This document shows positions 1 through 64,000 of a DNA stretch of 64,000 nt, in pieces (the first letter of the stretch is position 1; each line of letters opens with the position of its first letter). The notes beneath the pieces were generated by a model. The model was not told the origin of the DNA, did no database searches, and worked only from the letters and a program-made list of their open reading frames with translations. The stretch spans positions 62,001 through 126,000 of the forward strand of contig NZ_JMCB01000003.1 in NCBI RefSeq assembly GCF_000737315.1. Direction: 5' to 3'. The position numbers and the translations under genes are program-made. The DNA is from Hyalangium minutum. GTDB taxonomy: Bacteria > Myxococcota > Myxococcia > Myxococcales > Myxococcaceae.

Positions 1-208
1 TCTCCTTGTCCAACTTGCCCGCGAGCAGGAGCCGATCCGCCTCGATGGTCAGGGCCAGGGACTCCCCGAGCTCCCCAGCGATAGGGCTCGTGACAGTCCT
101 GGGGGCCGCAGGGGCAGGGGGAGGTCTCGGGGCCTGGCACCCATCGCAGCCCACGAACGCGGTGAGCGCCAGAAAGGCTGTGGCGAGCCAGCCCCGAGGG
201 GAGGGCAT
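1..208 (-). CDS. Putative lipoprotein, partial (runs off the left end)
   Basis: ATG at 208, 1 nt after the HD-GYP stop. Translation MPSPRGWLATAFLALTAFVGCDGCQAPRPPP shows a signal peptide with an FVGC lipobox. Not in the ORF track because it is truncated. Confidence 0.65.
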   Translation of the reverse strand, partial: MPSPRGWLATAFLALTAFVGCDGCQAPRPPPAPAAPRTVTSPIAGELGESLALTIEADRLLLAGKLDKE

Positions 209-209
209 C

Positions 210-1532
210 TCAGAGGCCGGCCAGCGACATGTTCTGCTGGCGCTTGGACAGCACCTTCACCGGCTGGATCGCCATCACGCGCATGAAGACCTGGAGCAAC
301 TCCGGGTCGAACTTGTTGCGCATCTCCGTCCACATCAGCATCAGCGACACCTCGGGCCCATACGCATCCCGGTACGGCCGCTTGCTCGTCAGTGCGTCGA
401 ACGCGTCGCAGATGGCGATGACCTTCGCGTACACCCCGAGGCTCGTCTTCGGGATGATCATCTGGATGTTGCCGCGCGTGTCCCGCACCGCCGTCCCGAA
501 GTCCGCCTTGTGCTCGAACGTCGTCACCACCCGCAGCAGCGTCGAGCGCGTGATGCTCTTCTCCATCAGGATGTTGCGCACCGAGATCAGCGGCGCCTTC
601 TGGATCAGCACCTTCTCCTCGGACGTCAGCGCCCCGCGCTTCGTCGCCAGCTCGTCCGGGATCGTCGACATCCCCGCGTCGTGGAACAGCGCGATGTAGC
701 CCAGGTCCCGCAGCTGCGGCTTCGTCAGCCCCAGCTCCGCCCCGAACACGATGCTCATCAGGCACACGTTCACCTGATGGAACACCAGGTACTCCGACTC
801 GCGCTTCGTGGTGGTCATCCCCAAGAAGTGCGTTCGCTGATCGTACGAGATGTCCACCAGATCCTGGACGAGCCGCAGCGCCTTGGACGTGTTCATCGGC
901 TTCCCGGCCCGCACCGACTCCAGGTACTTCTGCAGGAAGAACACCGCGCGCGCGTACACCGTCATCGCGTACTTCTTCCGGTCGACCTTGTAGTCGCCCG
1001 GGTTCTCCAGCTTGTCCGCCTCCTTGGCCAGCTTCTCGCGCAGCTTGGAGAACTTGGCGACCTTCATGTTCAGCAGCTTCCGGTCCGCCAGGCCCTCCTC
1101 GCTCGCCTCCGAGGTCTGCTCCTTGCTGAAGATCCATACGAAGTTCTTCAGCTCCGGCAGGGTGATCGGCTTGGAGATGGAGAACCCACCCACGTCCTTG
1201 GCCCGCATCTCCGACAGCAGGTAGCGCTGGTTCTCGATGGCGTTCAGGTCCACCTTCACCAGCATGCTGTTCAGGTAGAAGGAGTCCTTCACCCCCACCA
1301 GATCCAGCCGCCCCTCCTTGGAGACGATCTGGTTCATGATGTCCTGCAGCTGCGTCAGCGGCTTCTCGAAGACGGCGTTGTCCGGGTCATACATCTTCAC
1401 GGACCGCACCAGCATGTAGAGCCCGGACACCATCCCGCGCGCCAGCGTCTGCAGCTTGTCCGAGTGCGCACGGCCATACTCGCCACCGCTGCTCTCGCTC
1501 TGGGCCTGGGTGATTTTCAAGTTGTCGGCCAT
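210..1532 (-). CDS. HD-GYP domain protein with degenerate GYP loop
   Basis: ALFHDAG (HD) and ICDAFDALTSKRPYR motifs present. The HHExxDGxGYP motif is replaced by FEHKADFGTAVRD. Confidence 0.85.
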   Translation of the reverse strand: MADNLKITQAQSESSGGEYGRAHSDKLQTLARGMVSGLYMLVRSVKMYDPDNAVFEKPLTQLQDIMNQIVSKEGRLDLVGVKDSFYLNSMLVKVDLNAIENQRYLLSEMRAKDVGGFSISKPITLPELKNFVWIFSKEQTSEASEEGLADRKLLNMKVAKFSKLREKLAKEADKLENPGDYKVDRKKYAMTVYARAVFFLQKYLESVRAGKPMNTSKALRLVQDLVDISYDQRTHFLGMTTTKRESEYLVFHQVNVCLMSIVFGAELGLTKPQLRDLGYIALFHDAGMSTIPDELATKRGALTSEEKVLIQKAPLISVRNILMEKSITRSTLLRVVTTFEHKADFGTAVRDTRGNIQMIIPKTSLGVYAKVIAICDAFDALTSKRPYRDAYGPEVSLMLMWTEMRNKFDPELLQVFMRVMAIQPVKVLSKRQQNMSLAGL

Positions 1533-1536
1533 GGCT

Positions 1537-3303
1537 TCATGCCTCCTCTACCGGCGCCGCGTCTCCGAACAGCGCCTTCTTCGTCTGGTACATCGCCTTG
1601 CGCGCCGCGGTGAGCACCTCCACCGGCTGCGACTTGTCCTCCACCACGCCCTGCAGCACCTTGTACGCGTGGATGTTGCACGCGCCCGCCAGCCCCAGGA
1701 TGGCGACCAGCTTGTCGTCCATCACCTTCTTCTTGCTCAGCAGCGAGGGCTTCGCCGACAGGATCTGCGTCAGGAAGGTGAACGCGTTGGGCACGCCCGT
1801 GGAGCCCAGCGCCGAGTAGAAGGCGGCGCGCTCGTCCGCCGTCTTCTTTTCGAAGTCCGAGGCCCGTATCACCCGCAGCACATCGATGTACGCCTTCTCT
1901 GGGTCGAACTCCGGCAGCAGCTTGGCCGCCTGCATCCGTACCTGGGAGACGGGATCGTGCAGCAGCTCCGCGAACAGCTTGCGGCTCTCGGCGGAGTGGC
2001 CCAGGGCGATGATGCTCATCACCTCCAGCTTCACCACCAGGTTCTTCCCCTTGAGCACCGTGCCGAACAGCTTGATCCGCTCCGGGTGCTGGCTCTTCTC
2101 CAGGATGTAGACCATGTCGCGCACGGTCTGCGGCCGGTCCGCTTGCAGCCGGATGACGAATGGATCCGGCCGGTTCTTGGCGAAGCTCGCGAGCACGTCG
2201 CACAACAGGAGCCGGTTCTCTGGCACCTCGATGGTTTCCAGCACCGTGAGCAGCGGGATGATGGCGTGCTCGTCCAGCACCTGCAGGTAGCGGGTGATGT
2301 CCGCCGGGTTCTTCGGCCGGGTGCGCTTGAGGGATTCGCCCAGCCGGTTCAGGCGCTGCTCGTCCGCCATCTTCTGGATGAAGTACGCCAGCAGCCGGGC
2401 GATGGGGCCGTCCAGGTTGTCTTCGCGCTGCGACAGCGCGCGCAGCTTGAGCACCATCTGGTTGATGGTGCCGTAGTCGTCCTGGATGAGCATGGCGTCC
2501 AGCAGCTGGACGAAGATTTCCTCCAGCAGCCCCACGTCATCCACGCCGCCTTCCACGACCTGGAAGATGGCGCTCACCAGCTTGGGGAAGAGGCGCGCGG
2601 TCTCCTCCTCCTCGATTTCTTTCTGCAGCTTGGCCTTCAGCGAGTCTGAGGCATACGTGCCCTCCACCAGCACGCCGCGGATCTGCTCCACGCCCTCCAG
2701 CTGCGCGTCCAGATCGTCCGCCGACACGCGCGCGAAGCGCAGGTAGTCCTCCGAGTTCGTCTGCAGGCGGGAGTAGAGGTAGCTCACCACCTTGTCCACC
2801 TCGACGGCCACCTCCTCCTCGGAGGCGCCGTCCACGGAGAAGCCCTCCACCACCACGTACTCGACGTGCTCCATGCTCGCCTTCCAGAGCTGGGCGAGCG
2901 CGTCTTCCGCGCCACGCTCCGGCTCCGATAGGGCGATCATCGTGAAGGTGACCATCTCCTGCTGCGTGACTCCCGGCCGGAAGATCAGCTGGCGGATGCC
3001 ATCCCGGAAGAACTTGTAGGAGAGCGGCGTGTCCTCGGAGAACAGCGGCTCGTTGTGCAGCAGGAAGTTCTGCTGCTCCACCTTGAGCGACAGCGGGCCG
3101 TGCTTCTCGGTGTACTCGGTGAGCGCGCTCAGTGCCGGGGCGAGGAACTCGGGGTACTTCGCCTCGTTGTGGCGGTACATCCCGATTTGCTTGATGCCTT
3201 TGAGCAGCTGGAAGGTGAAATTCCGCGCCAGGTCCACCTTCTCGCGTATCACTGGATCCGCGGAGCGCTCCGCGGTCTCGTTGGTTTTCTGGGGCGAGGC
3301 CAT
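1537..3303 (-). CDS. HEAT-repeat protein
   Basis: 588 aa helical ORF with C-terminal HEAT-like repeats (DPVSQVRMQAAKLL). Ends 4 nt before the HD-GYP start. Confidence 0.8.
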   Translation of the reverse strand: MASPQKTNETAERSADPVIREKVDLARNFTFQLLKGIKQIGMYRHNEAKYPEFLAPALSALTEYTEKHGPLSLKVEQQNFLLHNEPLFSEDTPLSYKFFRDGIRQLIFRPGVTQQEMVTFTMIALSEPERGAEDALAQLWKASMEHVEYVVVEGFSVDGASEEEVAVEVDKVVSYLYSRLQTNSEDYLRFARVSADDLDAQLEGVEQIRGVLVEGTYASDSLKAKLQKEIEEEETARLFPKLVSAIFQVVEGGVDDVGLLEEIFVQLLDAMLIQDDYGTINQMVLKLRALSQREDNLDGPIARLLAYFIQKMADEQRLNRLGESLKRTRPKNPADITRYLQVLDEHAIIPLLTVLETIEVPENRLLLCDVLASFAKNRPDPFVIRLQADRPQTVRDMVYILEKSQHPERIKLFGTVLKGKNLVVKLEVMSIIALGHSAESRKLFAELLHDPVSQVRMQAAKLLPEFDPEKAYIDVLRVIRASDFEKKTADERAAFYSALGSTGVPNAFTFLTQILSAKPSLLSKKKVMDDKLVAILGLAGACNIHAYKVLQGVVEDKSQPVEVLTAARKAMYQTKKALFGDAAPVEEA

Positions 3304-3327
3304 GCGTCCTGGGGGGTTCGGACAGGG

Positions 3328-3353
3328 TGAGGGAGTCCGAGTCTACTCCCTCA
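3328..3353. promoter_or_regulatory. 9-bp perfect inverted repeat upstream of the HEAT/HD-GYP operon
   Basis: TGAGGGAGT-N8-ACTCCCTCA, 25-50 nt upstream of the start at 3303. Could be an operator or an RNA hairpin. Confidence 0.4.
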
Positions 3354-3482
3354 TACGCCCCAGGAGATCCCTCTGCATGGGAACTTCCGCTCAGGTATGT
3401 AGGTTGAGAGCCTACCGTGAAAACGGCAGCGCCCCCGCCAGCGAGGGCAGGGGCGCCGGTACGGCTTGGGCCGAGCGGGGCG

Positions 3483-4373
3483 TTACTGGGCCGCCACGGC
3501 GGTGTCCGGATCCACCTCGGCCATGAGCGCGGCCAGCTCGGCCTTGAGCTTGTCCTTGGCGCGGATCTCCAGCTGGCGGGCGCGCTCGCGCGAGAAGCCG
3601 AAGTGCTCGCCCAGCTCCTTGAGCGTCATGGGGCGCTCATTCATGACGCGCTGCTCGATGATGAAGCGCTCGCGGGGATCCAGCCGCATCAGCGCGGTGC
3701 GGACGCGGGCGTTGATGAGGCCCGCCTCCTCCTTGTCGGCGAACTCGTCATCCTGCGGGGCGCTGGCGCTCACCACGAAGTCCACGTGGCTGTTGCCGCC
3801 GTCCTCGCCCATGGGCGCGTCCAGGGAGAGATCGCGGCCGCCCATGCGCTGCTCCATCTCGCGCACCTCGCCCGGCTTCACGTGCAGCTTGCGGGCGATG
3901 TCGTCCACATTCACCACGTCGCCATCGGGAGTGCCGAACTTCTCCAGCTCGCGGCGGGTGCGCGCCAAGCTGAAGAACAGCTTGCGTTGAGCCTGCGTCG
4001 TCCCCAGTTTTACCAAAGACCAAGACTTGAGAATGTAGTTCTGGATGTACGCGCGGATCCACCACACCGCGTAGGAGATGAGGCGGATGCCCTTGTCCGG
4101 ATCGAACTTCTGCACGGCCTTCATCAGGCCGATGTTCCCTTCCTGGATGAGGTCGCTCATCTTGATGCCGTAGGAGCGGTACTCGTAGGCGACCTTCACG
4201 ACGAAGCGCAGGTTGCTCGTCACCAGCCGGTGGCCCGCGGACAGGTCCCCCTTGAGGAACTTCCGGGCCAGCGCTTGCTCCTCCTCCACCGTGAGCAGCG
4301 AGTAGTGGTTGATCTCCGAGAGGTACATCGCCAGGGAGCCGGAGTTGGAAGACTGCTCGTGGGTGTTTTGCAT
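3483..4373 (-). CDS. RpoH/sigma-32 family sigma factor (probable myxobacterial SigB ortholog)
   Basis: Region 2 [35 protein letters not shown] plus RpoH box [20 protein letters not shown]. SigB rather than SigC/SigE is inferred only from recalled synteny with nfs. Confidence 0.93.
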
Positions 4374-4456
4374 GGTTCAGTTCTCCCGACGGCGGGCTTC
4401 AGATGAGCCCGTGATGAGTGTGGGGACCGCTTGTCGACCGCACGCTGGATGTCATG

Positions 4457-4472
4457 AGCAACCGCAGTGCCA
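4457..4472 (-). promoter_or_regulatory. sigma54 (-24/-12) promoter of the sigma factor gene
   Basis: Minus strand TGGCACTGCGGTTGCT, a near-consensus GG-N10-GC, about 85 nt upstream of the ATG at 4373. Confidence 0.8.
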
Positions 4473-4743
4473 GCCCCCGTTGACAAAAAATCCCCTGAGA
4501 CTGCGCGGGGTTGACTCGGATCCCCTCGGAAGGGGGGACCCGCGGGTGGAAAGCGTTACAGACCGGCGCCGGAAACCTCCGTTCCCACGGTCTGTAGAAG
4601 TTGCGCGACTGTGTTTCAGTCACCTCCGAGCCCAAGGGGAAGAAATGGGACGAGTCTCCCTGCTTTCAAACCCTCTAACGGGGCGCGAGGTTGTCGTCCG
4701 AAGGGCAGACACGCTCGAACCCTCGGAGGGCGAGCGAGGTGGC

Positions 4744-6741
4744 TCAGGCGGCGCGGCGGGTCTCGAGGTAGCGGCGCAGCGGGGCGAGCAGGCGCTCTGC
4801 CTCTCCGGCCGCGAGGGGGCGCTGGCCGAAGCGGGCTTCCAGGTAGCGCCGGGTGATGGGGGCCAAGGGCTCGGCCAGGGAGTGCTGCTCGCGGACGAGG
4901 CGCGTGGTGAGCTCCTCCAGCGACTCATCCGAGCGAGGGCGCAGGCCTGCTTCGCGCAGCAGGCCCTCCACGGAATCGATCAGCTGCGTGGCGGCGTGCG
5001 GGCGGGGCGCGGACAGACGGCCTGAGAGGATGCGCCACGTGCCGTAGGTGAGCAGGCCCACCAGCAGCGCCAGGCCCCAGATGCGGGCCGGGGGGAGGCG
5101 GGAGGACGTGCGGCCGGGCTCGCGCGGCGGACGGATGAGCTTCTGGGCCGCGTCCAGCTGATCTCTCAGCGAGTAGTCGATAACGGAGGTGCGCCAGCGG
5201 GCCTCGATCGCCTCGTAGAGGCCGGTGAGGAACTCGAGCGCGGGCAGGGACTGGCTGGCCCGGTTGCTCGGAGGCGTCGCGTCGATCGTGACAAAGCCTC
5301 GCTCGGGAACGAGCACGTGCGTCCAGGCGTGCGCATCTCCGGCGCGGAGGATGTAATCCTCGGTGGAGCGCTCGCCGCCGAAGAAGCCCGTGGACAGCCG
5401 CGCGGAGATTCCCTGGGTGCGCAGCATGATCGTCAGTGCGGTGGCGAAGTGCTCGCAATGGCCCGCTTTGCGCTCGAAGAGGAAGTCCGCGAGGGGATCC
5501 TCCACGTCCCCGCTGAGCTCCAGCGTGTATGCGTACTCGCGCTGCAGCCAGGCGGACAGCTTCTGGGCGGCCTTCAGGGGATCCGTCTCTCCGTCGAGCA
5601 CCTTGCGCGCCAGCGCCTCCACGCGCGGATCCAGCCGGTCCGGCAGCGCCAGGAGCTGGCCGCGCTCGACCTCGGTGAGCGAGGTGGAGGCATCCTCCTC
5701 GGGAGGGACGCTGGTGGCCTCGTAGGCGTAGGCGAGGGCGTTCTCGGTGAAGCGCACCTCACCGCCACCGAGCTCCATGAGAGAGGTGCGGCGGGTGCCG
5801 CTCGCCTGATGGGCCACCGCGTTGCCCAGGCGCGTGGGCGTCTCGAGCGCCACCAGGGTTCGGGCGCCATACGCGGGCAGCAGTTCGATGCGCTGGTGGA
5901 TGGACTGCTCGCCGCCGGGGCGCAGTGTCACCCGTGGGCGCGAGCGCTTGGGGTTGTTGCCCACGCTCGTCCACTCCTGCCCATCGAAGATGTCATAGGT
6001 TCGGGCCACCCAGTAGGCGCCCAGGTGCTCCACGCCGGGATCGGGCGTGATGTGGGCGCGCAGCACCACGCGAGGGTTGCTCTTGAGCGTCCCCGCGCCG
6101 CCCAGGCGCACCGTGTCCGCCAGGCCAGTGGTGGCGCCCAGGCCCGGTCCGGTCCTTCGGCCGGCCATGCTCCAGTTGAGGCGAGGGAAGAGGACGAAGA
6201 AGGCCAGCGCGCCCAGCAGCGCGAAGCACAGGCCCAGGGAGAGCGGACGCACCACCTCGCGCACGGGCAGGGGCTCGCCCTCGGGGACGGCGGCCTCCAC
6301 CACGGTCAGTCCCATGGACAGGCTGGCGAAGACTGCGTAGGCCACCAGGAACAGGGCAAACGTCAGCTCACCGGAGAGCGCCGCGCCGCCAGCCACCATC
6401 AGCAGGCCGGTCAGCTGCACCTGCCCATCCGTGCGTGAGTCCGGCGTGGACAGGAGCCGGTGGGCGGCGATGAGGCCCGCGAAGGCGCACGCGGCCACCA
6501 CGAGATCGAGCTGCCCGACGTACACGGAGAGCCCGAGCATCGCGGCCAGCACCAGCAGCAGCACGGAGGTGCTCTTCGCTCGCTGGGCGAACAGGCGCTT
6601 GCCGAGGAGCGCGCACACGAGCGCCACGCCGAAGAGGCCGATCGCCCATGCGGGCAGCTGGCCGGACACGGCCATGGAGCCGAACGCCGCTCCGGCGCCC
6701 AGATCGCGCAGCCTCAGCCGGAGCCGGGAGGGAGAGCTCAT
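4744..6741 (-). CDS. TgpA-like membrane transglutaminase (DUF3488 + transglutaminase core + DUF4129-like)
   Basis: N-terminal TM bundle. Catalytic triad GHCEHF / AHAW / IDATP intact. ATGA overlap with DUF58. Confidence 0.9.
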   Translation of the reverse strand: MSSPSRLRLRLRDLGAGAAFGSMAVSGQLPAWAIGLFGVALVCALLGKRLFAQRAKSTSVLLLVLAAMLGLSVYVGQLDLVVAACAFAGLIAAHRLLSTPDSRTDGQVQLTGLLMVAGGAALSGELTFALFLVAYAVFASLSMGLTVVEAAVPEGEPLPVREVVRPLSLGLCFALLGALAFFVLFPRLNWSMAGRRTGPGLGATTGLADTVRLGGAGTLKSNPRVVLRAHITPDPGVEHLGAYWVARTYDIFDGQEWTSVGNNPKRSRPRVTLRPGGEQSIHQRIELLPAYGARTLVALETPTRLGNAVAHQASGTRRTSLMELGGGEVRFTENALAYAYEATSVPPEEDASTSLTEVERGQLLALPDRLDPRVEALARKVLDGETDPLKAAQKLSAWLQREYAYTLELSGDVEDPLADFLFERKAGHCEHFATALTIMLRTQGISARLSTGFFGGERSTEDYILRAGDAHAWTHVLVPERGFVTIDATPPSNRASQSLPALEFLTGLYEAIEARWRTSVIDYSLRDQLDAAQKLIRPPREPGRTSSRLPPARIWGLALLVGLLTYGTWRILSGRLSAPRPHAATQLIDSVEGLLREAGLRPRSDESLEELTTRLVREQHSLAEPLAPITRRYLEARFGQRPLAAGEAERLLAPLRRYLETRRAA

Positions 6742-7709
6742 GCCGCCTGCTCCTCCTTCTCCCGCTGATCCTCGAAGCCCACCCAGGCCAGGGCCCGGAG
6801 GATGCGCCGCTCTTGGGCACTGCCCGCTGCGGGGCGCAGACGCTCGCCGGGCGTCTCCAGGCCCACCTCATTGCCGGCCTCGATCAGATCGTGGGTGAGC
6901 GCCGCCACCTCCTCGCAGCGCCGATCGAGGGCCTCCCCTTGGAGCCCTCCCTCCACGGTGAGTACATAGGTGCGGCGCTCCTCGCGCTCGCGCTCCACCT
7001 TGAGGAGCTTCCCCACGGAGGCGCTCTTGCGCCAGTGCACGCGGCGCGCATCCTCGGTGGGCCCCAGCTCGCGCAGGCCCGCCACGTCGCCGGTGCCATC
7101 ATTGCTGCGAGGGGTGCTCGCGTCGCCGTACGCGCCCTGCAGCGCCCGGCCCGGCAGCTGGCACGCGTAGCCTCGGCGCGGGTACACCAGCAGGGTGCCG
7201 TCCAGCTCGAACACGCGTGTCTTGGCGAAGAGGCCCAGCGGCCATGTCGTGGTGAGCCGGACGCCGCTCAGCCGCAGGGGCCCTCGGCGGGGTGCGGTCA
7301 GGTCCGCGCGGACGACGTGCTCCACACGCGTGCGCAGGTAGCCCACGCGGCCCTCGCCAGTGAGCGGGCTGTCCACCTCGCTCAGCGTGAGAGCGAAGGA
7401 GTTGCCCAGGCGGCGGGTGAGGGCCCAGCGGAAGGCGAAGGGCTCGCCCGCGAAGGCGGACTCGGTGCCCAAGCGGCGGATCGTGAGGTAGCGCAGGCAG
7501 CGCTCGGAGAGCACGCCGGAGGCCACCACCATGGCCAGCAGCAAGCCGAGCACGAGGTAGAGCAGGTTGTTGCCGGTGTTCAGCGCGCCCAGGCCCACGC
7601 CGAACGTCACCACGAGGTACGTGCGCCCCACGCGCGTCACCTTCAAGGTGCGCGGAGGGCGCAGCAGGGCGCGCAGCCGCGCCCACTTCGCCTGGAGCCA
7701 CGTCTTCAC
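6738..7709 (-). CDS. DUF58 family protein
   Basis: GTG at 7709 overlaps the MoxR stop (GTGA). Motifs TGNNLLYL, LRELGPTEDARRVHWRKSA. Confidence 0.88.
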   Translation of the reverse strand: MKTWLQAKWARLRALLRPPRTLKVTRVGRTYLVVTFGVGLGALNTGNNLLYLVLGLLLAMVVASGVLSERCLRYLTIRRLGTESAFAGEPFAFRWALTRRLGNSFALTLSEVDSPLTGEGRVGYLRTRVEHVVRADLTAPRRGPLRLSGVRLTTTWPLGLFAKTRVFELDGTLLVYPRRGYACQLPGRALQGAYGDASTPRSNDGTGDVAGLRELGPTEDARRVHWRKSASVGKLLKVEREREERRTYVLTVEGGLQGEALDRRCEEVAALTHDLIEAGNEVGLETPGERLRPAAGSAQERRILRALAWVGFEDQREKEEQAA

Positions 7710-8686
7710 CGAGGTGCTGCCACCTTTCGGGAGATCTCCTCGACCAGGTGCGCCGCCTCGTCCCGGGCCGCCGCGCCCTGCACGTTGCTGCGCAGCAGGA
7801 GCCGGTGCGCCAGGCACGGTACCAGCACCGCGCGGATGTCCCCCGGCGTCACGAAGTCACGCCCCTCCCACAGGGCATGCGCCCGGGCCGCCGAGCCCAC
7901 CGCCAGCACCGCGCGGGTGGAAGCACCGCGCTCGATGTCGCCGTGCTCGCGCGTGGCCCGGGCCAGCCGGACGACGTACTCCGCCACGGCCTCGTCGATG
8001 CGCATCTCCGCGGCGAGCGCCCGCAGGCCGCTCAGCTCCTCCGGCCCGGTGACGGGCTCCAGTGCATCCACCGGAGGCGTCCGCCCGCGCGTGGTGAGCA
8101 GCCGCGCTTCGACTTCGGGGGCCGGGTGCCCCAGCGACAGCCGCATGAGGAAGCGATCCAGCTGCGAGTCCGGAAGCGGATAGGTACCCGTGAGATCCAG
8201 CGGGTTCTGCGTGGCCACCACCGTGAAGGGGGAGGGCAGGGGATAGGTGTTCCCATCCATCGACACCTGTCCCTGCGCCATGCCCTCGAGAAGGGCGGAT
8301 TGGGTGCGCGGGGGCGCGCGGTTGAGCTCATCGGCCAGCACGAGCTGCCGGAAGATGGGCCCCTGGCGGAAGGAGAAGGTGGCGTTGGTGGCGTTGAACA
8401 CCTGCGCGCCCAGGATGTCCGCGGGCATCAGGTCCGCGGTGAACTGGATGCGCGAGAAGCTCAGCCCACAGGAGCGCGCCAGCGCCTCGGCCAGCGTCGT
8501 CTTGCCCACGCCGGGCACGTCCTCCAAGAGGAGGTGGCCTCCAGCGATGAGACAGGTGACGGTGAGGCGGGCTTGGGCCTCCTTTCCCTGCACCACGCTC
8601 GACAGGTGAGCGGAGATCCGCTCCATGACCGAGCGCGCGGAATCAACAGGGGGGGCGGAGGCGATGGCGCGGGCAGGTTGGTTCAT
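7706..8686 (-). CDS. MoxR family AAA+ ATPase
   Basis: EDVPGVGKT Walker A, IQFTADLMPADILG, LADELNRAPPRTQSALLE, ATQNP, LDRF. Confidence 0.95.
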   Translation of the reverse strand: MNQPARAIASAPPVDSARSVMERISAHLSSVVQGKEAQARLTVTCLIAGGHLLLEDVPGVGKTTLAEALARSCGLSFSRIQFTADLMPADILGAQVFNATNATFSFRQGPIFRQLVLADELNRAPPRTQSALLEGMAQGQVSMDGNTYPLPSPFTVVATQNPLDLTGTYPLPDSQLDRFLMRLSLGHPAPEVEARLLTTRGRTPPVDALEPVTGPEELSGLRALAAEMRIDEAVAEYVVRLARATREHGDIERGASTRAVLAVGSAARAHALWEGRDFVTPGDIRAVLVPCLAHRLLLRSNVQGAAARDEAAHLVEEISRKVAAPR

Positions 8687-8750
8687 CTGTCCGCGCAGTC
8701 TACCCGAGGCGTCTCGGGGGAGGGACTGCTCGCTGCCTAAGCAACCAACT

Positions 8751-9071
8751 TCAGGCGAGGATCTCTTCCGGCGTGTAGTAGGCCCGGGGCTCCGAGCCCG
8801 TGCTCACCCCGAAATAGCGGAACATCCGCTCGTGGTGCCCGGCCAGCCCGCGCAGCTCCACCTTGTTGTGCGCGCCCAGATCCTTGGTCAGCACCACCAC
8901 CGCTGTGTCCTTGAACTCGCGCAGGTGCGCGAAGTCCAGCACCACCTCGCGGGAGCCCAGAGCCTCCAGCGAGTGACGCAGCTGCGCCGCCGTGCGCCAG
9001 TCCAGCGTCCCCTCGAGCCGAAGGGTGATGCGCCCTGCGAGCTCTTCCTGGTGGATTTGCAGCCCCGACAT
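8751..9071 (-). CDS. STAS / anti-sigma-factor-antagonist-like protein
   Basis: ATG at 9071 with AGGGAG RBS. Motifs LRLEGTLDWRTA and VVLDFAHLREFKDTA fit a STAS fold. Confidence 0.75.
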   Translation of the reverse strand: MSGLQIHQEELAGRITLRLEGTLDWRTAAQLRHSLEALGSREVVLDFAHLREFKDTAVVVLTKDLGAHNKVELRGLAGHHERMFRYFGVSTGSEPRAYYTPEEILA

Positions 9072-9130
9072 GATGGTCGTCTCCCTAAATATTGGAAATT
9101 CCGAGGGGTGTTCCTGTGTGGAGGGCACAA

Positions 9131-9181
9131 TTCGCGCAAACCCCGGGCTTTTGCATCCCCCCCCGGCATTTATTGCGCGAA
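9131..9181. promoter_or_regulatory. Inverted repeat upstream of the STAS gene
   Basis: TTCGCGCAA-N33-TTGCGCGAA in an AT-enriched intergenic gap. Confidence 0.35.
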
Positions 9182-9218
9182 ATGTTCTGCACCCACCGGA
9201 ATGGGTGTTGCACAGCGG

Positions 9219-9956
9219 TCAGCTCTTGCCGGCTTCCGTCGGCTGCTGAGCACGCAAGGTCAGCTCGCGTTCCTGCTGAGCCTTCAGCTTGCGGAACTCC
9301 TTCACGACCTTGGTCGGGTAGCCGGCGATGAACTTCTTCCGGGACTCGCGCTTGGCGAGGATCTTCTTCGCCAGCCCCGGGCCCGCGTTGTACGCGACGA
9401 GCGCGTGCTCCACGTTGCCGAAGCGCTGGATGAGGTTGGCCAGGTACGCGGTGCCCAGCTCGATGTTCGTCTCCGCGTCGAACAGGTTGGTGGAGCGCCC
9501 CAGCCGGAAGCCCGCCTTGTCCGCCAGGTAGGTGCCCGTGTCCGGCATCACCTGCATCAGGCCCATGGCCCCCACGCCGGACACCGCGTAGTTGTTGAAC
9601 GAGCTCTCGCAGCGGATGAGCGCAATCACCAGCATCGGGTCGATGTCGTTGCGCTGGGCCTCGCGGACGATGGCCACCGCCACCCGCCGCTGCTGCCGGA
9701 GCGGCAGGCCCGAGGCCCTCACCGCCTCCGCCACCCCCAGGCGCATCGCCTCCTGGAAGTGGACCTCATCCTCGTACGCCTGCAGGCGGGCCTGCGCCTC
9801 CCGAAGCGCTGCCTCGCGCTCGGCCAGCTTCGCTTTCAGCTCCTCCACCTGAGGCGCCTCCACCACCGTCCTGTCGGGGACCAGCAAGGGATAGCTGGGA
9901 ATGGCCGCCCCCGTCATCACCGCCGCCGCCGCCGCCGCCACCGTCCAACGCCGCAT
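9219..9956 (-). CDS. Lytic transglycosylase (SLT domain) with N-terminal signal/coiled coil
   Basis: IRCESSFN (catalytic Glu), GAMGLMQVMP, ALVAYNAGPG. Confidence 0.93.
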   Translation of the reverse strand: MRRWTVAAAAAAVMTGAAIPSYPLLVPDRTVVEAPQVEELKAKLAEREAALREAQARLQAYEDEVHFQEAMRLGVAEAVRASGLPLRQQRRVAVAIVREAQRNDIDPMLVIALIRCESSFNNYAVSGVGAMGLMQVMPDTGTYLADKAGFRLGRSTNLFDAETNIELGTAYLANLIQRFGNVEHALVAYNAGPGLAKKILAKRESRKKFIAGYPTKVVKEFRKLKAQQERELTLRAQQPTEAGKS

Positions 9957-10011
9957 GTCCTACCTCCCCCATCCACCCAAACTGCCACCGGCCACACCTG
10001 CCTTTCCGCTA

Positions 10012-10027
10012 AGCACCCGCCGTGCCA
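10012..10027 (-). promoter_or_regulatory. sigma54 promoter of the lytic transglycosylase
   Basis: Minus strand TGGCACGGCGGGTGCT (GG-N10-GC), about 55 nt upstream of the ATG. Confidence 0.7.
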
Positions 10028-10165
10028 GCGTCCGAGTCTCAGTTCTAGATCATTAAGATCCCTAGGAAACAGAAGCGGGTGCGTGGACGAAGGTCGGGGA
10101 GTGAAGGTCGGTAGAAATGCCCGGATGGGGAAATGCTTTACCCACAACGAGGCTGTTGAAAGCTC

Positions 10166-10180
10166 TGGCACGGTGATCGC
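10166..10180 (+). promoter_or_regulatory. sigma54 promoter of the small-protein/Zn-ribbon operon
   Basis: TGGCACGGTGATCGC (GG-N10-GC), 75 nt upstream of the GTG at 10255. Confidence 0.65.
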
Positions 10181-10254
10181 GAGCCCTTGCCGGGGCAAAG
10201 GGGGCTCCCTAGCTTCGCCCACATTGACGGGTGTGTGGCCAGGAGGGCGGCGGC

Positions 10255-10410
10255 GTGTATTGGACAATGAGCATCATCCTGTTCGTGCTGTGGATGTTGG
10301 GGCTGATCACCGGCTCCACCGAGGGCTACTGGGTCTATCTCCTGTTGCTCTTCTCGATGGTGTCGCTGGTGCTGGCGGTGTCGAACCGTGGGAAGCGGTT
10401 GGTGGCATGA
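10255..10410 (+). CDS. Small membrane protein, lmo0937/DUF5670-like (51 aa)
   Basis: AGGAGG RBS then GTG. MYWTMSIILFVLWMLGLITGSTEGYWVYLLLLFSMVSLVLAVSNRGKRLVA has two TM segments. Its stop overlaps the next ATG. Below the ORF-track length cutoff. Confidence 0.7.
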   Translation: MYWTMSIILFVLWMLGLITGSTEGYWVYLLLLFSMVSLVLAVSNRGKRLVA

Positions 10411-10964
10411 GCGCGCCGCAGGGGCTGGAGATCGAGCTGCCTCGGGATGCCTCCGGCTTCGTGCGGCGGCAGTGCCCGAGCTGCCTGCGCATCTTCAAGA
10501 CGCGCCCGAGCCGGTTCGATGCGCGGAGCCTGCAGCGCCGGCTCCTGGTGATGTTCCCCTTCGAGAATCCGCACGAGGGCTATGAGCCGGTGCCCACGTG
10601 GACGTGCTTCTACTGTGGACACCAGGCCGACGCGGACGAGTGGCTGGTCCGGGACCACGTGGCGTACCTGGAGTCGCTGGCGAGGGGGCTCGCCAACCAC
10701 GTGCGCTACGAGCAGCTCGCCCATGTGACGCGCACGCTGTCGCTGAACCCGCGGCCCACCTTCGTGGCCGTGCCGCCCGAGGCGCTGCCTCAGGGCATGC
10801 CGGACGAGCCGGAGGATCTGCGCCCCCTCTATCTGGTGTGCTGCGCGGATGATGTGAAGGCGCTCTGGGACTGGGACGGCCCGTTCTACTGCCCTCGGTG
10901 CGGCGCGCACCACGGGGGCCTGGCTGGCCGCCAGCAGGTCCACCTGGAGTTCATCCAGGAGTAG
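10407..10964 (+). CDS. Cys-rich multi-zinc-ribbon hypothetical protein (185 aa)
   Basis: C-terminal part of ORF 8625..10964. ATG at 10407 couples to the upstream stop. Motifs CPSC, CFYCG, CC and CPRCG. Confidence 0.75.
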   Translation: MSAPQGLEIELPRDASGFVRRQCPSCLRIFKTRPSRFDARSLQRRLLVMFPFENPHEGYEPVPTWTCFYCGHQADADEWLVRDHVAYLESLARGLANHVRYEQLAHVTRTLSLNPRPTFVAVPPEALPQGMPDEPEDLRPLYLVCCADDVKALWDWDGPFYCPRCGAHHGGLAGRQQVHLEFIQE

Positions 10965-11000
10965 ACGCCACCCGCTCGGCCAGAGCAGGCTGTCGGGCCC

Positions 11001-12068
11001 ATGCGGATGGCACGAGTCGCGGTGCCGCTGATCTTGCTGCTCGGAGCAGGGGCGGCCCGCGCGCACGACGCGGACATCATCTATACGCAGGTTCGGCGCA
11101 CCGATCCTGGGAGCGCCGAGGTTCGCGTGCGGCTGACGCTCACCGGGAGCACGCTGAGCCTGCTGGTGCCCACGGATGCGGAGGGTGATGGGGCGGTCTC
11201 GCAGGCGGATCTGGAGGCGCGCCGCCCGGCCCTCGAGGTAGGGATCTGGGATGCGCTGCCGCTCACCGCTGGAGGGCAGCCCTGCACGCGCCAGGCGCAC
11301 GTCGCCAAGCGGGTCGAGTCGTACGTGGAGCTGACCGCCACCTTCCAATGTCCGCCTGGCCCCCTGCGGCAGACGTACACGGTGCTCTCGGTGCTGCCGG
11401 CCAACTACCGGGTGGTGCTGGGCTCCTATGGAGGGGAGGGGGGCCAGCTCTTCGCGGACGCCGTGCGGCCCAGCCTGGACATCCCCGAGCGAGGCGGCTC
11501 GGCCCGGAGCACCTTCGCTCCGGGCTTCGTGGGCTGGGTCCAACTGGGGATGAAGCACATCTTCGAGGGCATCGACCACCTCGCCTTCCTGATCGCGCTG
11601 CTGCTGGTGGGGGGCAGCCTCAAGCGGGTGCTGGGGATGGTGACGGCCTTCACGGTGGCGCACTCGCTCACCCTGGGAGCCACGGCGCTGGGCTTCATTC
11701 TCCTGGACACGGCGCGGACGCGCTGGGTGGAGGCGGCCATTGCTGTCTCCATCATCTATGTGGCGGCGGAGAACCTGTTGTTGCGTGAACACCGCCACCG
11801 GGCGCTGCTGACGTTCCTCTTCGGACTGGTGCACGGCTTTGGCTTCGCCAGCGTGCTGAGCGCCTACGGGCTGGGGGAGCAGGTGGCGTCCGGCCTGTTC
11901 GGCTTCAACCTCGGGGTGGAGCTGGGGCAGGCGGTGATCGTCACGGCTTTGCTGCCCCTCATGCGGCTGATTCAGCGCCGGCCCAGAGTGAACCTGTGGA
12001 CGGTGCGAGCGCTCTCCTCCGTCATCCTCTGCGCGGGAGCGTGGTGGTTGTATTCGCGCATCGGTTGA
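11001..12068 (+). CDS. HupE/UreJ family metal-uptake membrane protein with periplasmic N-domain
   Basis: Signal peptide ending ARAH. Motifs HIFEGIDHLAF, FTVAHSLTL, GLVHGFGFA, FNLGVELGQ. Confidence 0.88.
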   Translation: MRMARVAVPLILLLGAGAARAHDADIIYTQVRRTDPGSAEVRVRLTLTGSTLSLLVPTDAEGDGAVSQADLEARRPALEVGIWDALPLTAGGQPCTRQAHVAKRVESYVELTATFQCPPGPLRQTYTVLSVLPANYRVVLGSYGGEGGQLFADAVRPSLDIPERGGSARSTFAPGFVGWVQLGMKHIFEGIDHLAFLIALLLVGGSLKRVLGMVTAFTVAHSLTLGATALGFILLDTARTRWVEAAIAVSIIYVAAENLLLREHRHRALLTFLFGLVHGFGFASVLSAYGLGEQVASGLFGFNLGVELGQAVIVTALLPLMRLIQRRPRVNLWTVRALSSVILCAGAWWLYSRIG

Positions 12069-12130
12069 AGTCTCGCGACCCCATCCCTAACTTGCCGCGG
12101 AAGGTCACGGTAGGGAGAAGGGGGACGCAG

Positions 12131-12601
12131 ATGGGAGCGAGGCATACTCGCTTGGCGGCGGCGCTCGCCGCTGCTTGGGAAGCCGAAGTGGTCTCGGCGC
12201 GCCGCATGACGGCTCTGGCCGAGCGCGTCGGAGATCCGCGAGCACGGGCGCGCTTGATGGTGCTGGCCGCCTTCTGCCGGGCCCATGCGTCCCGATTGCT
12301 GGCCCGCCTGGCGGCGCTCGGCCGAGGCCCTCTGCCCGTGCCCTCCGAGGACATCGACGTCAGCGCGGACCTGGCCCTGGAGCTGCGGAGGGAGGGAGCG
12401 TTCGCCCGCACTGCCGCCTCGCGTTATGAGTCCACGGCGGAGATGGCGCGCCAGCACGCGGATCTGTCGTCCGCGTGGGTCTGCGAGCTCAACCGTACGG
12501 AAGAGCAGGATCGGTCCCGGGAGCTGCTCTCCCTGGCCGAGGGCGTGCTGCCTCCGGTGGGGCTCGAGGACTCGGCGGCTGCGGCTCCGGCCGATTCCTA
12601 G
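12131..12601 (+). CDS. Degenerate ferritin-like four-helix protein
   Basis: ATG at 12131 in ORF 11996..12601. Helical pattern WEAE..., RAH, YE..AE, EEQD resembles ferritin/rubrerythrin helices with several ligands lost. Confidence 0.5.
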   Translation: MGARHTRLAAALAAAWEAEVVSARRMTALAERVGDPRARARLMVLAAFCRAHASRLLARLAALGRGPLPVPSEDIDVSADLALELRREGAFARTAASRYESTAEMARQHADLSSAWVCELNRTEEQDRSRELLSLAEGVLPPVGLEDSAAAAPADS

Positions 12602-12660
12602 GCCGCCCGGGGCGCACTCCTGCTGACAGCCGCTGGGGCTTGGGCGTATGAATGCGTCCC

Positions 12661-13434
12661 ATGGCGAAGGCGGAGAGCTACAACGATCTCATCTTCCAGC
12701 TCGGCGATCTGGCGCGGGACCGTCTGCCCGGTAAGCCGAACTGCCCGCGGACCATGGACCGCGTCTACCGCGCCGAGGAGGGGCTGGTGGCGCGGCGCGA
12801 TGAGCTGGGGGCGCTCGAGCAGGAGATGAACGAAGAGGATGCGTCCTGGCAGGACTTCCAGGCGCAGCAGGCTCAGGAGAAGGCAGGGCTCCAGGTCACC
12901 ATCAAGAAGTTCAAGAAGGCCGTGGACGCCATCGAGGGCAAGGTGCGCGAGATGCGCAAGGCGCTCTCCTCCAAGAAGGCCGAGCTGCGCTACGGCTTGG
13001 ACGGCCTGAAGAAGCTCGAGGCGAAGATCCACGACATGGAGATGACGCGCAAAGACCCCCTCGAGGTGGCGACCGCGCGCGAGAACCTGAAGAAGAACCG
13101 GCTGAAGATGATGCGCATGCAGCGCGACATCGAACAGATTCAGGACGATCTGGATCAGGCGCTCACGCCGGTTCCGGGCCAGCCTGGGGCGCCGGGCATC
13201 CTGGCGCACAAGCGCATGCTCGAGATCCAGGACGAGGCGGAGGAGCGCAAGGACGCCTTCGAGCAGCGGATGGCGGAGCTGGACGAGGCCATCGGCCAGA
13301 AGGAGCAGGAGATCCAGGCGGCGGAAGACTATTTGGATCAGGCGTTGTTCCTGCTCGGCGAAGACGTCTATAAGCAGCGGATCGCCGATGCCCAGCTGGC
13401 GCCGTTCTACCCGAGACTCGATCGCGCCCAGTGA
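12661..13434 (+). CDS. Coiled-coil hypothetical protein
   Basis: Highly charged heptad-rich sequence with strong GC3 codon bias. Confidence 0.75.
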   Translation: MAKAESYNDLIFQLGDLARDRLPGKPNCPRTMDRVYRAEEGLVARRDELGALEQEMNEEDASWQDFQAQQAQEKAGLQVTIKKFKKAVDAIEGKVREMRKALSSKKAELRYGLDGLKKLEAKIHDMEMTRKDPLEVATARENLKKNRLKMMRMQRDIEQIQDDLDQALTPVPGQPGAPGILAHKRMLEIQDEAEERKDAFEQRMAELDEAIGQKEQEIQAAEDYLDQALFLLGEDVYKQRIADAQLAPFYPRLDRAQ

Positions 13435-13455
13435 GGGCGGATCCGCTATCGGTGC

Positions 13456-13483
13456 TTGACGGCAGGGGTGCGTCTGCTAGATT
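13456..13483 (+). promoter_or_regulatory. sigma70-type promoter of rplC
   Basis: TTGACG-N16-TAGATT with TGn extended -10. Confidence 0.65.
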
Positions 13484-13567
13484 GCGCCGCTTCCTGCAGC
13501 CCGGAAGGGCTAGGCAGCGGATTTCATTGAGTTTTTCTGCGCCACGCGCGCTCGCAGTGAGGATGAC

Positions 13568-14236
13568 TTGAAGGGTCTCATTGGCAAGAAGATCGGAATG
13601 ACCCAGGTGTTCAACGACGAGGGCAACCTCGTGCCGGTCACCGTGATCGACGTGAACACCTGCCAGGTGGTGGGTAAGCGGACGCCCGAGAAGGATCAGT
13701 ACTCGGCCGTGACTCTGGGCTACGGGGAGATCCGCGAGAAGGTCCTGACGCAGGCGCAGAAGGGCTTCTTCAAGAAGAACAACGCGACTGCGCGCCGGCA
13801 CCTGAAGGAGTTCCGGGTGACGACGGAGGAGGCCGCGAAGTTCAACGTGGGCGACGCGGTGAAGGCGGACCTGTTCACCAAGGGCCAGTTGGTGGACGTC
13901 ACCGGCACCACGAAGGGCCGTGGCTTCCAGGGCGTCATGCGCCGGTGGAGCTTCAAGGGCTCGCAGACGAAGACGCACGGTACGCACGAGTATCAGCGTC
14001 ACCCGGGCGCCATCGGTCAGCGTAAGACGCCGGGCCGTACCTACCCGAACAAGAAGATGCCGGGTCACTACGGCGTGGAGCAGGTGACCACGCAGAACCT
14101 GACGATCGTCGACGTGGACACGGAGAAGGGCCTGCTGCTGATCAAGGGCGCCGTCCCCGGCCACAACGAGGCGATTGTCTACGTGAAGCCGGCCATCAAG
14201 CTGGCGATGCGCGAGCAGCACAAGGCCGCCCGCTAG
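13568..14236 (+). CDS. rplC: 50S ribosomal protein L3
   Basis: KGLIGKKIGMTQVF, VPVTVI, GTTKGRGFQGVMRRW, KKMPGHYG. TTG start with GAGG RBS. Confidence 0.98.
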   Translation: MKGLIGKKIGMTQVFNDEGNLVPVTVIDVNTCQVVGKRTPEKDQYSAVTLGYGEIREKVLTQAQKGFFKKNNATARRHLKEFRVTTEEAAKFNVGDAVKADLFTKGQLVDVTGTTKGRGFQGVMRRWSFKGSQTKTHGTHEYQRHPGAIGQRKTPGRTYPNKKMPGHYGVEQVTTQNLTIVDVDTEKGLLLIKGAVPGHNEAIVYVKPAIKLAMREQHKAAR

Positions 14237-14260
14237 TTTCTCGCGGCGGAGCTTGAGACT

Positions 14261-14310
14261 GACGCCCCGTACTGGAGCCCTCGAGGGTTCCGGGCGGGGC
14301 GTTCGTTTTT
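14261..14310 (+). terminator. Intrinsic terminator after rplC (copy 1 of a direct repeat)
   Basis: GACGCCCCGTACTGGAGCCC-TCGA-GGGTTCCGGGCGGGGCGTT followed by CGTTTTT. Confidence 0.8.
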
Positions 14311-14324
14311 GTAGGGAGGGAGCT

Positions 14325-14873
14325 TCAGGGCTCCATGGCTTCAGGTGGGAGGAGGCCAGTGCTCCCGGCCGCTTGGCGTGCGTCGGAGACGGCTCCCATG
14401 ATGCGCCCCGACTGGGGGAAGAGCTGCTCTGCCCTCGCGCTGAGTTCCAGCGCTTGAGGGAGTTGCTTCTCCATCTCCAAGTGACGGATGAGCCCAGCCC
14501 AGGCGTCCTCAAGGCTCGAAAGTGCCTTGGCGGCGCCCTCTTCCAGGAGTTTGCGCGCCTGGGCGGGTTCATGGCGGTGCGTGTCCAGGAAGTAGCCGAG
14601 CTCAATGAGTGCGTCGGCACTCCGATCCGAGGCTTGAACGGCTCGCTCCAGCAGCCGGTGGACCTCGGTGAGCATGGCTTCAGCCTCCGTGCCCGGCTCA
14701 TCAACGAGCCGTAGCAAGCGCGCAAGGCGAAGGAGGTTGGGCGTGAACGCGGGGCATGCCTCGGCGAGCTCCCGGTAGGACCTCAGCTGATCAAGACCAC
14801 TATGCGAAGCATCCCCTGCGGCGTTGGCGGCCTGGAACTTCGCGAGCAACTCTTCGAGGGGAAGGTGGGCCAT
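14325..14873 (-). CDS. TPR-like helical protein, candidate immunity protein
   Basis: 182 aa Ala/Leu-rich helical repeats, starting 5 nt after the upstream lipoprotein stop. Confidence 0.65.
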   Translation of the reverse strand: MAHLPLEELLAKFQAANAAGDASHSGLDQLRSYRELAEACPAFTPNLLRLARLLRLVDEPGTEAEAMLTEVHRLLERAVQASDRSADALIELGYFLDTHRHEPAQARKLLEEGAAKALSSLEDAWAGLIRHLEMEKQLPQALELSARAEQLFPQSGRIMGAVSDARQAAGSTGLLPPEAMEP

Positions 14874-14878
14874 GGCGC

Positions 14879-15325
14879 TTACTTCTCCATCAGACGGGAT
14901 TGTTCCTCGATGAGCTTCCGTGCCGTCTGCAGCTGAGCTTGGGTGGCGAGGCTGAAGTCGTTCTTGTCCAGCATGGTCTTGATCTCGAACAGGGTGAAGT
15001 CCTTCAACTGGGAGGGGAAGTCCTTGACCCGCCGGAGTCGCGCGGGGCTCTCGCCCAACTTCGTGGAGAGCACGGAGATGCGCTGGAGCATTCGCGCAGC
15101 CACCTCCTTGCCGATGAGCCCAGAGGCTGAGCCTTCAGCGATCAAAGCCTGAGCCTCGGTGAATTGTCCCTTGGCAATCAGTGCCCAGATGCGCGCACTC
15201 GCTGAGCCGCCCTTAAGCCGGATACCTTCCTCTGGCTCAGCTTCTGGGAGGACGTGGCTGTCCACGTGACTGCACCCATGGAGGCAGAACACGATCAAAC
15301 CGATGATCAGCATGTGACAGCGCAT
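14879..15325 (-). CDS. Small lipoprotein, candidate toxin/effector
   Basis: Hydrophobic signal with an LHGC lipobox. GGGGG RBS-like sequence upstream. Visibly less GC3-biased than core genes. Confidence 0.65.
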   Translation of the reverse strand: MRCHMLIIGLIVFCLHGCSHVDSHVLPEAEPEEGIRLKGGSASARIWALIAKGQFTEAQALIAEGSASGLIGKEVAARMLQRISVLSTKLGESPARLRRVKDFPSQLKDFTLFEIKTMLDKNDFSLATQAQLQTARKLIEEQSRLMEK

Positions 15326-15605
15326 GACGCCCCCCTTTGCTGACTCCTCGATTCTACCTGCTGTGGCTGCCCGCAGACTGGACTCGTCAGCCTGGCCTTC
15401 CGTAGGAGCCCATTCGTCACAAGGGCTGCGGCCGCTCCACCCCCGAAGAGGAGCACTCCGGTCCCAAGCCCGAGGGCAAAGGCGGCACCGGTCAGCCCGC
15501 CGCCTTCCCGCCGCGCAACTGATCCTGATCCACGCGGCACCCGCGGTTCACGGGGTAGGTGGGTGTAGGCTCTGACGCCTTCCGCCTGGGTTCTCCACGA
15601 GTCCC

Positions 15606-15654
15606 GGCGCCCCGTCCTGGAGCCAACACTGGCCCGGGCGGGGCGTTCGTTTTT
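15606..15654 (+). repeat. Second copy of the rplC terminator element
   Basis: GGCGCCCCGTCCTGGAGCC-AACACT-GGCCCGGGCGGGGCGTTCGTTTTT. The right arm of 21 nt is identical to copy 1, the left arm is nearly identical and the loop differs. Confidence 0.85.
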
Positions 15655-15771
15655 CCAGCCGGATTCTTACTCCCTGGGGCGGATTGGGCGCTGAAACGTC
15701 GGCCATCGTGCGCTCCTGCTGATGGCCGTGAAAAAAGTGCACGGTCCGGGGTACAGCGCACCTTGCCCCTT

Positions 15772-15787
15772 GGGCATCGGATGTGCA
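15772..15787 (+). promoter_or_regulatory. Candidate sigma54 promoter of nfsA
   Basis: GGGCATCGGATGTGCA (GG-N10-GC), with a less canonical -24 box. Confidence 0.45.
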
Positions 15788-15896
15788 CTTGGATGCGCCA
15801 ACGCGGAGCCAAGCGTCGCTGGGACGCTCGGTCTCCTTGGGAGTGCTGATCCTCAGCTTCATCGCGGCTCGCCCCACGGGCCGCACCCGAGTCTCT

Positions 15897-16718
15897 ATGT
15901 TGACCGTCCGTTCACTACGCGTGCTCGCCTCGATGATCCTGGCCCTGACGGCCCTGAGCGCCGCCGGGCAGCAGGAGCAGACCCTGGAGGGCGTGGTCGT
16001 CCGCAACCGACTCTATCGGCCCGCGGGCAACCTCGAGTTCTCCCCGAGTGTGGGCGTCTCCATGCTCACCTATCTCACGGCCCACTACACAGTGGACCTC
16101 GGGGTGGCCTACAACCTCTTCGACACCTTCGCCGTGGAAGGCCGCGCAGGCTACGCGTTCAGCCGGCAGACGGGCCTGGCCCGCTCCATCTCTGAGAGCT
16201 TCCTCAACCGCGACGACAAGAAGATCACCGACGAGCTCGAGGATCTCTGGCGGATGAACTTCCACGCCGTCGGCGGCCTGCGCTGGGCGCCCGTGTACGG
16301 GAAGCTCTCGCTCATGGCCGAGGTGCCCACCCACTTCCAGGCCTACCTCTGGGCCGGCGGCGGGGTGGCCTCGTTCAAGCGCCAGTCCCTGATCCAGTGC
16401 TCCCAGGTGGTGAACCGCGAGTTCGGCGTCTGCGACAACCGCTCGGATCCGCTGGATCGCTCCTCCGCTACCGAGAACTTCTGGGTGAAGGAGACGCGCG
16501 TGTCCCCCGTGGTAAGCGCCGCCGTGGGTCTGCGCTTCTTCGCCTTCGAGCGGCACGGCGTGAAGTTCGAGCTCCGGGACTGGGTGTTCCGCGACGCCTA
16601 CCGCGTGGCGCTGAACCGGGATGACTGGGAGGCGGGCCAGGAAACGGGAACGGTCGCGCCCAGCCCGGGCCTCACGCACCTCGTTCAATTCGACATTGGC
16701 TACACCTTCATCTTCTAG
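15897..16718 (+). CDS. nfsA: Outer-membrane beta-barrel protein, NfsA-like (Glt OM paralog)
   Basis: Signal peptide from ATG 15897, alternating beta-strands and C-terminal GYTFIF. First gene of the 8-gene nfs-type order. Confidence 0.75.
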   Translation: MLTVRSLRVLASMILALTALSAAGQQEQTLEGVVVRNRLYRPAGNLEFSPSVGVSMLTYLTAHYTVDLGVAYNLFDTFAVEGRAGYAFSRQTGLARSISESFLNRDDKKITDELEDLWRMNFHAVGGLRWAPVYGKLSLMAEVPTHFQAYLWAGGGVASFKRQSLIQCSQVVNREFGVCDNRSDPLDRSSATENFWVKETRVSPVVSAAVGLRFFAFERHGVKFELRDWVFRDAYRVALNRDDWEAGQETGTVAPSPGLTHLVQFDIGYTFIF

Positions 16719-16723
16719 ACACC

Positions 16724-17944
16724 ATGCGAACGATCCTGTCCTTCGCGGTTCTTCTGTCGACGGTCGCTGGGGCTGATCCGGCCCTCGCTCAGGCCGCACC
16801 CACGGTGCCCGCTCCGGGCGCCGAGTCTTCCATCCCTCCCGACATGGCCCCCGTGGCGGCGCCTCAGTCGGCTCAGCACGAGATGGGCTCTTCCGTGCCG
16901 GACGAGCAGCCCGTGGCCACGCCGCGTGCGCGTCCTCAGCGTGTAGGGGAGGACGCTGCCGAGGAGACTCCCGCTTCCGAGGAGGCTCCGGCTCCAGCCG
17001 AGGCTGCTGCCCCTGCTGCGAACCCGCCTGCCGCGGATGCGCCCCTGGCAGTGGCGGACGTGGACACCGAGCTGCGCACCACGACGCCCGAGCAGCAGCG
17101 GCTGGTGCACGGCGCGCCGCTCTACAACCCGAACGTCTCCGTCCACATCGTCCAGAAGAAGCGCTTCGCGGACGAGGGCAAGCACGAGTTCGCGCTCTAC
17201 CCGCTGGCGGTCCAGGTGAACGGCAAGTTCACCAACCACGCGGGCAGCGCGCTCCACTACACGTACCACGTGCAGGAGAACTTCGCGCTCCAGGTCTCCG
17301 GCATCTACAACTGGCACTCCAACGAGAGCCGCTTCAACCTGGAGCTGATCGACAAGGTCCGCGAGCAGGCCCAGGCGGCCTCCTCGCTGCTGCTCCAGTG
17401 GGGCGCTCAGGCCGGCGTCGAGGTGACGCCGCTGTACGGCAAGTTCGCCTTCTATGACGACCAGCTCGCTCAGTTCAGCCTGATCATCAACGGCGGTGCG
17501 GGCTTCGGCGGCACGCGGCACCTGATCCGCCCGGAGGTCGCCAACCAGGTGGAGGGACAGACCTTCACCGTCCCCGCGCGCTTCGGAGACGCGGGCACCC
17601 GGTTCGTCGGCTCCGTGGGCGGCGGCTTCCGCGTCCAGTTCGGTGACTCCTATGCGGTGCGGCTCGAGGTGAGGGATCTCGTCTACACCGCCCGCGTCGA
17701 TCGCGTGGACGGCTGCAACCTCTCCGACTTCGAGAAGCTCGAGGCAGCGCGCTCGGCCAACCAGCCCTTCGCCAACCTGGACCTCAGCGGCGGCTGCAAG
17801 TTCCAGAAGTTCGACGGCGTGGACCCGGACACGAAGAAGAACTACCGCGAGGACATCATCCTCGGGAGGGATCTGGTGGCTGAGCCCTCCTCGGACGTCC
17901 TCAACAACGTGAGCTTCTACGCCGGCTTCTCGATCCTCTTCTGA
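16724..17944 (+). CDS. nfsB: Outer-membrane beta-barrel protein, NfsB-like
   Basis: Signal peptide, Pro/Ala linker, barrel paralogous to the upstream gene, C-terminal GFSILF. Confidence 0.75.
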   Translation: MRTILSFAVLLSTVAGADPALAQAAPTVPAPGAESSIPPDMAPVAAPQSAQHEMGSSVPDEQPVATPRARPQRVGEDAAEETPASEEAPAPAEAAAPAANPPAADAPLAVADVDTELRTTTPEQQRLVHGAPLYNPNVSVHIVQKKRFADEGKHEFALYPLAVQVNGKFTNHAGSALHYTYHVQENFALQVSGIYNWHSNESRFNLELIDKVREQAQAASSLLLQWGAQAGVEVTPLYGKFAFYDDQLAQFSLIINGGAGFGGTRHLIRPEVANQVEGQTFTVPARFGDAGTRFVGSVGGGFRVQFGDSYAVRLEVRDLVYTARVDRVDGCNLSDFEKLEAARSANQPFANLDLSGGCKFQKFDGVDPDTKKNYREDIILGRDLVAEPSSDVLNNVSFYAGFSILF

Positions 17945-19521
17945 TGGGAACCCCTGCCATGTCCCGACTGCTCGCACTCTTCGCCGTCGCCCTGGCTCCG
18001 CTCGCGGTGTCCGCGCAGGACCTCACGGCGTACAACCGCGCGCTCGCCGCCTTCAACGCGGGCGATCTCGACACCGCCGCGCCGCTCTTCTTCGAGACCT
18101 CCGAGCGCGCCACCGATCCCGAGACGAAGGGCAAGGCCGAGTACTACCTGGCGCAGACCTTCCAGAAGAAGGGTCTCCCGGTCAGCGCCTTCGTCACCTA
18201 CGCCGCCATCCTCAAGGCCGGCCCCAAGCACCCCTCGTACCTCAAGGCCGTCGAGGGGCTCGTGGACATTCAGCAGCAGCTCGATGAGCAGAACCTGATC
18301 CCCAGCCTCCTCAACCAGGCCTATACGGACGAGGTGCGCGATCAGTGGGTCACGCTGCCCCGAGAGGTGCTGGCGCGCATCAACTACCTGGTGGGCACCA
18401 TCAGCCACCGCCGCGGGCAGTTCGAGGAGGCCCGCTCCCTGCTCGAGGCCGTGCCGCCCGAGAGCCGCGTCTATGCCAAGGCGCAGTATCTGCTGGGCAT
18501 CGTCCTGGCCGATCCGCGCTTCCCGGGCCGCCCGGGTGAGGCCCACACGCTCGACAAGGCCGCACTCAATGCCTTCCAGATGGTGCTGAAGCAGAAGGGC
18601 GAGCGGCAGCTCGAGCTCAAGGAGACCCGTGAGCTGGCCATGCTGGGGCTCGGGCGTCTGCACTACGGCCGCGGGGAGTACAAGGAGTCGAGCGCCGCCT
18701 ACGAGAGCGTGCCGCGCTACTCGCGCTACTGGGACCAGGCCCTCTTCGAGAACGGCTTCTCCCGCTTCCAGAACGAGGACTTCGGCGGGGCGCTCGGGAG
18801 TCTCCAGGCGCTGCATGCGCCCCAGTTCGCCGGCGCTTTCCAGCCCGAGTCCTGGATCCTCAAGGCGACCGTCTACTACTACAGCTGCCTCTTCGACGAG
18901 GTGAAGACCACGCTCGCCGCCTACGACGAGGTGTACGGGCCCATGGCCAAGCAGCTCGAGCCCTTCACCGGCGAGGACATGGGGCTGATCCCCGCGTTCA
19001 ACCTCGTCTCCGCCTCGGAGAACCGGAAGCTGCCGCGTCCCGTGTACCTGTGGATCCGCAACAACGAGCGCATCCGCGAGGTGATGCGCGGCCTGGACAC
19101 CGTGGACAGCGAGAAGCGGGCCCTCGTCAACTCGGGTGCCTGGAAGGGGAGCGCGCTCGCGACGCAGACCGTGGCCTCCCTGGAGGATGTGCGCAACACG
19201 CTGCTTCAGGTGGGCGGCACGCTGGCTCGGAGCCGCCTGCGCGAGGCCGCGGACAACCTGCGCACCTTCTCGGACCAGGCGGAGATCATCCGCGTCCAGA
19301 CGGCGCTCGATCAGAAGGACTTGCTGCAGGCCGGCGTGGATCAGAAGGCCGTGCTCTCCCGCCAGTCGCTCTACCGGCCCGCCATGCCCGGGGCCGCCTG
19401 GAACTACTGGAAGTTCCAGGGCGAGTTCTGGATCGACGAGATCGGCTACTATCAGTACACGCTCAAGCGCGGCTGTCTGGCGAAGCCGGGCGAAGAGCGG
19501 ACCGAGGCGGGCTCGCAGTAA
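17944..19521 (+). CDS. nfsC: Periplasmic TPR protein, NfsC/GltC-like
   Basis: Signal peptide, TPRs, and a C-terminal YWKFQGEFWIDEIGYYQYTLKRGC motif. Translationally coupled to nfsB. Confidence 0.78.
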   Translation: MGTPAMSRLLALFAVALAPLAVSAQDLTAYNRALAAFNAGDLDTAAPLFFETSERATDPETKGKAEYYLAQTFQKKGLPVSAFVTYAAILKAGPKHPSYLKAVEGLVDIQQQLDEQNLIPSLLNQAYTDEVRDQWVTLPREVLARINYLVGTISHRRGQFEEARSLLEAVPPESRVYAKAQYLLGIVLADPRFPGRPGEAHTLDKAALNAFQMVLKQKGERQLELKETRELAMLGLGRLHYGRGEYKESSAAYESVPRYSRYWDQALFENGFSRFQNEDFGGALGSLQALHAPQFAGAFQPESWILKATVYYYSCLFDEVKTTLAAYDEVYGPMAKQLEPFTGEDMGLIPAFNLVSASENRKLPRPVYLWIRNNERIREVMRGLDTVDSEKRALVNSGAWKGSALATQTVASLEDVRNTLLQVGGTLARSRLREAADNLRTFSDQAEIIRVQTALDQKDLLQAGVDQKAVLSRQSLYRPAMPGAAWNYWKFQGEFWIDEIGYYQYTLKRGCLAKPGEERTEAGSQ

Positions 19522-19651
19522 GCCTGTCGGTGACGGACGCAGTTCGGAGGAACGGGGTGGGCCGAGGCGTTGGTGCACGCGCCGGGGCCGCCCCGTTTGC
19601 CTGTTCAGCCCCTGAAACCGACAGTGCCCTGTAGGGCGCATTCGTGCGTGT

Positions 19652-19667
19652 TGGCACGGTTGCAGCA
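19652..19667 (+). promoter_or_regulatory. Candidate internal sigma54 promoter before nfsD
   Basis: TGGCACGGTTGCAGCA (GG-N10-GC) in the 200-bp nfsC-nfsD gap. Confidence 0.5.
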
Positions 19668-19726
19668 CTTCTCATTCCAGGAGTGCGCGTCTACCTTCGG
19701 TCGTCCCTTCGATGGCAGGAGTTCGC

Positions 19727-22700
19727 ATGAAGGCGTTCCTTCGGTTTGGTGCGCTGGCTGTGGGCGTGGCGCTCACCGCCAGCGGGGTGGGCGAGGCGGC
19801 ACCGCCTAAAAAGGCGGTGGGGAAGAAGCCTGCGGCGGCGGCCAAGGCGGCTCCTGTCGGAAAGAAGACGGTGGAGAAGGCCTCCAAGGAGAAGGCGCCG
19901 TCCGCGGTGCCGGGTGCTCCCGAGGAGAAGCGCCGCAACGGTCCGGCCCGGGTGGCCCCCGCCAATGCCAAGTTCGCGGAGCTGCCGCGCATCGCCGACA
20001 GCAAGAAGGACGCGCTGGCGGACAAGAAGCGCGACGAGGCCATCGAGGGCTTCAAACGCCTGATCCCGAAGATCCAGGACGGCACCTCGCGCAAGGCGGA
20101 CCTGCTGTACCGCTTGTCCGAGCTCTACTGGGAGAAGTCCAAGTACCTCTACCGGCTGGAGATGGACCGGTACCTGGAGGCGGAGAAGAAGTACGACGCG
20201 GCCGTGGCTCGCGGCGAGAAGCTGGAGGCCCCGAAGGAGGACCACCGCGACAGCGAGCGCTACCGCGCCGAGGTGATGAGCCTCTACGAGGACATCCTCC
20301 GCGACTATCCGCAGTACGAGATCCGCGACGAGGTCCTCTTCTCGCAGGCTTACAACCTGTACGAGCTCGGCCGCCAGCCCGAGGCCGTGAAGCGCTACGA
20401 GGAGCTGATCCGGGACTTCCCCAAGTCGCAGTTCGTGCCGGACGCGTACATCCAGCTCGGCAATCACTACTTCGACAACAACAAGCTGATGCCCGCGAAG
20501 CAGAACTACGAGAAGGCGCGGGACACCGGCGTTCCGAAGATCTACGCCTACGCCATCTACAAGCTGGCCTGGTGTGACTTCAACGCGGGCGACTATGAGG
20601 CCGGCCTCAAGAAGCTCCAGGAGGCGGTGGAGTACGCGGAGACCCGTGGCGAGGAGCTGGGCGACCTGAAGACCGAGGCGCTCAATGACTTGACCGTCTT
20701 CTATGTGCAGCTGGATCTGCCCAAGGATGCCATCGCCTACTTCAAGGCGAAGGCGCCCGAGAAGCGTCAGGCGCGGCTCATCGCGAAGACGGCGGTGGGG
20801 CTGGCGGACGCGGGCCACTTCGACAGCGGCATCTACATGTTCCGCTGGCTCATCGACGACAAGCCGATGGGCCCCAGCGCCCCCGAGTTCCAGCAGGCCA
20901 TCGTCCGCTCGTATGAGGGCCTGCGTCAGCGCACCCAGGTCCGCGCCGAGATGAAGAAGATGGTGGACCTGTACCGGCCGGGTGGCACGTGGTGGGAGGC
21001 CAACACGGGCAACAAGTCCGTGCTGCGCAACGCCTTCAACGTCACCGAAGAGGCCATGCGCGTGATGGTGACCGAGTACCACCAGGAGGCCCAGAAGACG
21101 CGCGAGGTGGCCACGTACCAGCTCGCTCGCGACATCTATAAGGAGTACGTGGACGCGTTCGCCTCCAGCTCGGATCCGGACTTCGTCTCGGACTCGGCCT
21201 TCAACCTGCGCTTCTTCTACGCGGAGATTCTGTGGGCCCTCGAAGAGTGGGAGGCCGCCGCCGCCCAGTATGACGCCGTGGTGGCTTTCAAGATCCCGGA
21301 CCGTGACTCGGCCCGCGAGGTCTCCAACGAGACCTACCGCAAGAGCGCCTCGTTCGCCGCGGTGCTCGCGTACGACAAGCTCGTGAAGATCGAGCGCGGC
21401 CAGCTCGCCAAGAGCGATCTCAAGGCCGGCCAGAAGGTCGACGAGAACAAGTACAAGGGTGACGTCGAGAAGAAGCGCATCATCAAGAAGAACGCGAAGG
21501 AGCAGCCCGAGCAGCAACTCACTCGCTTCGAGGAGCGCCTCGTCGCCGCCTGCGACACGTACAACTCGCTCTATCCGAACAACCAGGACGAGGTGGACCT
21601 GCGCTACCAGGCCGCCGTCATCCTCTATGACCGCAACCACTTCGTGGACGCGGCCCGGCGCTTCGGCGAGATCATCGTGAAGTTCCCCGAGGAGCGGCGC
21701 TCGCGCGACGCGGCGGACCTGACGATGTTCGTGCTGGAGAGCCGCGAGGAGTGGTTCGAGCTGAACAAGCTGGCGCGCCAGTTCCTGGGCAACAAGAAGC
21801 TGACCAAGCCCGGCACGGAGTTCGCCGCTCGCGTGGCCAAGGTCGTCGAGGGCAGCCAGTACAAGTGGGTGGACGAAGTCGTCTATCGCCAGGAGAAGAA
21901 CCCGAAGAAGGCCGCCGAGCTGTTCCTCGAGTTCGTCACCGAGTTCCCCAAGTCGGAGAACGCGGACCGCGCGCTCACCTACGCGATGATCATCTTCCAG
22001 GAGGCCGCCGAGCTGGATCGCGGCGTCGAGGCCGGCGAGCGCGTCCTCCAAGAGTACCCGGACAGCGTGTTCGACCTGAAGGTCCGCTACACGCTCGCGG
22101 GCTTCTACGAGAAGATGGCCGAGTTCAAGAAGGCCGCCGAGGCGTACGAGGCCTTCGTGGCCGCCTACGACGAGGCCGCCGGGACGGCGAAGAAGAAGAA
22201 GACCGCGAAGGGCGGGGCGTCGAAGGTGGCGCAGGGCTCCGCCGAGCGTGAGCAGATCCTCAAGGACGCCGAGGGCTGGGTGGCCGACGCGCTCTTCAAC
22301 GCGGGCGTCTGGTGGGAGGGCGTGGGCAATTCGCCGAAGGCCATCGCCGCCTATCAGTCGTACATCTCGCGCTTCCGCGACCGCAAGGATGTGCCGCAGA
22401 TCGCCTTCAACATCGCGCTCGTCCACGAGAAGGACGGCAAGTGGGCGGAGGCCGCCAAGGCGTTCGCCTCGTTCTCGGAGACGTACAGCCGGGATGCTCG
22501 CACCAACCCGGGGCAGCTCTACCTGGCGAAGTACCGCGAGCTGATGGCGCAGCGGCAGCTCAAGAGCTGGAAGGACATGGAGCGCCTGCAGAGCGAGCTG
22601 GTGCGCGGCTGGGCCAAGCTGCCCGACGAGAGCAAGCAGAACGTCAGCCTCGTCGACGCCTACGCCCACGCCCGCTTCATGGGGCTGGAGGCGCTGTGGA

Positions 22701-23302
22701 AGCACTACTCGGACATCAAGTTCACCCGCGTGTCCACCATCCGCCGCGATCTCGCCGCCAAGCAGCGCGAGATCCAGCGCGTGGAGAAGGAGTACGCGGC
22801 GGTGCTGGCCATCGGCTCGGGCGAGTGGGGTATCGCCGCGCTCACCCGCATCGGTCTGGCGTACGCGGACTTCGCTCGCAACATCATCGAGTCGCCGGAT
22901 CCCAAGGGCCTGGATGAGGAGCAGACCACCATGTACCGCGGCGAGTTGGAGAACCTCGCGCTTCCGCTCGAGGACAAGTCCACCGAGGCCCTGGAGAAGG
23001 CGCTCGACAAGGCCTACGAGCTGTCCATCTACAACGAGTTCACGCTCGCCGCGCAGGATCAGGTGAACCGCTACCGTCCGGGTGCCTACGCCCAGGTCCG
23101 CCAGGTGCCGTTCCGTGGCAGCGAGTTCTTCGCCACCTCGGATGTCGCCAAGGATCCAGGCATGTCGGCGGCCGCCACCGCGGGCTCCACGCCCACTGCG
23201 CCGAGTAAGCCCACGCAGGCTCCGAGCGCTCCGCAGGCGCAGCCTCAGGCTCCGCAGGCCTCGCCCGCGCCCGCCGCCACGGTGGGGGAGGCCCGGCCGT
23301 GA
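19727..23302 (+). CDS. nfsD: Large TPR protein, NfsD/GltD(AgmU)-like
   Basis: About 1190 aa with signal peptide and multiple TPRs. CAGGAG RBS before ATG 19727. Confidence 0.82.
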   Translation: MKAFLRFGALAVGVALTASGVGEAAPPKKAVGKKPAAAAKAAPVGKKTVEKASKEKAPSAVPGAPEEKRRNGPARVAPANAKFAELPRIADSKKDALADKKRDEAIEGFKRLIPKIQDGTSRKADLLYRLSELYWEKSKYLYRLEMDRYLEAEKKYDAAVARGEKLEAPKEDHRDSERYRAEVMSLYEDILRDYPQYEIRDEVLFSQAYNLYELGRQPEAVKRYEELIRDFPKSQFVPDAYIQLGNHYFDNNKLMPAKQNYEKARDTGVPKIYAYAIYKLAWCDFNAGDYEAGLKKLQEAVEYAETRGEELGDLKTEALNDLTVFYVQLDLPKDAIAYFKAKAPEKRQARLIAKTAVGLADAGHFDSGIYMFRWLIDDKPMGPSAPEFQQAIVRSYEGLRQRTQVRAEMKKMVDLYRPGGTWWEANTGNKSVLRNAFNVTEEAMRVMVTEYHQEAQKTREVATYQLARDIYKEYVDAFASSSDPDFVSDSAFNLRFFYAEILWALEEWEAAAAQYDAVVAFKIPDRDSAREVSNETYRKSASFAAVLAYDKLVKIERGQLAKSDLKAGQKVDENKYKGDVEKKRIIKKNAKEQPEQQLTRFEERLVAACDTYNSLYPNNQDEVDLRYQAAVILYDRNHFVDAARRFGEIIVKFPEERRSRDAADLTMFVLESREEWFELNKLARQFLGNKKLTKPGTEFAARVAKVVEGSQYKWVDEVVYRQEKNPKKAAELFLEFVTEFPKSENADRALTYAMIIFQEAAELDRGVEAGERVLQEYPDSVFDLKVRYTLAGFYEKMAEFKKAAEAYEAFVAAYDEAAGTAKKKKTAKGGASKVAQGSAEREQILKDAEGWVADALFNAGVWWEGVGNSPKAIAAYQSYISRFRDRKDVPQIAFNIALVHEKDGKWAEAAKAFASFSETYSRDARTNPGQLYLAKYRELMAQRQLKSWKDMERLQSELVRGWAKLPDESKQNVSLVDAYAHARFMGLEALWKHYSDIKFTRVSTIRRDLAAKQREIQRVEKEYAAVLAIGSGEWGIAALTRIGLAYADFARNIIESPDPKGLDEEQTTMYRGELENLALPLEDKSTEALEKALDKAYELSIYNEFTLAAQDQVNRYRPGAYAQVRQVPFRGSEFFATSDVAKDPGMSAAATAGSTPTAPSKPTQAPSAPQAQPQAPQASPAPAATVGEARP

Positions 23303-24771
23303 TTCTCACTGACTTCAAGGCAGCTCCAGGGAAGACGACCATGAAGATCGCCCGCACGCTTGCCGCCGCCGCGCTCGCCTTCACGACCGCGTGCGCCACG
23401 GCTCCTCAGGTCAAGCCCACGCCCGTCACCGAGACGGCGCCCCAGGCTCCTCATGCACAGGTGGCGGGTCAGCCCAGCAAGCCGGTCCCGGCGCCCACGC
23501 CGCCCTCGGCGGATGCCGGCCCGCACGAGCTGTTCATGTCGGCGCTCGCGTCCTTCGACGCCGGAGACTACGAGGCCGCGCGCAAGGGCTTCGAGCAGGT
23601 GGTGGCCAAGGCGCCGCAGAGCCTCAACGCGCAGTTCAACGTGGGGCTCATCGCCGAGCGTCAGGCGAAGCCCGCCGAGGCCCAGGCCGCCTACGAGAAG
23701 GTCCTCTCGGTGGACCCGAACCACCAGCCCTCGCTGCTGAACCTCGGCCGGCTGTACCGGCTGCAGGACCGGTTCGAGGACGCCATCGGCCTCTACGAGA
23801 AGGCGCTCAAGACGCCCGGCCACGAGCATGATGTGGCGCTGCTCAACAACCTCACCGTGGCGTACCGGCTCGCGGGCAAGTTCGAGCTCGCCGAGGCCAC
23901 TGCCCGCCGCGTCCTGGCCCGCAGCAAGGACAACCCCGACGCGTACAAGAACCTGGCGCTCATCTACTACGACCAGGGGCAGTACCGGCTCGCCGAAGTG
24001 GTGAGCGCCAACGCGCGCAAGCTCGCGGAGAACGATCCGGGCGTCTACAACAACCTGGGGATGATCTACTTGAAGCAGAACGATCGGTCCCGCGCGCTGG
24101 CCCAGTTCCAGAAGGCCGTGTCGCTCGATCCGAAGTTCGCTCCGGGCTACCTCAACATCGGCGCCATGTCGCTGGCCTACCGCGACTACACGGGCGCCGA
24201 GCGCGCCTTCTCCAAGGCGGTGGAGCTCGATCCCGCCTCCTACGAGGGCCACCTTTATTACGCCTACGCGCTCGACGGGCAGAAGGGCCGCGATCCGAAG
24301 AAGGGGCTCACCGCGGGCGAGGCCTTCGAGAAGGTCCTCACCCTCCGCCCCGATCAGCCGGATGCCATCTGCGGGGCGGGCTGGGCCTACGCGGCGGAGC
24401 GGGCTGGCTGGGACAAGGCGCTGGGCTTCTTCGAGCGCTGCAAGTCTCTCGCGAGCACCTCGCCGCAGGATCAGCAGATGATCGCCGCCAAGGTGCAGGG
24501 CATCCAGGCCATGAAGAAGAGCGGCCAGCCGGACCCCGCCGCCGAGCACAAGAAGGAGGCCACCACGGCTCCGGGCGCCAACGGTTCGCTGCTCGACAAG
24601 GTGTCCGAGGAGGCGGCGCGTCAGGAGGGCCCGCTGCCCGAGGAGACGGCTCCGGCGGGGGATGCGGCCTCGGGTGAGACCGCGCCTTCCTCGGAGGCTC
24701 CCGCCGCTGCGGACTCCGCGGCTCCGGCGGCTCCGGAAGGCAGCTCGCCTGCTCCCTCTCCGGTGCCGTGA
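23299..24771 (+). CDS. nfsE: TPR lipoprotein, NfsE/GltE(AglT)-like
   Basis: MKIARTLAAAALAFTTAC lipobox (alternative start 23341) and TPR array. GTGA overlap with nfsD. Confidence 0.8.
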   Translation: MILTDFKAAPGKTTMKIARTLAAAALAFTTACATAPQVKPTPVTETAPQAPHAQVAGQPSKPVPAPTPPSADAGPHELFMSALASFDAGDYEAARKGFEQVVAKAPQSLNAQFNVGLIAERQAKPAEAQAAYEKVLSVDPNHQPSLLNLGRLYRLQDRFEDAIGLYEKALKTPGHEHDVALLNNLTVAYRLAGKFELAEATARRVLARSKDNPDAYKNLALIYYDQGQYRLAEVVSANARKLAENDPGVYNNLGMIYLKQNDRSRALAQFQKAVSLDPKFAPGYLNIGAMSLAYRDYTGAERAFSKAVELDPASYEGHLYYAYALDGQKGRDPKKGLTAGEAFEKVLTLRPDQPDAICGAGWAYAAERAGWDKALGFFERCKSLASTSPQDQQMIAAKVQGIQAMKKSGQPDPAAEHKKEATTAPGANGSLLDKVSEEAARQEGPLPEETAPAGDAASGETAPSSEAPAAADSAAPAAPEGSSPAPSPVP

Positions 24772-24952
24772 CAGGACAAACTACCGGAACGGATGGGTAC
24801 TTTTTTCCACTCCTCGGGCGGGCAGGGTGGCGGGCTCCGGGCAAGTTCCCTACGATCCGAGGCGTTGGGCTTGGACCAACTCCTGCAAGAACCCACCAGG
24901 AACCTCTTCGTGGGTCCGCTGTCTCAACCGATGAAGTGAATGGAGGCTGCAG

Positions 24953-25228
24953 ATGAAGCGACTGGCATCGGCGGTGGTGGCGGCGGCGTTGTGGGCGGGC
25001 CCGGTGGCGGCCCAGGAGAAGGAGGAAGTGAAGATCATCCAGGAGGAAGACAAGACGGTCTACCGGAAGAAGACCGTGATCGACTTCACGGATGTGACGG
25101 TGGAGGGCGAGCTCACCAAGCCGGAGGGCTCCTACGTCCTCAACCGGAAGAAGACGGACTTTCAGAGCCTCATCAAGGTCCGCGACAACTTCAACCCCGA
25201 GCTGCAGAAGTCGGTGGACAACCTCTAG
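24953..25228 (+). CDS. nfsF: Small secreted protein, NfsF/GltF(CglF)-like
   Basis: Signal peptide then KKTVIDFTDVTVEGELTKPEG...IKVRDNF. GGAGG RBS. Confidence 0.82.
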   Translation: MKRLASAVVAAALWAGPVAAQEKEEVKIIQEEDKTVYRKKTVIDFTDVTVEGELTKPEGSYVLNRKKTDFQSLIKVRDNFNPELQKSVDNL

Positions 25229-25255
25229 CGCCTGAAAGGGGCGCTTCGTTTTCTT
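25227..25255 (+). terminator. Terminator-like hairpin between nfsF and nfsG
   Basis: AGCGCCT-GAAAG-GGGCGCT followed by TCGTTTTCTT. Confidence 0.55.
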
Positions 25256-25285
25256 GGGTGCGGAAGGGCGGAAGGAACGATCCTC

Positions 25286-27247
25286 ATGGCGGCGGGAAAG
25301 AATAACGGACTGAGGTTGCGCATCACGGGGCCTGACGGGGCCACGATGGAGACCATCGCGGACGCCGAGAGCGTCATCGTGGGCTCCGGTGCGCAGGCGG
25401 CGGTGAAGATTCAGGACCCCAGTGTCTCCAACCTCCACGTGATGTTGAAGGTGGACAAGGAGGGTGGAGTCACAGCGATCGATCTCGGCAGTGAGTCCGG
25501 GACCCAGGTCGGCGGGCAGCGGCTGATGGTGCCCAAGATGCTGGAGCCTGGAGATGTGCTCACAGTGGGGGCGTGCCGGGTGGAGGTGGTGTTCGGCGAG
25601 GTGGAGCCTCCGGCGCCCAAGGTGCCCGCGGGCGCGCAGGTGAGCGGGACGGGCTTCCAAGGCTCGGTGACACAGAAGGCCGCGGTGGCGCCTCCTGTGA
25701 ACCCGGCCAAGGCTGCGGCACCCGAGGTGGTGGTGCCGACCTCGAGCCGCACGCTGACGCCTCCGGGCCTCAAGGCGAAGGTGCCGACGCCGGTGCCGTT
25801 GCCCAAGGCTCCGGTTCCGGTGGCGGCGAAGAAGCCCGAGACGCCGGTCCACTTGCAGGAGCCACTGCCTCCGAGCGCCATGCCGACGTCCGAGGCGAAG
25901 GTGCTCCAGGTGGCGATGCTCTGGGGCGACCAGATCCTCGAGGTACAGCACTTCCGTGAGGGGGTGCCGGTCACCATCGGCGAGGGCAAGAAGAACTTCT
26001 TCCACGTCTTCGTGCCCGAGGTGGGCGCTCGCCACGTGCTGGCGGTGAGCCAGGGCGACAAGGTGGAGCTGCGCGTGCCCGCGGGCGGCGGAGTCTTCGT
26101 GACCTCGCAGGGGGATGTGCGGACGAAGGACGCGCTGCGCGCCTCCGGCCAGCTGGCGTCCTCGGTGGCGGCCAAGGGCCAGGTGTTCACGCTGGGGCTG
26201 CACGACCGGGCGGAGGTGGCGCTCGGGACGATCGCCTTCGTGGTGCGCTACGTGAAGCCCTCGCCGGCCATCCAGGCGAGGGCAGTGGACGAGGCGGACT
26301 TCACCTACTTCAAGATCACCTGCATCACGATCCTCGCGGCGGCGGCGGTGGTGGCGGCGATGCTGCTGACGCCTCGGCAGCAGACGGCCTCGGCGGACGA
26401 CATCCTCCAGGATCAGCAGCGGGTGGCGAAGTTCCTGATCAAGCCCGAGAAGAAGATCGAGATCAAAAAGCTGAAGCTCGCCGGAGTCGAGGAGGGCGCC
26501 AAGGCCAAGGACGAGGAGGGCAAGTTCGGCAAGGAGGAGGCGAAGAAGCAGGAGGCTGATCCCTCCAAGCCGGGCACTCCGGTGGTGGACAAGACCAAGC
26601 GCGAGAAGGACCGGCAGGTGGTGGGCAGCGTGGGCCTGCTGGGCGCCTTCAAGGGCCTCAAGGGCGGCGCCTCGGACGTGTTCGGTCCGGGCGGTCTGGG
26701 CACCGGCATCAACAACTCGCTCGGCGGCCTGAAGTCGGGCGCGGGGCTGGGGGATGCGCAGGGCGTGGGCGGGCTCGGCACACGCGGTAACGGCACGGGC
26801 GGTGGCGGCACGGCGCTGGGCATCGGCGGCCTGGGCACCAAGGGTGACGGCCGCGGCACCGGTGGCCACGGCGGCATCGATCTGGGCGGCAAGGGCAAGG
26901 CGACCACGCGCATCGTCCCGGGTAAGACGACGGTGGTGGGCGGCCTGGACAAGGACGTGATCGCCAAGATCATCCGGCAGCACCAGAACGAGATCAAATA
27001 CTGCTACGAGTCCGAGCTGAACAAGAACCCGAGCCTGGCGGGCAAGGTCGCGGTGGCCTTCACCATCGACCCGACGGGCGCGGTGGCTGATGCCAACGTG
27101 ACGGAGACGACGCTCAACAGCTCCACGGCGGAGAACTGCATGTTGGCGCGCATCCGCCGCTGGAAGTTCCCCGAGCCCAAGGGCGGCGGCGTGGTGGCCG
27201 TCACCTACCCGTGGCTCTTCTCGCCCGCGGGTTCCGAGGGCGAGTAA
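25286..27247 (+). CDS. nfsG: FHA + TM + Gly-rich + TonB-C protein, NfsG/GltG-like
   Basis: FHA-like N-terminus (VSNLHVML...DLGSESGT), single TM, Gly-rich linker, C-terminal IKYCYE...WKFPEPKGGGVVAVTYPWLF. Confidence 0.82.
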   Translation: MAAGKNNGLRLRITGPDGATMETIADAESVIVGSGAQAAVKIQDPSVSNLHVMLKVDKEGGVTAIDLGSESGTQVGGQRLMVPKMLEPGDVLTVGACRVEVVFGEVEPPAPKVPAGAQVSGTGFQGSVTQKAAVAPPVNPAKAAAPEVVVPTSSRTLTPPGLKAKVPTPVPLPKAPVPVAAKKPETPVHLQEPLPPSAMPTSEAKVLQVAMLWGDQILEVQHFREGVPVTIGEGKKNFFHVFVPEVGARHVLAVSQGDKVELRVPAGGGVFVTSQGDVRTKDALRASGQLASSVAAKGQVFTLGLHDRAEVALGTIAFVVRYVKPSPAIQARAVDEADFTYFKITCITILAAAAVVAAMLLTPRQQTASADDILQDQQRVAKFLIKPEKKIEIKKLKLAGVEEGAKAKDEEGKFGKEEAKKQEADPSKPGTPVVDKTKREKDRQVVGSVGLLGAFKGLKGGASDVFGPGGLGTGINNSLGGLKSGAGLGDAQGVGGLGTRGNGTGGGGTALGIGGLGTKGDGRGTGGHGGIDLGGKGKATTRIVPGKTTVVGGLDKDVIAKIIRQHQNEIKYCYESELNKNPSLAGKVAVAFTIDPTGAVADANVTETTLNSSTAENCMLARIRRWKFPEPKGGGVVAVTYPWLFSPAGSEGE

Positions 27248-27280
27248 GGCAGAGCCTCTCGGTTCGGAGCTGAAGTGACA

Positions 27281-27320
27281 GAGCCCCCGGTGCACCTTTG
27301 GGTGCCCGGGGGTTCGTGTC
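27281..27320 (+). terminator. Strong hairpin after nfsG
   Basis: GAGCCCCCGG-TGCACC-TTT-GGGTGC-CCGGGGGTTC, with a weak U-tract. Confidence 0.45.
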
Positions 27321-27457
27321 TGCGGGGGCGTGCGCCGTGGGATGGACGACGTTCGCCCTGAAGAGTTTTCACGCCGGACGTTGCCGCTCGGCGGGGGGGA
27401 TCATTAACGTCCAGCGCGCTTCAGGAAGTCTCTGGAGGACCTGCGTTGGGAGGTTCT

Positions 27458-28054
27458 GTGAGGAAGTCCGTTCTCGTCGCCGCGCTCGCGCTGTCCACCA
27501 CCGCCCTGGCGGCCACGCCCCCCGAGGGTGTGGAGTACAAGCCCCGCCGTGGCTTCTTCACCGAGACGGACATCGGCATGTTCTTCACGCTCGGCGGGGA
27601 GAACACGTACTCCAACGCCCAGTCGTACCTGCAGCTGGGCGTGGGGTATGACTTGACGGAGACGCTCTCGCTGGGGCTGCACTTCGGCCTGGGCTCGTCG
27701 GCGGCGAACTGCTTCGCGGGCTACCTGCCGGACTCGGACATCTGCGCGCTGTCGGACAACTTCACCGTGGCCTTCGGGGACATGACGGCCGCGTACCACG
27801 TGCGGATGACCGACCGGTTCTACCTGACGCCCAAGGTGGCGGCTGGCTACACGCGGCTGGATCCGGCCCCGGTGGACGTCAGTGGTGATCCCAGCCGCAC
27901 CCTGCATGCGCTGAACGCGGGGGTGGGCATCGGCATCGAGTACGGGACGATGATGGACCACTTCTCGGTGGGGGCGGACTTCCTGGCTCGCTACGTCTTC
28001 GGCCCGAACATCCCCACGTTCGCGTTGTTCCCGCGGGTGAAGTACACGTTCTAG
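27458..28054 (+). CDS. nfsH: Small OM beta-barrel, NfsH/GltH(CglE)-like
   Basis: GGGAGG RBS, GTG start, signal peptide, beta-strands and C-terminal VKYTF. Confidence 0.78.
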   Translation: MRKSVLVAALALSTTALAATPPEGVEYKPRRGFFTETDIGMFFTLGGENTYSNAQSYLQLGVGYDLTETLSLGLHFGLGSSAANCFAGYLPDSDICALSDNFTVAFGDMTAAYHVRMTDRFYLTPKVAAGYTRLDPAPVDVSGDPSRTLHALNAGVGIGIEYGTMMDHFSVGADFLARYVFGPNIPTFALFPRVKYTF

Positions 28055-28190
28055 GCACCGCCTGCGGCCGGAGCCGTCATTCGCCTTCACACCTTTTTCG
28101 GCGTGCGTCCACCCAGGTATCGGAAGCGGGGGACGTGTCGACCGAGGTCGGATAACCTGGCGCGTTCCTCTTCACCTGCGAGGAATGGCC

Positions 28191-29492
28191 ATGCGTCGAT
28201 TGTTGGGAGGGTGCTCGGTTCTGGCGGTCTTGCTGTTCGCCTGTGGGGAGCCGGTGGAGACACCTCCGGCTCCTCCTCCGGACGTCCCGCCGACCTATCA
28301 CCGGGACATCGCACCGTTGGTGCAAGAGAAGTGCGGGAGCTGCCACACCCAGGGCGGCATCGCCCCGTTCCCGCTGCAGACCTACGCCCAGGTCTTCGAG
28401 ATGCGCTGGGCCGTCCAGGCGGCGGTGAAGGCGCGCATCATGCCCCCATGGATGCCCGCGCAAGACTGCACGGAGTACCTGCAGGACCACTCGCTCTCGG
28501 AGGAGCAGATCGCGCTCCTCTCCCGCTGGGTGGATGAGGGCGGTGTGGAGGGCGACGTGGCGGGCGCGCCCGGCGGCACCGGAGTCAGTGAGGGAGGACT
28601 CTCGCGCGTCGACCTGGAAGTCTCGATGGCCGAGCCGTTCACGCCCACGCAGAGGCCGGACCAGTACCGCTGCTTCGTGCTCGACTGGCCCGAGACCGCT
28701 ACGCGCTACGTCAGCGGGTTCCGTGGCAACCCGGGGCAGCCGTCGATCGTGCACCACCTCGTCGCGTTCCTTGCCAGGCCGGACGAGGTGGCCACCTTCC
28801 AGGGGCTGGACGCTGCCGATCCTGAGCCCGGCTACCCGTGCTTCGGTGGCCCTGGCCGGCCTGGGAACACGGTGTCGTGGCTCGGGAGCTGGGTGCCCGG
28901 CAGCACCGGCACGGACTACCCTGAGGGGACTGGCATCCAGGTGGAGCCGGGCTCCAAGATCATCCTCCAGCTTCACTACAACCTGAGCAGCGCGAACTCG
29001 GCGCCGGATCGGACCTCCCTGTCCCTGCGTCTGGAGTCCTCGGTGCAGAAGGTGGCCATCATGCAGCCCTGGTCCAACCCGGCCTGGCTGCAACCGGAGG
29101 CCATGCGCATCCCCGCGGGCCAGGCGGACGTCCGGTATCGCTTCGCGTTCGACCTGGTGCCCGTGCTCTCGCGCATCACCCGGGGCGCCTTCCGCGACAA
29201 CGAGCCCATCACCGTGCACACAGCCGCGCTGCACATGCACACGCTGGGCAGCTGGGGGCGCATGGAGATCGAGCGCAAGACGGGCATCAACGACTGCATG
29301 CTCCACATCCCGCGCTGGGACTTCCACTGGCAGAGCAGCTACGTGTTCACCCAGTCCAAGGAGGTCAAGCCCGGGGAGCGCATGGCCATCGAGTGCCACT
29401 GGGACAACAGCCAGCCCAACGCCCAGGACGTCACCTGGGGTGAAGGCACGGGCGACGAGATGTGCCTCGGCACCTTCTACATGACCCAGTAA
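28191..29492 (+). CDS. Lipoprotein: c-type heme domain + copper type II (PHM/DBH-like) monooxygenase
   Basis: LFAC lipobox, CGSCH heme motif, IVHH / LHY (CuH-like) and HMH / DEMC (CuM-like) motifs. Confidence 0.8.
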   Translation: MRRLLGGCSVLAVLLFACGEPVETPPAPPPDVPPTYHRDIAPLVQEKCGSCHTQGGIAPFPLQTYAQVFEMRWAVQAAVKARIMPPWMPAQDCTEYLQDHSLSEEQIALLSRWVDEGGVEGDVAGAPGGTGVSEGGLSRVDLEVSMAEPFTPTQRPDQYRCFVLDWPETATRYVSGFRGNPGQPSIVHHLVAFLARPDEVATFQGLDAADPEPGYPCFGGPGRPGNTVSWLGSWVPGSTGTDYPEGTGIQVEPGSKIILQLHYNLSSANSAPDRTSLSLRLESSVQKVAIMQPWSNPAWLQPEAMRIPAGQADVRYRFAFDLVPVLSRITRGAFRDNEPITVHTAALHMHTLGSWGRMEIERKTGINDCMLHIPRWDFHWQSSYVFTQSKEVKPGERMAIECHWDNSQPNAQDVTWGEGTGDEMCLGTFYMTQ

Positions 29493-29537
29493 GCCCCTTG
29501 GGTGAGGCCGAAATGCTCTTCAGGACATGTTTTTTAG

Positions 29538-29566
29538 CCTTAGGTTCGGCTAATTAACTCCTAAGG
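29538..29566. promoter_or_regulatory. Palindromic operator candidate upstream of amt
   Basis: CCTTAGG-N15-CCTAAGG in an AT-rich stretch about 60 nt upstream of the start. Confidence 0.4.
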
Positions 29567-29628
29567 TACTTGAAAATAGCCGATGCGGTCACCATGATGC
29601 GTCGCGTCGGATCAAGCCAGGAGGAGCC

Positions 29629-31002
29629 ATGAGGAAGTGGTTGGCAGTCGCGTTGCTCGCGGGGATGGCGGTACTGGGCGTGCTTCAGCCTGCGGCCCAG
29701 GTGAAGCAAGGAGGCCCCATCAACGCGGCCGACACCGCTTGGATCCTCACCGCGACGGCGCTGGTGCTGCTCATGACGCCGGGCCTGTCCTTCTTCTATG
29801 GCGGCATGGTCCGCCTGAAGAACGTGGTGTCCACCCTCATGCAGAGCTTCATGGCCATGGCGGTCATTAGTCTGTTGTGGGTAGTGGTAGGATTCAGCCT
29901 GAGCTTTGGCGACAGCTTCCACGGGCTCATCGGCGATCCGCGCACCTTCTTCATGTTCAGTGGCGTGGGCGGGGAGACGCACCCGGATCTGGCGCCCACC
30001 ATCCCGCTGATGCTGTTCGCGCTGTTCCAGCTGAAGTTCGCGATCATCACCCCGGCGCTGATCACCGGCGCGTTCGCCGAGCGCGTGCGCTTCAAGGCGT
30101 ACGTCATCTTCATGGTGCTCTTCAGCCTGTTCATCTACGCGCCGCTGGCGCACTGGACGTGGCACCCGGAGGGCTTCCTGCGGCAGTGGGGCGTGCTGGA
30201 CTTCGCGGGCGGCACGGTGGTGCACATGTCTGCGGGTTTCGCGGCGCTGGCCGGAGCCCTGGTGCTGGGGCGGAGGCAGGTGCACCTGGCCAACGTGACG
30301 CACACGCCGGCCAACATCCCCTTCGTCCTGCTGGGCACGGGCATGCTGTGGTTCGGGTGGTTCGGGTTCAACGCGGGCTCGGCGCTGTCGGCCTCGTCCG
30401 CTGCGACGCTGGCCTTCGCGACCACGAATACGGCCTCGGCGGCGGCGATGCTGGGGTGGCTGGCCTTTGACTGGCTGCGCGGCCGTCAGCCGAGCGCCAT
30501 GGGCGCCTGTGTGGGCGCAGTGGTCGGCCTGGTGGCGGTGACGCCGGCGGCCGGCTTCATCACCGTGGGCCAGAGCATCATGGTGGGCCTGGTGGCGAGC
30601 CTCGTGAGCAACGCGGCGGTGCACTTCAAGAGCCGCACCGCGCTGGACGACACGCTGGACGTGTTCCCCTGTCACGGCCTGGGCGGAGTGGTGGGCATGG
30701 TGCTCACCGGCGTGCTGGCCAAGGATGTGGGGCTCGTCTACGGCCAGACCCGCACCTTCCTCATGCACCTGCTGGGGCTGGTGGTGGTCTCGGTCTTCTC
30801 CTTCGTCGGCTCGTACCTGCTCTACAAGCTGGTGGATCGCATCGTCCCGCTGCGCGTGACGCGCGAGCAGGAGGAGCAGGGGCTCGATCTCAGCCAGCAC
30901 GGTGAGACGGTGGGCGAGACCGCCGTGGCTCCTGCGGCACCGGAGGCTCCTCGTTCCGAGCCCACTCCGCCCGCTCAGCCGGGGGTACCGGTCCCCGCGT
31001 AG
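29629..31002 (+). CDS. amt: Ammonium transporter
   Basis: DFAGGTVVH, LWFGWFGFNAGS and DVFPCHG (twin His intact). AGGAGG RBS. Confidence 0.96.
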   Translation: MRKWLAVALLAGMAVLGVLQPAAQVKQGGPINAADTAWILTATALVLLMTPGLSFFYGGMVRLKNVVSTLMQSFMAMAVISLLWVVVGFSLSFGDSFHGLIGDPRTFFMFSGVGGETHPDLAPTIPLMLFALFQLKFAIITPALITGAFAERVRFKAYVIFMVLFSLFIYAPLAHWTWHPEGFLRQWGVLDFAGGTVVHMSAGFAALAGALVLGRRQVHLANVTHTPANIPFVLLGTGMLWFGWFGFNAGSALSASSAATLAFATTNTASAAAMLGWLAFDWLRGRQPSAMGACVGAVVGLVAVTPAAGFITVGQSIMVGLVASLVSNAAVHFKSRTALDDTLDVFPCHGLGGVVGMVLTGVLAKDVGLVYGQTRTFLMHLLGLVVVSVFSFVGSYLLYKLVDRIVPLRVTREQEEQGLDLSQHGETVGETAVAPAAPEAPRSEPTPPAQPGVPVPA

Positions 31003-31027
31003 GTGTGCAGACGGTGGTGGGTTCGCG

Positions 31028-31065
31028 GCGGCGGCTCCTTTGTTCGGGGCCGCCGCTTTGCTTTT
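31028..31065 (+). terminator. Intrinsic terminator after amt
   Basis: GCGGCGGCTCC-N7-GGGGCCGCCGC then TTTGCTTTT. Confidence 0.75.
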
Positions 31066-31083
31066 CTGCTTCTGGAAGAGGGC

Positions 31084-32358
31084 TCAGCGCGACTGCGGCT
31101 GCGAGGCCTGCTCCGAGGCCACGGGCGTGAGCTTCCACGTACCGTACCAGCGGCCTCCCTGGGGATCCTCGGCGAAGGCCACACCTTGGAGCGCTCCGGC
31201 CTGGAGGACCGCGCGGAACTGCACCGTGGTCTCCAGGAACGAGGGATCGCGGATGGAGAAGGTGAGCTCGTTGCTCTGCAGGACCGGCTGGAGGGGAGCC
31301 TCGGCTGTGCCGCCCTGGCTGAAGGTGAGGCGCGCGCGGCCGTTCATCCCGTTCCCCGTGTCTTCGAGAGAGAGGCGCAGGGTGGCGGGTGTCATGCCCG
31401 TCTCAGCGGGGTAGAGGGCCAGCGAGCCGCTCCAGGTGCCTGCGAGCCGGGCCGGCGGAAGGGGCTCGCCCTGAGGCAGGCTGGGGAGGGGGGGATGCGC
31501 GGGCGCTGGGGCCGTGCCGGTGGGGGGGAGCTTCTGCGTGAGAGCCACCTCGGAGCCCACCTGTTGCAGGTAGCGCGCGGTGTCCTCAGGAAGGGACACG
31601 AGCGTCACCGGGTGGGCGGCGTCGAAGCCTGAGCCCGTCCAGGGCGCACCGGTGAGGGTGCCGGGCGCACCCGTGCAGGGCTGGTGGAAGATCGAGGCGA
31701 ACAGGACACAGGCCGAGAGGTAGCTGCCCGCAGGCCCGGGGTGGTGGCCGTCCTGCGCATACAGCTCGAGCTCGGGGTGCTCGCGGCGGACGCGCTCCCA
31801 TGCGACGCCCACAGGGGCGAGCGCGGCACCCAGCTCGGAGGCAATGCGCGCGTAGGCTTGGGTGAGGTGCCCCTGGGCGGCCAGGTTCGCCTTGCGAGAC
31901 CACGTCATATAGAAGAGCGGCTTTGCGCCCACCGCCGAGGCCTGGGCCGCCAGCTGGCGCGCCGCGGGGAAGAACAGCGGCTCGGGATCGCCCAGGTAGG
32001 CCACGCCGTCGATGCGCATGCCTCCCAGCAGGCTCTGCTCCTGGAGCACCACGTGGCTCCATCCACCCTCGGCCATGCGCCGGGAGGCGGTGCCCTCCGT
32101 GAGGAGCCATCGCAGCGTCGCGCCGCCGGTCAGCACGGACTCCGTCTCGATTCGGGACTGCGGGGCCAGGGCGCGCGCGAATCCCTTCAGCATCTCGGGG
32201 ACGCTGTTCTCATACGTGTAGCTGTTGCCGATGAAGAGGACTCGGGTCATGGCGGAGGGACCTGCGTCGGTAGAGGCCTCGGTGGACGGCGGGGGACTGC
32301 GGTCTGTGCGCGAGGTGCAGCCCAGCAGGAGAAGCAGGCTCCAGAACAAGCGGGACAT
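31084..32358 (-). CDS. SGNH/GDSL-type hydrolase lipoprotein with C-terminal beta domain
   Basis: LLGC lipobox, VLFIGNSYT block I, VVLQEQS, DGHHP catalytic motif. Confidence 0.8.
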   Translation of the reverse strand: MSRLFWSLLLLLGCTSRTDRSPPPSTEASTDAGPSAMTRVLFIGNSYTYENSVPEMLKGFARALAPQSRIETESVLTGGATLRWLLTEGTASRRMAEGGWSHVVLQEQSLLGGMRIDGVAYLGDPEPLFFPAARQLAAQASAVGAKPLFYMTWSRKANLAAQGHLTQAYARIASELGAALAPVGVAWERVRREHPELELYAQDGHHPGPAGSYLSACVLFASIFHQPCTGAPGTLTGAPWTGSGFDAAHPVTLVSLPEDTARYLQQVGSEVALTQKLPPTGTAPAPAHPPLPSLPQGEPLPPARLAGTWSGSLALYPAETGMTPATLRLSLEDTGNGMNGRARLTFSQGGTAEAPLQPVLQSNELTFSIRDPSFLETTVQFRAVLQAGALQGVAFAEDPQGGRWYGTWKLTPVASEQASQPQSR

Positions 32359-32372
32359 GGCGAGAGGAGCGT

Positions 32373-33116
32373 TCAGAAGCGCCCGGCGAGTCCACCGAGG
32401 ACGCCGCCGTGAGGGGTGACGGTGGCCACTGGAATAACCATCGGCGTGAGGGCCCGGTCGCGTTGCCTTCGGGCGAGGGCCCGCGAGTGGGAGAGCTCGT
32501 AGCCGATCATGCCTCCGACAACAGGTCCGGCGATGAAGGGGATGACCGCCAACTCATCCGCGGAAGAGGCCAGGCCCAGAGCGAGAAGAGAGCCGATCAG
32601 GGTACCGATCGCCGCGCCGCCGGCGGTGGGCCAGTACTCGCCCTCGCCGTGCAGGAGACTTCCCGCGCCGGTGATGCCGAGGGCCGCTCCTCCCGCGAGC
32701 CCTGCCAGGCCGAGACCCAAGCCAAGGATGGCTCGGGAATCCTCTCCGCCGTTGCAGGCGTCATCGCAGAGGATCGCGCTGAAGATGAGGAGTCCTCCGG
32801 GGATGATGCCCACGGAAGCGCCGACGCTCCCTCCGACGAGCTCGAGGAGCAGCCGAGGCGCGGTGGGACTGGGGTCGGTGCCGGCGTACCAGTCGCGACG
32901 GATGATCTCGCCCCGAGACGCGTCCTCAGGGGAGGGCTCGAGGGAATCGCTCGGGGCCGCCTGAGGGCTGTCGGCAGGGGACTCGGGAGGCGCCGGGACG
33001 AGCGGAGGGGGTGTCACGTTGGGGACCGGTTGCTCGAGAGGAGCCGCGTTCTGGGCGAGTCCTGGCAGGGGGAGCAGGAGGCAGAACAGCAGCGGCGCGA
33101 GGCGAGCGGTCGGCAT
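32373..33116 (-). CDS. Hypothetical membrane protein (signal peptide, Pro-rich linker, Gly-rich TMs)
   Basis: 247 aa with about four Gly-rich hydrophobic helices, ending GGLAGRF. Confidence 0.65.
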   Translation of the reverse strand: MPTARLAPLLFCLLLPLPGLAQNAAPLEQPVPNVTPPPLVPAPPESPADSPQAAPSDSLEPSPEDASRGEIIRRDWYAGTDPSPTAPRLLLELVGGSVGASVGIIPGGLLIFSAILCDDACNGGEDSRAILGLGLGLAGLAGGAALGITGAGSLLHGEGEYWPTAGGAAIGTLIGSLLALGLASSADELAVIPFIAGPVVGGMIGYELSHSRALARRQRDRALTPMVIPVATVTPHGGVLGGLAGRF

Positions 33117-33385
33117 GCCCCGCAGCGTAATGCCGTGGGAGTGGGAGCAGGAAGCTCAAGGCATGACAGAACCTGTCCGACAAGTAGACAGGTTCGTGGC
33201 GGCTCCGTCCGGCAGGCGCCGCTGTATCCTGGTGGGCACTGGGGCTGCGGGGTCCCTTGCGCTCATGGGGGTTGCAAGGCAACCTACAAGGTAGGGTCAG
33301 ACCCACGTGACCCAGGATGTCAGACCCGGACGGTAGACCCCTCCCCATGGAAACGGGGATGGGCGTTGGAGAGGATGAAGAGAGC

Positions 33386-33937
33386 ATGGGGCGCAAACCG
33401 GCCACGTACGCGGATCTGGAAGCGTTACCCGAGAACGTGGTGGGGGAGCTGATCGCTGGGGAGCTGTACGTCAGCCCTCGGCCAGCGTCGCGTCACGCCC
33501 GGGCCGCCTCTGTGCTGGGCGTCAAGCTAGGAGGCCCTTTTGACCTGCGAGATGGAGGTCCGGGAGGCTGGGGCATCCTCGACGAACCGGAACTTCACTT
33601 CGGGGAGGATGCGCTGGTGCCAGACTTGGCGGGCTGGAGGCGGGAACGGATGCCCGCGTTGCCGGACACCGCAGCCTTCGAGTTGGCACCGGATTGGGTG
33701 TGCGAGGTGCTCTCTCCGTCCACGGCCTCGCTGGATCGGACCATCAAACTCCCGGTGTATGCCCGTGAAGGGGTCAGCCATCTGTGGCTGGTGGACCCCA
33801 AGGCGCGCACGCTGGAGGTGCTCCGGCTCGACGGGGAGCGCTACACGCTCCTGGGCAAACACGAGGCAGGTGCCCGTGTTCGCGCGGAGCCCTTCGAGGC
33901 GCTCGAACTGGAGCTGGCCCCCCTCTGGGAGATGTAG
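33386..33937 (+). CDS. Uma2 family (DUF820) PD-(D/E)xK endonuclease-like protein
   Basis: ELIAGELYVSPRP, VPDLAG, PDWVCEVLSPST, LWLVDP. Confidence 0.92.
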   Translation: MGRKPATYADLEALPENVVGELIAGELYVSPRPASRHARAASVLGVKLGGPFDLRDGGPGGWGILDEPELHFGEDALVPDLAGWRRERMPALPDTAAFELAPDWVCEVLSPSTASLDRTIKLPVYAREGVSHLWLVDPKARTLEVLRLDGERYTLLGKHEAGARVRAEPFEALELELAPLWEM

Positions 33938-33974
33938 TCCCGAGGAGGGCTCCAGCGGCGCCCCGGTACCGCGG

Positions 33975-35816
33975 TTACGCCTCTTCGCGCTCCTCGCGCT
34001 TGCGGTCACGCTCGGCGCGGTAGCGCTCTCCGAACGCGAGCGACTTCTTGCGCAGGCGCACCGACTTGGGCGTCACCTCCACCAACTCGTCGTCCGCGAT
34101 CCACTCCAGCGCCTTCTCCAGCCCCATCTCGCGAGGCGGCGTGAGGATGACGTTCTCATCCCGGCCCGCGGCGCGGATGTTGGTCAGCTTCTTCTCGCGG
34201 CAGCAGTTGACGTTCAGCTCCGAGGGGTGGGCGTGCTCGCCGATGATCATCCCCTCGTACACCGTCACGCCCGCGCCCACGAACAGCGCCCCGCGCTCCT
34301 GGATGCTGAACAGCGCGTACGGCACCGTCTCGCCCAGGCGGTCGGACACCATCGCGCCGTTGCTCCGCTTCGGGATGTAGCCGAACCACGGCTCGTACCC
34401 GTCGAACTGGCTGCTCATGATGCCCTCACCGCGCGTAATGGTGAGGAACTCCGAGCGGAACCCAATCAGGCCGCGCGCCGGAATCCGGAACTGCAACCGC
34501 GTGCGGCCGGAGCCCAGCTGCGTCATGTCCACCATGCGCCCCTTGCGAGGCCCCAGCCGCTCGGTCACCGCGCCTACGCTGTTCTCGGGCACGTCGCACA
34601 CCAGCAGCTCCATGGGCTCGTGGACCTGTCCCTCGATCGTCTTCGTCAGCGGCTCCGGGTTCGAGGCCGTCAGCTCGTAGCCCTCGCGGCGCATCGTCTC
34701 GATGATGACCGCCAGCTGGAGCTCGCCACGCCCCACCACCCGGAACGCGTCCGGCGTCGCCGTGTCCTCCACGCGGATGGCCACGTTGCGGTAGGACTCG
34801 CGGTACAGGCGCTCGCGCAGGTTGCGGGAGGTGACGTACTTGCCCTCCTTGCCCGCCAGAGGCCCGTCGTTCACCCGGAAGATCATCATCATCGTGGGCT
34901 CTTCCACGGTGATGCGGGGCAGGGCCACCGGGTTCTCCGGATCGGAGATGGTGTCGCCGATCGAGATGTCCTCGATGCCCGCGATGGAGACGATCTCTCC
35001 CGGGCCGGCGTCCTGAATCTCCGTGCGCTTCAGGCCCTGGAAGCCGTACAGCTTGACGATCTTGCCCTTCTCGATCTTGCCACCCTCACGCACCACGGAC
35101 ACAGGCATGTTCGGCGTCAGCTTGCCGGCCAGGATGCGGCCCACCGCGAGGCGGCCCACGTAGTCGTCGTAGTCCAGGTTGGCCACCAGCAGCTGCGGCA
35201 CCGTCTGCTCGCTCTGGGGCGGGGGAGGGATGTGGCTCAGGATCGCCGCGAACAGCGGCTCCAGCGTCTTGCCCGGCACCTCCAGCTGCGTGGAGGCCTG
35301 ACCCTGGCGGGCGATCGTGTAGAGCACCGGCATCTCGAGCTGCGTGTCGTCCGCGCCCAGATCGATGTAGAGCGAGTACACGTGGTCCAGCACTTCCTTG
35401 GCCCGAGCGTCCTGCCGGTCGATCTTGTTGATGACCAGCACCGTCTTCAGGCCCATGGCCAGCGCCTTGCTGAGCACGAAGCGCGTCTGGGGCAGGGGGC
35501 CCTCGGCGGCGTCCACCAGGAGGATGACGCCATCCACCAGGCGCAGGCCGCGCTCCACCTCGCCGCCGAAGTCCGCGTGGCCCGGCGTGTCGATGATGTT
35601 GATCTGGGTTCCCTTGTAGGTAACGGCCGTGTTCTTCGCGAGGATGGTGATGCCCTTCTCGCGCTCGAGGTCGTTGGAGTCCATCACCCGCTCAACGACG
35701 GCTTCGTTGCTGCGGAAGATGCCCGCCTGGCGGAGCATGTGATCGACGAGGGTGGTCTTGCCATGGTCAACGTGGGCGACGATGGCGACGTTACGGATAT
35801 TTTCGCGAGCAATCAT
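33975..35816 (-). CDS. typA: Translational GTPase TypA/BipA
   Basis: [51 protein letters not shown]. Confidence 0.98.
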
Positions 35817-35986
35817 ACGGACAAAGACTCGAAGCTGAAGGGCAGGGCATTCAGTGGAACAGGTTCACCCTGAATCCCACCGGAACGCACGAGGCGGGGG
35901 CTTATATGCCGCAGCCCCCTCGTCCGCAATGAACGCCGGTCGCTTTGTGCCCCTCGTATCCGCTCCGAGCGGAACTGCTGGGCTGC

Positions 35987-36916
35987 TTACCGGGGCGGAG
36001 TGCCTTCCCCTGAGGGGAGGCGGGGCGGCGGCGGAGCGAGGTGGATGCCCAGCCGGTCGCGCAGGAAGCGCTCGACGCGGAGCTCGACCAGCTCCTTGTA
36101 CTCCAGGGGAGCGGTGTGGGTCCCCAGCGGCACCAGCATCAGCTCGGCGCCGGGGATGCGCTCGGCCATCTTCCGGGAGAGCCGGGCCGGGGTGAACTTG
36201 TCCTTCTCGCCCGCGATGATGAGCGTGGGTACGTCCACGTGGGGCAGATGGTCCCACGCCGTGTGGTTCGCCATGGAGTCCAGCGTCCGGACGAAGACCA
36301 CCGGGTCCATCTTGGCCAGGTGCTCGAAGTAGGGGGCGAAGTCCTCGCGGGACAGCAGATCCCGGTTCACCTCCACCGTGAGGGCCACCTGCATGGCCAA
36401 CTCCGTGCTCAGCAGCGAGTGCACCAGCTTGCCTGCCCGCTCGGGGTACTTCTCCACGAGGTGCCGGATGAGGGGGAAGACGCGCTTGAGGTACGTGGAG
36501 TCGTGGAAGGTGTCGAGCGGGTTGCCGTAGCTGCCGCAGATGAGCACCAGCCCCCGGACGCGGTGCGCGTAGCGGCGGTGGAACTCCAGCGCCACCTGCA
36601 CACCGATGGAGTGTCCGAAGATGACCCCTTGCTTTACCGCGGCCGCGTCCATCACCCGGTCGAGGTCCTCGCAGGTGTAGAGCATGCCGAAGCGGGAGCG
36701 ATCCTGCGGAATCCCCGAGCGGCCATGCCCCCGGTAGTGCCAGCGCAGCACCCGGTGGTCCCGGGCCAGGTAGGGCGTGAGGTACTTCCACGCGAACCCG
36801 TCACAGCCCAGCCCATCGCACAGCACCATGCCGGGCTCGCCGTCGCCGAGCACCTGGAAGTACAGCCCGGCCCCGTCGGGCACCTGGAGGTAGTCCTGCC
36901 GGAAGTAGTGGCTCAT
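35987..36916 (-). CDS. Alpha/beta hydrolase
   Basis: GHSIG nucleophile elbow, GEKD acid and GTH His. Starts 3 nt after the EBP stop. Confidence 0.9.
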   Translation of the reverse strand: MSHYFRQDYLQVPDGAGLYFQVLGDGEPGMVLCDGLGCDGFAWKYLTPYLARDHRVLRWHYRGHGRSGIPQDRSRFGMLYTCEDLDRVMDAAAVKQGVIFGHSIGVQVALEFHRRYAHRVRGLVLICGSYGNPLDTFHDSTYLKRVFPLIRHLVEKYPERAGKLVHSLLSTELAMQVALTVEVNRDLLSREDFAPYFEHLAKMDPVVFVRTLDSMANHTAWDHLPHVDVPTLIIAGEKDKFTPARLSRKMAERIPGAELMLVPLGTHTAPLEYKELVELRVERFLRDRLGIHLAPPPPRLPSGEGTPPR

Positions 36917-36919
36917 GGC

Positions 36920-38500
<1,581 letters not shown>

Positions 38501-38611
38501 CCCCACTCCTCGCGCCCATGTCCCGGGGCAGGACAGCTCGACACATCCCGGTGTCCGATTTTCAGCCGATGCTCATATACTGAGCCAAGGTCGCTGTCTC
38601 AGGGTTCTCCC

Positions 38612-39649
38612 GTGACTACATCGGCGCATACAGAGCGTGGATCGAGGCGAGCCCACAGCGCGAGCCATGGGCACGGCCATGACCATGGGCACGATCACGG
38701 CCATGGCCACGGGCACGATCATGGACATGGCCACGGCCATGGGCCTGGTGGGCCCCCTCGGAGGCCGACCAACCTGGCCGATGAGCGGCGCAAGGATCGG
38801 AATCGGCTGATCTTCGCGCTGATCCTCACGGCCACCATCGCGCTGGCCGAGGCGGTGGGCGGCTTCCTGACGAACTCGCTGGCGTTGATGTCCGACGCCG
38901 GCCACATGCTGACGGACGTATCCGCGCTGGCACTGAGCCTGCTGGCGCTGTGGTTCTCCGGCAAGCCGGCCAACCTCAAGAAGACGTACGGCTACTACCG
39001 GATGGAGATCCTCAGCGCGCTGCTCAACGGCGTGCTGCTGCTGGGGATTACGGTGGTGATCCTCTTGGAGGCCTGGGAGCGCTTCCGCTCTCCGGCGCCG
39101 GTGAACCTGGGGCCCATGGCGGTGGTGGCCCTGGTGGGCTTGGTGGCCAACCTGGCCGCGCTGGGCTTCCTGCACCGGACGCACTCGCTCAACGTGCGTG
39201 GGGCGTTCCTGCACGTGCTGGGGGATGCGCTGTCCAGCGTGGGCGTGCTCCTGGGCGCGGGGATCATGGCCCTGACGGGCTGGTACGTGGTGGACTCCCT
39301 CATCTCCGCCCTCATCTCGGTGGTGATCGTCGTGGGCGCCATCCGCCTGGTGCGCGACGCGGTGGACGTGTTGCTGGAGGCCGTGCCCGCCCACGTGGAC
39401 ATGGAGGCCGTGAAGAATCTGTTGATGCGGGTGCAGGGCGTGACGGCGGTGCACGATCTGCACGTGTGGACCATCTCCAGCGGGCTCTACGCACTGTCGG
39501 TGCACCTGGTGGTGGCCAACGCCCTGGCCTGCAACAACGACGAGATCCTCTCGGCGGTGAAGCACGAGCTGTTCGATCGGTATGGCATCGATCACACGAC
39601 CATCCAGATCGAGAGCGAGACGTACGCCCACTTGGGCGAGGTGCACTGA
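38612..39649 (+). CDS. Cation diffusion facilitator (CzcD/ZitB-like) with His-rich N-terminus
   Basis: C-terminal part of ORF 36041..39649 (GTG 38612). Motifs LMSDAGHMLTD, GAFLHVLGD, VHDLHVWTI. Confidence 0.92.
   Translation: MTTSAHTERGSRRAHSASHGHGHDHGHDHGHGHGHDHGHGHGHGPGGPPRRPTNLADERRKDRNRLIFALILTATIALAEAVGGFLTNSLALMSDAGHMLTDVSALALSLLALWFSGKPANLKKTYGYYRMEILSALLNGVLLLGITVVILLEAWERFRSPAPVNLGPMAVVALVGLVANLAALGFLHRTHSLNVRGAFLHVLGDALSSVGVLLGAGIMALTGWYVVDSLISALISVVIVVGAIRLVRDAVDVLLEAVPAHVDMEAVKNLLMRVQGVTAVHDLHVWTISSGLYALSVHLVVANALACNNDEILSAVKHELFDRYGIDHTTIQIESETYAHLGEVH
38666..38743 (+). repeat. His-Gly/His-Asp dipeptide repeat (13 His)
   Basis: 6-nt unit CA(T/C)G(G/A)N encoding HGHGHDHGHDHGHGHGHDHGHGHGHG. 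Confidence 0.9.
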
Positions 39650-39733
39650 GGGGCCTGCGCGGCGGCCGGGAGACGACGCTCCGTGAGGAGTTGTCTTGCG
39701 TGGGCCGGAGAGTCGGACCATCCTCGGCGGCCC

Positions 39734-40777
39734 ATGAGTGTGCTGGACAAGGTGCTGTCGTTGCGGCCGGCGAACGCGGTGTCCCGGCTGGGACCTGGGT
39801 CCCGGCTGCCGCTGCTCAGCCCGATGGAACTGCTCCGCGCGATGGAGGGCTCTCCGGCAGCCCTGCCATGCGTGCCCGTGCGTGCCAAGGCGGCCATTCC
39901 GGGGCTGCTGACGGCGGCCCGGGCGGAGGACTCGGTGCTGGGGCTGGCGTGCTCCCACCCCCTGGCGGATCGCGGCGCCACGGAGCGCTTCCTGTCCGCC
40001 GTGAGGACCTCCGCGGCCGACTCCGAGCACGCGCGCCCCCTGTTCCTCCAGGCCGGGCCCGTACGCGTGGCCAAGCCCAAGCCGGAGGGCTTGGCGGTGC
40101 AGCAGGAAGCCATCTTCCGCCTGGTGGACGATGGGTTCACCCTCATCTCGCTGGACGTGTCCAAGCTGGATGCCGCCTCGGCCGTCGAGGTGATCCGCTC
40201 GCTGGCGGGCCCGCTGCGGGAGCGGGAACTGCCCATGGAGCTGACCCTGCCCGCGCGCCCACGAGAGGGCACCAGCGTGACGGACACGGCGCGCCCCATG
40301 CTGGAGGGCCTGCGCAAGGCCGGGATTCCGGTGGGCTTCCTCCGGGTGCCCGCGGCGGAGTTCGGCGAGGAGGACCTGGACGTGGGGCTGCTGCACCTCC
40401 TGGTGGAGCTGGCCACGAAGTTCGGTGTGAGCGTGACGGTGGCGGAGGTGACGGAGCGCTCCCTGCGTTCGCTGCCCACGTTCGTGGCGGCTGGGGTGCG
40501 CAAGGTGGACTGCGCCGCGCCCTTCGAGCGGCTCTCGCTGGCCGCGTGGCCGGCGGAGGCGCGGACCTTGCTGGAGCAGAAGGCGGGGGCCGCCGGAATG
40601 GCCCCGGGCGAACTGCTCGGGCTGCTCGAGGAGCAGTTCCCGGCGTTGGAGACCTCCGCGCGCGAGCGGCTGGAGGCCCTGTCCTTCACCGAGGCCACCG
40701 AGATGATCTCCCTGCTGGGCGCATCCAGGACGGGCTGGCGCTCCATGGTGTGGCTGGCCGAGAACCGGGGCGACTGA
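39734..40777 (+). CDS. Class II fructose-bisphosphate-aldolase-like TIM barrel lacking metal ligands
   Basis: LVDDGFTLISLDVS and GVRKVDC resemble Fba II (GFTSVMIDGS, GVRKINI). HLDH is replaced by QAGP. Confidence 0.55.
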   Translation: MSVLDKVLSLRPANAVSRLGPGSRLPLLSPMELLRAMEGSPAALPCVPVRAKAAIPGLLTAARAEDSVLGLACSHPLADRGATERFLSAVRTSAADSEHARPLFLQAGPVRVAKPKPEGLAVQQEAIFRLVDDGFTLISLDVSKLDAASAVEVIRSLAGPLRERELPMELTLPARPREGTSVTDTARPMLEGLRKAGIPVGFLRVPAAEFGEEDLDVGLLHLLVELATKFGVSVTVAEVTERSLRSLPTFVAAGVRKVDCAAPFERLSLAAWPAEARTLLEQKAGAAGMAPGELLGLLEEQFPALETSARERLEALSFTEATEMISLLGASRTGWRSMVWLAENRGD

Positions 40778-40780
40778 CAC

Positions 40781-41338
40781 ATGCGGATCGTCGCGGGCAG
40801 TGCGAAGGGCCGAGCGCTCCAAGGGCCCAAGTCCACCTCTCGGCACATCCGCCCCACGGCGGATCGGGTGCGGGAGACGCTCTTCAACGTGCTCGGCCAG
40901 TGGCTGGAGGGGCAGTCCGTGCTGGACCTCTACGCGGGCACGGGGGCGCTGGCGCTGGAGGCCCTCTCGCGCGGGGCGGGCCGGGCGGTGCTGGTGGACT
41001 CGGATCGCGAGGCGCTGGCGCTGTGCCGGCAGAACACGGACGCGCTGGGGTTCTCCACCCAGGTGGAGATCCTGGGCCAGCCGGTGGCCCGGGCGGTGGA
41101 GGCGCTGGCCAAGCGCGGGGAGCGCTTCGAGCTCATCTTCGCGGACCCGCCCTATGCGGCCCGGGTGGTGGAGTCGGTGCTGGAGCAGGTGGAGCAGGGC
41201 CGGCTGCTCATCCCCGGGGGCATGCTCATCATCGAGCATGACAAGCGCGAGGCTGCCCCGGAGGCCCACTCCGGGTTTTCCCGAGTCGACCAGCGCCGGT
41301 TCGGGGACACGCTGGTGAGCTTCTACCGCATTCCTTGA
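40781..41338 (+). CDS. rsmD: 16S rRNA m2G966 methyltransferase
   Basis: MRIVAG, RPTADRVRETLFN, LDLYAGTGAL, ADPPY. Confidence 0.95.
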   Translation: MRIVAGSAKGRALQGPKSTSRHIRPTADRVRETLFNVLGQWLEGQSVLDLYAGTGALALEALSRGAGRAVLVDSDREALALCRQNTDALGFSTQVEILGQPVARAVEALAKRGERFELIFADPPYAARVVESVLEQVEQGRLLIPGGMLIIEHDKREAAPEAHSGFSRVDQRRFGDTLVSFYRIP

Positions 41339-41371
41339 CCGTCCCGTGGGGCGGGTTGAGACTCCATTGCC

Positions 41372-41854
41372 ATGCCGGTGGCCATCTATCCAGGTTCCTT
41401 CGATCCGCTCACCAACGGGCACCTCAGCCTCATCCAGCGCGGCCTCCAGATGTTCGATCGGGTGATCGTGGCCATCGCGGTCAACCCGAAGAAGACGCCG
41501 CTCTTCACGCTGGAGGAGCGCCGGGCGCTCATCCGCCAGGCCTGCCCGGATCCTCGGGTGGAGGTGGACGCCTTCCAGGGCCTGTTGGTGGAGTACGCCA
41601 AGCAGCGCCAGGTGAACGTGCTGCTGCGCGGGCTCCGGGCGGTCTCGGACTTCGAGTACGAGTTCCAGCTGGCCAACATGAACCGCAAGCTGGCCCCCGG
41701 CATCGAGACGGTCTTCATGATGACAGGTGAGGACTACTTCTACATTTCGTCACAGCTCGTTCGGGAAGTGGCCATGTTTGGCGGGGATGTGACGGGGATG
41801 GTGCCGGACGGGGTGCTGGCGAAGCTGAAGGAGAAGTTCGCCCGGAAGCCCTGA
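41372..41854 (+). CDS. coaD: Phosphopantetheine adenylyltransferase
   Basis: [33 protein letters not shown]. Confidence 0.97.
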
Positions 41855-41905
41855 AGTCGCTGTAGTGCTTGTCCGGGGCATGTCACTCGGGGTAGCAACC
41901 CGGAC

Positions 41906-43096
41906 ATGCAATTGGCACAGCGCATCAAAGCCATCAAGCCGTCGCCCACCCTGGCCCTCAACGCCCGCGCCAAGGCGCTGGCTGCCCAGGGCGTGGACGT
42001 CGCGGGGTTCGTCGCGGGCGAGCCGGACTTCGACACCCCCGAGTTCATCAAGCAGGCGGCCATCGACTCCCTGAAGGCGGGCTTCACCAAGTACACCCCC
42101 ACGGCGGGCATCCCGGAGCTGCGCGAGGCCATCTGCGCCAAGCTGCAGCGGGACAACCAGCTGACGTACGCGCCGGATCAGGTGCTGGTGTCGGTGGGGG
42201 CCAAGCACTCGCTCTACAACATCTTCCAGGCGCTGCTGAACGAGGGGGATGAGGTCATCATCTTCACGCCGTACTGGGTGAGCTACCCGGACATGGTGAT
42301 GCTGGCGGGCGGCAAGCCGGTCATCCTGCAGACGCAGGAGGAGAACGGCTACGCGCCGGATCCCGAGGCGCTGAAGCGCGCGCTCACGCCCCGCACGCGG
42401 GCGGTGATCATCAACAGCCCGAGCAACCCGACGGGCGCGGTGTACTCGCGCGCGGCGCTGGAGGGGATTGCGGCGGCGGTGAAGGACCACGACTGCCTGA
42501 TCGTCAGCGACGACATCTACGAGAAGCTGCTGTACCAGGGGCAGTTCCTGAACATCGCCAACGTGGCGCCGGAGCTGTTCCCGCGGCTGGTCGTGGTCAA
42601 TGGCATGAGTAAGGCGTACTCGATGACGGGCTGGCGCCTGGGGTACGCAGCGGGGCCGAAGCCGCTGATCGCCGGCATGCAGATGATCCAAGACCAGTCG
42701 ACGTCGAACCCGAACTCCATCACGCAGAAGGCGGGGGTGGCGGCGCTGAAGGGGCCCACGGAGTTCCTCACGAAGATGGTGGACGAGTTCCGGGCGCGGC
42801 GGGAGCTGATCGTCTCGGGGCTGAACGCGCTGGACGGAGTGAAGTGCCGCACGCCCGAGGGCGCCTTCTACGTGTTCCCGGACGTGCGCGGCCTGCTGCA
42901 GCGCCAGTACAAGGGCGCGCCGCTGGGCACCTCGTCGCGGATCTCCGAGGCGCTGCTGGATGACTTCCGGGTGGCGGTGATGCCCGGGGCGCCGTTCGGG
43001 GCGGAGGGCTACCTGCGCCTGAGCTTCGCCACCTCGCGCGAGGTGATCCAGAAGGGCCTGAGCCGGATGAAGGACTTCGTCGCGGCGCTGAGCTGA
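41906..43096 (+). CDS. aspC: PLP-dependent aspartate aminotransferase (class I)
   Basis: GEPDFDTP, NSPSNPTG, SDDIY, NGMSKAYSMTGWRLG. Confidence 0.92.
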   Translation: MQLAQRIKAIKPSPTLALNARAKALAAQGVDVAGFVAGEPDFDTPEFIKQAAIDSLKAGFTKYTPTAGIPELREAICAKLQRDNQLTYAPDQVLVSVGAKHSLYNIFQALLNEGDEVIIFTPYWVSYPDMVMLAGGKPVILQTQEENGYAPDPEALKRALTPRTRAVIINSPSNPTGAVYSRAALEGIAAAVKDHDCLIVSDDIYEKLLYQGQFLNIANVAPELFPRLVVVNGMSKAYSMTGWRLGYAAGPKPLIAGMQMIQDQSTSNPNSITQKAGVAALKGPTEFLTKMVDEFRARRELIVSGLNALDGVKCRTPEGAFYVFPDVRGLLQRQYKGAPLGTSSRISEALLDDFRVAVMPGAPFGAEGYLRLSFATSREVIQKGLSRMKDFVAALS

Positions 43097-43145
43097 ACTG
43101 AGCAGGGCTGAGGCCGCCCATGACGTGGGTGGCCTCACCTGGCGG

Positions 43146-43604
43146 CTACGCAGCAGACAGCTGGTCGATGGCTCGGACCCAGTGGTTCACGAGCTTCACG
43201 AGTCCAGCCTTGTGCTCCTGGATCTCGGCCATGCTGCGGAACCGGGCCATGCGCCGGTCCTTGTAGTCACCCTCGAGGAAGCCGAACCGATCCGCCGGCA
43301 TCGTACCCTGCGGGAAGACGAAGACGACGTGCACGCAGTCCCTCGGGCGCAGATGAAAGGCCGCGAGGTCCTGCTGGTAGTAGAAACTCGGCGCGTTCCA
43401 CTTCACGCGCTCAGCGATCTTCCGGTTCGCTCCCAGGATGAGCTCCCGCACGGCTTCGATCTCGGCCTTCAGCGGGTGCTCCAGCTGCTTCAGGTACTCG
43501 GCCACCTCTTCCGGTCCGCTCTTCTTCGGAGCGGAAGCCTTGGTCTTCTTGGCCGGAGCTTTCTTGGCCGAAGCCTTCTTCGCTTGCGTCTTTCGTGCGG
43601 CCAC
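43146..43604 (-). CDS. DUF1801 (YdhG-like) protein with Lys/Ala-rich N-terminal tail
   Basis: HPLKAEIEAVRELIL, ERVKWNAPSF, LEGDYKDRRM. Confidence 0.85.
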   Translation of the reverse strand: MAARKTQAKKASAKKAPAKKTKASAPKKSGPEEVAEYLKQLEHPLKAEIEAVRELILGANRKIAERVKWNAPSFYYQQDLAAFHLRPRDCVHVVFVFPQGTMPADRFGFLEGDYKDRRMARFRSMAEIQEHKAGLVKLVNHWVRAIDQLSAA

Positions 43605-43626
43605 AAGGGCTCCTTCGGTGTTGCGC

Positions 43627-44526
43627 TCAGTTGCCCGGGGCGTCGAAGAGCTGGTCGAAGTCCGCCTGCCTCATCCGGATCGTGAGCGGACGGTAGCTCA
43701 CACCACCATAGGTGCAGTTTGAATAGAACCAGGGCTCGAGCCCGAGCACGCAGACATTCGAGCACCGGCCGACGAATCGCAGCGGGGCACACTGGTTGGA
43801 TGAGTTCGAGCCAGAGCCCAGCGCGCCGCACGCCCGGGTGAGGTACTCGCCCTCGTTGTTGACGGGCCGGTCGACGCCGAAGAACAGGCTGTTGGGCACG
43901 AAGAGGTTCCCGAAGAAGCAGGCCTCCCGAACCGGGTAGGACGTCAGCTCCCCGAAGGTATAGGGAATGGCGTTGCCCCAGGCGTTCCAGCCCAGGACGG
44001 AGATGTTCACGTTCCTTCCGTACCGGTTGACGTGCGCCAACAGGCAGGCCGTGATGAGCTGCTGCTCGTTGTAGTTGATCGCGCTGCCGCTGGCCCAGTC
44101 CGGCGCCAGTCCCAGTCCTCCTGTCCACGCATACGTCCTCCCTCCCTGGTGGCGGTACGTGCGGGTCTGCCCCGTGGGCACGGCGCAGCGGACCACATAG
44201 GTCATCAGCATGTCGGCGGCCGCCGGATCCTGGCTGAACCACTGGATGAACGCTGAGCTGGAGAACCCGCCCACGGACAGCCCGTTGAGGGGCAACCCGT
44301 TGAGGGACAGCCCGTTGGCCGACAGCCCGTTGGCCGACAAGCCATTGAAGGAGTTGAGTTCCTGGGCCTGGCTGTCCAACGGCAGCGGCTCCGCGGGCGG
44401 CTCCGAGGGATCACAGCCTGAAGCGCTCGCACACACGCACAGCAACGTGAGCCAACACCGGGCTCGTTGCTTCACCTCCACCCAGGCAAGGGGGGAGTGA
44501 GCTTCCGCCATCGGAGCGTTCTTCAT
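43627..44526 (-). CDS. Myxobacterial Cys-rich putative lipoprotein with NGLSx pentapeptide repeats
   Basis: ASGC lipobox, five NGL(S/P)x repeats, GLGLAPDW, ACLLAHVN, EACFFGNLF. Confidence 0.75.
   Translation of the reverse strand: MKNAPMAEAHSPLAWVEVKQRARCWLTLLCVCASASGCDPSEPPAEPLPLDSQAQELNSFNGLSANGLSANGLSLNGLPLNGLSVGGFSSSAFIQWFSQDPAAADMLMTYVVRCAVPTGQTRTYRHQGGRTYAWTGGLGLAPDWASGSAINYNEQQLITACLLAHVNRYGRNVNISVLGWNAWGNAIPYTFGELTSYPVREACFFGNLFVPNSLFFGVDRPVNNEGEYLTRACGALGSGSNSSNQCAPLRFVGRCSNVCVLGLEPWFYSNCTYGGVSYRPLTIRMRQADFDQLFDAPGN
44272..44346 (-). repeat. 5 x 15-bp tandem repeat (NGLSx)
   Basis: Units such as GGCCGACAGCCCGTT repeated five times with substitutions. Confidence 0.9.
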
Positions 44527-44684
44527 GGGAGTCTCCTGCCCAGAGAGGGGTGGTCAGGGGGGTCTGGGTAGTCTGACTAATACGCATTACCGGGCCGCCT
44601 GGCTCCCCACCCCCAGCGTGAGCACGTGGGGTAGTGCACAGCCAGAAACCCATGCGTCCAGTGGCGGATAGTCACCTCCGCCGA

Positions 44685-46517
44685 TCAGGCGATCCGATCC
44701 ACCCTCACATCCACCTCCAGCGTCTCCGGTCCGCCTCCCACGAAGATGGTCCCCGAGGTGGGCGTGGCATCTCCGTAGCCGCGCCCCACTGCGACGCGGA
44801 CGTGCGAGGTCTGCGTCAGGATGCCGTTGGTCGGATCAAAGCCCCGCCAGCCCACCTCGGGCAGGTAGAGCTGCAGCCACGCGTGGGAGGCCTCCGCCTG
44901 CCGTTGGTTCGGATTCTGGGGACCACAGTAGATGTAGCCGCACGTGTAGCGCGCCGGCACGCCCAGCAGCCGCGCCATGCAGATGAACAGGTTGGTGAAG
45001 TCCTGGCAGACGCCGCGCCGGTTCACGTACACGTCGAACGGCGTCGTGTAGATCGTCGTCGAGCCCTGCCGGTACTCGTACTCGCGGAAGATGGACGCGT
45101 TGATGTCGAGCAGCGTGTCCAGCAAGTCGTAGTCGTTCCGCTTCACGAAGCTCATCGCGTACTCGGTGAGCTCCACCAGCTGCGTCTCGGGCAGCTCCTG
45201 GGGCAGCAGGTACGGCTGTAGCACCTGCTGCTGCCAGGGCATCCACACGAGCGGAATGGTGCTGCGCTCCTTGGGCGCCCGGAACTGGAGCGGATCCGTG
45301 TCGTAGAGCTCCACCGTGGAGCGCGCCTCGATGGCCAGCTCCGTGTAGGGCCTCTCGAGGTGCACCCGCGTGGCCCGGTTGCCGAACACGTCCTCGTAGT
45401 CCCGGCGCTTCCCGTCCACGGACAGGTGGAGCTGATGCCCAATCACCGCCTGCAGCTCGTCGTGCATCGGCCGCAGCCGGAACAGGTGGGTGCTTCGCTC
45501 GATGGGGTTCTGGTAGCGGTAGACGGTGCGGTGCACCACGGAGAAGCGCTGCACCTCCGCCTTCGAGGGCAGCCGCAAGTCCCGTTGCCTGGCGGTGAAG
45601 AAGGGCTGCGAAGGCGCCTCCCCGGGAGCCACGGGCGCCGGAGCCGCGGACTGCGTGTCGGGCACCTGCTGCGGAATGGGCTGGACCTGCGCGGGTACCT
45701 GTACCTGGAGCTGGGGCTCGGGCGGCTTCACCTCCGCGGTGACCGTGCCCTGGCGGATGCGCAGGAGCGTCCCCGGCGCGAGCCGCTTCCAGTCCACCTG
45801 GGCGTTCTGCTCGGGCTGGAGCGGGTTGGAGCAGACGAGGACGCCCTTGCGGCTCTTGAGGCCGCGCTTGGTGAGATCCACCAGGATGTCGCCATCACCG
45901 AAGACGAGGCTGTCGTGCGGCGGCTGCAGCGTCCAGATGTACAGCTCGTGCGCTGGATCGCGATCCGCATAGACGCACATGTCGTGTCCATCCGTGAGGA
46001 TGGTGGTGAGCGAGCCGTGCTCGTTGGTCTCGGCGAAGAAGGACCGCAGGGCCTCCAGATCGACGTCCCCCAGGCTGCGCCACCCCTTGTCGGAGATCAT
46101 CGACATGAGCTGGCAGAAGATGAGCTCGGAGTCCGTCGAGCCGATGGGCTCGAAGCGCTGCGGGGTGTTGGCCTCGATGCGGTGGGCCAGGCTGCCCGAG
46201 TGCGCCATCAGCCAGTCGCGCCCGCCCCAGGAGCGCCGGAACGGCTGGGTGTTGCCCGGAGAGATCTGCCCCCAGATCGCCGTGCGGATGTGGAGCACGA
46301 ACAGCGAGGAGGCCAGGTGCTCCCAGGCCTTCACCAGCTCGCTGCGGATAGAGCCAGGCGGGGGCGCTGCTTCCTTGAGCACCTCTGCCGCGAGATCGCC
46401 ACCCGGGTAGTAGCCGATGCCCCATCCATCGGGCGGTTGGCGCTGGGGACTCAGACAACGAAGATCGAAGGAGGGGGCGAGTTCCCCCTCGAAGCTCATG
46501 GCGAGAACGTTGGGCAT
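44685..46517 (-). CDS. Class II glutamine amidotransferase-like (YafJ/Ntn) domain fused to transglutaminase
   Basis: DGWGIGYY, HIRTA, NTQPF, AHSGSL, GSTDSE in the N-domain. C-terminal Bact_transglu_N and core with GVCQDF / SHAW / FDPTN. Confidence 0.88.
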   Translation of the reverse strand: MPNVLAMSFEGELAPSFDLRCLSPQRQPPDGWGIGYYPGGDLAAEVLKEAAPPPGSIRSELVKAWEHLASSLFVLHIRTAIWGQISPGNTQPFRRSWGGRDWLMAHSGSLAHRIEANTPQRFEPIGSTDSELIFCQLMSMISDKGWRSLGDVDLEALRSFFAETNEHGSLTTILTDGHDMCVYADRDPAHELYIWTLQPPHDSLVFGDGDILVDLTKRGLKSRKGVLVCSNPLQPEQNAQVDWKRLAPGTLLRIRQGTVTAEVKPPEPQLQVQVPAQVQPIPQQVPDTQSAAPAPVAPGEAPSQPFFTARQRDLRLPSKAEVQRFSVVHRTVYRYQNPIERSTHLFRLRPMHDELQAVIGHQLHLSVDGKRRDYEDVFGNRATRVHLERPYTELAIEARSTVELYDTDPLQFRAPKERSTIPLVWMPWQQQVLQPYLLPQELPETQLVELTEYAMSFVKRNDYDLLDTLLDINASIFREYEYRQGSTTIYTTPFDVYVNRRGVCQDFTNLFICMARLLGVPARYTCGYIYCGPQNPNQRQAEASHAWLQLYLPEVGWRGFDPTNGILTQTSHVRVAVGRGYGDATPTSGTIFVGGGPETLEVDVRVDRIA

Positions 46518-46621
46518 CCGGTCGAGCGGAAGGTAGTGAGCCGTTTTGTACAGAGAAGCAGCCGGTCACACGGCCCGTGCGGCCGCGTCACCTGGAGAAC
46601 AGCTATCGCAAGAGCCCCGGC

Positions 46622-49600
46622 TCAGCCCGGGGTCTCCTCCTCGGCTGGAGGCTTGGGAGGCCGGTAGTCGAGCGGCAGGCGGCGCAGGTCGAGGGTGGTG
46701 GGGTTCTCCGCGCTGGGCTGGGCCGGACGGGCCTTCACCGGCCAGGGCAGGGGAGCCTCGGAGGTGAAGCGCTGCGCGCGGCGGGCGGAGGCCTCGAAGC
46801 GGGTGAGCGGCGGGGTGGAGAAGGCACGGCCCTCGGGGTGCCACACGTGGTAGGCGCAGGCGCCCAGCGAGCGCTGCCCCCACGTGTCGAGCAGATCCAG
46901 CCGGATGGGGTGGTGGATGCCCAGGTGTGCGTGCAGGCTGTGCGGCGGAGCCCACGCGCGGAACCGCACCCCGGCCACCCACTCGTTGGCCTTCGCCGTG
47001 GGCGTGAGCGGCAGCGTGTGCCCGTTGACGAGCAGCAGGTGCCGCTCCGGGATGAGTCCGGAGACGCGCACCTCGATGCGCTCCATGGACGAGTCCACGT
47101 AGCGGGAGGTTCCGCCCCCGCTCAGCTCCTCGCCCAGCACCGGCCAGGGCTCGAGCGCATTGCGCACCTCGATCGTGACATCCCCCAGCTGCATGCGCCC
47201 GGCGAGCGGGCAGCGCAGCTCCAGGAAGGGGGTGTACGCCTCCTGCGGCAGGGGAACGCCCTTGGCCGCGAGGTGGGCGAGCACGTCCTCCAGGTCCCGT
47301 CCCAAGTAGTAGGGCAGCAGGTACTTGTCGTGGAGCGACGTGCCGAAGCGGACCAGCTTCTTCTGGTAGGGCTCCTGGGCGAACGCGGCGAAGAGCGCGC
47401 GCACCAGGATGGCCTGCGCGGACACCATGCGCGCGTGCGGCGGCATCTCGAAGGCGCGCAACTCCACCAGTCCCTGCCGCCCGGTGGCCGTCTGGGGGTC
47501 AAACAGCTTGTCCAGACTCAGCTCCGCCCGGTGGGTGTTGCCCGCCACGTCCACCAGCAGGTTCCGGAAGAGCATGTCCGACAGCCAGGGCGGCGGCGCG
47601 GTGCCAGCGTTGAAGGCCTTGTCGAGCGCGATCTCCAGCTCGTAGAGCGCCTCGTGCCGCGCCTCGTCCACGCGCGGTGCCTGCGAGGTTGGCCCCACGA
47701 ACAGGCCGGTGAAGAGGTACGACAGCGACGGGTGGTGCTGCACGAAGGTGATGAGCGAGGCCAGCAGCTCGGGCCGGGTGAGGAGCGGGCTGGACAGGGC
47801 CGTCGGGCCACCGACCGTGATGTGGTTGCCGCCGCCGCTGCCGGCCATGCGGCCGTCCATCAGGTACTTCTCGCTGTGGAGACCCGCGTGGAGGGCCGCG
47901 TCGAACACCTGGCCCACGAGCTCCGTGTACTCGCGGTTGCTCGACACGGGCGGCAGGTTGACCTCGAGCACGCCCGGGTCCGGCGTCACCGCGAAGCGGT
48001 AGAGCAGCGGCGAGGACGGGGGAGGGTAGCCCTCCAACTGAATGGCGATGCCGGTGTGCTCGCGCGCCTGATCGATGATGGACACGAGATCGAAGAAGTC
48101 CTCGGCCCGGGCCAGCGGCGGCAGGAACACGTGCACCGTTCCACCGCGCGCCTCAAAGGCCAGCGCGGTCCGCACTCGGGGCAGGCGGCTGGCTCGCTCC
48201 TTCGCGATGACCTTGTGCTGCTTGGCCTCCTCGGGGGACGGCTCGCGGCGCGGATCGATGGGCTCATAGGGCTCCTCCCAGAGGTCGGAGAGCGGGTCTC
48301 CCTCCGAGAGCGAGCGCAGCGGCAGCCGCAGGCCGAGCGGGCTGTCACCCGGGAGCAGGAACAGGTGGCGCCGCCGGAACTGCCAGGGGTCGCTGACCCA
48401 GCGCCCGTCCGTGTCTCGCCCGAGGGGCAGCACGAAGCCCACCTCATTGCCGAGCCCCTGGCCCAGAACCTTGGCCAAGCGCCGCCGCTCCTCCGAGTCG
48501 TTGAGGTTGGCCTTGAGCGGATCGACGTCCACCGGCAGGTTCTCCTCGTCCTGCAGGAAGCGCCACGGATCCTCGAAGGCGGGGAGCAGGTGCTGAGCCA
48601 GGCCGAGGCGCGACGCCACCGCCTGCGCGACCTCGCGCGCCTGTGCCGTGCCTGCGTTGTCTCCCGAAGCCAGCGCCTCGCCCGTCCAGAGAGGCTCCCG
48701 GTCGCGCCGTCCGCAGATGTCGAGCGCCCAGCGAGGCAGGCTCTCTCCTGGATAGTGCTTTCCGGCGCGCAGCAGCAGGGCCGCTCCAGGGGAGAGCCGC
48801 CGCCGGAGCTCCTCGGCGAGCTTCACCCCGAGCTTCCACTTGGTCTCGCCCAGCGCGTCGCCGTTCCACTCCGGCAGCTCGGTGTGCTCGCGGGCGTTGA
48901 AGGTGGGCTCGCCGCCGATGGTGAGCTTCACCCCGCGCTCCCTCAGCACCGCGTCCGCGCGATCTCCACCCTCGCAGAGGGCCTGCCACACCTCGTCCGT
49001 GTAGGGCGCCGTCGGCCGAGGCTCGTGCCCGAGCCGGCCCACCGTCATCGAGAACCGCACCTCCTCCGCCTGGGTGTCACTGGTGCCCTCGATGGGGGCT
49101 GCCAGCGCCGGTGAGGCCGTCGAGGCGAGCGGGATATGGCCCTCGCCCGTCAGGAGTCCGCTGGTGGCGTCGAGCCCGATCCAACCCGCCCCGGGCAGGA
49201 AGACCTCCGCCCAGGCGTGCAGATCCACCACGTCGCGTCCCACGCCGCGCGGCGCGTTGGGGATCATCCCTTCGTCGGTGAGCTGCACCAAGTAGCCGCT
49301 CACGAAGCGCGCCGCGAGCCCGCGCGAGCGCAGCACCGCGATGAGCAGCATCGCCGAGTCCCGGCAGCTGCCCTTGCCCGCCGCGAGCGTCTCCTCGGGT
49401 GTGTGGATGCCCGCCTCCTCGCGGATGATGTACTGGATGCGCTGGTTCACCTTCTCGTTGAGCTGAATGATGAGCGGGACCGTTGGGCCGGAGCGCGGCA
49501 GCTCGTCGAGGAAGGCCTTGAGGCGCTCGCCGCCTCGCACCGCTGGCTCGTTCACGTCGAGGAAGGGGAGGAGGTCCTGCTTCAGCTCCGGCGGGTAGGC

Positions 49601-49912
49601 GAAGGGGACGACCTCGCAGCGGTCGTCGAGGAGGAAGTCGAACGGGTTCACCGGCCGCACGTCGACGGCCAACTCCACCGTTACCTCGAGGTGCGGGACG
49701 CGCACGCCTTCGGGGAAGGTGACGCGGGCGACGCGGTTGCCATACGGATCCTGCTGCCAGCGTACCTGCGCGGTGGAGGGCTCGACGGTGAGGCCGTAGC
49801 TCTCGATGGCGGCACGGGCGTGAAGCGCCGGGCGCAGGCGGATGAGGTGCGGGCCGAGGGCCGCAGGCTTCGGGTAGCGGTACAGGTTGCGATGCTGAAT
49901 GAGCAGCCGCAC
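46622..49912 (-). CDS. Transglutaminase + DUF2126 (putative COOH-NH2 amidoligase) fusion
   Basis: GTG 49912 with GGAGG RBS. GSCRDSA / LHAW / LDATSG triad, LTIGGEPTF, PDPGVLEVN, GGGNHITVGG, LVELRAFEMPP. Confidence 0.92.
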   Translation of the reverse strand: MRLLIQHRNLYRYPKPAALGPHLIRLRPALHARAAIESYGLTVEPSTAQVRWQQDPYGNRVARVTFPEGVRVPHLEVTVELAVDVRPVNPFDFLLDDRCEVVPFAYPPELKQDLLPFLDVNEPAVRGGERLKAFLDELPRSGPTVPLIIQLNEKVNQRIQYIIREEAGIHTPEETLAAGKGSCRDSAMLLIAVLRSRGLAARFVSGYLVQLTDEGMIPNAPRGVGRDVVDLHAWAEVFLPGAGWIGLDATSGLLTGEGHIPLASTASPALAAPIEGTSDTQAEEVRFSMTVGRLGHEPRPTAPYTDEVWQALCEGGDRADAVLRERGVKLTIGGEPTFNAREHTELPEWNGDALGETKWKLGVKLAEELRRRLSPGAALLLRAGKHYPGESLPRWALDICGRRDREPLWTGEALASGDNAGTAQAREVAQAVASRLGLAQHLLPAFEDPWRFLQDEENLPVDVDPLKANLNDSEERRRLAKVLGQGLGNEVGFVLPLGRDTDGRWVSDPWQFRRRHLFLLPGDSPLGLRLPLRSLSEGDPLSDLWEEPYEPIDPRREPSPEEAKQHKVIAKERASRLPRVRTALAFEARGGTVHVFLPPLARAEDFFDLVSIIDQAREHTGIAIQLEGYPPPSSPLLYRFAVTPDPGVLEVNLPPVSSNREYTELVGQVFDAALHAGLHSEKYLMDGRMAGSGGGNHITVGGPTALSSPLLTRPELLASLITFVQHHPSLSYLFTGLFVGPTSQAPRVDEARHEALYELEIALDKAFNAGTAPPPWLSDMLFRNLLVDVAGNTHRAELSLDKLFDPQTATGRQGLVELRAFEMPPHARMVSAQAILVRALFAAFAQEPYQKKLVRFGTSLHDKYLLPYYLGRDLEDVLAHLAAKGVPLPQEAYTPFLELRCPLAGRMQLGDVTIEVRNALEPWPVLGEELSGGGTSRYVDSSMERIEVRVSGLIPERHLLLVNGHTLPLTPTAKANEWVAGVRFRAWAPPHSLHAHLGIHHPIRLDLLDTWGQRSLGACAYHVWHPEGRAFSTPPLTRFEASARRAQRFTSEAPLPWPVKARPAQPSAENPTTLDLRRLPLDYRPPKPPAEEETPG

Positions 49913-49989
49913 GAGGTCCTCCCAAGTGACCTCGCCACGATACCCAAAGCCTGCTGGGGCCGTACGGAGAAGTCGGCCGTCATTCACCG

Positions 49990-50559
49990 TCAGCGTGCGC
50001 GGGAGCGCGAGGGCGGAGCTGGCGGCGGGCTCGAGTCCGCCGTGCTCGTGCTCTTTCCGGAGGCGGCCGGCGCTGCGGAAGCGGGAGTGGAGAGCTGGTT
50101 GGCGGCGCCTCGGGTCACCACGGCCTGCGCGACGATGTTCAGGTGCTGCTGCGCGGCCACGGTGTTCAAGAGCGCGAGGCTGACCGCGTGCGCGGAGGCG
50201 TGGTACACGTGAGAGAGGGCAAGCTCGGGCGCATTCTCCAGCAGCGCCTGCGCGGTCTTCTCGGCCTGGGCCAGCAGGGCCTCGGGCGAGGGCGCGGCCG
50301 GAGAGGCTGTCTCAGCGGAGGCGGCTGTCGGCGCCGCAGGGGTCGTCGCGGGAGCCGAGGCTGCGGCCTCGGCTGCGGGCGGGCGGAAGGCGTTGGGAAT
50401 TCCGGCGAGGGGTGGCGCGGGCACGCTTCCCTTGGAGGCCAACGCGAGGATGCTCTGCTGCTGCTGCTCGAGTACGTGGGTCAAGGCTGTGAGGGCGTGG
50501 GCGCTGGTGTCCACGATCAGGGTCAAGTCCCGGGCAAAGTCTTGGGCCGTCTTCGTCAT
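49990..50559 (-). CDS. RebB-domain (R-body) protein with N-terminal extension and Pro/Ala linker
   Basis: ATG 50559 with AGGAGG RBS. APELALSHVYHASAHAVSLALLNTVAAQQHLNIVAQAVVTRG aligns with the RebB core of the upstream gene. Confidence 0.8.
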   Translation of the reverse strand: MTKTAQDFARDLTLIVDTSAHALTALTHVLEQQQQSILALASKGSVPAPPLAGIPNAFRPPAAEAAASAPATTPAAPTAASAETASPAAPSPEALLAQAEKTAQALLENAPELALSHVYHASAHAVSLALLNTVAAQQHLNIVAQAVVTRGAANQLSTPASAAPAASGKSTSTADSSPPPAPPSRSRAR

Positions 50560-50572
50560 GGTGTGCCTCCTC

Positions 50573-50839
50573 TCACTCGTAGATTTTAACCGTGCCCACT
50601 GCATCCGAGGCCGTATCGATGCTGTAGAGCGTCGCGACGCCCTGGGTAGTGGCGGCCTGTGCGGTCACGTTCGTTTGCTGCTGGTTCTGGGTGGCGTTGT
50701 GGGCCGCGTTGGAGAGCGCCTGCGAGGTCGCCACGAAGAGATTGCCCATCGCGATGGCAGGGGCATCTCCGAGCACTTTCACGTTCGCCTGCGTCACTGC
50801 ATCGGTGATCTGCTCATTGACAGCGGTGGGGTACGCCAT
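50573..50839 (-). CDS. rebB: R-body structural protein RebB family
   Basis: AVNEQITDAVTQANVKVLGDAPAIAMGNLFVATSQALSNAAHNATQNQQQTNVTAQAATTQGVATLY is a canonical RebB signature. Confidence 0.95.
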   Translation of the reverse strand: MAYPTAVNEQITDAVTQANVKVLGDAPAIAMGNLFVATSQALSNAAHNATQNQQQTNVTAQAATTQGVATLYSIDTASDAVGTVKIYE

Positions 50840-50896
50840 GGCTCTGCCTTTCTGAAGGAGGTGACGGGGGCTGAAGCACCCCGCAGTTTGCCACTG

Positions 50897-51808
50897 TTAC
50901 AGGGAGGAAGTGAGCGACAGCAGCTCTGTGCGCAGCCACTGGTTGCGCGGCTCTGAATCCGATTGCCGGTGCCAATAGAGGTGCAGCTCCAGCGGCGGGA
51001 GCGACAGCGGCATTGGCAGGAGGTGGTTGCCCAGCAGGGCGTGCAGCTCCTCCGCGCGGCGCCGCGGCATGGTGAGGAGGAACTTGGAGCCAGCGACCAT
51101 CTGGAACGCCGCCTCGTAGTGCTGGCATCGCACGGTGACGTCGCGCTGGTAGCCCAGGCGGGAGAGGACCAAATCCTCCACGGCCAGCCCCGTGCGCCGA
51201 GAGGACACGGTGACATGCCGCGAAGCCATGTACGCCGCCACGTCCAGCCTGCGCCGGCGTCGGCTCACCACGCAGAAGGTGTCCCGCAGCAGGGTGGTGT
51301 GCCGCAGGTCGGCGCCCGTCTGCTGCTCCACGTCGATGGACAGGTCCACCCGCCCCGAGGCCAGATCCCGCTCCAGCCGAGGCCTATCCAGCCGGACGCT
51401 CGTCACCCTCGCTCCAGGAGCGCTCTGGCGCAGGCGCGCCACCAGGTGCGGGAGGATGGAGGGCTCGAGCACGTCGTTCATGGCTACGGTGAAGGTGCCC
51501 AGGTCGCGGGGAGGATCGAAGCTCCGCGTGCGGTGGATCGCCCGGTCGAACAGCGCGAGGGCCTCGCGAAGCTCCGGCGCCAGCCGCTCCGCGAACGGCG
51601 TGGGTGCCACGCCTCGGCCCTCCCGGACGAAGAGCGGCTCTCCCAGCTGATCCCGAAGCCGGGCGAGTGCATGGCTCACCGCCGATTGGCTGAGGAAGAG
51701 CACCTCCGCGGCCCGCGTGAGGTTCCGCTCCCGGAGGACCACGTCAAAGACGCGGAAGAGGTTGAGGTCCAGCCTCGCCAGCCGGGAAGAGTCATGAACA
51801 GACTTCAT
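50897..51808 (-). CDS. LysR family transcriptional regulator
   Basis: C-terminal part of ORF 50897..53824. DLNLFRVF, NLTRAAEVLFLSQSAVSHALARLR, LFVR. Divergent from the ACAD operon. Confidence 0.95.
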   Translation of the reverse strand: MKSVHDSSRLARLDLNLFRVFDVVLRERNLTRAAEVLFLSQSAVSHALARLRDQLGEPLFVREGRGVAPTPFAERLAPELREALALFDRAIHRTRSFDPPRDLGTFTVAMNDVLEPSILPHLVARLRQSAPGARVTSVRLDRPRLERDLASGRVDLSIDVEQQTGADLRHTTLLRDTFCVVSRRRRRLDVAAYMASRHVTVSSRRTGLAVEDLVLSRLGYQRDVTVRCQHYEAAFQMVAGSKFLLTMPRRRAEELHALLGNHLLPMPLSLPPLELHLYWHRQSDSEPRNQWLRTELLSLTSSL

Positions 51809-51830
51809 GGGAACACATGACCAACCTTCA
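51793..51830. promoter_or_regulatory. Two LTTR T-N11-A boxes
   Basis: Palindromic CATGAA-CAGAC-TTCATG overlapping the LysR start, plus an adjacent TGACCAACCTTCA. Confidence 0.65.
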
Positions 51831-51886
51831 CTGGATTCATCAAGGCCGAACGCGGAGGATGCAGGCCTTCCAGAAGGAGACTTGCG

Positions 51887-53122
51887 ATGGACTTCGAGCC
51901 GAGCGCCCGAACCAAGGACTACCTGGAGCGCCTCCGGCGCTTCATGCGCGAGCACATCGAGCCGGCCGAGGCCCGCTACCGGGATGAGGTCCACGCCACC
52001 TGCCAGGCGGGTGACTGGAAGACGTGGAAGGTTCCGGCGGTGATGGACGAGCTGAAGGCTCGCGCGAAGGCCGAGGGCCTGTGGAACCTGTTCCTGCCCG
52101 ATGAGAAGCTGGGCGCGGGCCTGAGCACCCTGGAGTACGCGCCGCTGGCCGAGGAGACGGGGCGCAGCTTCATCGCCCCCGAGGTCTTCAACTGCAGCGC
52201 TCCGGACACCGGCAACATGGAGGTGCTCTGGAAGTACGGCTCCGAGGAGCAGAAGGAGCGCTGGCTCAAGCCGTTGCTGGCCGGGGAGATCCGCTCGGTG
52301 TTCTGCATGACGGAGCCGGACGTGGCGTCCTCGGATGCCACGAACATGCAGGCCACGGCCGTCGTGGAGGGCAACGAGATCGTCCTCAATGGCAGCAAGT
52401 GGTGGTCGAGCGGCCTGGGCCACCCGAGGGCGAAGGTCATCATCTTCATGGCGCGCACGCCCAACGAGCAGGGCGGCCGCCACAATCAGCACTCCATGGT
52501 GCTGGTCCCCATGGACACCCCGGGCGTGACGATCCGCCGCATGCTGCCCGTCTACGGCGAGTACGACGCGCCCCATGGACACGGAGAGGTGCACTTCAAG
52601 GACGTGCGCGTGCCCGTTTCCCACTTCATCGCCGGACCGGGGCAGGGTTTCGAGATTGCCCAAGGCCGTCTGGGACCCGGCCGCATCCACCACTGCATGC
52701 GCTGCATCGGCGCGGCGGAGCGGGCGCTGGAGCTGATGATCGATCGGGGCATGGCGCGCACTGCTTTCGGCAAGCCGCTGCTCAACCTGGGTGGCAACCG
52801 CGAGCGCGTCGCTGAGGCCCGGGTCGCCATCGATCAGGCGCGGCTGCTGACGTTCTTCGCGGCGTGGAAGATGGACGAGGTGGGTGCCCTGGGAGCCATG
52901 ACGGAGATCTCCGCCATCAAGGTCGTGGCGCCCAACGTGCTCCAGCAGGTGGTGGACGACGCCATCCAGATCCACGGGGGCGCGGGCGTGTCCCAGGACA
53001 CGGTGCTCGCGGGCTTCTTCGCCCAGGCGCGCATCCTGCGCATCGCGGACGGTCCGGACGAGGTCCACAAGGGCGTCATCGCGCGTCTCGAACTGGCCAA
53101 GCGCGGCCATTCCCGGAGCTGA
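51887..53122 (+). CDS. Acyl-CoA dehydrogenase (ACAD10/11-like clade)
   Basis: [51 protein letters not shown]. Confidence 0.95.
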
Positions 53123-53125
53123 GCC

Positions 53126-53941
53126 ATGGCCAACCAACGCATCTTCATCACCGGTGGTGCCAGCGGGCTCGGGAAGGCCATCGCCCAGCGCTTCGCCCGC
53201 GCGGGGTGGAAGGTCTGCATCGCGGACCTCAACGAAGCCCGGGGCGCGGAGGTGCTGTCCTCCTTGGGCCCGGACGCGCACTTCCTGCGCTGCGATGTGA
53301 CGCGCGACGAGGACCTGATCGCAGCAGCGGAGACGCTCCAGCAGCGCTGGGGCGGCGTGGACGTGGTGGTGAACAACGCCGGGGTGGCCCAGGCGGGCGC
53401 CATCGAGGACGTGTCGATCGATGACTGGCGCTGGATCATCGACATCAACCTGCTGGGCGTGGTGCGAGGCTGCAAGGTGTTCACGCCCCTGTTCAAGCGG
53501 CAGGGCCACGGGCACTTCGTCAACGTCTCCTCCATGGCGGGCCTGCTCGATGCGCCGATGATGAGCAGCTACAACGCCACGAAGGCCGCTGTCGTCTCCC
53601 TGTCGGAGACGCTGCACAACGAGCTGGCGGACGCGAACATCGGCGTCAGCGTCGTCTGCCCGGCCTTCTTCAAGACCAACCTGACCGAGTCGCTGCGCAC
53701 TCCGGATCCGCGGCTGAAGGTCACCATGGCGAAGCTGCTGGATCGCTCGCCCATCACCGCGGATGACGTCGCCAATGATGTCTTCCGCGCCGTGGAGCGG
53801 AGGCAGTTCTACGTCCTGTCTCACGCGCAGGGCCGCAGGGCGTGGCTGATGAAGCGCTTCCTCCCGAGAGAGATCTACGCCCGGTTGTTGCGCAAGAGCA
53901 CCGCCCGGATGCGCCCGCGCCCCGACCCCACACAGACTTGA
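53126..53941 (+). CDS. SDR family oxidoreductase
   Basis: ITGGASGLG, NNAGV, YNATK. Confidence 0.95.
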   Translation: MANQRIFITGGASGLGKAIAQRFARAGWKVCIADLNEARGAEVLSSLGPDAHFLRCDVTRDEDLIAAAETLQQRWGGVDVVVNNAGVAQAGAIEDVSIDDWRWIIDINLLGVVRGCKVFTPLFKRQGHGHFVNVSSMAGLLDAPMMSSYNATKAAVVSLSETLHNELADANIGVSVVCPAFFKTNLTESLRTPDPRLKVTMAKLLDRSPITADDVANDVFRAVERRQFYVLSHAQGRRAWLMKRFLPREIYARLLRKSTARMRPRPDPTQT

Positions 53942-53958
53942 GGAGAGATCGCGACGCC

Positions 53959-55035
53959 ATGCCTTCCACCTCGCCCACTGACTCGGCCGGAGCCGTCCGC
54001 CCGGGAGAAGAACTGAACGTCCCCGCCGTGGATGCCTGGCTCAAGACCCAGGTGCCCACGCTGGAGGGCACGCCTGAAGTCACCCAGTACTCGGGAGGTG
54101 CCTCGAACTGGACCTACCGGCTCAAGTACGCCAACCGCGATCTCATCCTTCGCCGGCCCCCGGCGGGGACGAAGGCCAAGTCCGCGCACGACATGGCCCG
54201 CGAGTACTCGGTGCAGAAGGCCCTGAAGCCTGCCTATCCGGCCGTGCCCACCATGATCGGCCTGTGTCAGGACCCGGCGGTGCTGGGCTCGGACTTCTAC
54301 GTGATGGAGCGCATCGAGGGCCTCATCCCTCGCAAGCACCTGCCTCGGGGGCTCACCCTGGACCAGCCGCAGACGCGGCAGCTCTGTCTCAACGTCATCG
54401 ACAAGCTGGTGGAACTGCACTCCGTGGACGCGGCGGCCGTGGGGCTGTCGTCGCTGGGCAAGGGGCCCGGCTATCCGAAGCGGCAGATCGAGGGCTGGTC
54501 GGACCGCTACGAGAAGGCTCACACCTGGAATGTGCTCGGCTTCCAGTATGTGCGCGATTGGCTCAAGGCCAACACCCCCGACGATGTCGCCACCTGCGTC
54601 ATCCACAACGACTGGCGCTTCGACAACGTGGTGCTCGATCCAGGAGAGCCCATCCGAGTCATCGGCGTGCTCGACTGGGAGATGGCCACGCTGGGAGATC
54701 CGCTGATGGATCTGGGCAATGCGCTGGCCTACTGGGTCCACGCCGACGATAACTTCTTTTTGCGAGCCACGCGGCGCCAGCCCACGCACCTGCCTGGCAT
54801 GCTCCGGCGCGAGGAGGTGGTCGAGTACTACCTCGATCGCATGAAGCTGAAGCCGGCCAACTGGACCTTCTATGAGGTCTACGGCCTGTTCCGGCTCGCC
54901 GTCATCGCCCAGCAGATCTACTACCGCTACCACCACAAGCAGACGCGCAACCCCGCGTTCAAGAACTTCTGGGTGCTGGTCAACTACCTCGGGCTGCGCT
55001 GCAACCGGCTCATCCGGAAGAAGGGGGCACGCTGA
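53959..55035 (+). CDS. APH-family phosphotransferase (ACAD10/11 kinase-like)
   Basis: GGASNWTY, FYVMERIEG, HNDWRFDN, VLDWEMATLGDPLMDLG. Confidence 0.92.
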   Translation: MPSTSPTDSAGAVRPGEELNVPAVDAWLKTQVPTLEGTPEVTQYSGGASNWTYRLKYANRDLILRRPPAGTKAKSAHDMAREYSVQKALKPAYPAVPTMIGLCQDPAVLGSDFYVMERIEGLIPRKHLPRGLTLDQPQTRQLCLNVIDKLVELHSVDAAAVGLSSLGKGPGYPKRQIEGWSDRYEKAHTWNVLGFQYVRDWLKANTPDDVATCVIHNDWRFDNVVLDPGEPIRVIGVLDWEMATLGDPLMDLGNALAYWVHADDNFFLRATRRQPTHLPGMLRREEVVEYYLDRMKLKPANWTFYEVYGLFRLAVIAQQIYYRYHHKQTRNPAFKNFWVLVNYLGLRCNRLIRKKGAR

Positions 55036-55727
55036 TGGGCGTCGTATACTTGGTTCGCCATGGACAGGCCTCGTTCGGGGCCGCGGACTACGATCAGCTC
55101 TCGGAGATGGGGGTGGCGCAGGCGAAGGTGCTCGGGGAGGCGCTGCGCGCGCGGCTCCCGTGTGTGGATGCGGTGGTCACCGGAGGAATGGCGCGACACT
55201 GGCAGACGGCGGATGCGTGCCTGAAGGCGCTCGGGGTGGCGGTGCCTCACAAGCGCATGGTGGACTTCAACGAGTACGACCACGAGGAGATCGTCGTCCG
55301 CCACATCCCGCGCTACGCGGACAAGAGCCTGATGATGCAGGACCTGGCTGAGACGCCAGACCCTCGCCGGGCCTTCCAGGAAGTGTTCACGCAGGCCGTC
55401 GCCCGCTGGGTCGAGGGCCGGCACGAGGCCGACTACACCGAGACCTGGGCCGCTTTCCGGGAGCGCAGCCTCCGCGCGTTGACGGAGCTCATCCAGGAGC
55501 TGGGAGCTTCCAAGACCGCGTTGGTGTTCACCTCGGGGGGACCCATCACCGCCATCTGCCAGGACCTGCTGCGGATCCCCGACGAGCACGCCTTCCGCCT
55601 GAACTGGACGCTGGCCAACTGCGGCGTCACCAAGATCGTCTACAGCGAGCGCGGCCGGTACCTCTCCACGCTGAACGAGCACGGCTACTTCGAGGGTGCC
55701 CAGCGCGCGCTGCTAACGTACCGCTGA
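55035..55727 (+). CDS. Histidine phosphatase (phosphoglycerate mutase family)
   Basis: LVRHGQASFG, FNEYD, VFTSGG (second His absent). Coupled to the APH stop. Confidence 0.9.
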   Translation: MGVVYLVRHGQASFGAADYDQLSEMGVAQAKVLGEALRARLPCVDAVVTGGMARHWQTADACLKALGVAVPHKRMVDFNEYDHEEIVVRHIPRYADKSLMMQDLAETPDPRRAFQEVFTQAVARWVEGRHEADYTETWAAFRERSLRALTELIQELGASKTALVFTSGGPITAICQDLLRIPDEHAFRLNWTLANCGVTKIVYSERGRYLSTLNEHGYFEGAQRALLTYR

Positions 55728-55729
55728 GG

Positions 55730-55780
55730 CAGCGCGGCCCCCGTTACTCCGGGGGCGCGCTGAGCCCGGGGACTCCGGGC
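55730..55780. terminator. Tandem hairpins between convergent genes
   Basis: CAGCGCG-GCCCCCG-N6-CGGGGGC-GCGCTG and GCCCGG-N5-CCGGGC. Confidence 0.5.
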
Positions 55781-55849
55781 CCAGCACAAAACCTGGCCGC
55801 CAGGGCGTGAGGGTCCCGAAGAGAAGCCCTTCCTCACGCCCCAGCGGGC

Positions 55850-56551
55850 TCAGGCAGCGGAGGTCGAGGCATCCCCCACACCGTTGGCGCCCAGATCCGC
55901 GAGCATCTGCTCGCCCTCCAACTCGTCGATGGGGACGAAGGCCTCGCGGCCGGGGCGGTAGGCATGCACCTTTGCATTGCCAATGTCGAACCACCAGCCG
56001 TGCAGCCGCAGCGTGCCCGCGGCCATGCGCTCGCGCACCAGGGGGTACGAGCGCAGGTGGGCCAGCTGCTGCAGCACGTTGAGCTGGCTGAGCCTGTCCG
56101 CCGGCTCCAGGCCCTCACCCACGCGGCCGGCCTTCTCCAGGGACTGCAGGGCGCCGCGGCCCAGATCCAGCCAGTCGCAGAGGTTGGGGCACCGCGCGTC
56201 CGACATTCCCGCCAGCAGCGCCTTCATGGCGCCGCAGCTGGAGTGCCCGCACACCACCACGTCCGTCACCGGCAGGTGGAGCAGGGAGTACTCCACCGCG
56301 GCGGCCTCGGAGCGGTCGCCCATGGACTGGCCCGACGCATCCGAGGGCGCCACCATGTTGCCCACGTTGCGCATGACGAAGAGATCGCCCGGATCCGTGG
56401 ACACCAGGAGGTTGGGCACCACGCGGCTGTCAGCGCAGGTGATGAAGAGGCAGTCCGGAGTCTGGCCCTTGGCCAGGCGCGCGAAAGTGGAGCGGTAGGC
56501 GGGGAGGCTGTGACGCTGGAAATCCAGGAGACCGCGAATGAGCTTCTTCAT
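55850..56551 (-). CDS. Beta-class carbonic anhydrase
   Basis: CADSRV, RNVGN, CGHSSCGAM. Confidence 0.95.
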   Translation of the reverse strand: MKKLIRGLLDFQRHSLPAYRSTFARLAKGQTPDCLFITCADSRVVPNLLVSTDPGDLFVMRNVGNMVAPSDASGQSMGDRSEAAAVEYSLLHLPVTDVVVCGHSSCGAMKALLAGMSDARCPNLCDWLDLGRGALQSLEKAGRVGEGLEPADRLSQLNVLQQLAHLRSYPLVRERMAAGTLRLHGWWFDIGNAKVHAYRPGREAFVPIDELEGEQMLADLGANGVGDASTSAA

Positions 56552-58107
56552 CGTGCACCCTCGGCAGTGAGAGACGGGGAAGGGGAAGTGACAGGGGGAG
56601 GAACGGGGGAGGGAGTGGCTGCGCTGGTGCTCTTGCGCCGCCAGATGTCTTCGAGCGGCTCCATGTACACATGGCCGCCCGTCTTACGGTGCGTCTCGGA
56701 CCAGCTCTCGAGCGCCTCGTAACCGGAGTGGTCCAGCGTCTCCACGGCCAGATCCAACTCGACCTTGGCGCCCATGGGGACCTGGGCCAGCGCAGCGGAC
56801 AGCTTGGGCACGCCCACGAACGTGAGGGCTCCGCCCACGCGCACCTGGTGCACGTCACCTTCCTGCTTCACGTGCACCTGCACCTTGCCCAGCTGCCACA
56901 GCAGCCGGCCCACGGCCAGCGCCAGGCCCATGGCGATGCCCGCCAGCAGGTTGACGCCCACCACGCCGGCCACCGTCACCACGTACACGGACAGCTCGCC
57001 GCGGCGGCGCAGCTCCTGGATGTGGTGCGTGTTCACCAGCTTCACACCCACGAAGACGAGCAGGCCCGCCAGCACGGTGAGAGGCACCAGCTTCAGCAGC
57101 GCGGCCAGCATCGTGACGAAGAGCAGCATCCACACGCCGTGCAGCACGGCCGAGGTGCGCGTCTTGGCGCCCGCGGCGATGTTGGCCGCGCTGCGGACGA
57201 TGACGCCCGTGATGGGCAGGCCGCCCGCGAGGCCGGACACGGTGTTGGCCAGGCCCTGCGCGAACAGCTCCTTGTCCAGGTTGGCGCGCGGGCCCGTGTG
57301 CATCTTGTCCGTGGCCACCGCGCTCAGCAGGGACTCGGCGCTGGCCACCAGCGCCAGCGAGAGCGCCGCGACCACGAAGGCGCCCCACTGGTTCTGGGGC
57401 AGCTGGGGCAGCTGCAGGCTGCTGAAGAAGTCACCGGCCAGCTCCACGCGCTTCACGTTGGCGCCCCACAGCGCCGCCACCGCCGAAGCGCCCACCACCG
57501 CCACCAGCGGCCCGGGGATCTGCTTGAGCCGGCTCTTGGGCATCACCTGCCACAGCACCAGCAGGCCGATGGTGAGCAGGCCCAAGATCGTCGCGGGGCC
57601 GTGCAGATCCGCGATCTGCCCAGGCAGCTCCTTGATGTTCTGCCACGCGTTGGACTGGGGCGAGCCGCCCAGCACGATGTGCAGCTGGCCCAGAACGATC
57701 AGGATGCCGATGCCCGCCAGCATTCCGTGGATCACCGCCGGGGAGATGGCCAGCGCGGTGCGCGCCACCTTCAGGCTGCCCATCGCCATCTGCACCATGC
57801 CCGCAGCGGCCACCGCGGCACAGGTGACGGCGAAGCCCATCTCGTTGATGAAGCCGAACACCATCACCGCGAGGCCCGCAGCCGGGCCGCTCACCAGCAG
57901 GGGCGCGCCGCCGAGCAGGCCGACCACCAGCCCGCCGACCACGCCAGCGATGAGGCCGGACATGATGGGCGCGCCCGACGCCAGCGAGATGCCCATGCAC
58001 AGCGGTACGGCGACCAGGAAGACGACCAGGGAGGCCGGCACATCACTGGCCAGGACACTTCGGATCGAGCCGGCCGTACCGGCTCCCTCCACGCCAGACT
58101 TCGTCAC
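56548..58107 (-). CDS. SulP/SLC26 family anion (bicarbonate) transporter
   Basis: VAVPLCMGISLASG, GPAAGL, GGLPITGVIVRSAAN, reduced STAS. Its stop overlaps the CA start. Confidence 0.93.
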   Translation of the reverse strand: MTKSGVEGAGTAGSIRSVLASDVPASLVVFLVAVPLCMGISLASGAPIMSGLIAGVVGGLVVGLLGGAPLLVSGPAAGLAVMVFGFINEMGFAVTCAAVAAAGMVQMAMGSLKVARTALAISPAVIHGMLAGIGILIVLGQLHIVLGGSPQSNAWQNIKELPGQIADLHGPATILGLLTIGLLVLWQVMPKSRLKQIPGPLVAVVGASAVAALWGANVKRVELAGDFFSSLQLPQLPQNQWGAFVVAALSLALVASAESLLSAVATDKMHTGPRANLDKELFAQGLANTVSGLAGGLPITGVIVRSAANIAAGAKTRTSAVLHGVWMLLFVTMLAALLKLVPLTVLAGLLVFVGVKLVNTHHIQELRRRGELSVYVVTVAGVVGVNLLAGIAMGLALAVGRLLWQLGKVQVHVKQEGDVHQVRVGGALTFVGVPKLSAALAQVPMGAKVELDLAVETLDHSGYEALESWSETHRKTGGHVYMEPLEDIWRRKSTSAATPSPVPPPVTSPSPSLTAEGAR

Positions 58108-58179
58108 GTTGAGTGCCTCCAGAAGAGCAAGGCGCCGCTCCCTCGGGGACAGGGGAACGGCGCGGTTTACGCTTCCTCA

Positions 58180-58195
58180 GGCAAAGCACGTGCCA
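58180..58195 (-). promoter_or_regulatory. sigma54 promoter of sulP-CA
   Basis: Minus strand TGGCACGTGCTTTGCC, a consensus match. Confidence 0.85.
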
Positions 58196-58254
58196 GGGGT
58201 TAACCCATTGACTTCACTTGGAGAATTTCGGTGAATGAAAGAACAGATTAAAGA

Positions 58255-58287
58255 ATTTTAAAGTGCCGCTCATCGCGGGTTTAAAAT
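58255..58287. promoter_or_regulatory. Candidate EBP upstream activating site
   Basis: ATTTTAAA-N17-TTTAAAAT in a strongly AT-rich tract 60-95 nt upstream of the -24 box. Confidence 0.5.
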
Positions 58288-58349
58288 CCTTGAACTCCGG
58301 AGAGACCTGCCAGGCAGGCGGGCGGTCGCAGGGCGGATGACGCGCTGGG

Positions 58350-59689
<1,340 letters not shown>

Positions 59690-59693
<4 letters not shown>

Positions 59694-61372
59694 GCGGCGC
59701 TCTCCAAGGGTAGCCGAAGGCTGAAGCGGCTGCCCTCGGGCAGACGAGTATAGGTGAGGCTGCCGCCGTGAGCCTCCACGGCGGTTCGCGCCATGGGCAG
59801 CCCCAGGCCAATGCCCTTGGCGCGCGCGGTGGCGAAGGGCTCCCACAGGCGCGGCTCCAGCTTCGGATCCACACCGCCCGCGTTGTCCTCCACCAGCAGG
59901 ACGGCCTCGGCGCCCTCGCGAGCGAGGCTCACCTGCACCCAGGGGGCGGGACGCAGGCCCGTGTCCCGGGCCACCGCACCGGCCTCTACCGCGTTGCGTA
60001 AAAGGTTGTCGATGGCGGCCACCAGCAGGGCCGGATCCACGTGCACGGTGAGGCCCTCCGCCATCGTTACGCCGATGCGGACGTCCTCGGCCTCGGGCAG
60101 CAGGCGCAAGGACTGCAAGGCTTCATCCACCAGCAGTCTCAGATCGCAGGGCCGGCGCAGCATGGGCCGAGGCTCGCCGAAGGACAGCAGCGAGCGCGCC
60201 AGGTGGCCCAGCCGCTGCACCTGGGCGCGCAAGGCCGGCAGGGCCACCTCGCCGCTGGAGGAGGCGGGCCGCAGCAGCGAGAGGGCGGCCTGGATGCCAT
60301 TGAGGGCGTTCTTCACCTCGTGGGCGATGAGCTGGCTGGCGGAGCCCAGCGCGGCCATTGTCTCCTGGTGCCGGAGCCGCTCTTCCGCCCGGAGCAGTGA
60401 GCGGTACGAGCGCCGCAGCAGGAAGACGAAGACGATCAGGGTGCTGATCAGCAAGGCGCTGTGCAAGATGAGCTGGCTGAGGAAGCGGTACCTCAGGGGC
60501 GCGACGTTGTGCTCCTCGTTCTCCAGCACGGCCAGCAGCATGCCGCTCACGCCCGCGGGCACGGGCACGGGGGCCGCCGCGCCCAGCATGGCGGTGTCTG
60601 CCAAGGTGATGCGCCCGGGCGCGTGCACCAGGGCGATCAGGTCCGAGGCGAGCTGGGTGGTCCACCGGAGGTTCTGCGGGGGCATGGGCAGCAGGAGCTT
60701 TCCGTTCAGGCTCACCAGCAGCGTGAGATCCGTGCCCTTCGCGCTGACGCCCGGGAGCGGCTTCGCTCCGGCGCGAAGCTCACCCACGAGCATGCCCACC
60801 ACCTGCCGTCCGCCGCGCACCACGGGCACCGCCACCACCAGAGGCCCGTCCTCTCGCTCCAGCAGGTTGATGTCCGAGACCCCCTCCCTCTGCACGCGGC
60901 GGAACCAGGGGCGGGTGGTCACGGGAGATTCGCCCAGCGCCATCGCGGGGGGATCGCTCCACACGCGGCGTCCCGAGGCGCTCAGGAGGACGACGCCCTC
61001 GGAGAAGAGGTGGGTGTGGTGCAGGGCGTTGTCCAGCACGGTGACCTCGGGGCCTGCGGGACCATCCTCGAGGATGAGCTTGGGGTGCTGGGCCAGCCGT
61101 TGGAGCTCGGCCTCGAGCAGCTGGAGGTGCACGCCCAGGGCCTCGGCCTGCACCTGGGCCTGGACGGACAAGTGGGCAAGCGCCTCTTCGCGAGCGTTCT
61201 CCAGCTCCTCCCGGTAGGCGAGCAAGGGGCTGGTCAGCGCCACCAGGCCGAGCAGTGCCAGGCCGAACAGGGCCGAGCGGCCCGCACGCCGCTGCGTCCG
61301 GGCGAAGTCCTGGAGGGCCGGCGCGGAGGGAGGCCCCGGAAGGGAAGGGGGCTGGGGGACGGAGGGCTTCAT
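59690..61372 (-). CDS. Membrane sensor histidine kinase (Cache-like periplasmic domain)
   Basis: Two TMs, AHEVKNALN H-box, NLLRNA, DNAGG, GIGLGL. Confidence 0.92.
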
Positions 61373-61513
61373 GGGGCAGAGGGAGAGGCCAGGCGTGGCC
61401 TCAGGGCTTGAAGTGCCTGGGGCAGAGTTCCTCGGGTGGGGCAAGCTGCCTCGTGTGGCTGCCCGCGAGTGCATCGCCTCAGCTCTGAAGCGGCGCTGGC
61501 ATGTCCTGTGCTC

Positions 61514-61987
61514 ATGAGTGCCGGCATGTTACGGCAATGGAGTGCGAAGCCATCGCTGAAGTTCACCTCGTCGCACAAGGAGCCAGAAGAGGGGCTTGAG
61601 CCTCCCTTGCGGATCCTGGTGGCCGATGACCAGCCTGAGATGCGCAGACTCATTCGGGGTGCGCTCGTTCGGGACGGGTACGAGGTGGTCGAGGTGGCGA
61701 ACGGCCCTGCCCTCATCCACGCGCTCATCTCCGGGCTGCTGGAGGAGCAGACCCGCGCGCCCGACCTCATCATTACAGACGTCCGGATGCCGGGCATGAC
61801 AGGACTGGAGGTGCTGGCCCGCCTCCGCCGGGAGGCCTGGTCCATTCCCTTCATCCTCATCACCGCCTTTGGGGATGAAGCGCTGCACAGGGAGGCGGAG
61901 CGCTTGGGGGCTGCACGTGTCCTCGACAAGCCATTCGAGCTGGCGGAGCTACGGGCCGCCGTGCGCAGGGTCCTCAAGCCTCACTGA
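61514..61987 (+). CDS. Single-domain response regulator
   Basis: ILVADD, TDVRMP, ITAF, DKPF. Start uncertain (61514 or 61526). Confidence 0.88.
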   Translation: MSAGMLRQWSAKPSLKFTSSHKEPEEGLEPPLRILVADDQPEMRRLIRGALVRDGYEVVEVANGPALIHALISGLLEEQTRAPDLIITDVRMPGMTGLEVLARLRREAWSIPFILITAFGDEALHREAERLGAARVLDKPFELAELRAAVRRVLKPH

Positions 61988-62008
61988 AGCCTGGCCAGGA
62001 GGTGTCCC

Positions 62009-64000
62009 ATGTCTCAGGCAAGCACGCTGGCTCCCGCTCCCCTGGCGCCCGCCCCCTCAGTGCCGCCCTCCCCACGCCGGGGCCTCGGACAGCGGCTGAT
62101 GCGGTGGTGGGAGCGGGCGCGTCAGGGGCCTTGGGGCAAGGTGGGCCGAGCCCTGCTCGTCCTGTTGCCGCTGATCCTGATGGCGGCGGCGGGCCGGACG
62201 CTGGCGAAGGAGCTGGCTCAGCTCCGCTGGGAGCAGGTCGCGCTGGCGATGTCTGCCCTTCCGGGCTGGCGCGTGGGATTGGCCATGCTCGCCACCGCTG
62301 GCAGCTACCTCGCGCTCACCTTATATGACGTGTTGGCGCTCCAGTACGTGGGCCGTCGACTGCCCTACCGGCGCGTCGGCCGCATCTCCTTCACCGCCTG
62401 CGCTCTGGGGCACAGCATTGGCCTGTCGGTGCTCGGCAGCGGCTCGGTACGCCTGCGCCTCTACACGGATCAGGGGCTGTCCGTCGTCGAGGTGGCGCGC
62501 ATCGCCGCCTTCACCTCGGCGACGTTCTGGACGGGCCTCCTGTTGGCCGGTGGGTTGTGCGTGGCGGTGTCTCCCGAGGCGCTCGCTTTTCTGCAAGTGT
62601 CCTCCGGAACCGTGCGCGCCGTAGGAGTGGGGCTGCTGCTGCTCGTGGGGGGCTATGTCTGGGTCTGTGCCCTCGCTCACCGGAGGGCGGGCGCCCCGGG
62701 CCTGCGCTCGCACCTGCCTCGGCCGTCCTTGGCGGTGAGGCAGGCGCTGGTCTCCAGCATGGACTGGATGATGGCGGCGCTCGTCCTCTACCTGCTGCTG
62801 CCTGCGGAGTCGGGGCTGTCCCTGCCAGGCGTGGTGGCCCTCTTCGCCGCCGCGCAGTCGCTGGGGATTCTCAGCCAGGTTCCCGGCGGCCTGGGCGTGT
62901 TCGAGTTCGTCATGGTCACCGCGCTCGCACCTCGGGTGCCCATGCCCGCGGTGCTCGGGGTGCTCGTCGTCTACCGCATGCTCTACTATGTGCTGCCGCT
63001 GGTGCTGGCCCTGGCACTGCTGGGGAATCACGAGCTCTCGCACCGGCGCGCGGAGTTCCGGCAGCTGTTGAACGGCGTGAGGGCCACGCTGGCGCCGCTC
63101 ATGCCTCCGCTGGCCGCGGCCGCGTGCTTCGTGGCGGGCGCGGTGCTCCTCTTCTCCGGTGTCACTCCGGCCGTACCCTCGCGGCTGGAGTTCCTCAGCC
63201 ACTTCGTGCCGCTGCCGCTGCTGGAGCTCTCACACCTGCTTGGGAGCCTCACGGGCATGGCCCTGCTGCTGCTGGCGCTGGGCCTCAAGCGTCAGCTGGA
63301 TGGGGCCTTCGTGTTGGTGCTCGGGCTGCTGCTGGCGGGCGGCGTGCTGTCCCTGCTCAAGGGAGGGGATTATGAGGAGGCAACGCTGCTCTTCACCACC
63401 GCGCTGGTGCTGACACCGTTCCGCTCCCGCTTCTACCGGCACGCCTCGTTGTTCGCCCAGCGCCTCAGTGTCTCCTGGCTGCTGGCGGTGCTCGCCGTGG
63501 TAGGGGCCTCGGTGGGGTTGGGCTTCTTCTCCTACCGGCACGTGGACTACAGCCACGAGCTCTGGTGGCAGTTCACCCTGGAGGGCGATGCGCCCCGCTT
63601 CCTTCGCGCCCTGGTGGGCATGCTGAGCCTGTCGCTGTTCTTTGGCATCGCCACGCTGCTGCAGCCCGCCGCCGCGCGCCCGCGCCTGCCGGGCGCCGTG
63701 GAGCTGGCCGTGGCCCGTCCCCTGGTGGCGCACGCCCCCGAGTCCTCCGCGCACCTGGCGCTGGTGGGAGACAAGGCGCTGCTCTTCAACGACACGCGCA
63801 CCTCCTTCCTCATGTACGGCGTGGCGGGGCGCAGCTGGGTGTCCATGGGCGATCCGGTGGGGCCGCCGGACGAGGCCACGGAGCTGGCGTGGCGCTTCCA
63901 CGAGCTGGCGGATCGGCACCACGGGTGGACCTGCTTCTACCAGGTGGGGCCCTCGGCGCTGCCGCGCTACCTGGACATGGGGCTGGCGCTGCTGAAGCTG
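62009..64000 (+). CDS. mprF: Bifunctional aminoacyl-phosphatidylglycerol flippase/synthase MprF, partial
   Basis: AGGAGG RBS and ATG 62009. YLALTLYD..AL, GSGSVRLRLY and WVSMGDPVG...CFYQV motifs. Runs off the window. Confidence 0.93.
   Translation, partial: MSQASTLAPAPLAPAPSVPPSPRRGLGQRLMRWWERARQGPWGKVGRALLVLLPLILMAAAGRTLAKELAQLRWEQVALAMSALPGWRVGLAMLATAGSYLALTLYDVLALQYVGRRLPYRRVGRISFTACALGHSIGLSVLGSGSVRLRLYTDQGLSVVEVARIAAFTSATFWTGLLLAGGLCVAVSPEALAFLQVSSGTVRAVGVGLLLLVGGYVWVCALAHRRAGAPGLRSHLPRPSLAVRQALVSSMDWMMAALVLYLLLPAESGLSLPGVVALFAAAQSLGILSQVPGGLGVFEFVMVTALAPRVPMPAVLGVLVVYRMLYYVLPLVLALALLGNHELSHRRAEFRQLLNGVRATLAPLMPPLAAAACFVAGAVLLFSGVTPAVPSRLEFLSHFVPLPLLELSHLLGSLTGMALLLLALGLKRQLDGAFVLVLGLLLAGGVLSLLKGGDYEEATLLFTTALVLTPFRSRFYRHASLFAQRLSVSWLLAVLAVVGASVGLGFFSYRHVDYSHELWWQFTLEGDAPRFLRALVGMLSLSLFFGIATLLQPAAARPRLPGAVELAVARPLVAHAPESSAHLALVGDKALLFNDTRTSFLMYGVAGRSWVSMGDPVGPPDEATELAWRFHELADRHHGWTCFYQVGPSALPRYLDMGLALLKL

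Follow-up and report, generated by a model that had tools for sequence, protein, structure and literature searches.

A two-gene Reb-family locus in Hyalangium minutum and its counterparts at other myxobacterial loci

The gene pair and its leader

The window, by which the whole 64-kb stretch of DNA that was analysed is meant, belongs to contig JMCB01000003.1 of Hyalangium minutum DSM 14724T, assembly GCA_000737315.1 (PMC5441343). Positions 49990-50839 were found to contain exactly two minus-strand genes, rebB (gene 1) and a longer gene which is referred to as gene 2, and the features of the locus are given in Table 1 together with the counterparts of the pair at other loci. Both genes belong to the Reb family (PF11747, 'killing trait'), each scoring above the curated cut-off, and the presence of Reb-family genes in a myxobacterium, as claimed by the original prediction, was borne out by the Pfam matches of both genes on this Hyalangium minutum contig.

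Table 1. Features of the reb locus of Hyalangium minutum (positions of the window) and counterparts of the gene pair elsewhere
Feature	Position	Strand	Description
LysR regulator	51808..50897	-	upstream of rebB, same strand
Leader	50840..50896	-	57 nt, conserved, GTGGYAGACT..GCTTCA..CCC..GAAAGGCAGAGACATG; travels with the module
rebB (gene 1)	50839..50573	-	88 aa, primary Reb protein; proposed major polymer subunit
Intergenic spacer	50560..50572	-	13 nt, carries the GAGGAGG Shine-Dalgarno of gene 2
Gene 2	50559..49990	-	189 aa, long bipartite Reb-domain gene; proposed RebD-like assembly partner or minor subunit
Gene 2, residues 1-44	50428..50559	-	strongly conserved N-terminal helix, MTKSAQDFARELTxIVDASAxALTTLNRVLEQQQQSILALA
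Gene 2, residues 45-91	50287..50427	-	Pro/Ala-rich linker of variable length, predicted disordered
Gene 2, residues 92-160	50080..50286	-	Reb domain without QITD, best scores to RebD-like Reb proteins
Gene 2, residues 161-189 and stop	49990..50079	-	Ser/Pro/Ala-rich disordered tail, conserved basic end, usually R(A/T)R
Archangium violaceum Cb vi76			same pair; gene 2 split by a frameshift in the draft
Melittangium boletus, complete genome			same pair
Myxococcaceae MAG			same pair
Contig L087			same pair; called gene 2 possibly N-terminally short
Contig L092			same pair, beside a Cas6/Cas3/DevT/DevR locus typical of myxobacteria
Contigs L093 and L094			same pair; short high-GC JGI metagenome contigs

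The product of rebB (RebB88) was found to match the Pfam RebB profile along all of its 68 positions, with a score of 108.7 bits where the cut-off is 24 (E=1.5e-31), and to contain the signature motifs P4, NEQITD, KVLGD, P27 and NAT-QNQQQ. Its earlier description as a canonical RebB of 88 aa was upheld by this full-profile match together with the complete set of motifs. The motifs that are diagnostic of a primary Reb protein are prolines flanking (D)QITD, followed by KxxxD/E and the NAV/QQQ helix, with Cys, Trp and Phe nearly absent (Dorr et al. 2026, PMC13430693), and RebB88 was found to contain no Cys, no Trp and one Phe. No signal peptide was found in RebB88 by inspection. The AF2 model of RebB88 contained a helix at residues 9-23, a break at residues 24-26 just before P27 and a second helix at residues 27-87 (mean pLDDT 72.6), and by this model RebB88 is predicted to be small and all-alpha-helical with a proline-associated kink, as the Reb criterion describes. 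The 88-aa gene had also been credited with a good ribosome-binding site. Such a site exists, but its strength had been overstated, as the Shine-Dalgarno is a moderate AAGG at 7 nt before the ATG and the perfect GAAGGAGG at 50857-50863 lies on the plus strand, which is the wrong strand for rebB.

The mechanical open reading frame of gene 2 was of 204 aa (50604..49990), its upstream in-frame ATG being an artefact. The ATG at 50559 was taken as the true start because a GAGGAGG Shine-Dalgarno is present 7 nt upstream, all of the orthologues begin at MTK and the NCBI call agrees. The Pfam RebB profile was matched at 34.4 bits (cut-off 24; E=2.3e-8) over residues 109-159, and the C-terminal domain was aligned with the short RebBs by hhalign at a probability of 97.4% (E=1e-11). 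Only the ENAPE and NTV-AAQQH motifs were found to be retained and QITD was absent, so that the gene 2 protein is not a primary Reb.

The AF2 model of gene 2 contained a helix at residues 5-42 and disorder at residues 45-87 (pLDDT <50), followed by the two helices of the Reb domain at residues 92-109 and 111-156, broken beside P111, and by a disordered tail (pLDDT <50 over residues 158-183 and 187-189). The linker was found to be poorly conserved and indel-prone in the alignment, whereas, of the 31 columns that are invariant in the family alignment, 17 lie in the N-terminal helix. A Pfam search with the N-terminal helix alone gave no match; the helix was found to resemble the Reb 'QQQ' helix weakly (hhalign probability 25%; hmmsearch) and may therefore be a degenerate partial repeat. 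The architecture of an extra helix and a linker was found to be confined to the long-protein family. The best hmmsearch scores of the Reb domain (14 sequences) were obtained with Ruegeria (E=5e-17) and Burkholderia (E=3e-12), in each case with the Reb gene that follows a sigma-factor gene, and Caedibacter RebD and RebB were also among the best scores.

Both AF2 models were essentially of single long helices, and as helical models they are in line with the published Reb models (PMC13430693). No entry related by sequence to either protein was found in the PDB.

A word-indexed search of 5.8 billion proteins gave 4022 relatives for RebB88 and only 30 for the 189-aa protein, and all of the named homologues of the latter were from Myxococcota, namely Melittangium boletus, Cystobacter sp., a Myxococcaceae MAG and Archangium violaceum. 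An exhaustive profile search with gene 2 against 1.84 billion cluster representatives gave 117 matches at E<=1e-3, approximately 15 of which contained the full two-part layout, the remainder matching the Reb core only. More distant bipartite relatives were found alone, with no short RebB adjoining. These searches suggest that the gene 2 family occurs almost only in myxobacteria.

An operon is indicated by the spacer of 13 nt with its GAGGAGG. The gap between rebB and gene 2 was likewise of 13 nt in Melittangium boletus and in the Myxococcaceae MAG and of approximately 11 nt in Archangium, and the two gene calls overlapped by 4 nt in L092. When the Hyalangium locus was compared with five loci that have other flanks, DNA homology was found to set in immediately behind the LysR stop codon, approximately 55 nt before the rebB ATG, and to end near the 3′ end of gene 2. 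The leader motif was found once in the window against 0 occurrences expected by chance, and among 92 loci it was present only in the 8 myxobacterial-type loci. From its sequence, the 5′ end of the leader is possibly an extended -10 promoter (TGnCAAACT, 50884-50892), which would be followed by a 5′ UTR. A sigma-54 promoter was considered and rejected, since TGGCA...TGCTT resembles the -24/-12 elements but has 13 nt from GG to GC (12 nt in Melittangium) where 10 is strictly required. A scan for consensus sigma-70 promoters and terminators gave nothing useful in this DNA of 68% GC, Rfam gave no match on 49800-51100, and no covarying hairpin was seen by eye in the leader alignment.

Occurrence in myxobacteria and comparison with other reb clusters

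A short RebB (86-95 aa) closely followed by a long Reb-domain gene was found in seven further settings (Table 1). The neighbours of the pair were found to differ in every locus with flanking genes, L093 and L094 being too short to say, and the LysR gene beside the pair was absent from the other myxobacterial loci compared. Two further contigs (L082 and L083) were approximately 95% identical to the window over 11.6 kb and, belonging to the same or a sister species, are not independent evidence of synteny. Most of the 9 distinct loci, drawn from several genera, have both open reading frames intact; the frameshift in Archangium violaceum may be a genuine loss or may reflect an error of sequencing within the GC-rich linker. 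As judged from these alignments, the pair together with its leader of approximately 55 nt is a unit that is conserved across several myxobacterial genera.

For comparison with other phyla, the 80 closest RebB loci were taken from a one-genome-per-species collection, and their Reb-domain genes were found by HMM. Among the 75 complete non-myxobacterial loci, 72 contained 4-10 Reb genes (median 6), three contained one and none contained two. The usual non-myxobacterial cluster was found to contain several genes of 88-96 aa, a gene of ~75 aa and a gene of ~190 aa. The closest RebBs, with 77-85% identity to RebB88, were found in the clusters of Xanthomonas, Stenotrophomonas, Alteromonadales, Vibrionales and Sphingobacteriales, where the genes lie on one strand with short spacers, as in the present locus; identity to the RebB of Pedobacter, Chitinophagaceae and Xanthomonas was 77-83%. 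These clusters are probably the 'group 1 with S1-S3' synteny type of Dorr et al. 2026. The ~190-aa protein of the multi-gene clusters contains an N-terminal Reb domain followed by a Pro-rich tail, whereas the order in gene 2 is reversed (helix, linker, Reb domain, tail). The two are not close relatives, the best BLASTP match of gene 2 to the ~190-aa long Reb proteins being E=7e-5 and limited to the Reb core.

The criterion for an R-body cluster is the presence of at least two primary paralogues (RebA and RebB, or RebP1 and RebP2, for example) or of at least three reb homologues per cluster, the latter being the criterion of the 2026 survey. One primary and one diverged Reb gene were found in the 64 kb, with no further Reb-like sequence detected by tblastn of the window, and each other myxobacterial locus checked likewise contained one primary Reb plus one diverged gene.

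When RebB88 was compared with the type-51 proteins of Caedibacter taeniospiralis over 59-80 residues, identity was 50% with RebB, 51% with RebA and 42% with RebD, and the type-51 Reb proteins, like RebB88, are small, helical, Gln-rich and cytoplasmic. The type-51 system (rebA, rebB, rebC, rebD; pKAP47/pKAP298) contains four genes and two major subunits whereas the present locus contains one primary and one bipartite protein, and the type-51 locus is plasmid-borne beside transposases and phage genes whereas the Hyalangium pair is chromosomal and without mobile genes. The Reb domain of gene 2 was found to match type-51 RebD, the minor assembly subunit, and RebB was also matched. In a preprint on this system (bioRxiv 10.64898/2026.05.21.725848), RebA and RebB are described as the bulk subunits, RebD as a minor incorporated nucleator that steers the helical lamellae, and RebC as an assembly factor that is not incorporated. 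According to the same source, RebD and RebC alone build rolls, loss of RebA or RebB still permits rolling but not extension, and reversible extension with pH needs all four Reb proteins, none of the knockout mutants extending. Gene 2 was also considered as a RebC-RebD fusion, which was not supported, as its N-terminal helix is unlike the two ORFs (95 and 114 aa) downstream of rebD on pKAP298, where the assignment of RebC is uncertain.

The cluster of Pseudomonas aeruginosa PA14 contains rcgA, fecI2, rebD, rapA, rebP1 and rebP2. The non-canonical RapA was reported to co-purify and co-localise with RebP1/P2, expression was stochastic, and the cluster acts against a bacterivorous nematode in nematode virulence (PMC8322103). 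PA14 contains the ECF-type sigma factor FecI2 and the RcgA regulator, whereas neither adjoins the Hyalangium pair; a sigma factor is likewise present in the clusters of Burkholderia and Ruegeria, and no sigma factor or dedicated regulator was found beside the myxobacterial pair, the LysR gene being the sole regulator that adjoins it in Hyalangium. The proteins at the RapA position showed no significant similarity to gene 2 (Burkholderia E=6.5, Ruegeria E=0.38); these hypothetical proteins are taken as RapA homologues from gene position only. The assignment of gene 2 as a RapA/S4 or S2-type long Reb was not supported, as gene 2 is dissimilar both to the RapA-position proteins and to the ~190-aa Reb proteins. 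The reb operon of Rhodospirillum centenum was reported to be induced up to 50-fold in cyst formation (PMC4340629).

Proposed assembly and significance

An R-body is a coiled protein ribbon that can be seen by microscopy, is insoluble in SDS and urea and unrolls when triggered, for example by low pH. Few protein machines convert a pH change to a large mechanical stroke as R-bodies do, and R-bodies are being explored as engineered 'pistons'. The pair is proposed here, with moderate confidence, to be a self-contained two-gene reb operon specific to Myxococcota that makes an R-body-type polymer, in which RebB would be the major subunit and the long protein a RebD-like partner.

By analogy with the studied systems, RebB88, which is all-helical, rich in Gln, Ala and Thr and cytoplasmic, would be the bulk subunit and would self-assemble into a ribbon or roll of the R-body type. 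The 189-aa protein, made from the same transcript, would be a minor subunit or an assembly factor and may act as a RebD-like nucleator. Through its C-terminal Reb domain, which is RebD-like, it would assemble together with RebB and direct the polymer into ordered helical lamellae instead of aggregates, and its extra helix and flexible linker may add a second interface. Speculatively, the pair may be expressed in a subpopulation only, or only when cells starve or sporulate, on the pattern of Pseudomonas aeruginosa and Rhodospirillum centenum. It is equally speculative that a polymer extending at low pH could rupture the cell that made it and, once that cell has been eaten by a protist or nematode, the phagosome as well. 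For such a role against grazers, the killing of paramecia by Caedibacter, the nematode virulence of PA14 and the induction in Rhodospirillum centenum cysts are precedents; the predation aid that the original prediction offered as the other possible role would be speculative too. The further proposition, that the pair is the smallest natural R-body system, in which one structural Reb and a fused 'nucleator' build an extendable ribbon that serves as a spring-loaded anti-grazer defence of starving cells or myxospores, is held to be doubtful.

Several findings count against an R-body. No R-body has been reported in any myxobacterium, two-gene loci were found at none of the 75 complete non-myxobacterial loci, and the adjoining sigma factor or dedicated regulator of Pseudomonas, Burkholderia and Ruegeria is lacking. 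The protein-level change of the pair is approximately 5 times faster than that of its neighbours, gene 2 carries a frameshift in the draft of Archangium violaceum, and since extension of the type-51 R-body takes four Reb proteins, a system with one primary Reb may yield a static roll or an aggregate. The caveat of the original prediction, by which two genes might prove insufficient for assembly, is thus a real concern.

An alternative reading is that the pair makes a helical polymer or inclusion other than a classical extendable R-body (a static roll, sheet, scaffold or storage body) which serves the physiology of the cell or spore and not the killing of eukaryotes; this is regarded as rather unlikely. 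It is consistent with the single primary Reb, given the rolling without extension that the preprint describes for type-51 RebA or RebB mutants, and with the partner protein having an architecture of its own. The distant bipartite relatives that stand alone without a short RebB point the same way, suggesting that proteins of the long family can function without an R-body. Against it, RebB88 keeps every motif and is approximately 80% identical to the RebBs of multi-gene clusters, which argues for the same packing geometry, and no Reb protein is known to have an alternative function.

A literature search found no paper linking R-bodies with myxobacteria, in agreement with the original prediction that R-bodies are not a recognised part of myxobacterial biology; homologues from Melittangium boletus, Cystobacter sp. 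and the Myxococcaceae MAG, however, carry the NCBI label 'RebB family R body protein', so that the genes are already annotated, though not discussed. Myxococcota are not named in the genomic surveys of Reb of 2013 and 2026, the latter of which names only phyla with at least 3 reb genes per cluster. The 2013 survey lists 'Delta' proteobacteria among the carriers of Reb, which ones not being specified in its text. As far as was found, there is no earlier description of the layout as two genes, of the bipartite partner or of the leader that travels with them. The rhapidosomes of 'myxobacteria' were considered and set aside, being 30-nm tubes from what is now Flavobacterium columnare and unrelated.

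Myxobacteria are known mainly for secreted enzymes and antibiotics. If the R-body-type reading of the pair is true, a physical, non-chemical weapon or defence would be added to myxobacterial biology, together with a handle on how the formers of fruiting bodies survive grazing, and a natural two-protein system, if working, would be simpler for the study of assembly and for engineering than the best-studied system with its four proteins. Even without R-body formation, the pair marks out a Reb subfamily specific to its lineage, and shows that an entire phylum's version of the system is missed by surveys that require 3 or more genes.

Surroundings, origin and selection

The LysR gene was found to be divergent from an acyl-CoA dehydrogenase / SDR / APH / phosphatase operon. 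Downstream of the pair, two transglutaminase-like genes (one of DUF2126 type, one GATase-fused) were found, followed by the presence of DUF1801, aminotransferase, coaD and rsmD genes. Cross-linking of the Gln-rich Reb proteins by the two transglutaminases was considered and rejected, as the adjacency is not conserved in other genera and is therefore probably a coincidence. No integrase, transposase or tRNA gene was found within +-10 kb of the pair. The GC3 of rebB was 0.80 and that of gene 2 was 0.85, whereas the neighbours were at 0.88-0.92 and the rebB of Pedobacter, a low-GC carrier, at 0.51. With mobile genes and tRNA genes absent, host-like GC3 and ordinary metabolic flanks, the pair is not in a recognisable accessory island.

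The short RebBs were found to be 76-85% identical both within and between phyla, and 84-91% identical among myxobacteria, values so similar that they carry no phylogenetic signal and a tree cannot separate descent from transfer. That the partner gene and the leader are common to the loci argues that the module arose once within Myxococcota and was later relocated or transferred among members of the phylum. A recent import of the pair from outside Myxococcota is not supported, whereas an old transfer of rebB into the lineage could have taken place.

The pair had been supposed to be horizontally acquired in an accessory region, and that it reached such an island of this genome recently by horizontal transfer is now regarded as improbable. 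Reb clusters do move horizontally (PMC13430693), RebB88 matches the RebBs of Bacteroidota and Xanthomonadaceae (up to 83%) as well as it matches other myxobacterial ones, the GC3 of rebB lies approximately 3 SD under that of the neighbours, and the module has different neighbours in each genus. Against this stand the lack of mobile-element genes and tRNA within the +-10 kb and a codon bias near that of the host, and the restriction of gene 2 and the leader to myxobacterial-type loci means that any donor would be another myxobacterium. No carriage of RebB by phages or viruses was found, RebB being absent from 50,697 phage records and present in IMG/VR viral contigs as short fragments only. RebB was present on megaplasmids or chromids of Azospirillum, Ralstonia, Vibrio and others, none of them from a myxobacterium, and these RebB-carrying plasmids were large replicons of which 17 of 18 were typed as non-mobilizable, which also counts against a recent transfer.

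When compared with a 95%-identical relative, rebB and gene 2 were found to have dN/dS values of 0.31 and 0.36, respectively, whereas the values of LysR, both transglutaminase genes, the aminotransferase and coaD were 0.05-0.09. Both reb genes are thus under purifying selection and are less constrained than the flanking genes. That the pair is left over from a larger reb cluster, is decaying and no longer builds anything is highly improbable, as the two genes against a median of six elsewhere, the dN/dS of approximately 5 times that of the flanking genes, the frameshift of Archangium violaceum Cb vi76 and the rarity of the module in metagenomes (2 loci in the JGI scan) are set against a dN/dS well under 1, open reading frames that are intact but for Archangium violaceum and possibly L087, and strong conservation of the N-terminal helix, the Reb domain and the non-coding leader while the linker drifts, which is the pattern of a working gene.

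As a separate observation, the fast protein change of the pair was found to be odd for a family that is so uniform across phyla.

Leader and ribosome-binding region of rebB

The leader of rebB was found to contain the conserved motif GTGGYAGACT-N(5-9)-GCWTC, the conservation of which was restricted to the myxobacterial-type modules (leader, rebB and gene 2), followed by the presence of the ribosome-binding region GAAAGGCAGAGAC 5′ of the rebB ATG, which was also near-invariant. The conserved motif together with the GAAAGGCAGAGAC region suggests that the leader is either the target of a regulator or folded as a structured 5′ UTR. The leader was also found to contain the perfect Shine-Dalgarno sequence GAAGGAGG on the + strand, where it is not followed by any plausible gene, and this may be what the original prediction took for a good ribosome-binding site of rebB.

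Features of the reb region and of related loci
Feature	Location	Strand	Remarks
Leader motif GTGGYAGACT-N(5-9)-GCWTC	window 50873-50894; also L026 (Archangium violaceum Cb vi76) and L082-L087	-	upstream of rebB
Perfect Shine-Dalgarno GAAGGAGG	window 50857-50863	+	within rebB leader
Transglutaminase-like gene	window 46622-49912	-	Bact_transglu_N+Transglut_core+DUF2126; 1096 aa
Transglutaminase-like gene	window 44685-46517	-	GATase_4+transglutaminase; 610 aa
Histidine kinase and sigma-54-dependent response regulator	window 58350-60839	-	Response_reg + Sigma54_activat
P0269, distant two-part relative of the long protein	L088 6001-6594		197 aa
P0259, distant two-part relative of the long protein	L090 6001-6558		185 aa

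Selection on the reb pair and relatives of gene 2

Between the two ~95%-identical Hyalangium genomes (window 49990-50839 vs L082 1392-2241), the dN/dS was found to be 0.31 for rebB and 0.36 for gene 2, whereas the flanking housekeeping genes of the same genomes gave 0.05-0.09. The high value of rebB stood in contrast to the ~80% conservation of RebB across phyla, and the raised dN/dS of the pair could reflect either relaxed constraint or diversifying selection.

The orthologues of the long protein encoded by gene 2 were mostly closed by a conserved basic ...R(A/T)R in the alignment (window 49990-50001), preceded by a disordered and otherwise unconserved tail. In Archangium violaceum Cb vi76 (L026 10297-10760), the Pro/Ala linker of the orthologue was found to contain a frameshift that splits the gene into ORFs of 100 aa and 54 aa and may be a sequencing error or mark a pseudogene; the NCBI annotation contained the first piece only, as a hypothetical protein. 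The distant relatives P0269 and P0259 were found in large genomes, one of the two adjoining an NRPS/PKS gene, and neither was adjoined by a short RebB. The long-protein family may have a RebB-independent role.

Neighbouring genes

The Gln-rich reb pair was found immediately 5′ of both transglutaminase-like genes, with no terminator predicted in between. Transglutaminase cross-linking of insoluble R-bodies was a tempting reading, but the adjacency is probably coincidental, since these genes were absent beside the reb pair of Archangium, Melittangium, the Myxococcaceae MAG and the contigs L087 and L092. The genes of the histidine kinase and the sigma-54-dependent response regulator were found ~8 kb from the pair, and a link to it was not put forward, because no canonical sigma-54 promoter was found in front of rebB.

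Reb genes of pKAP298

The gene table of the Caedibacter taeniospiralis plasmid pKAP298 (PLSDB copy, L097) contained three Reb genes only, of 114, 105 and 81 aa, and no ORF of at least 40 aa was found between rebB and rebD. The rebD gene was followed by the presence of two unannotated ORFs of 114 aa, spanning the record origin, and 95 aa (region L097 308-589 and across the origin), which are the candidates for RebC, if either is.
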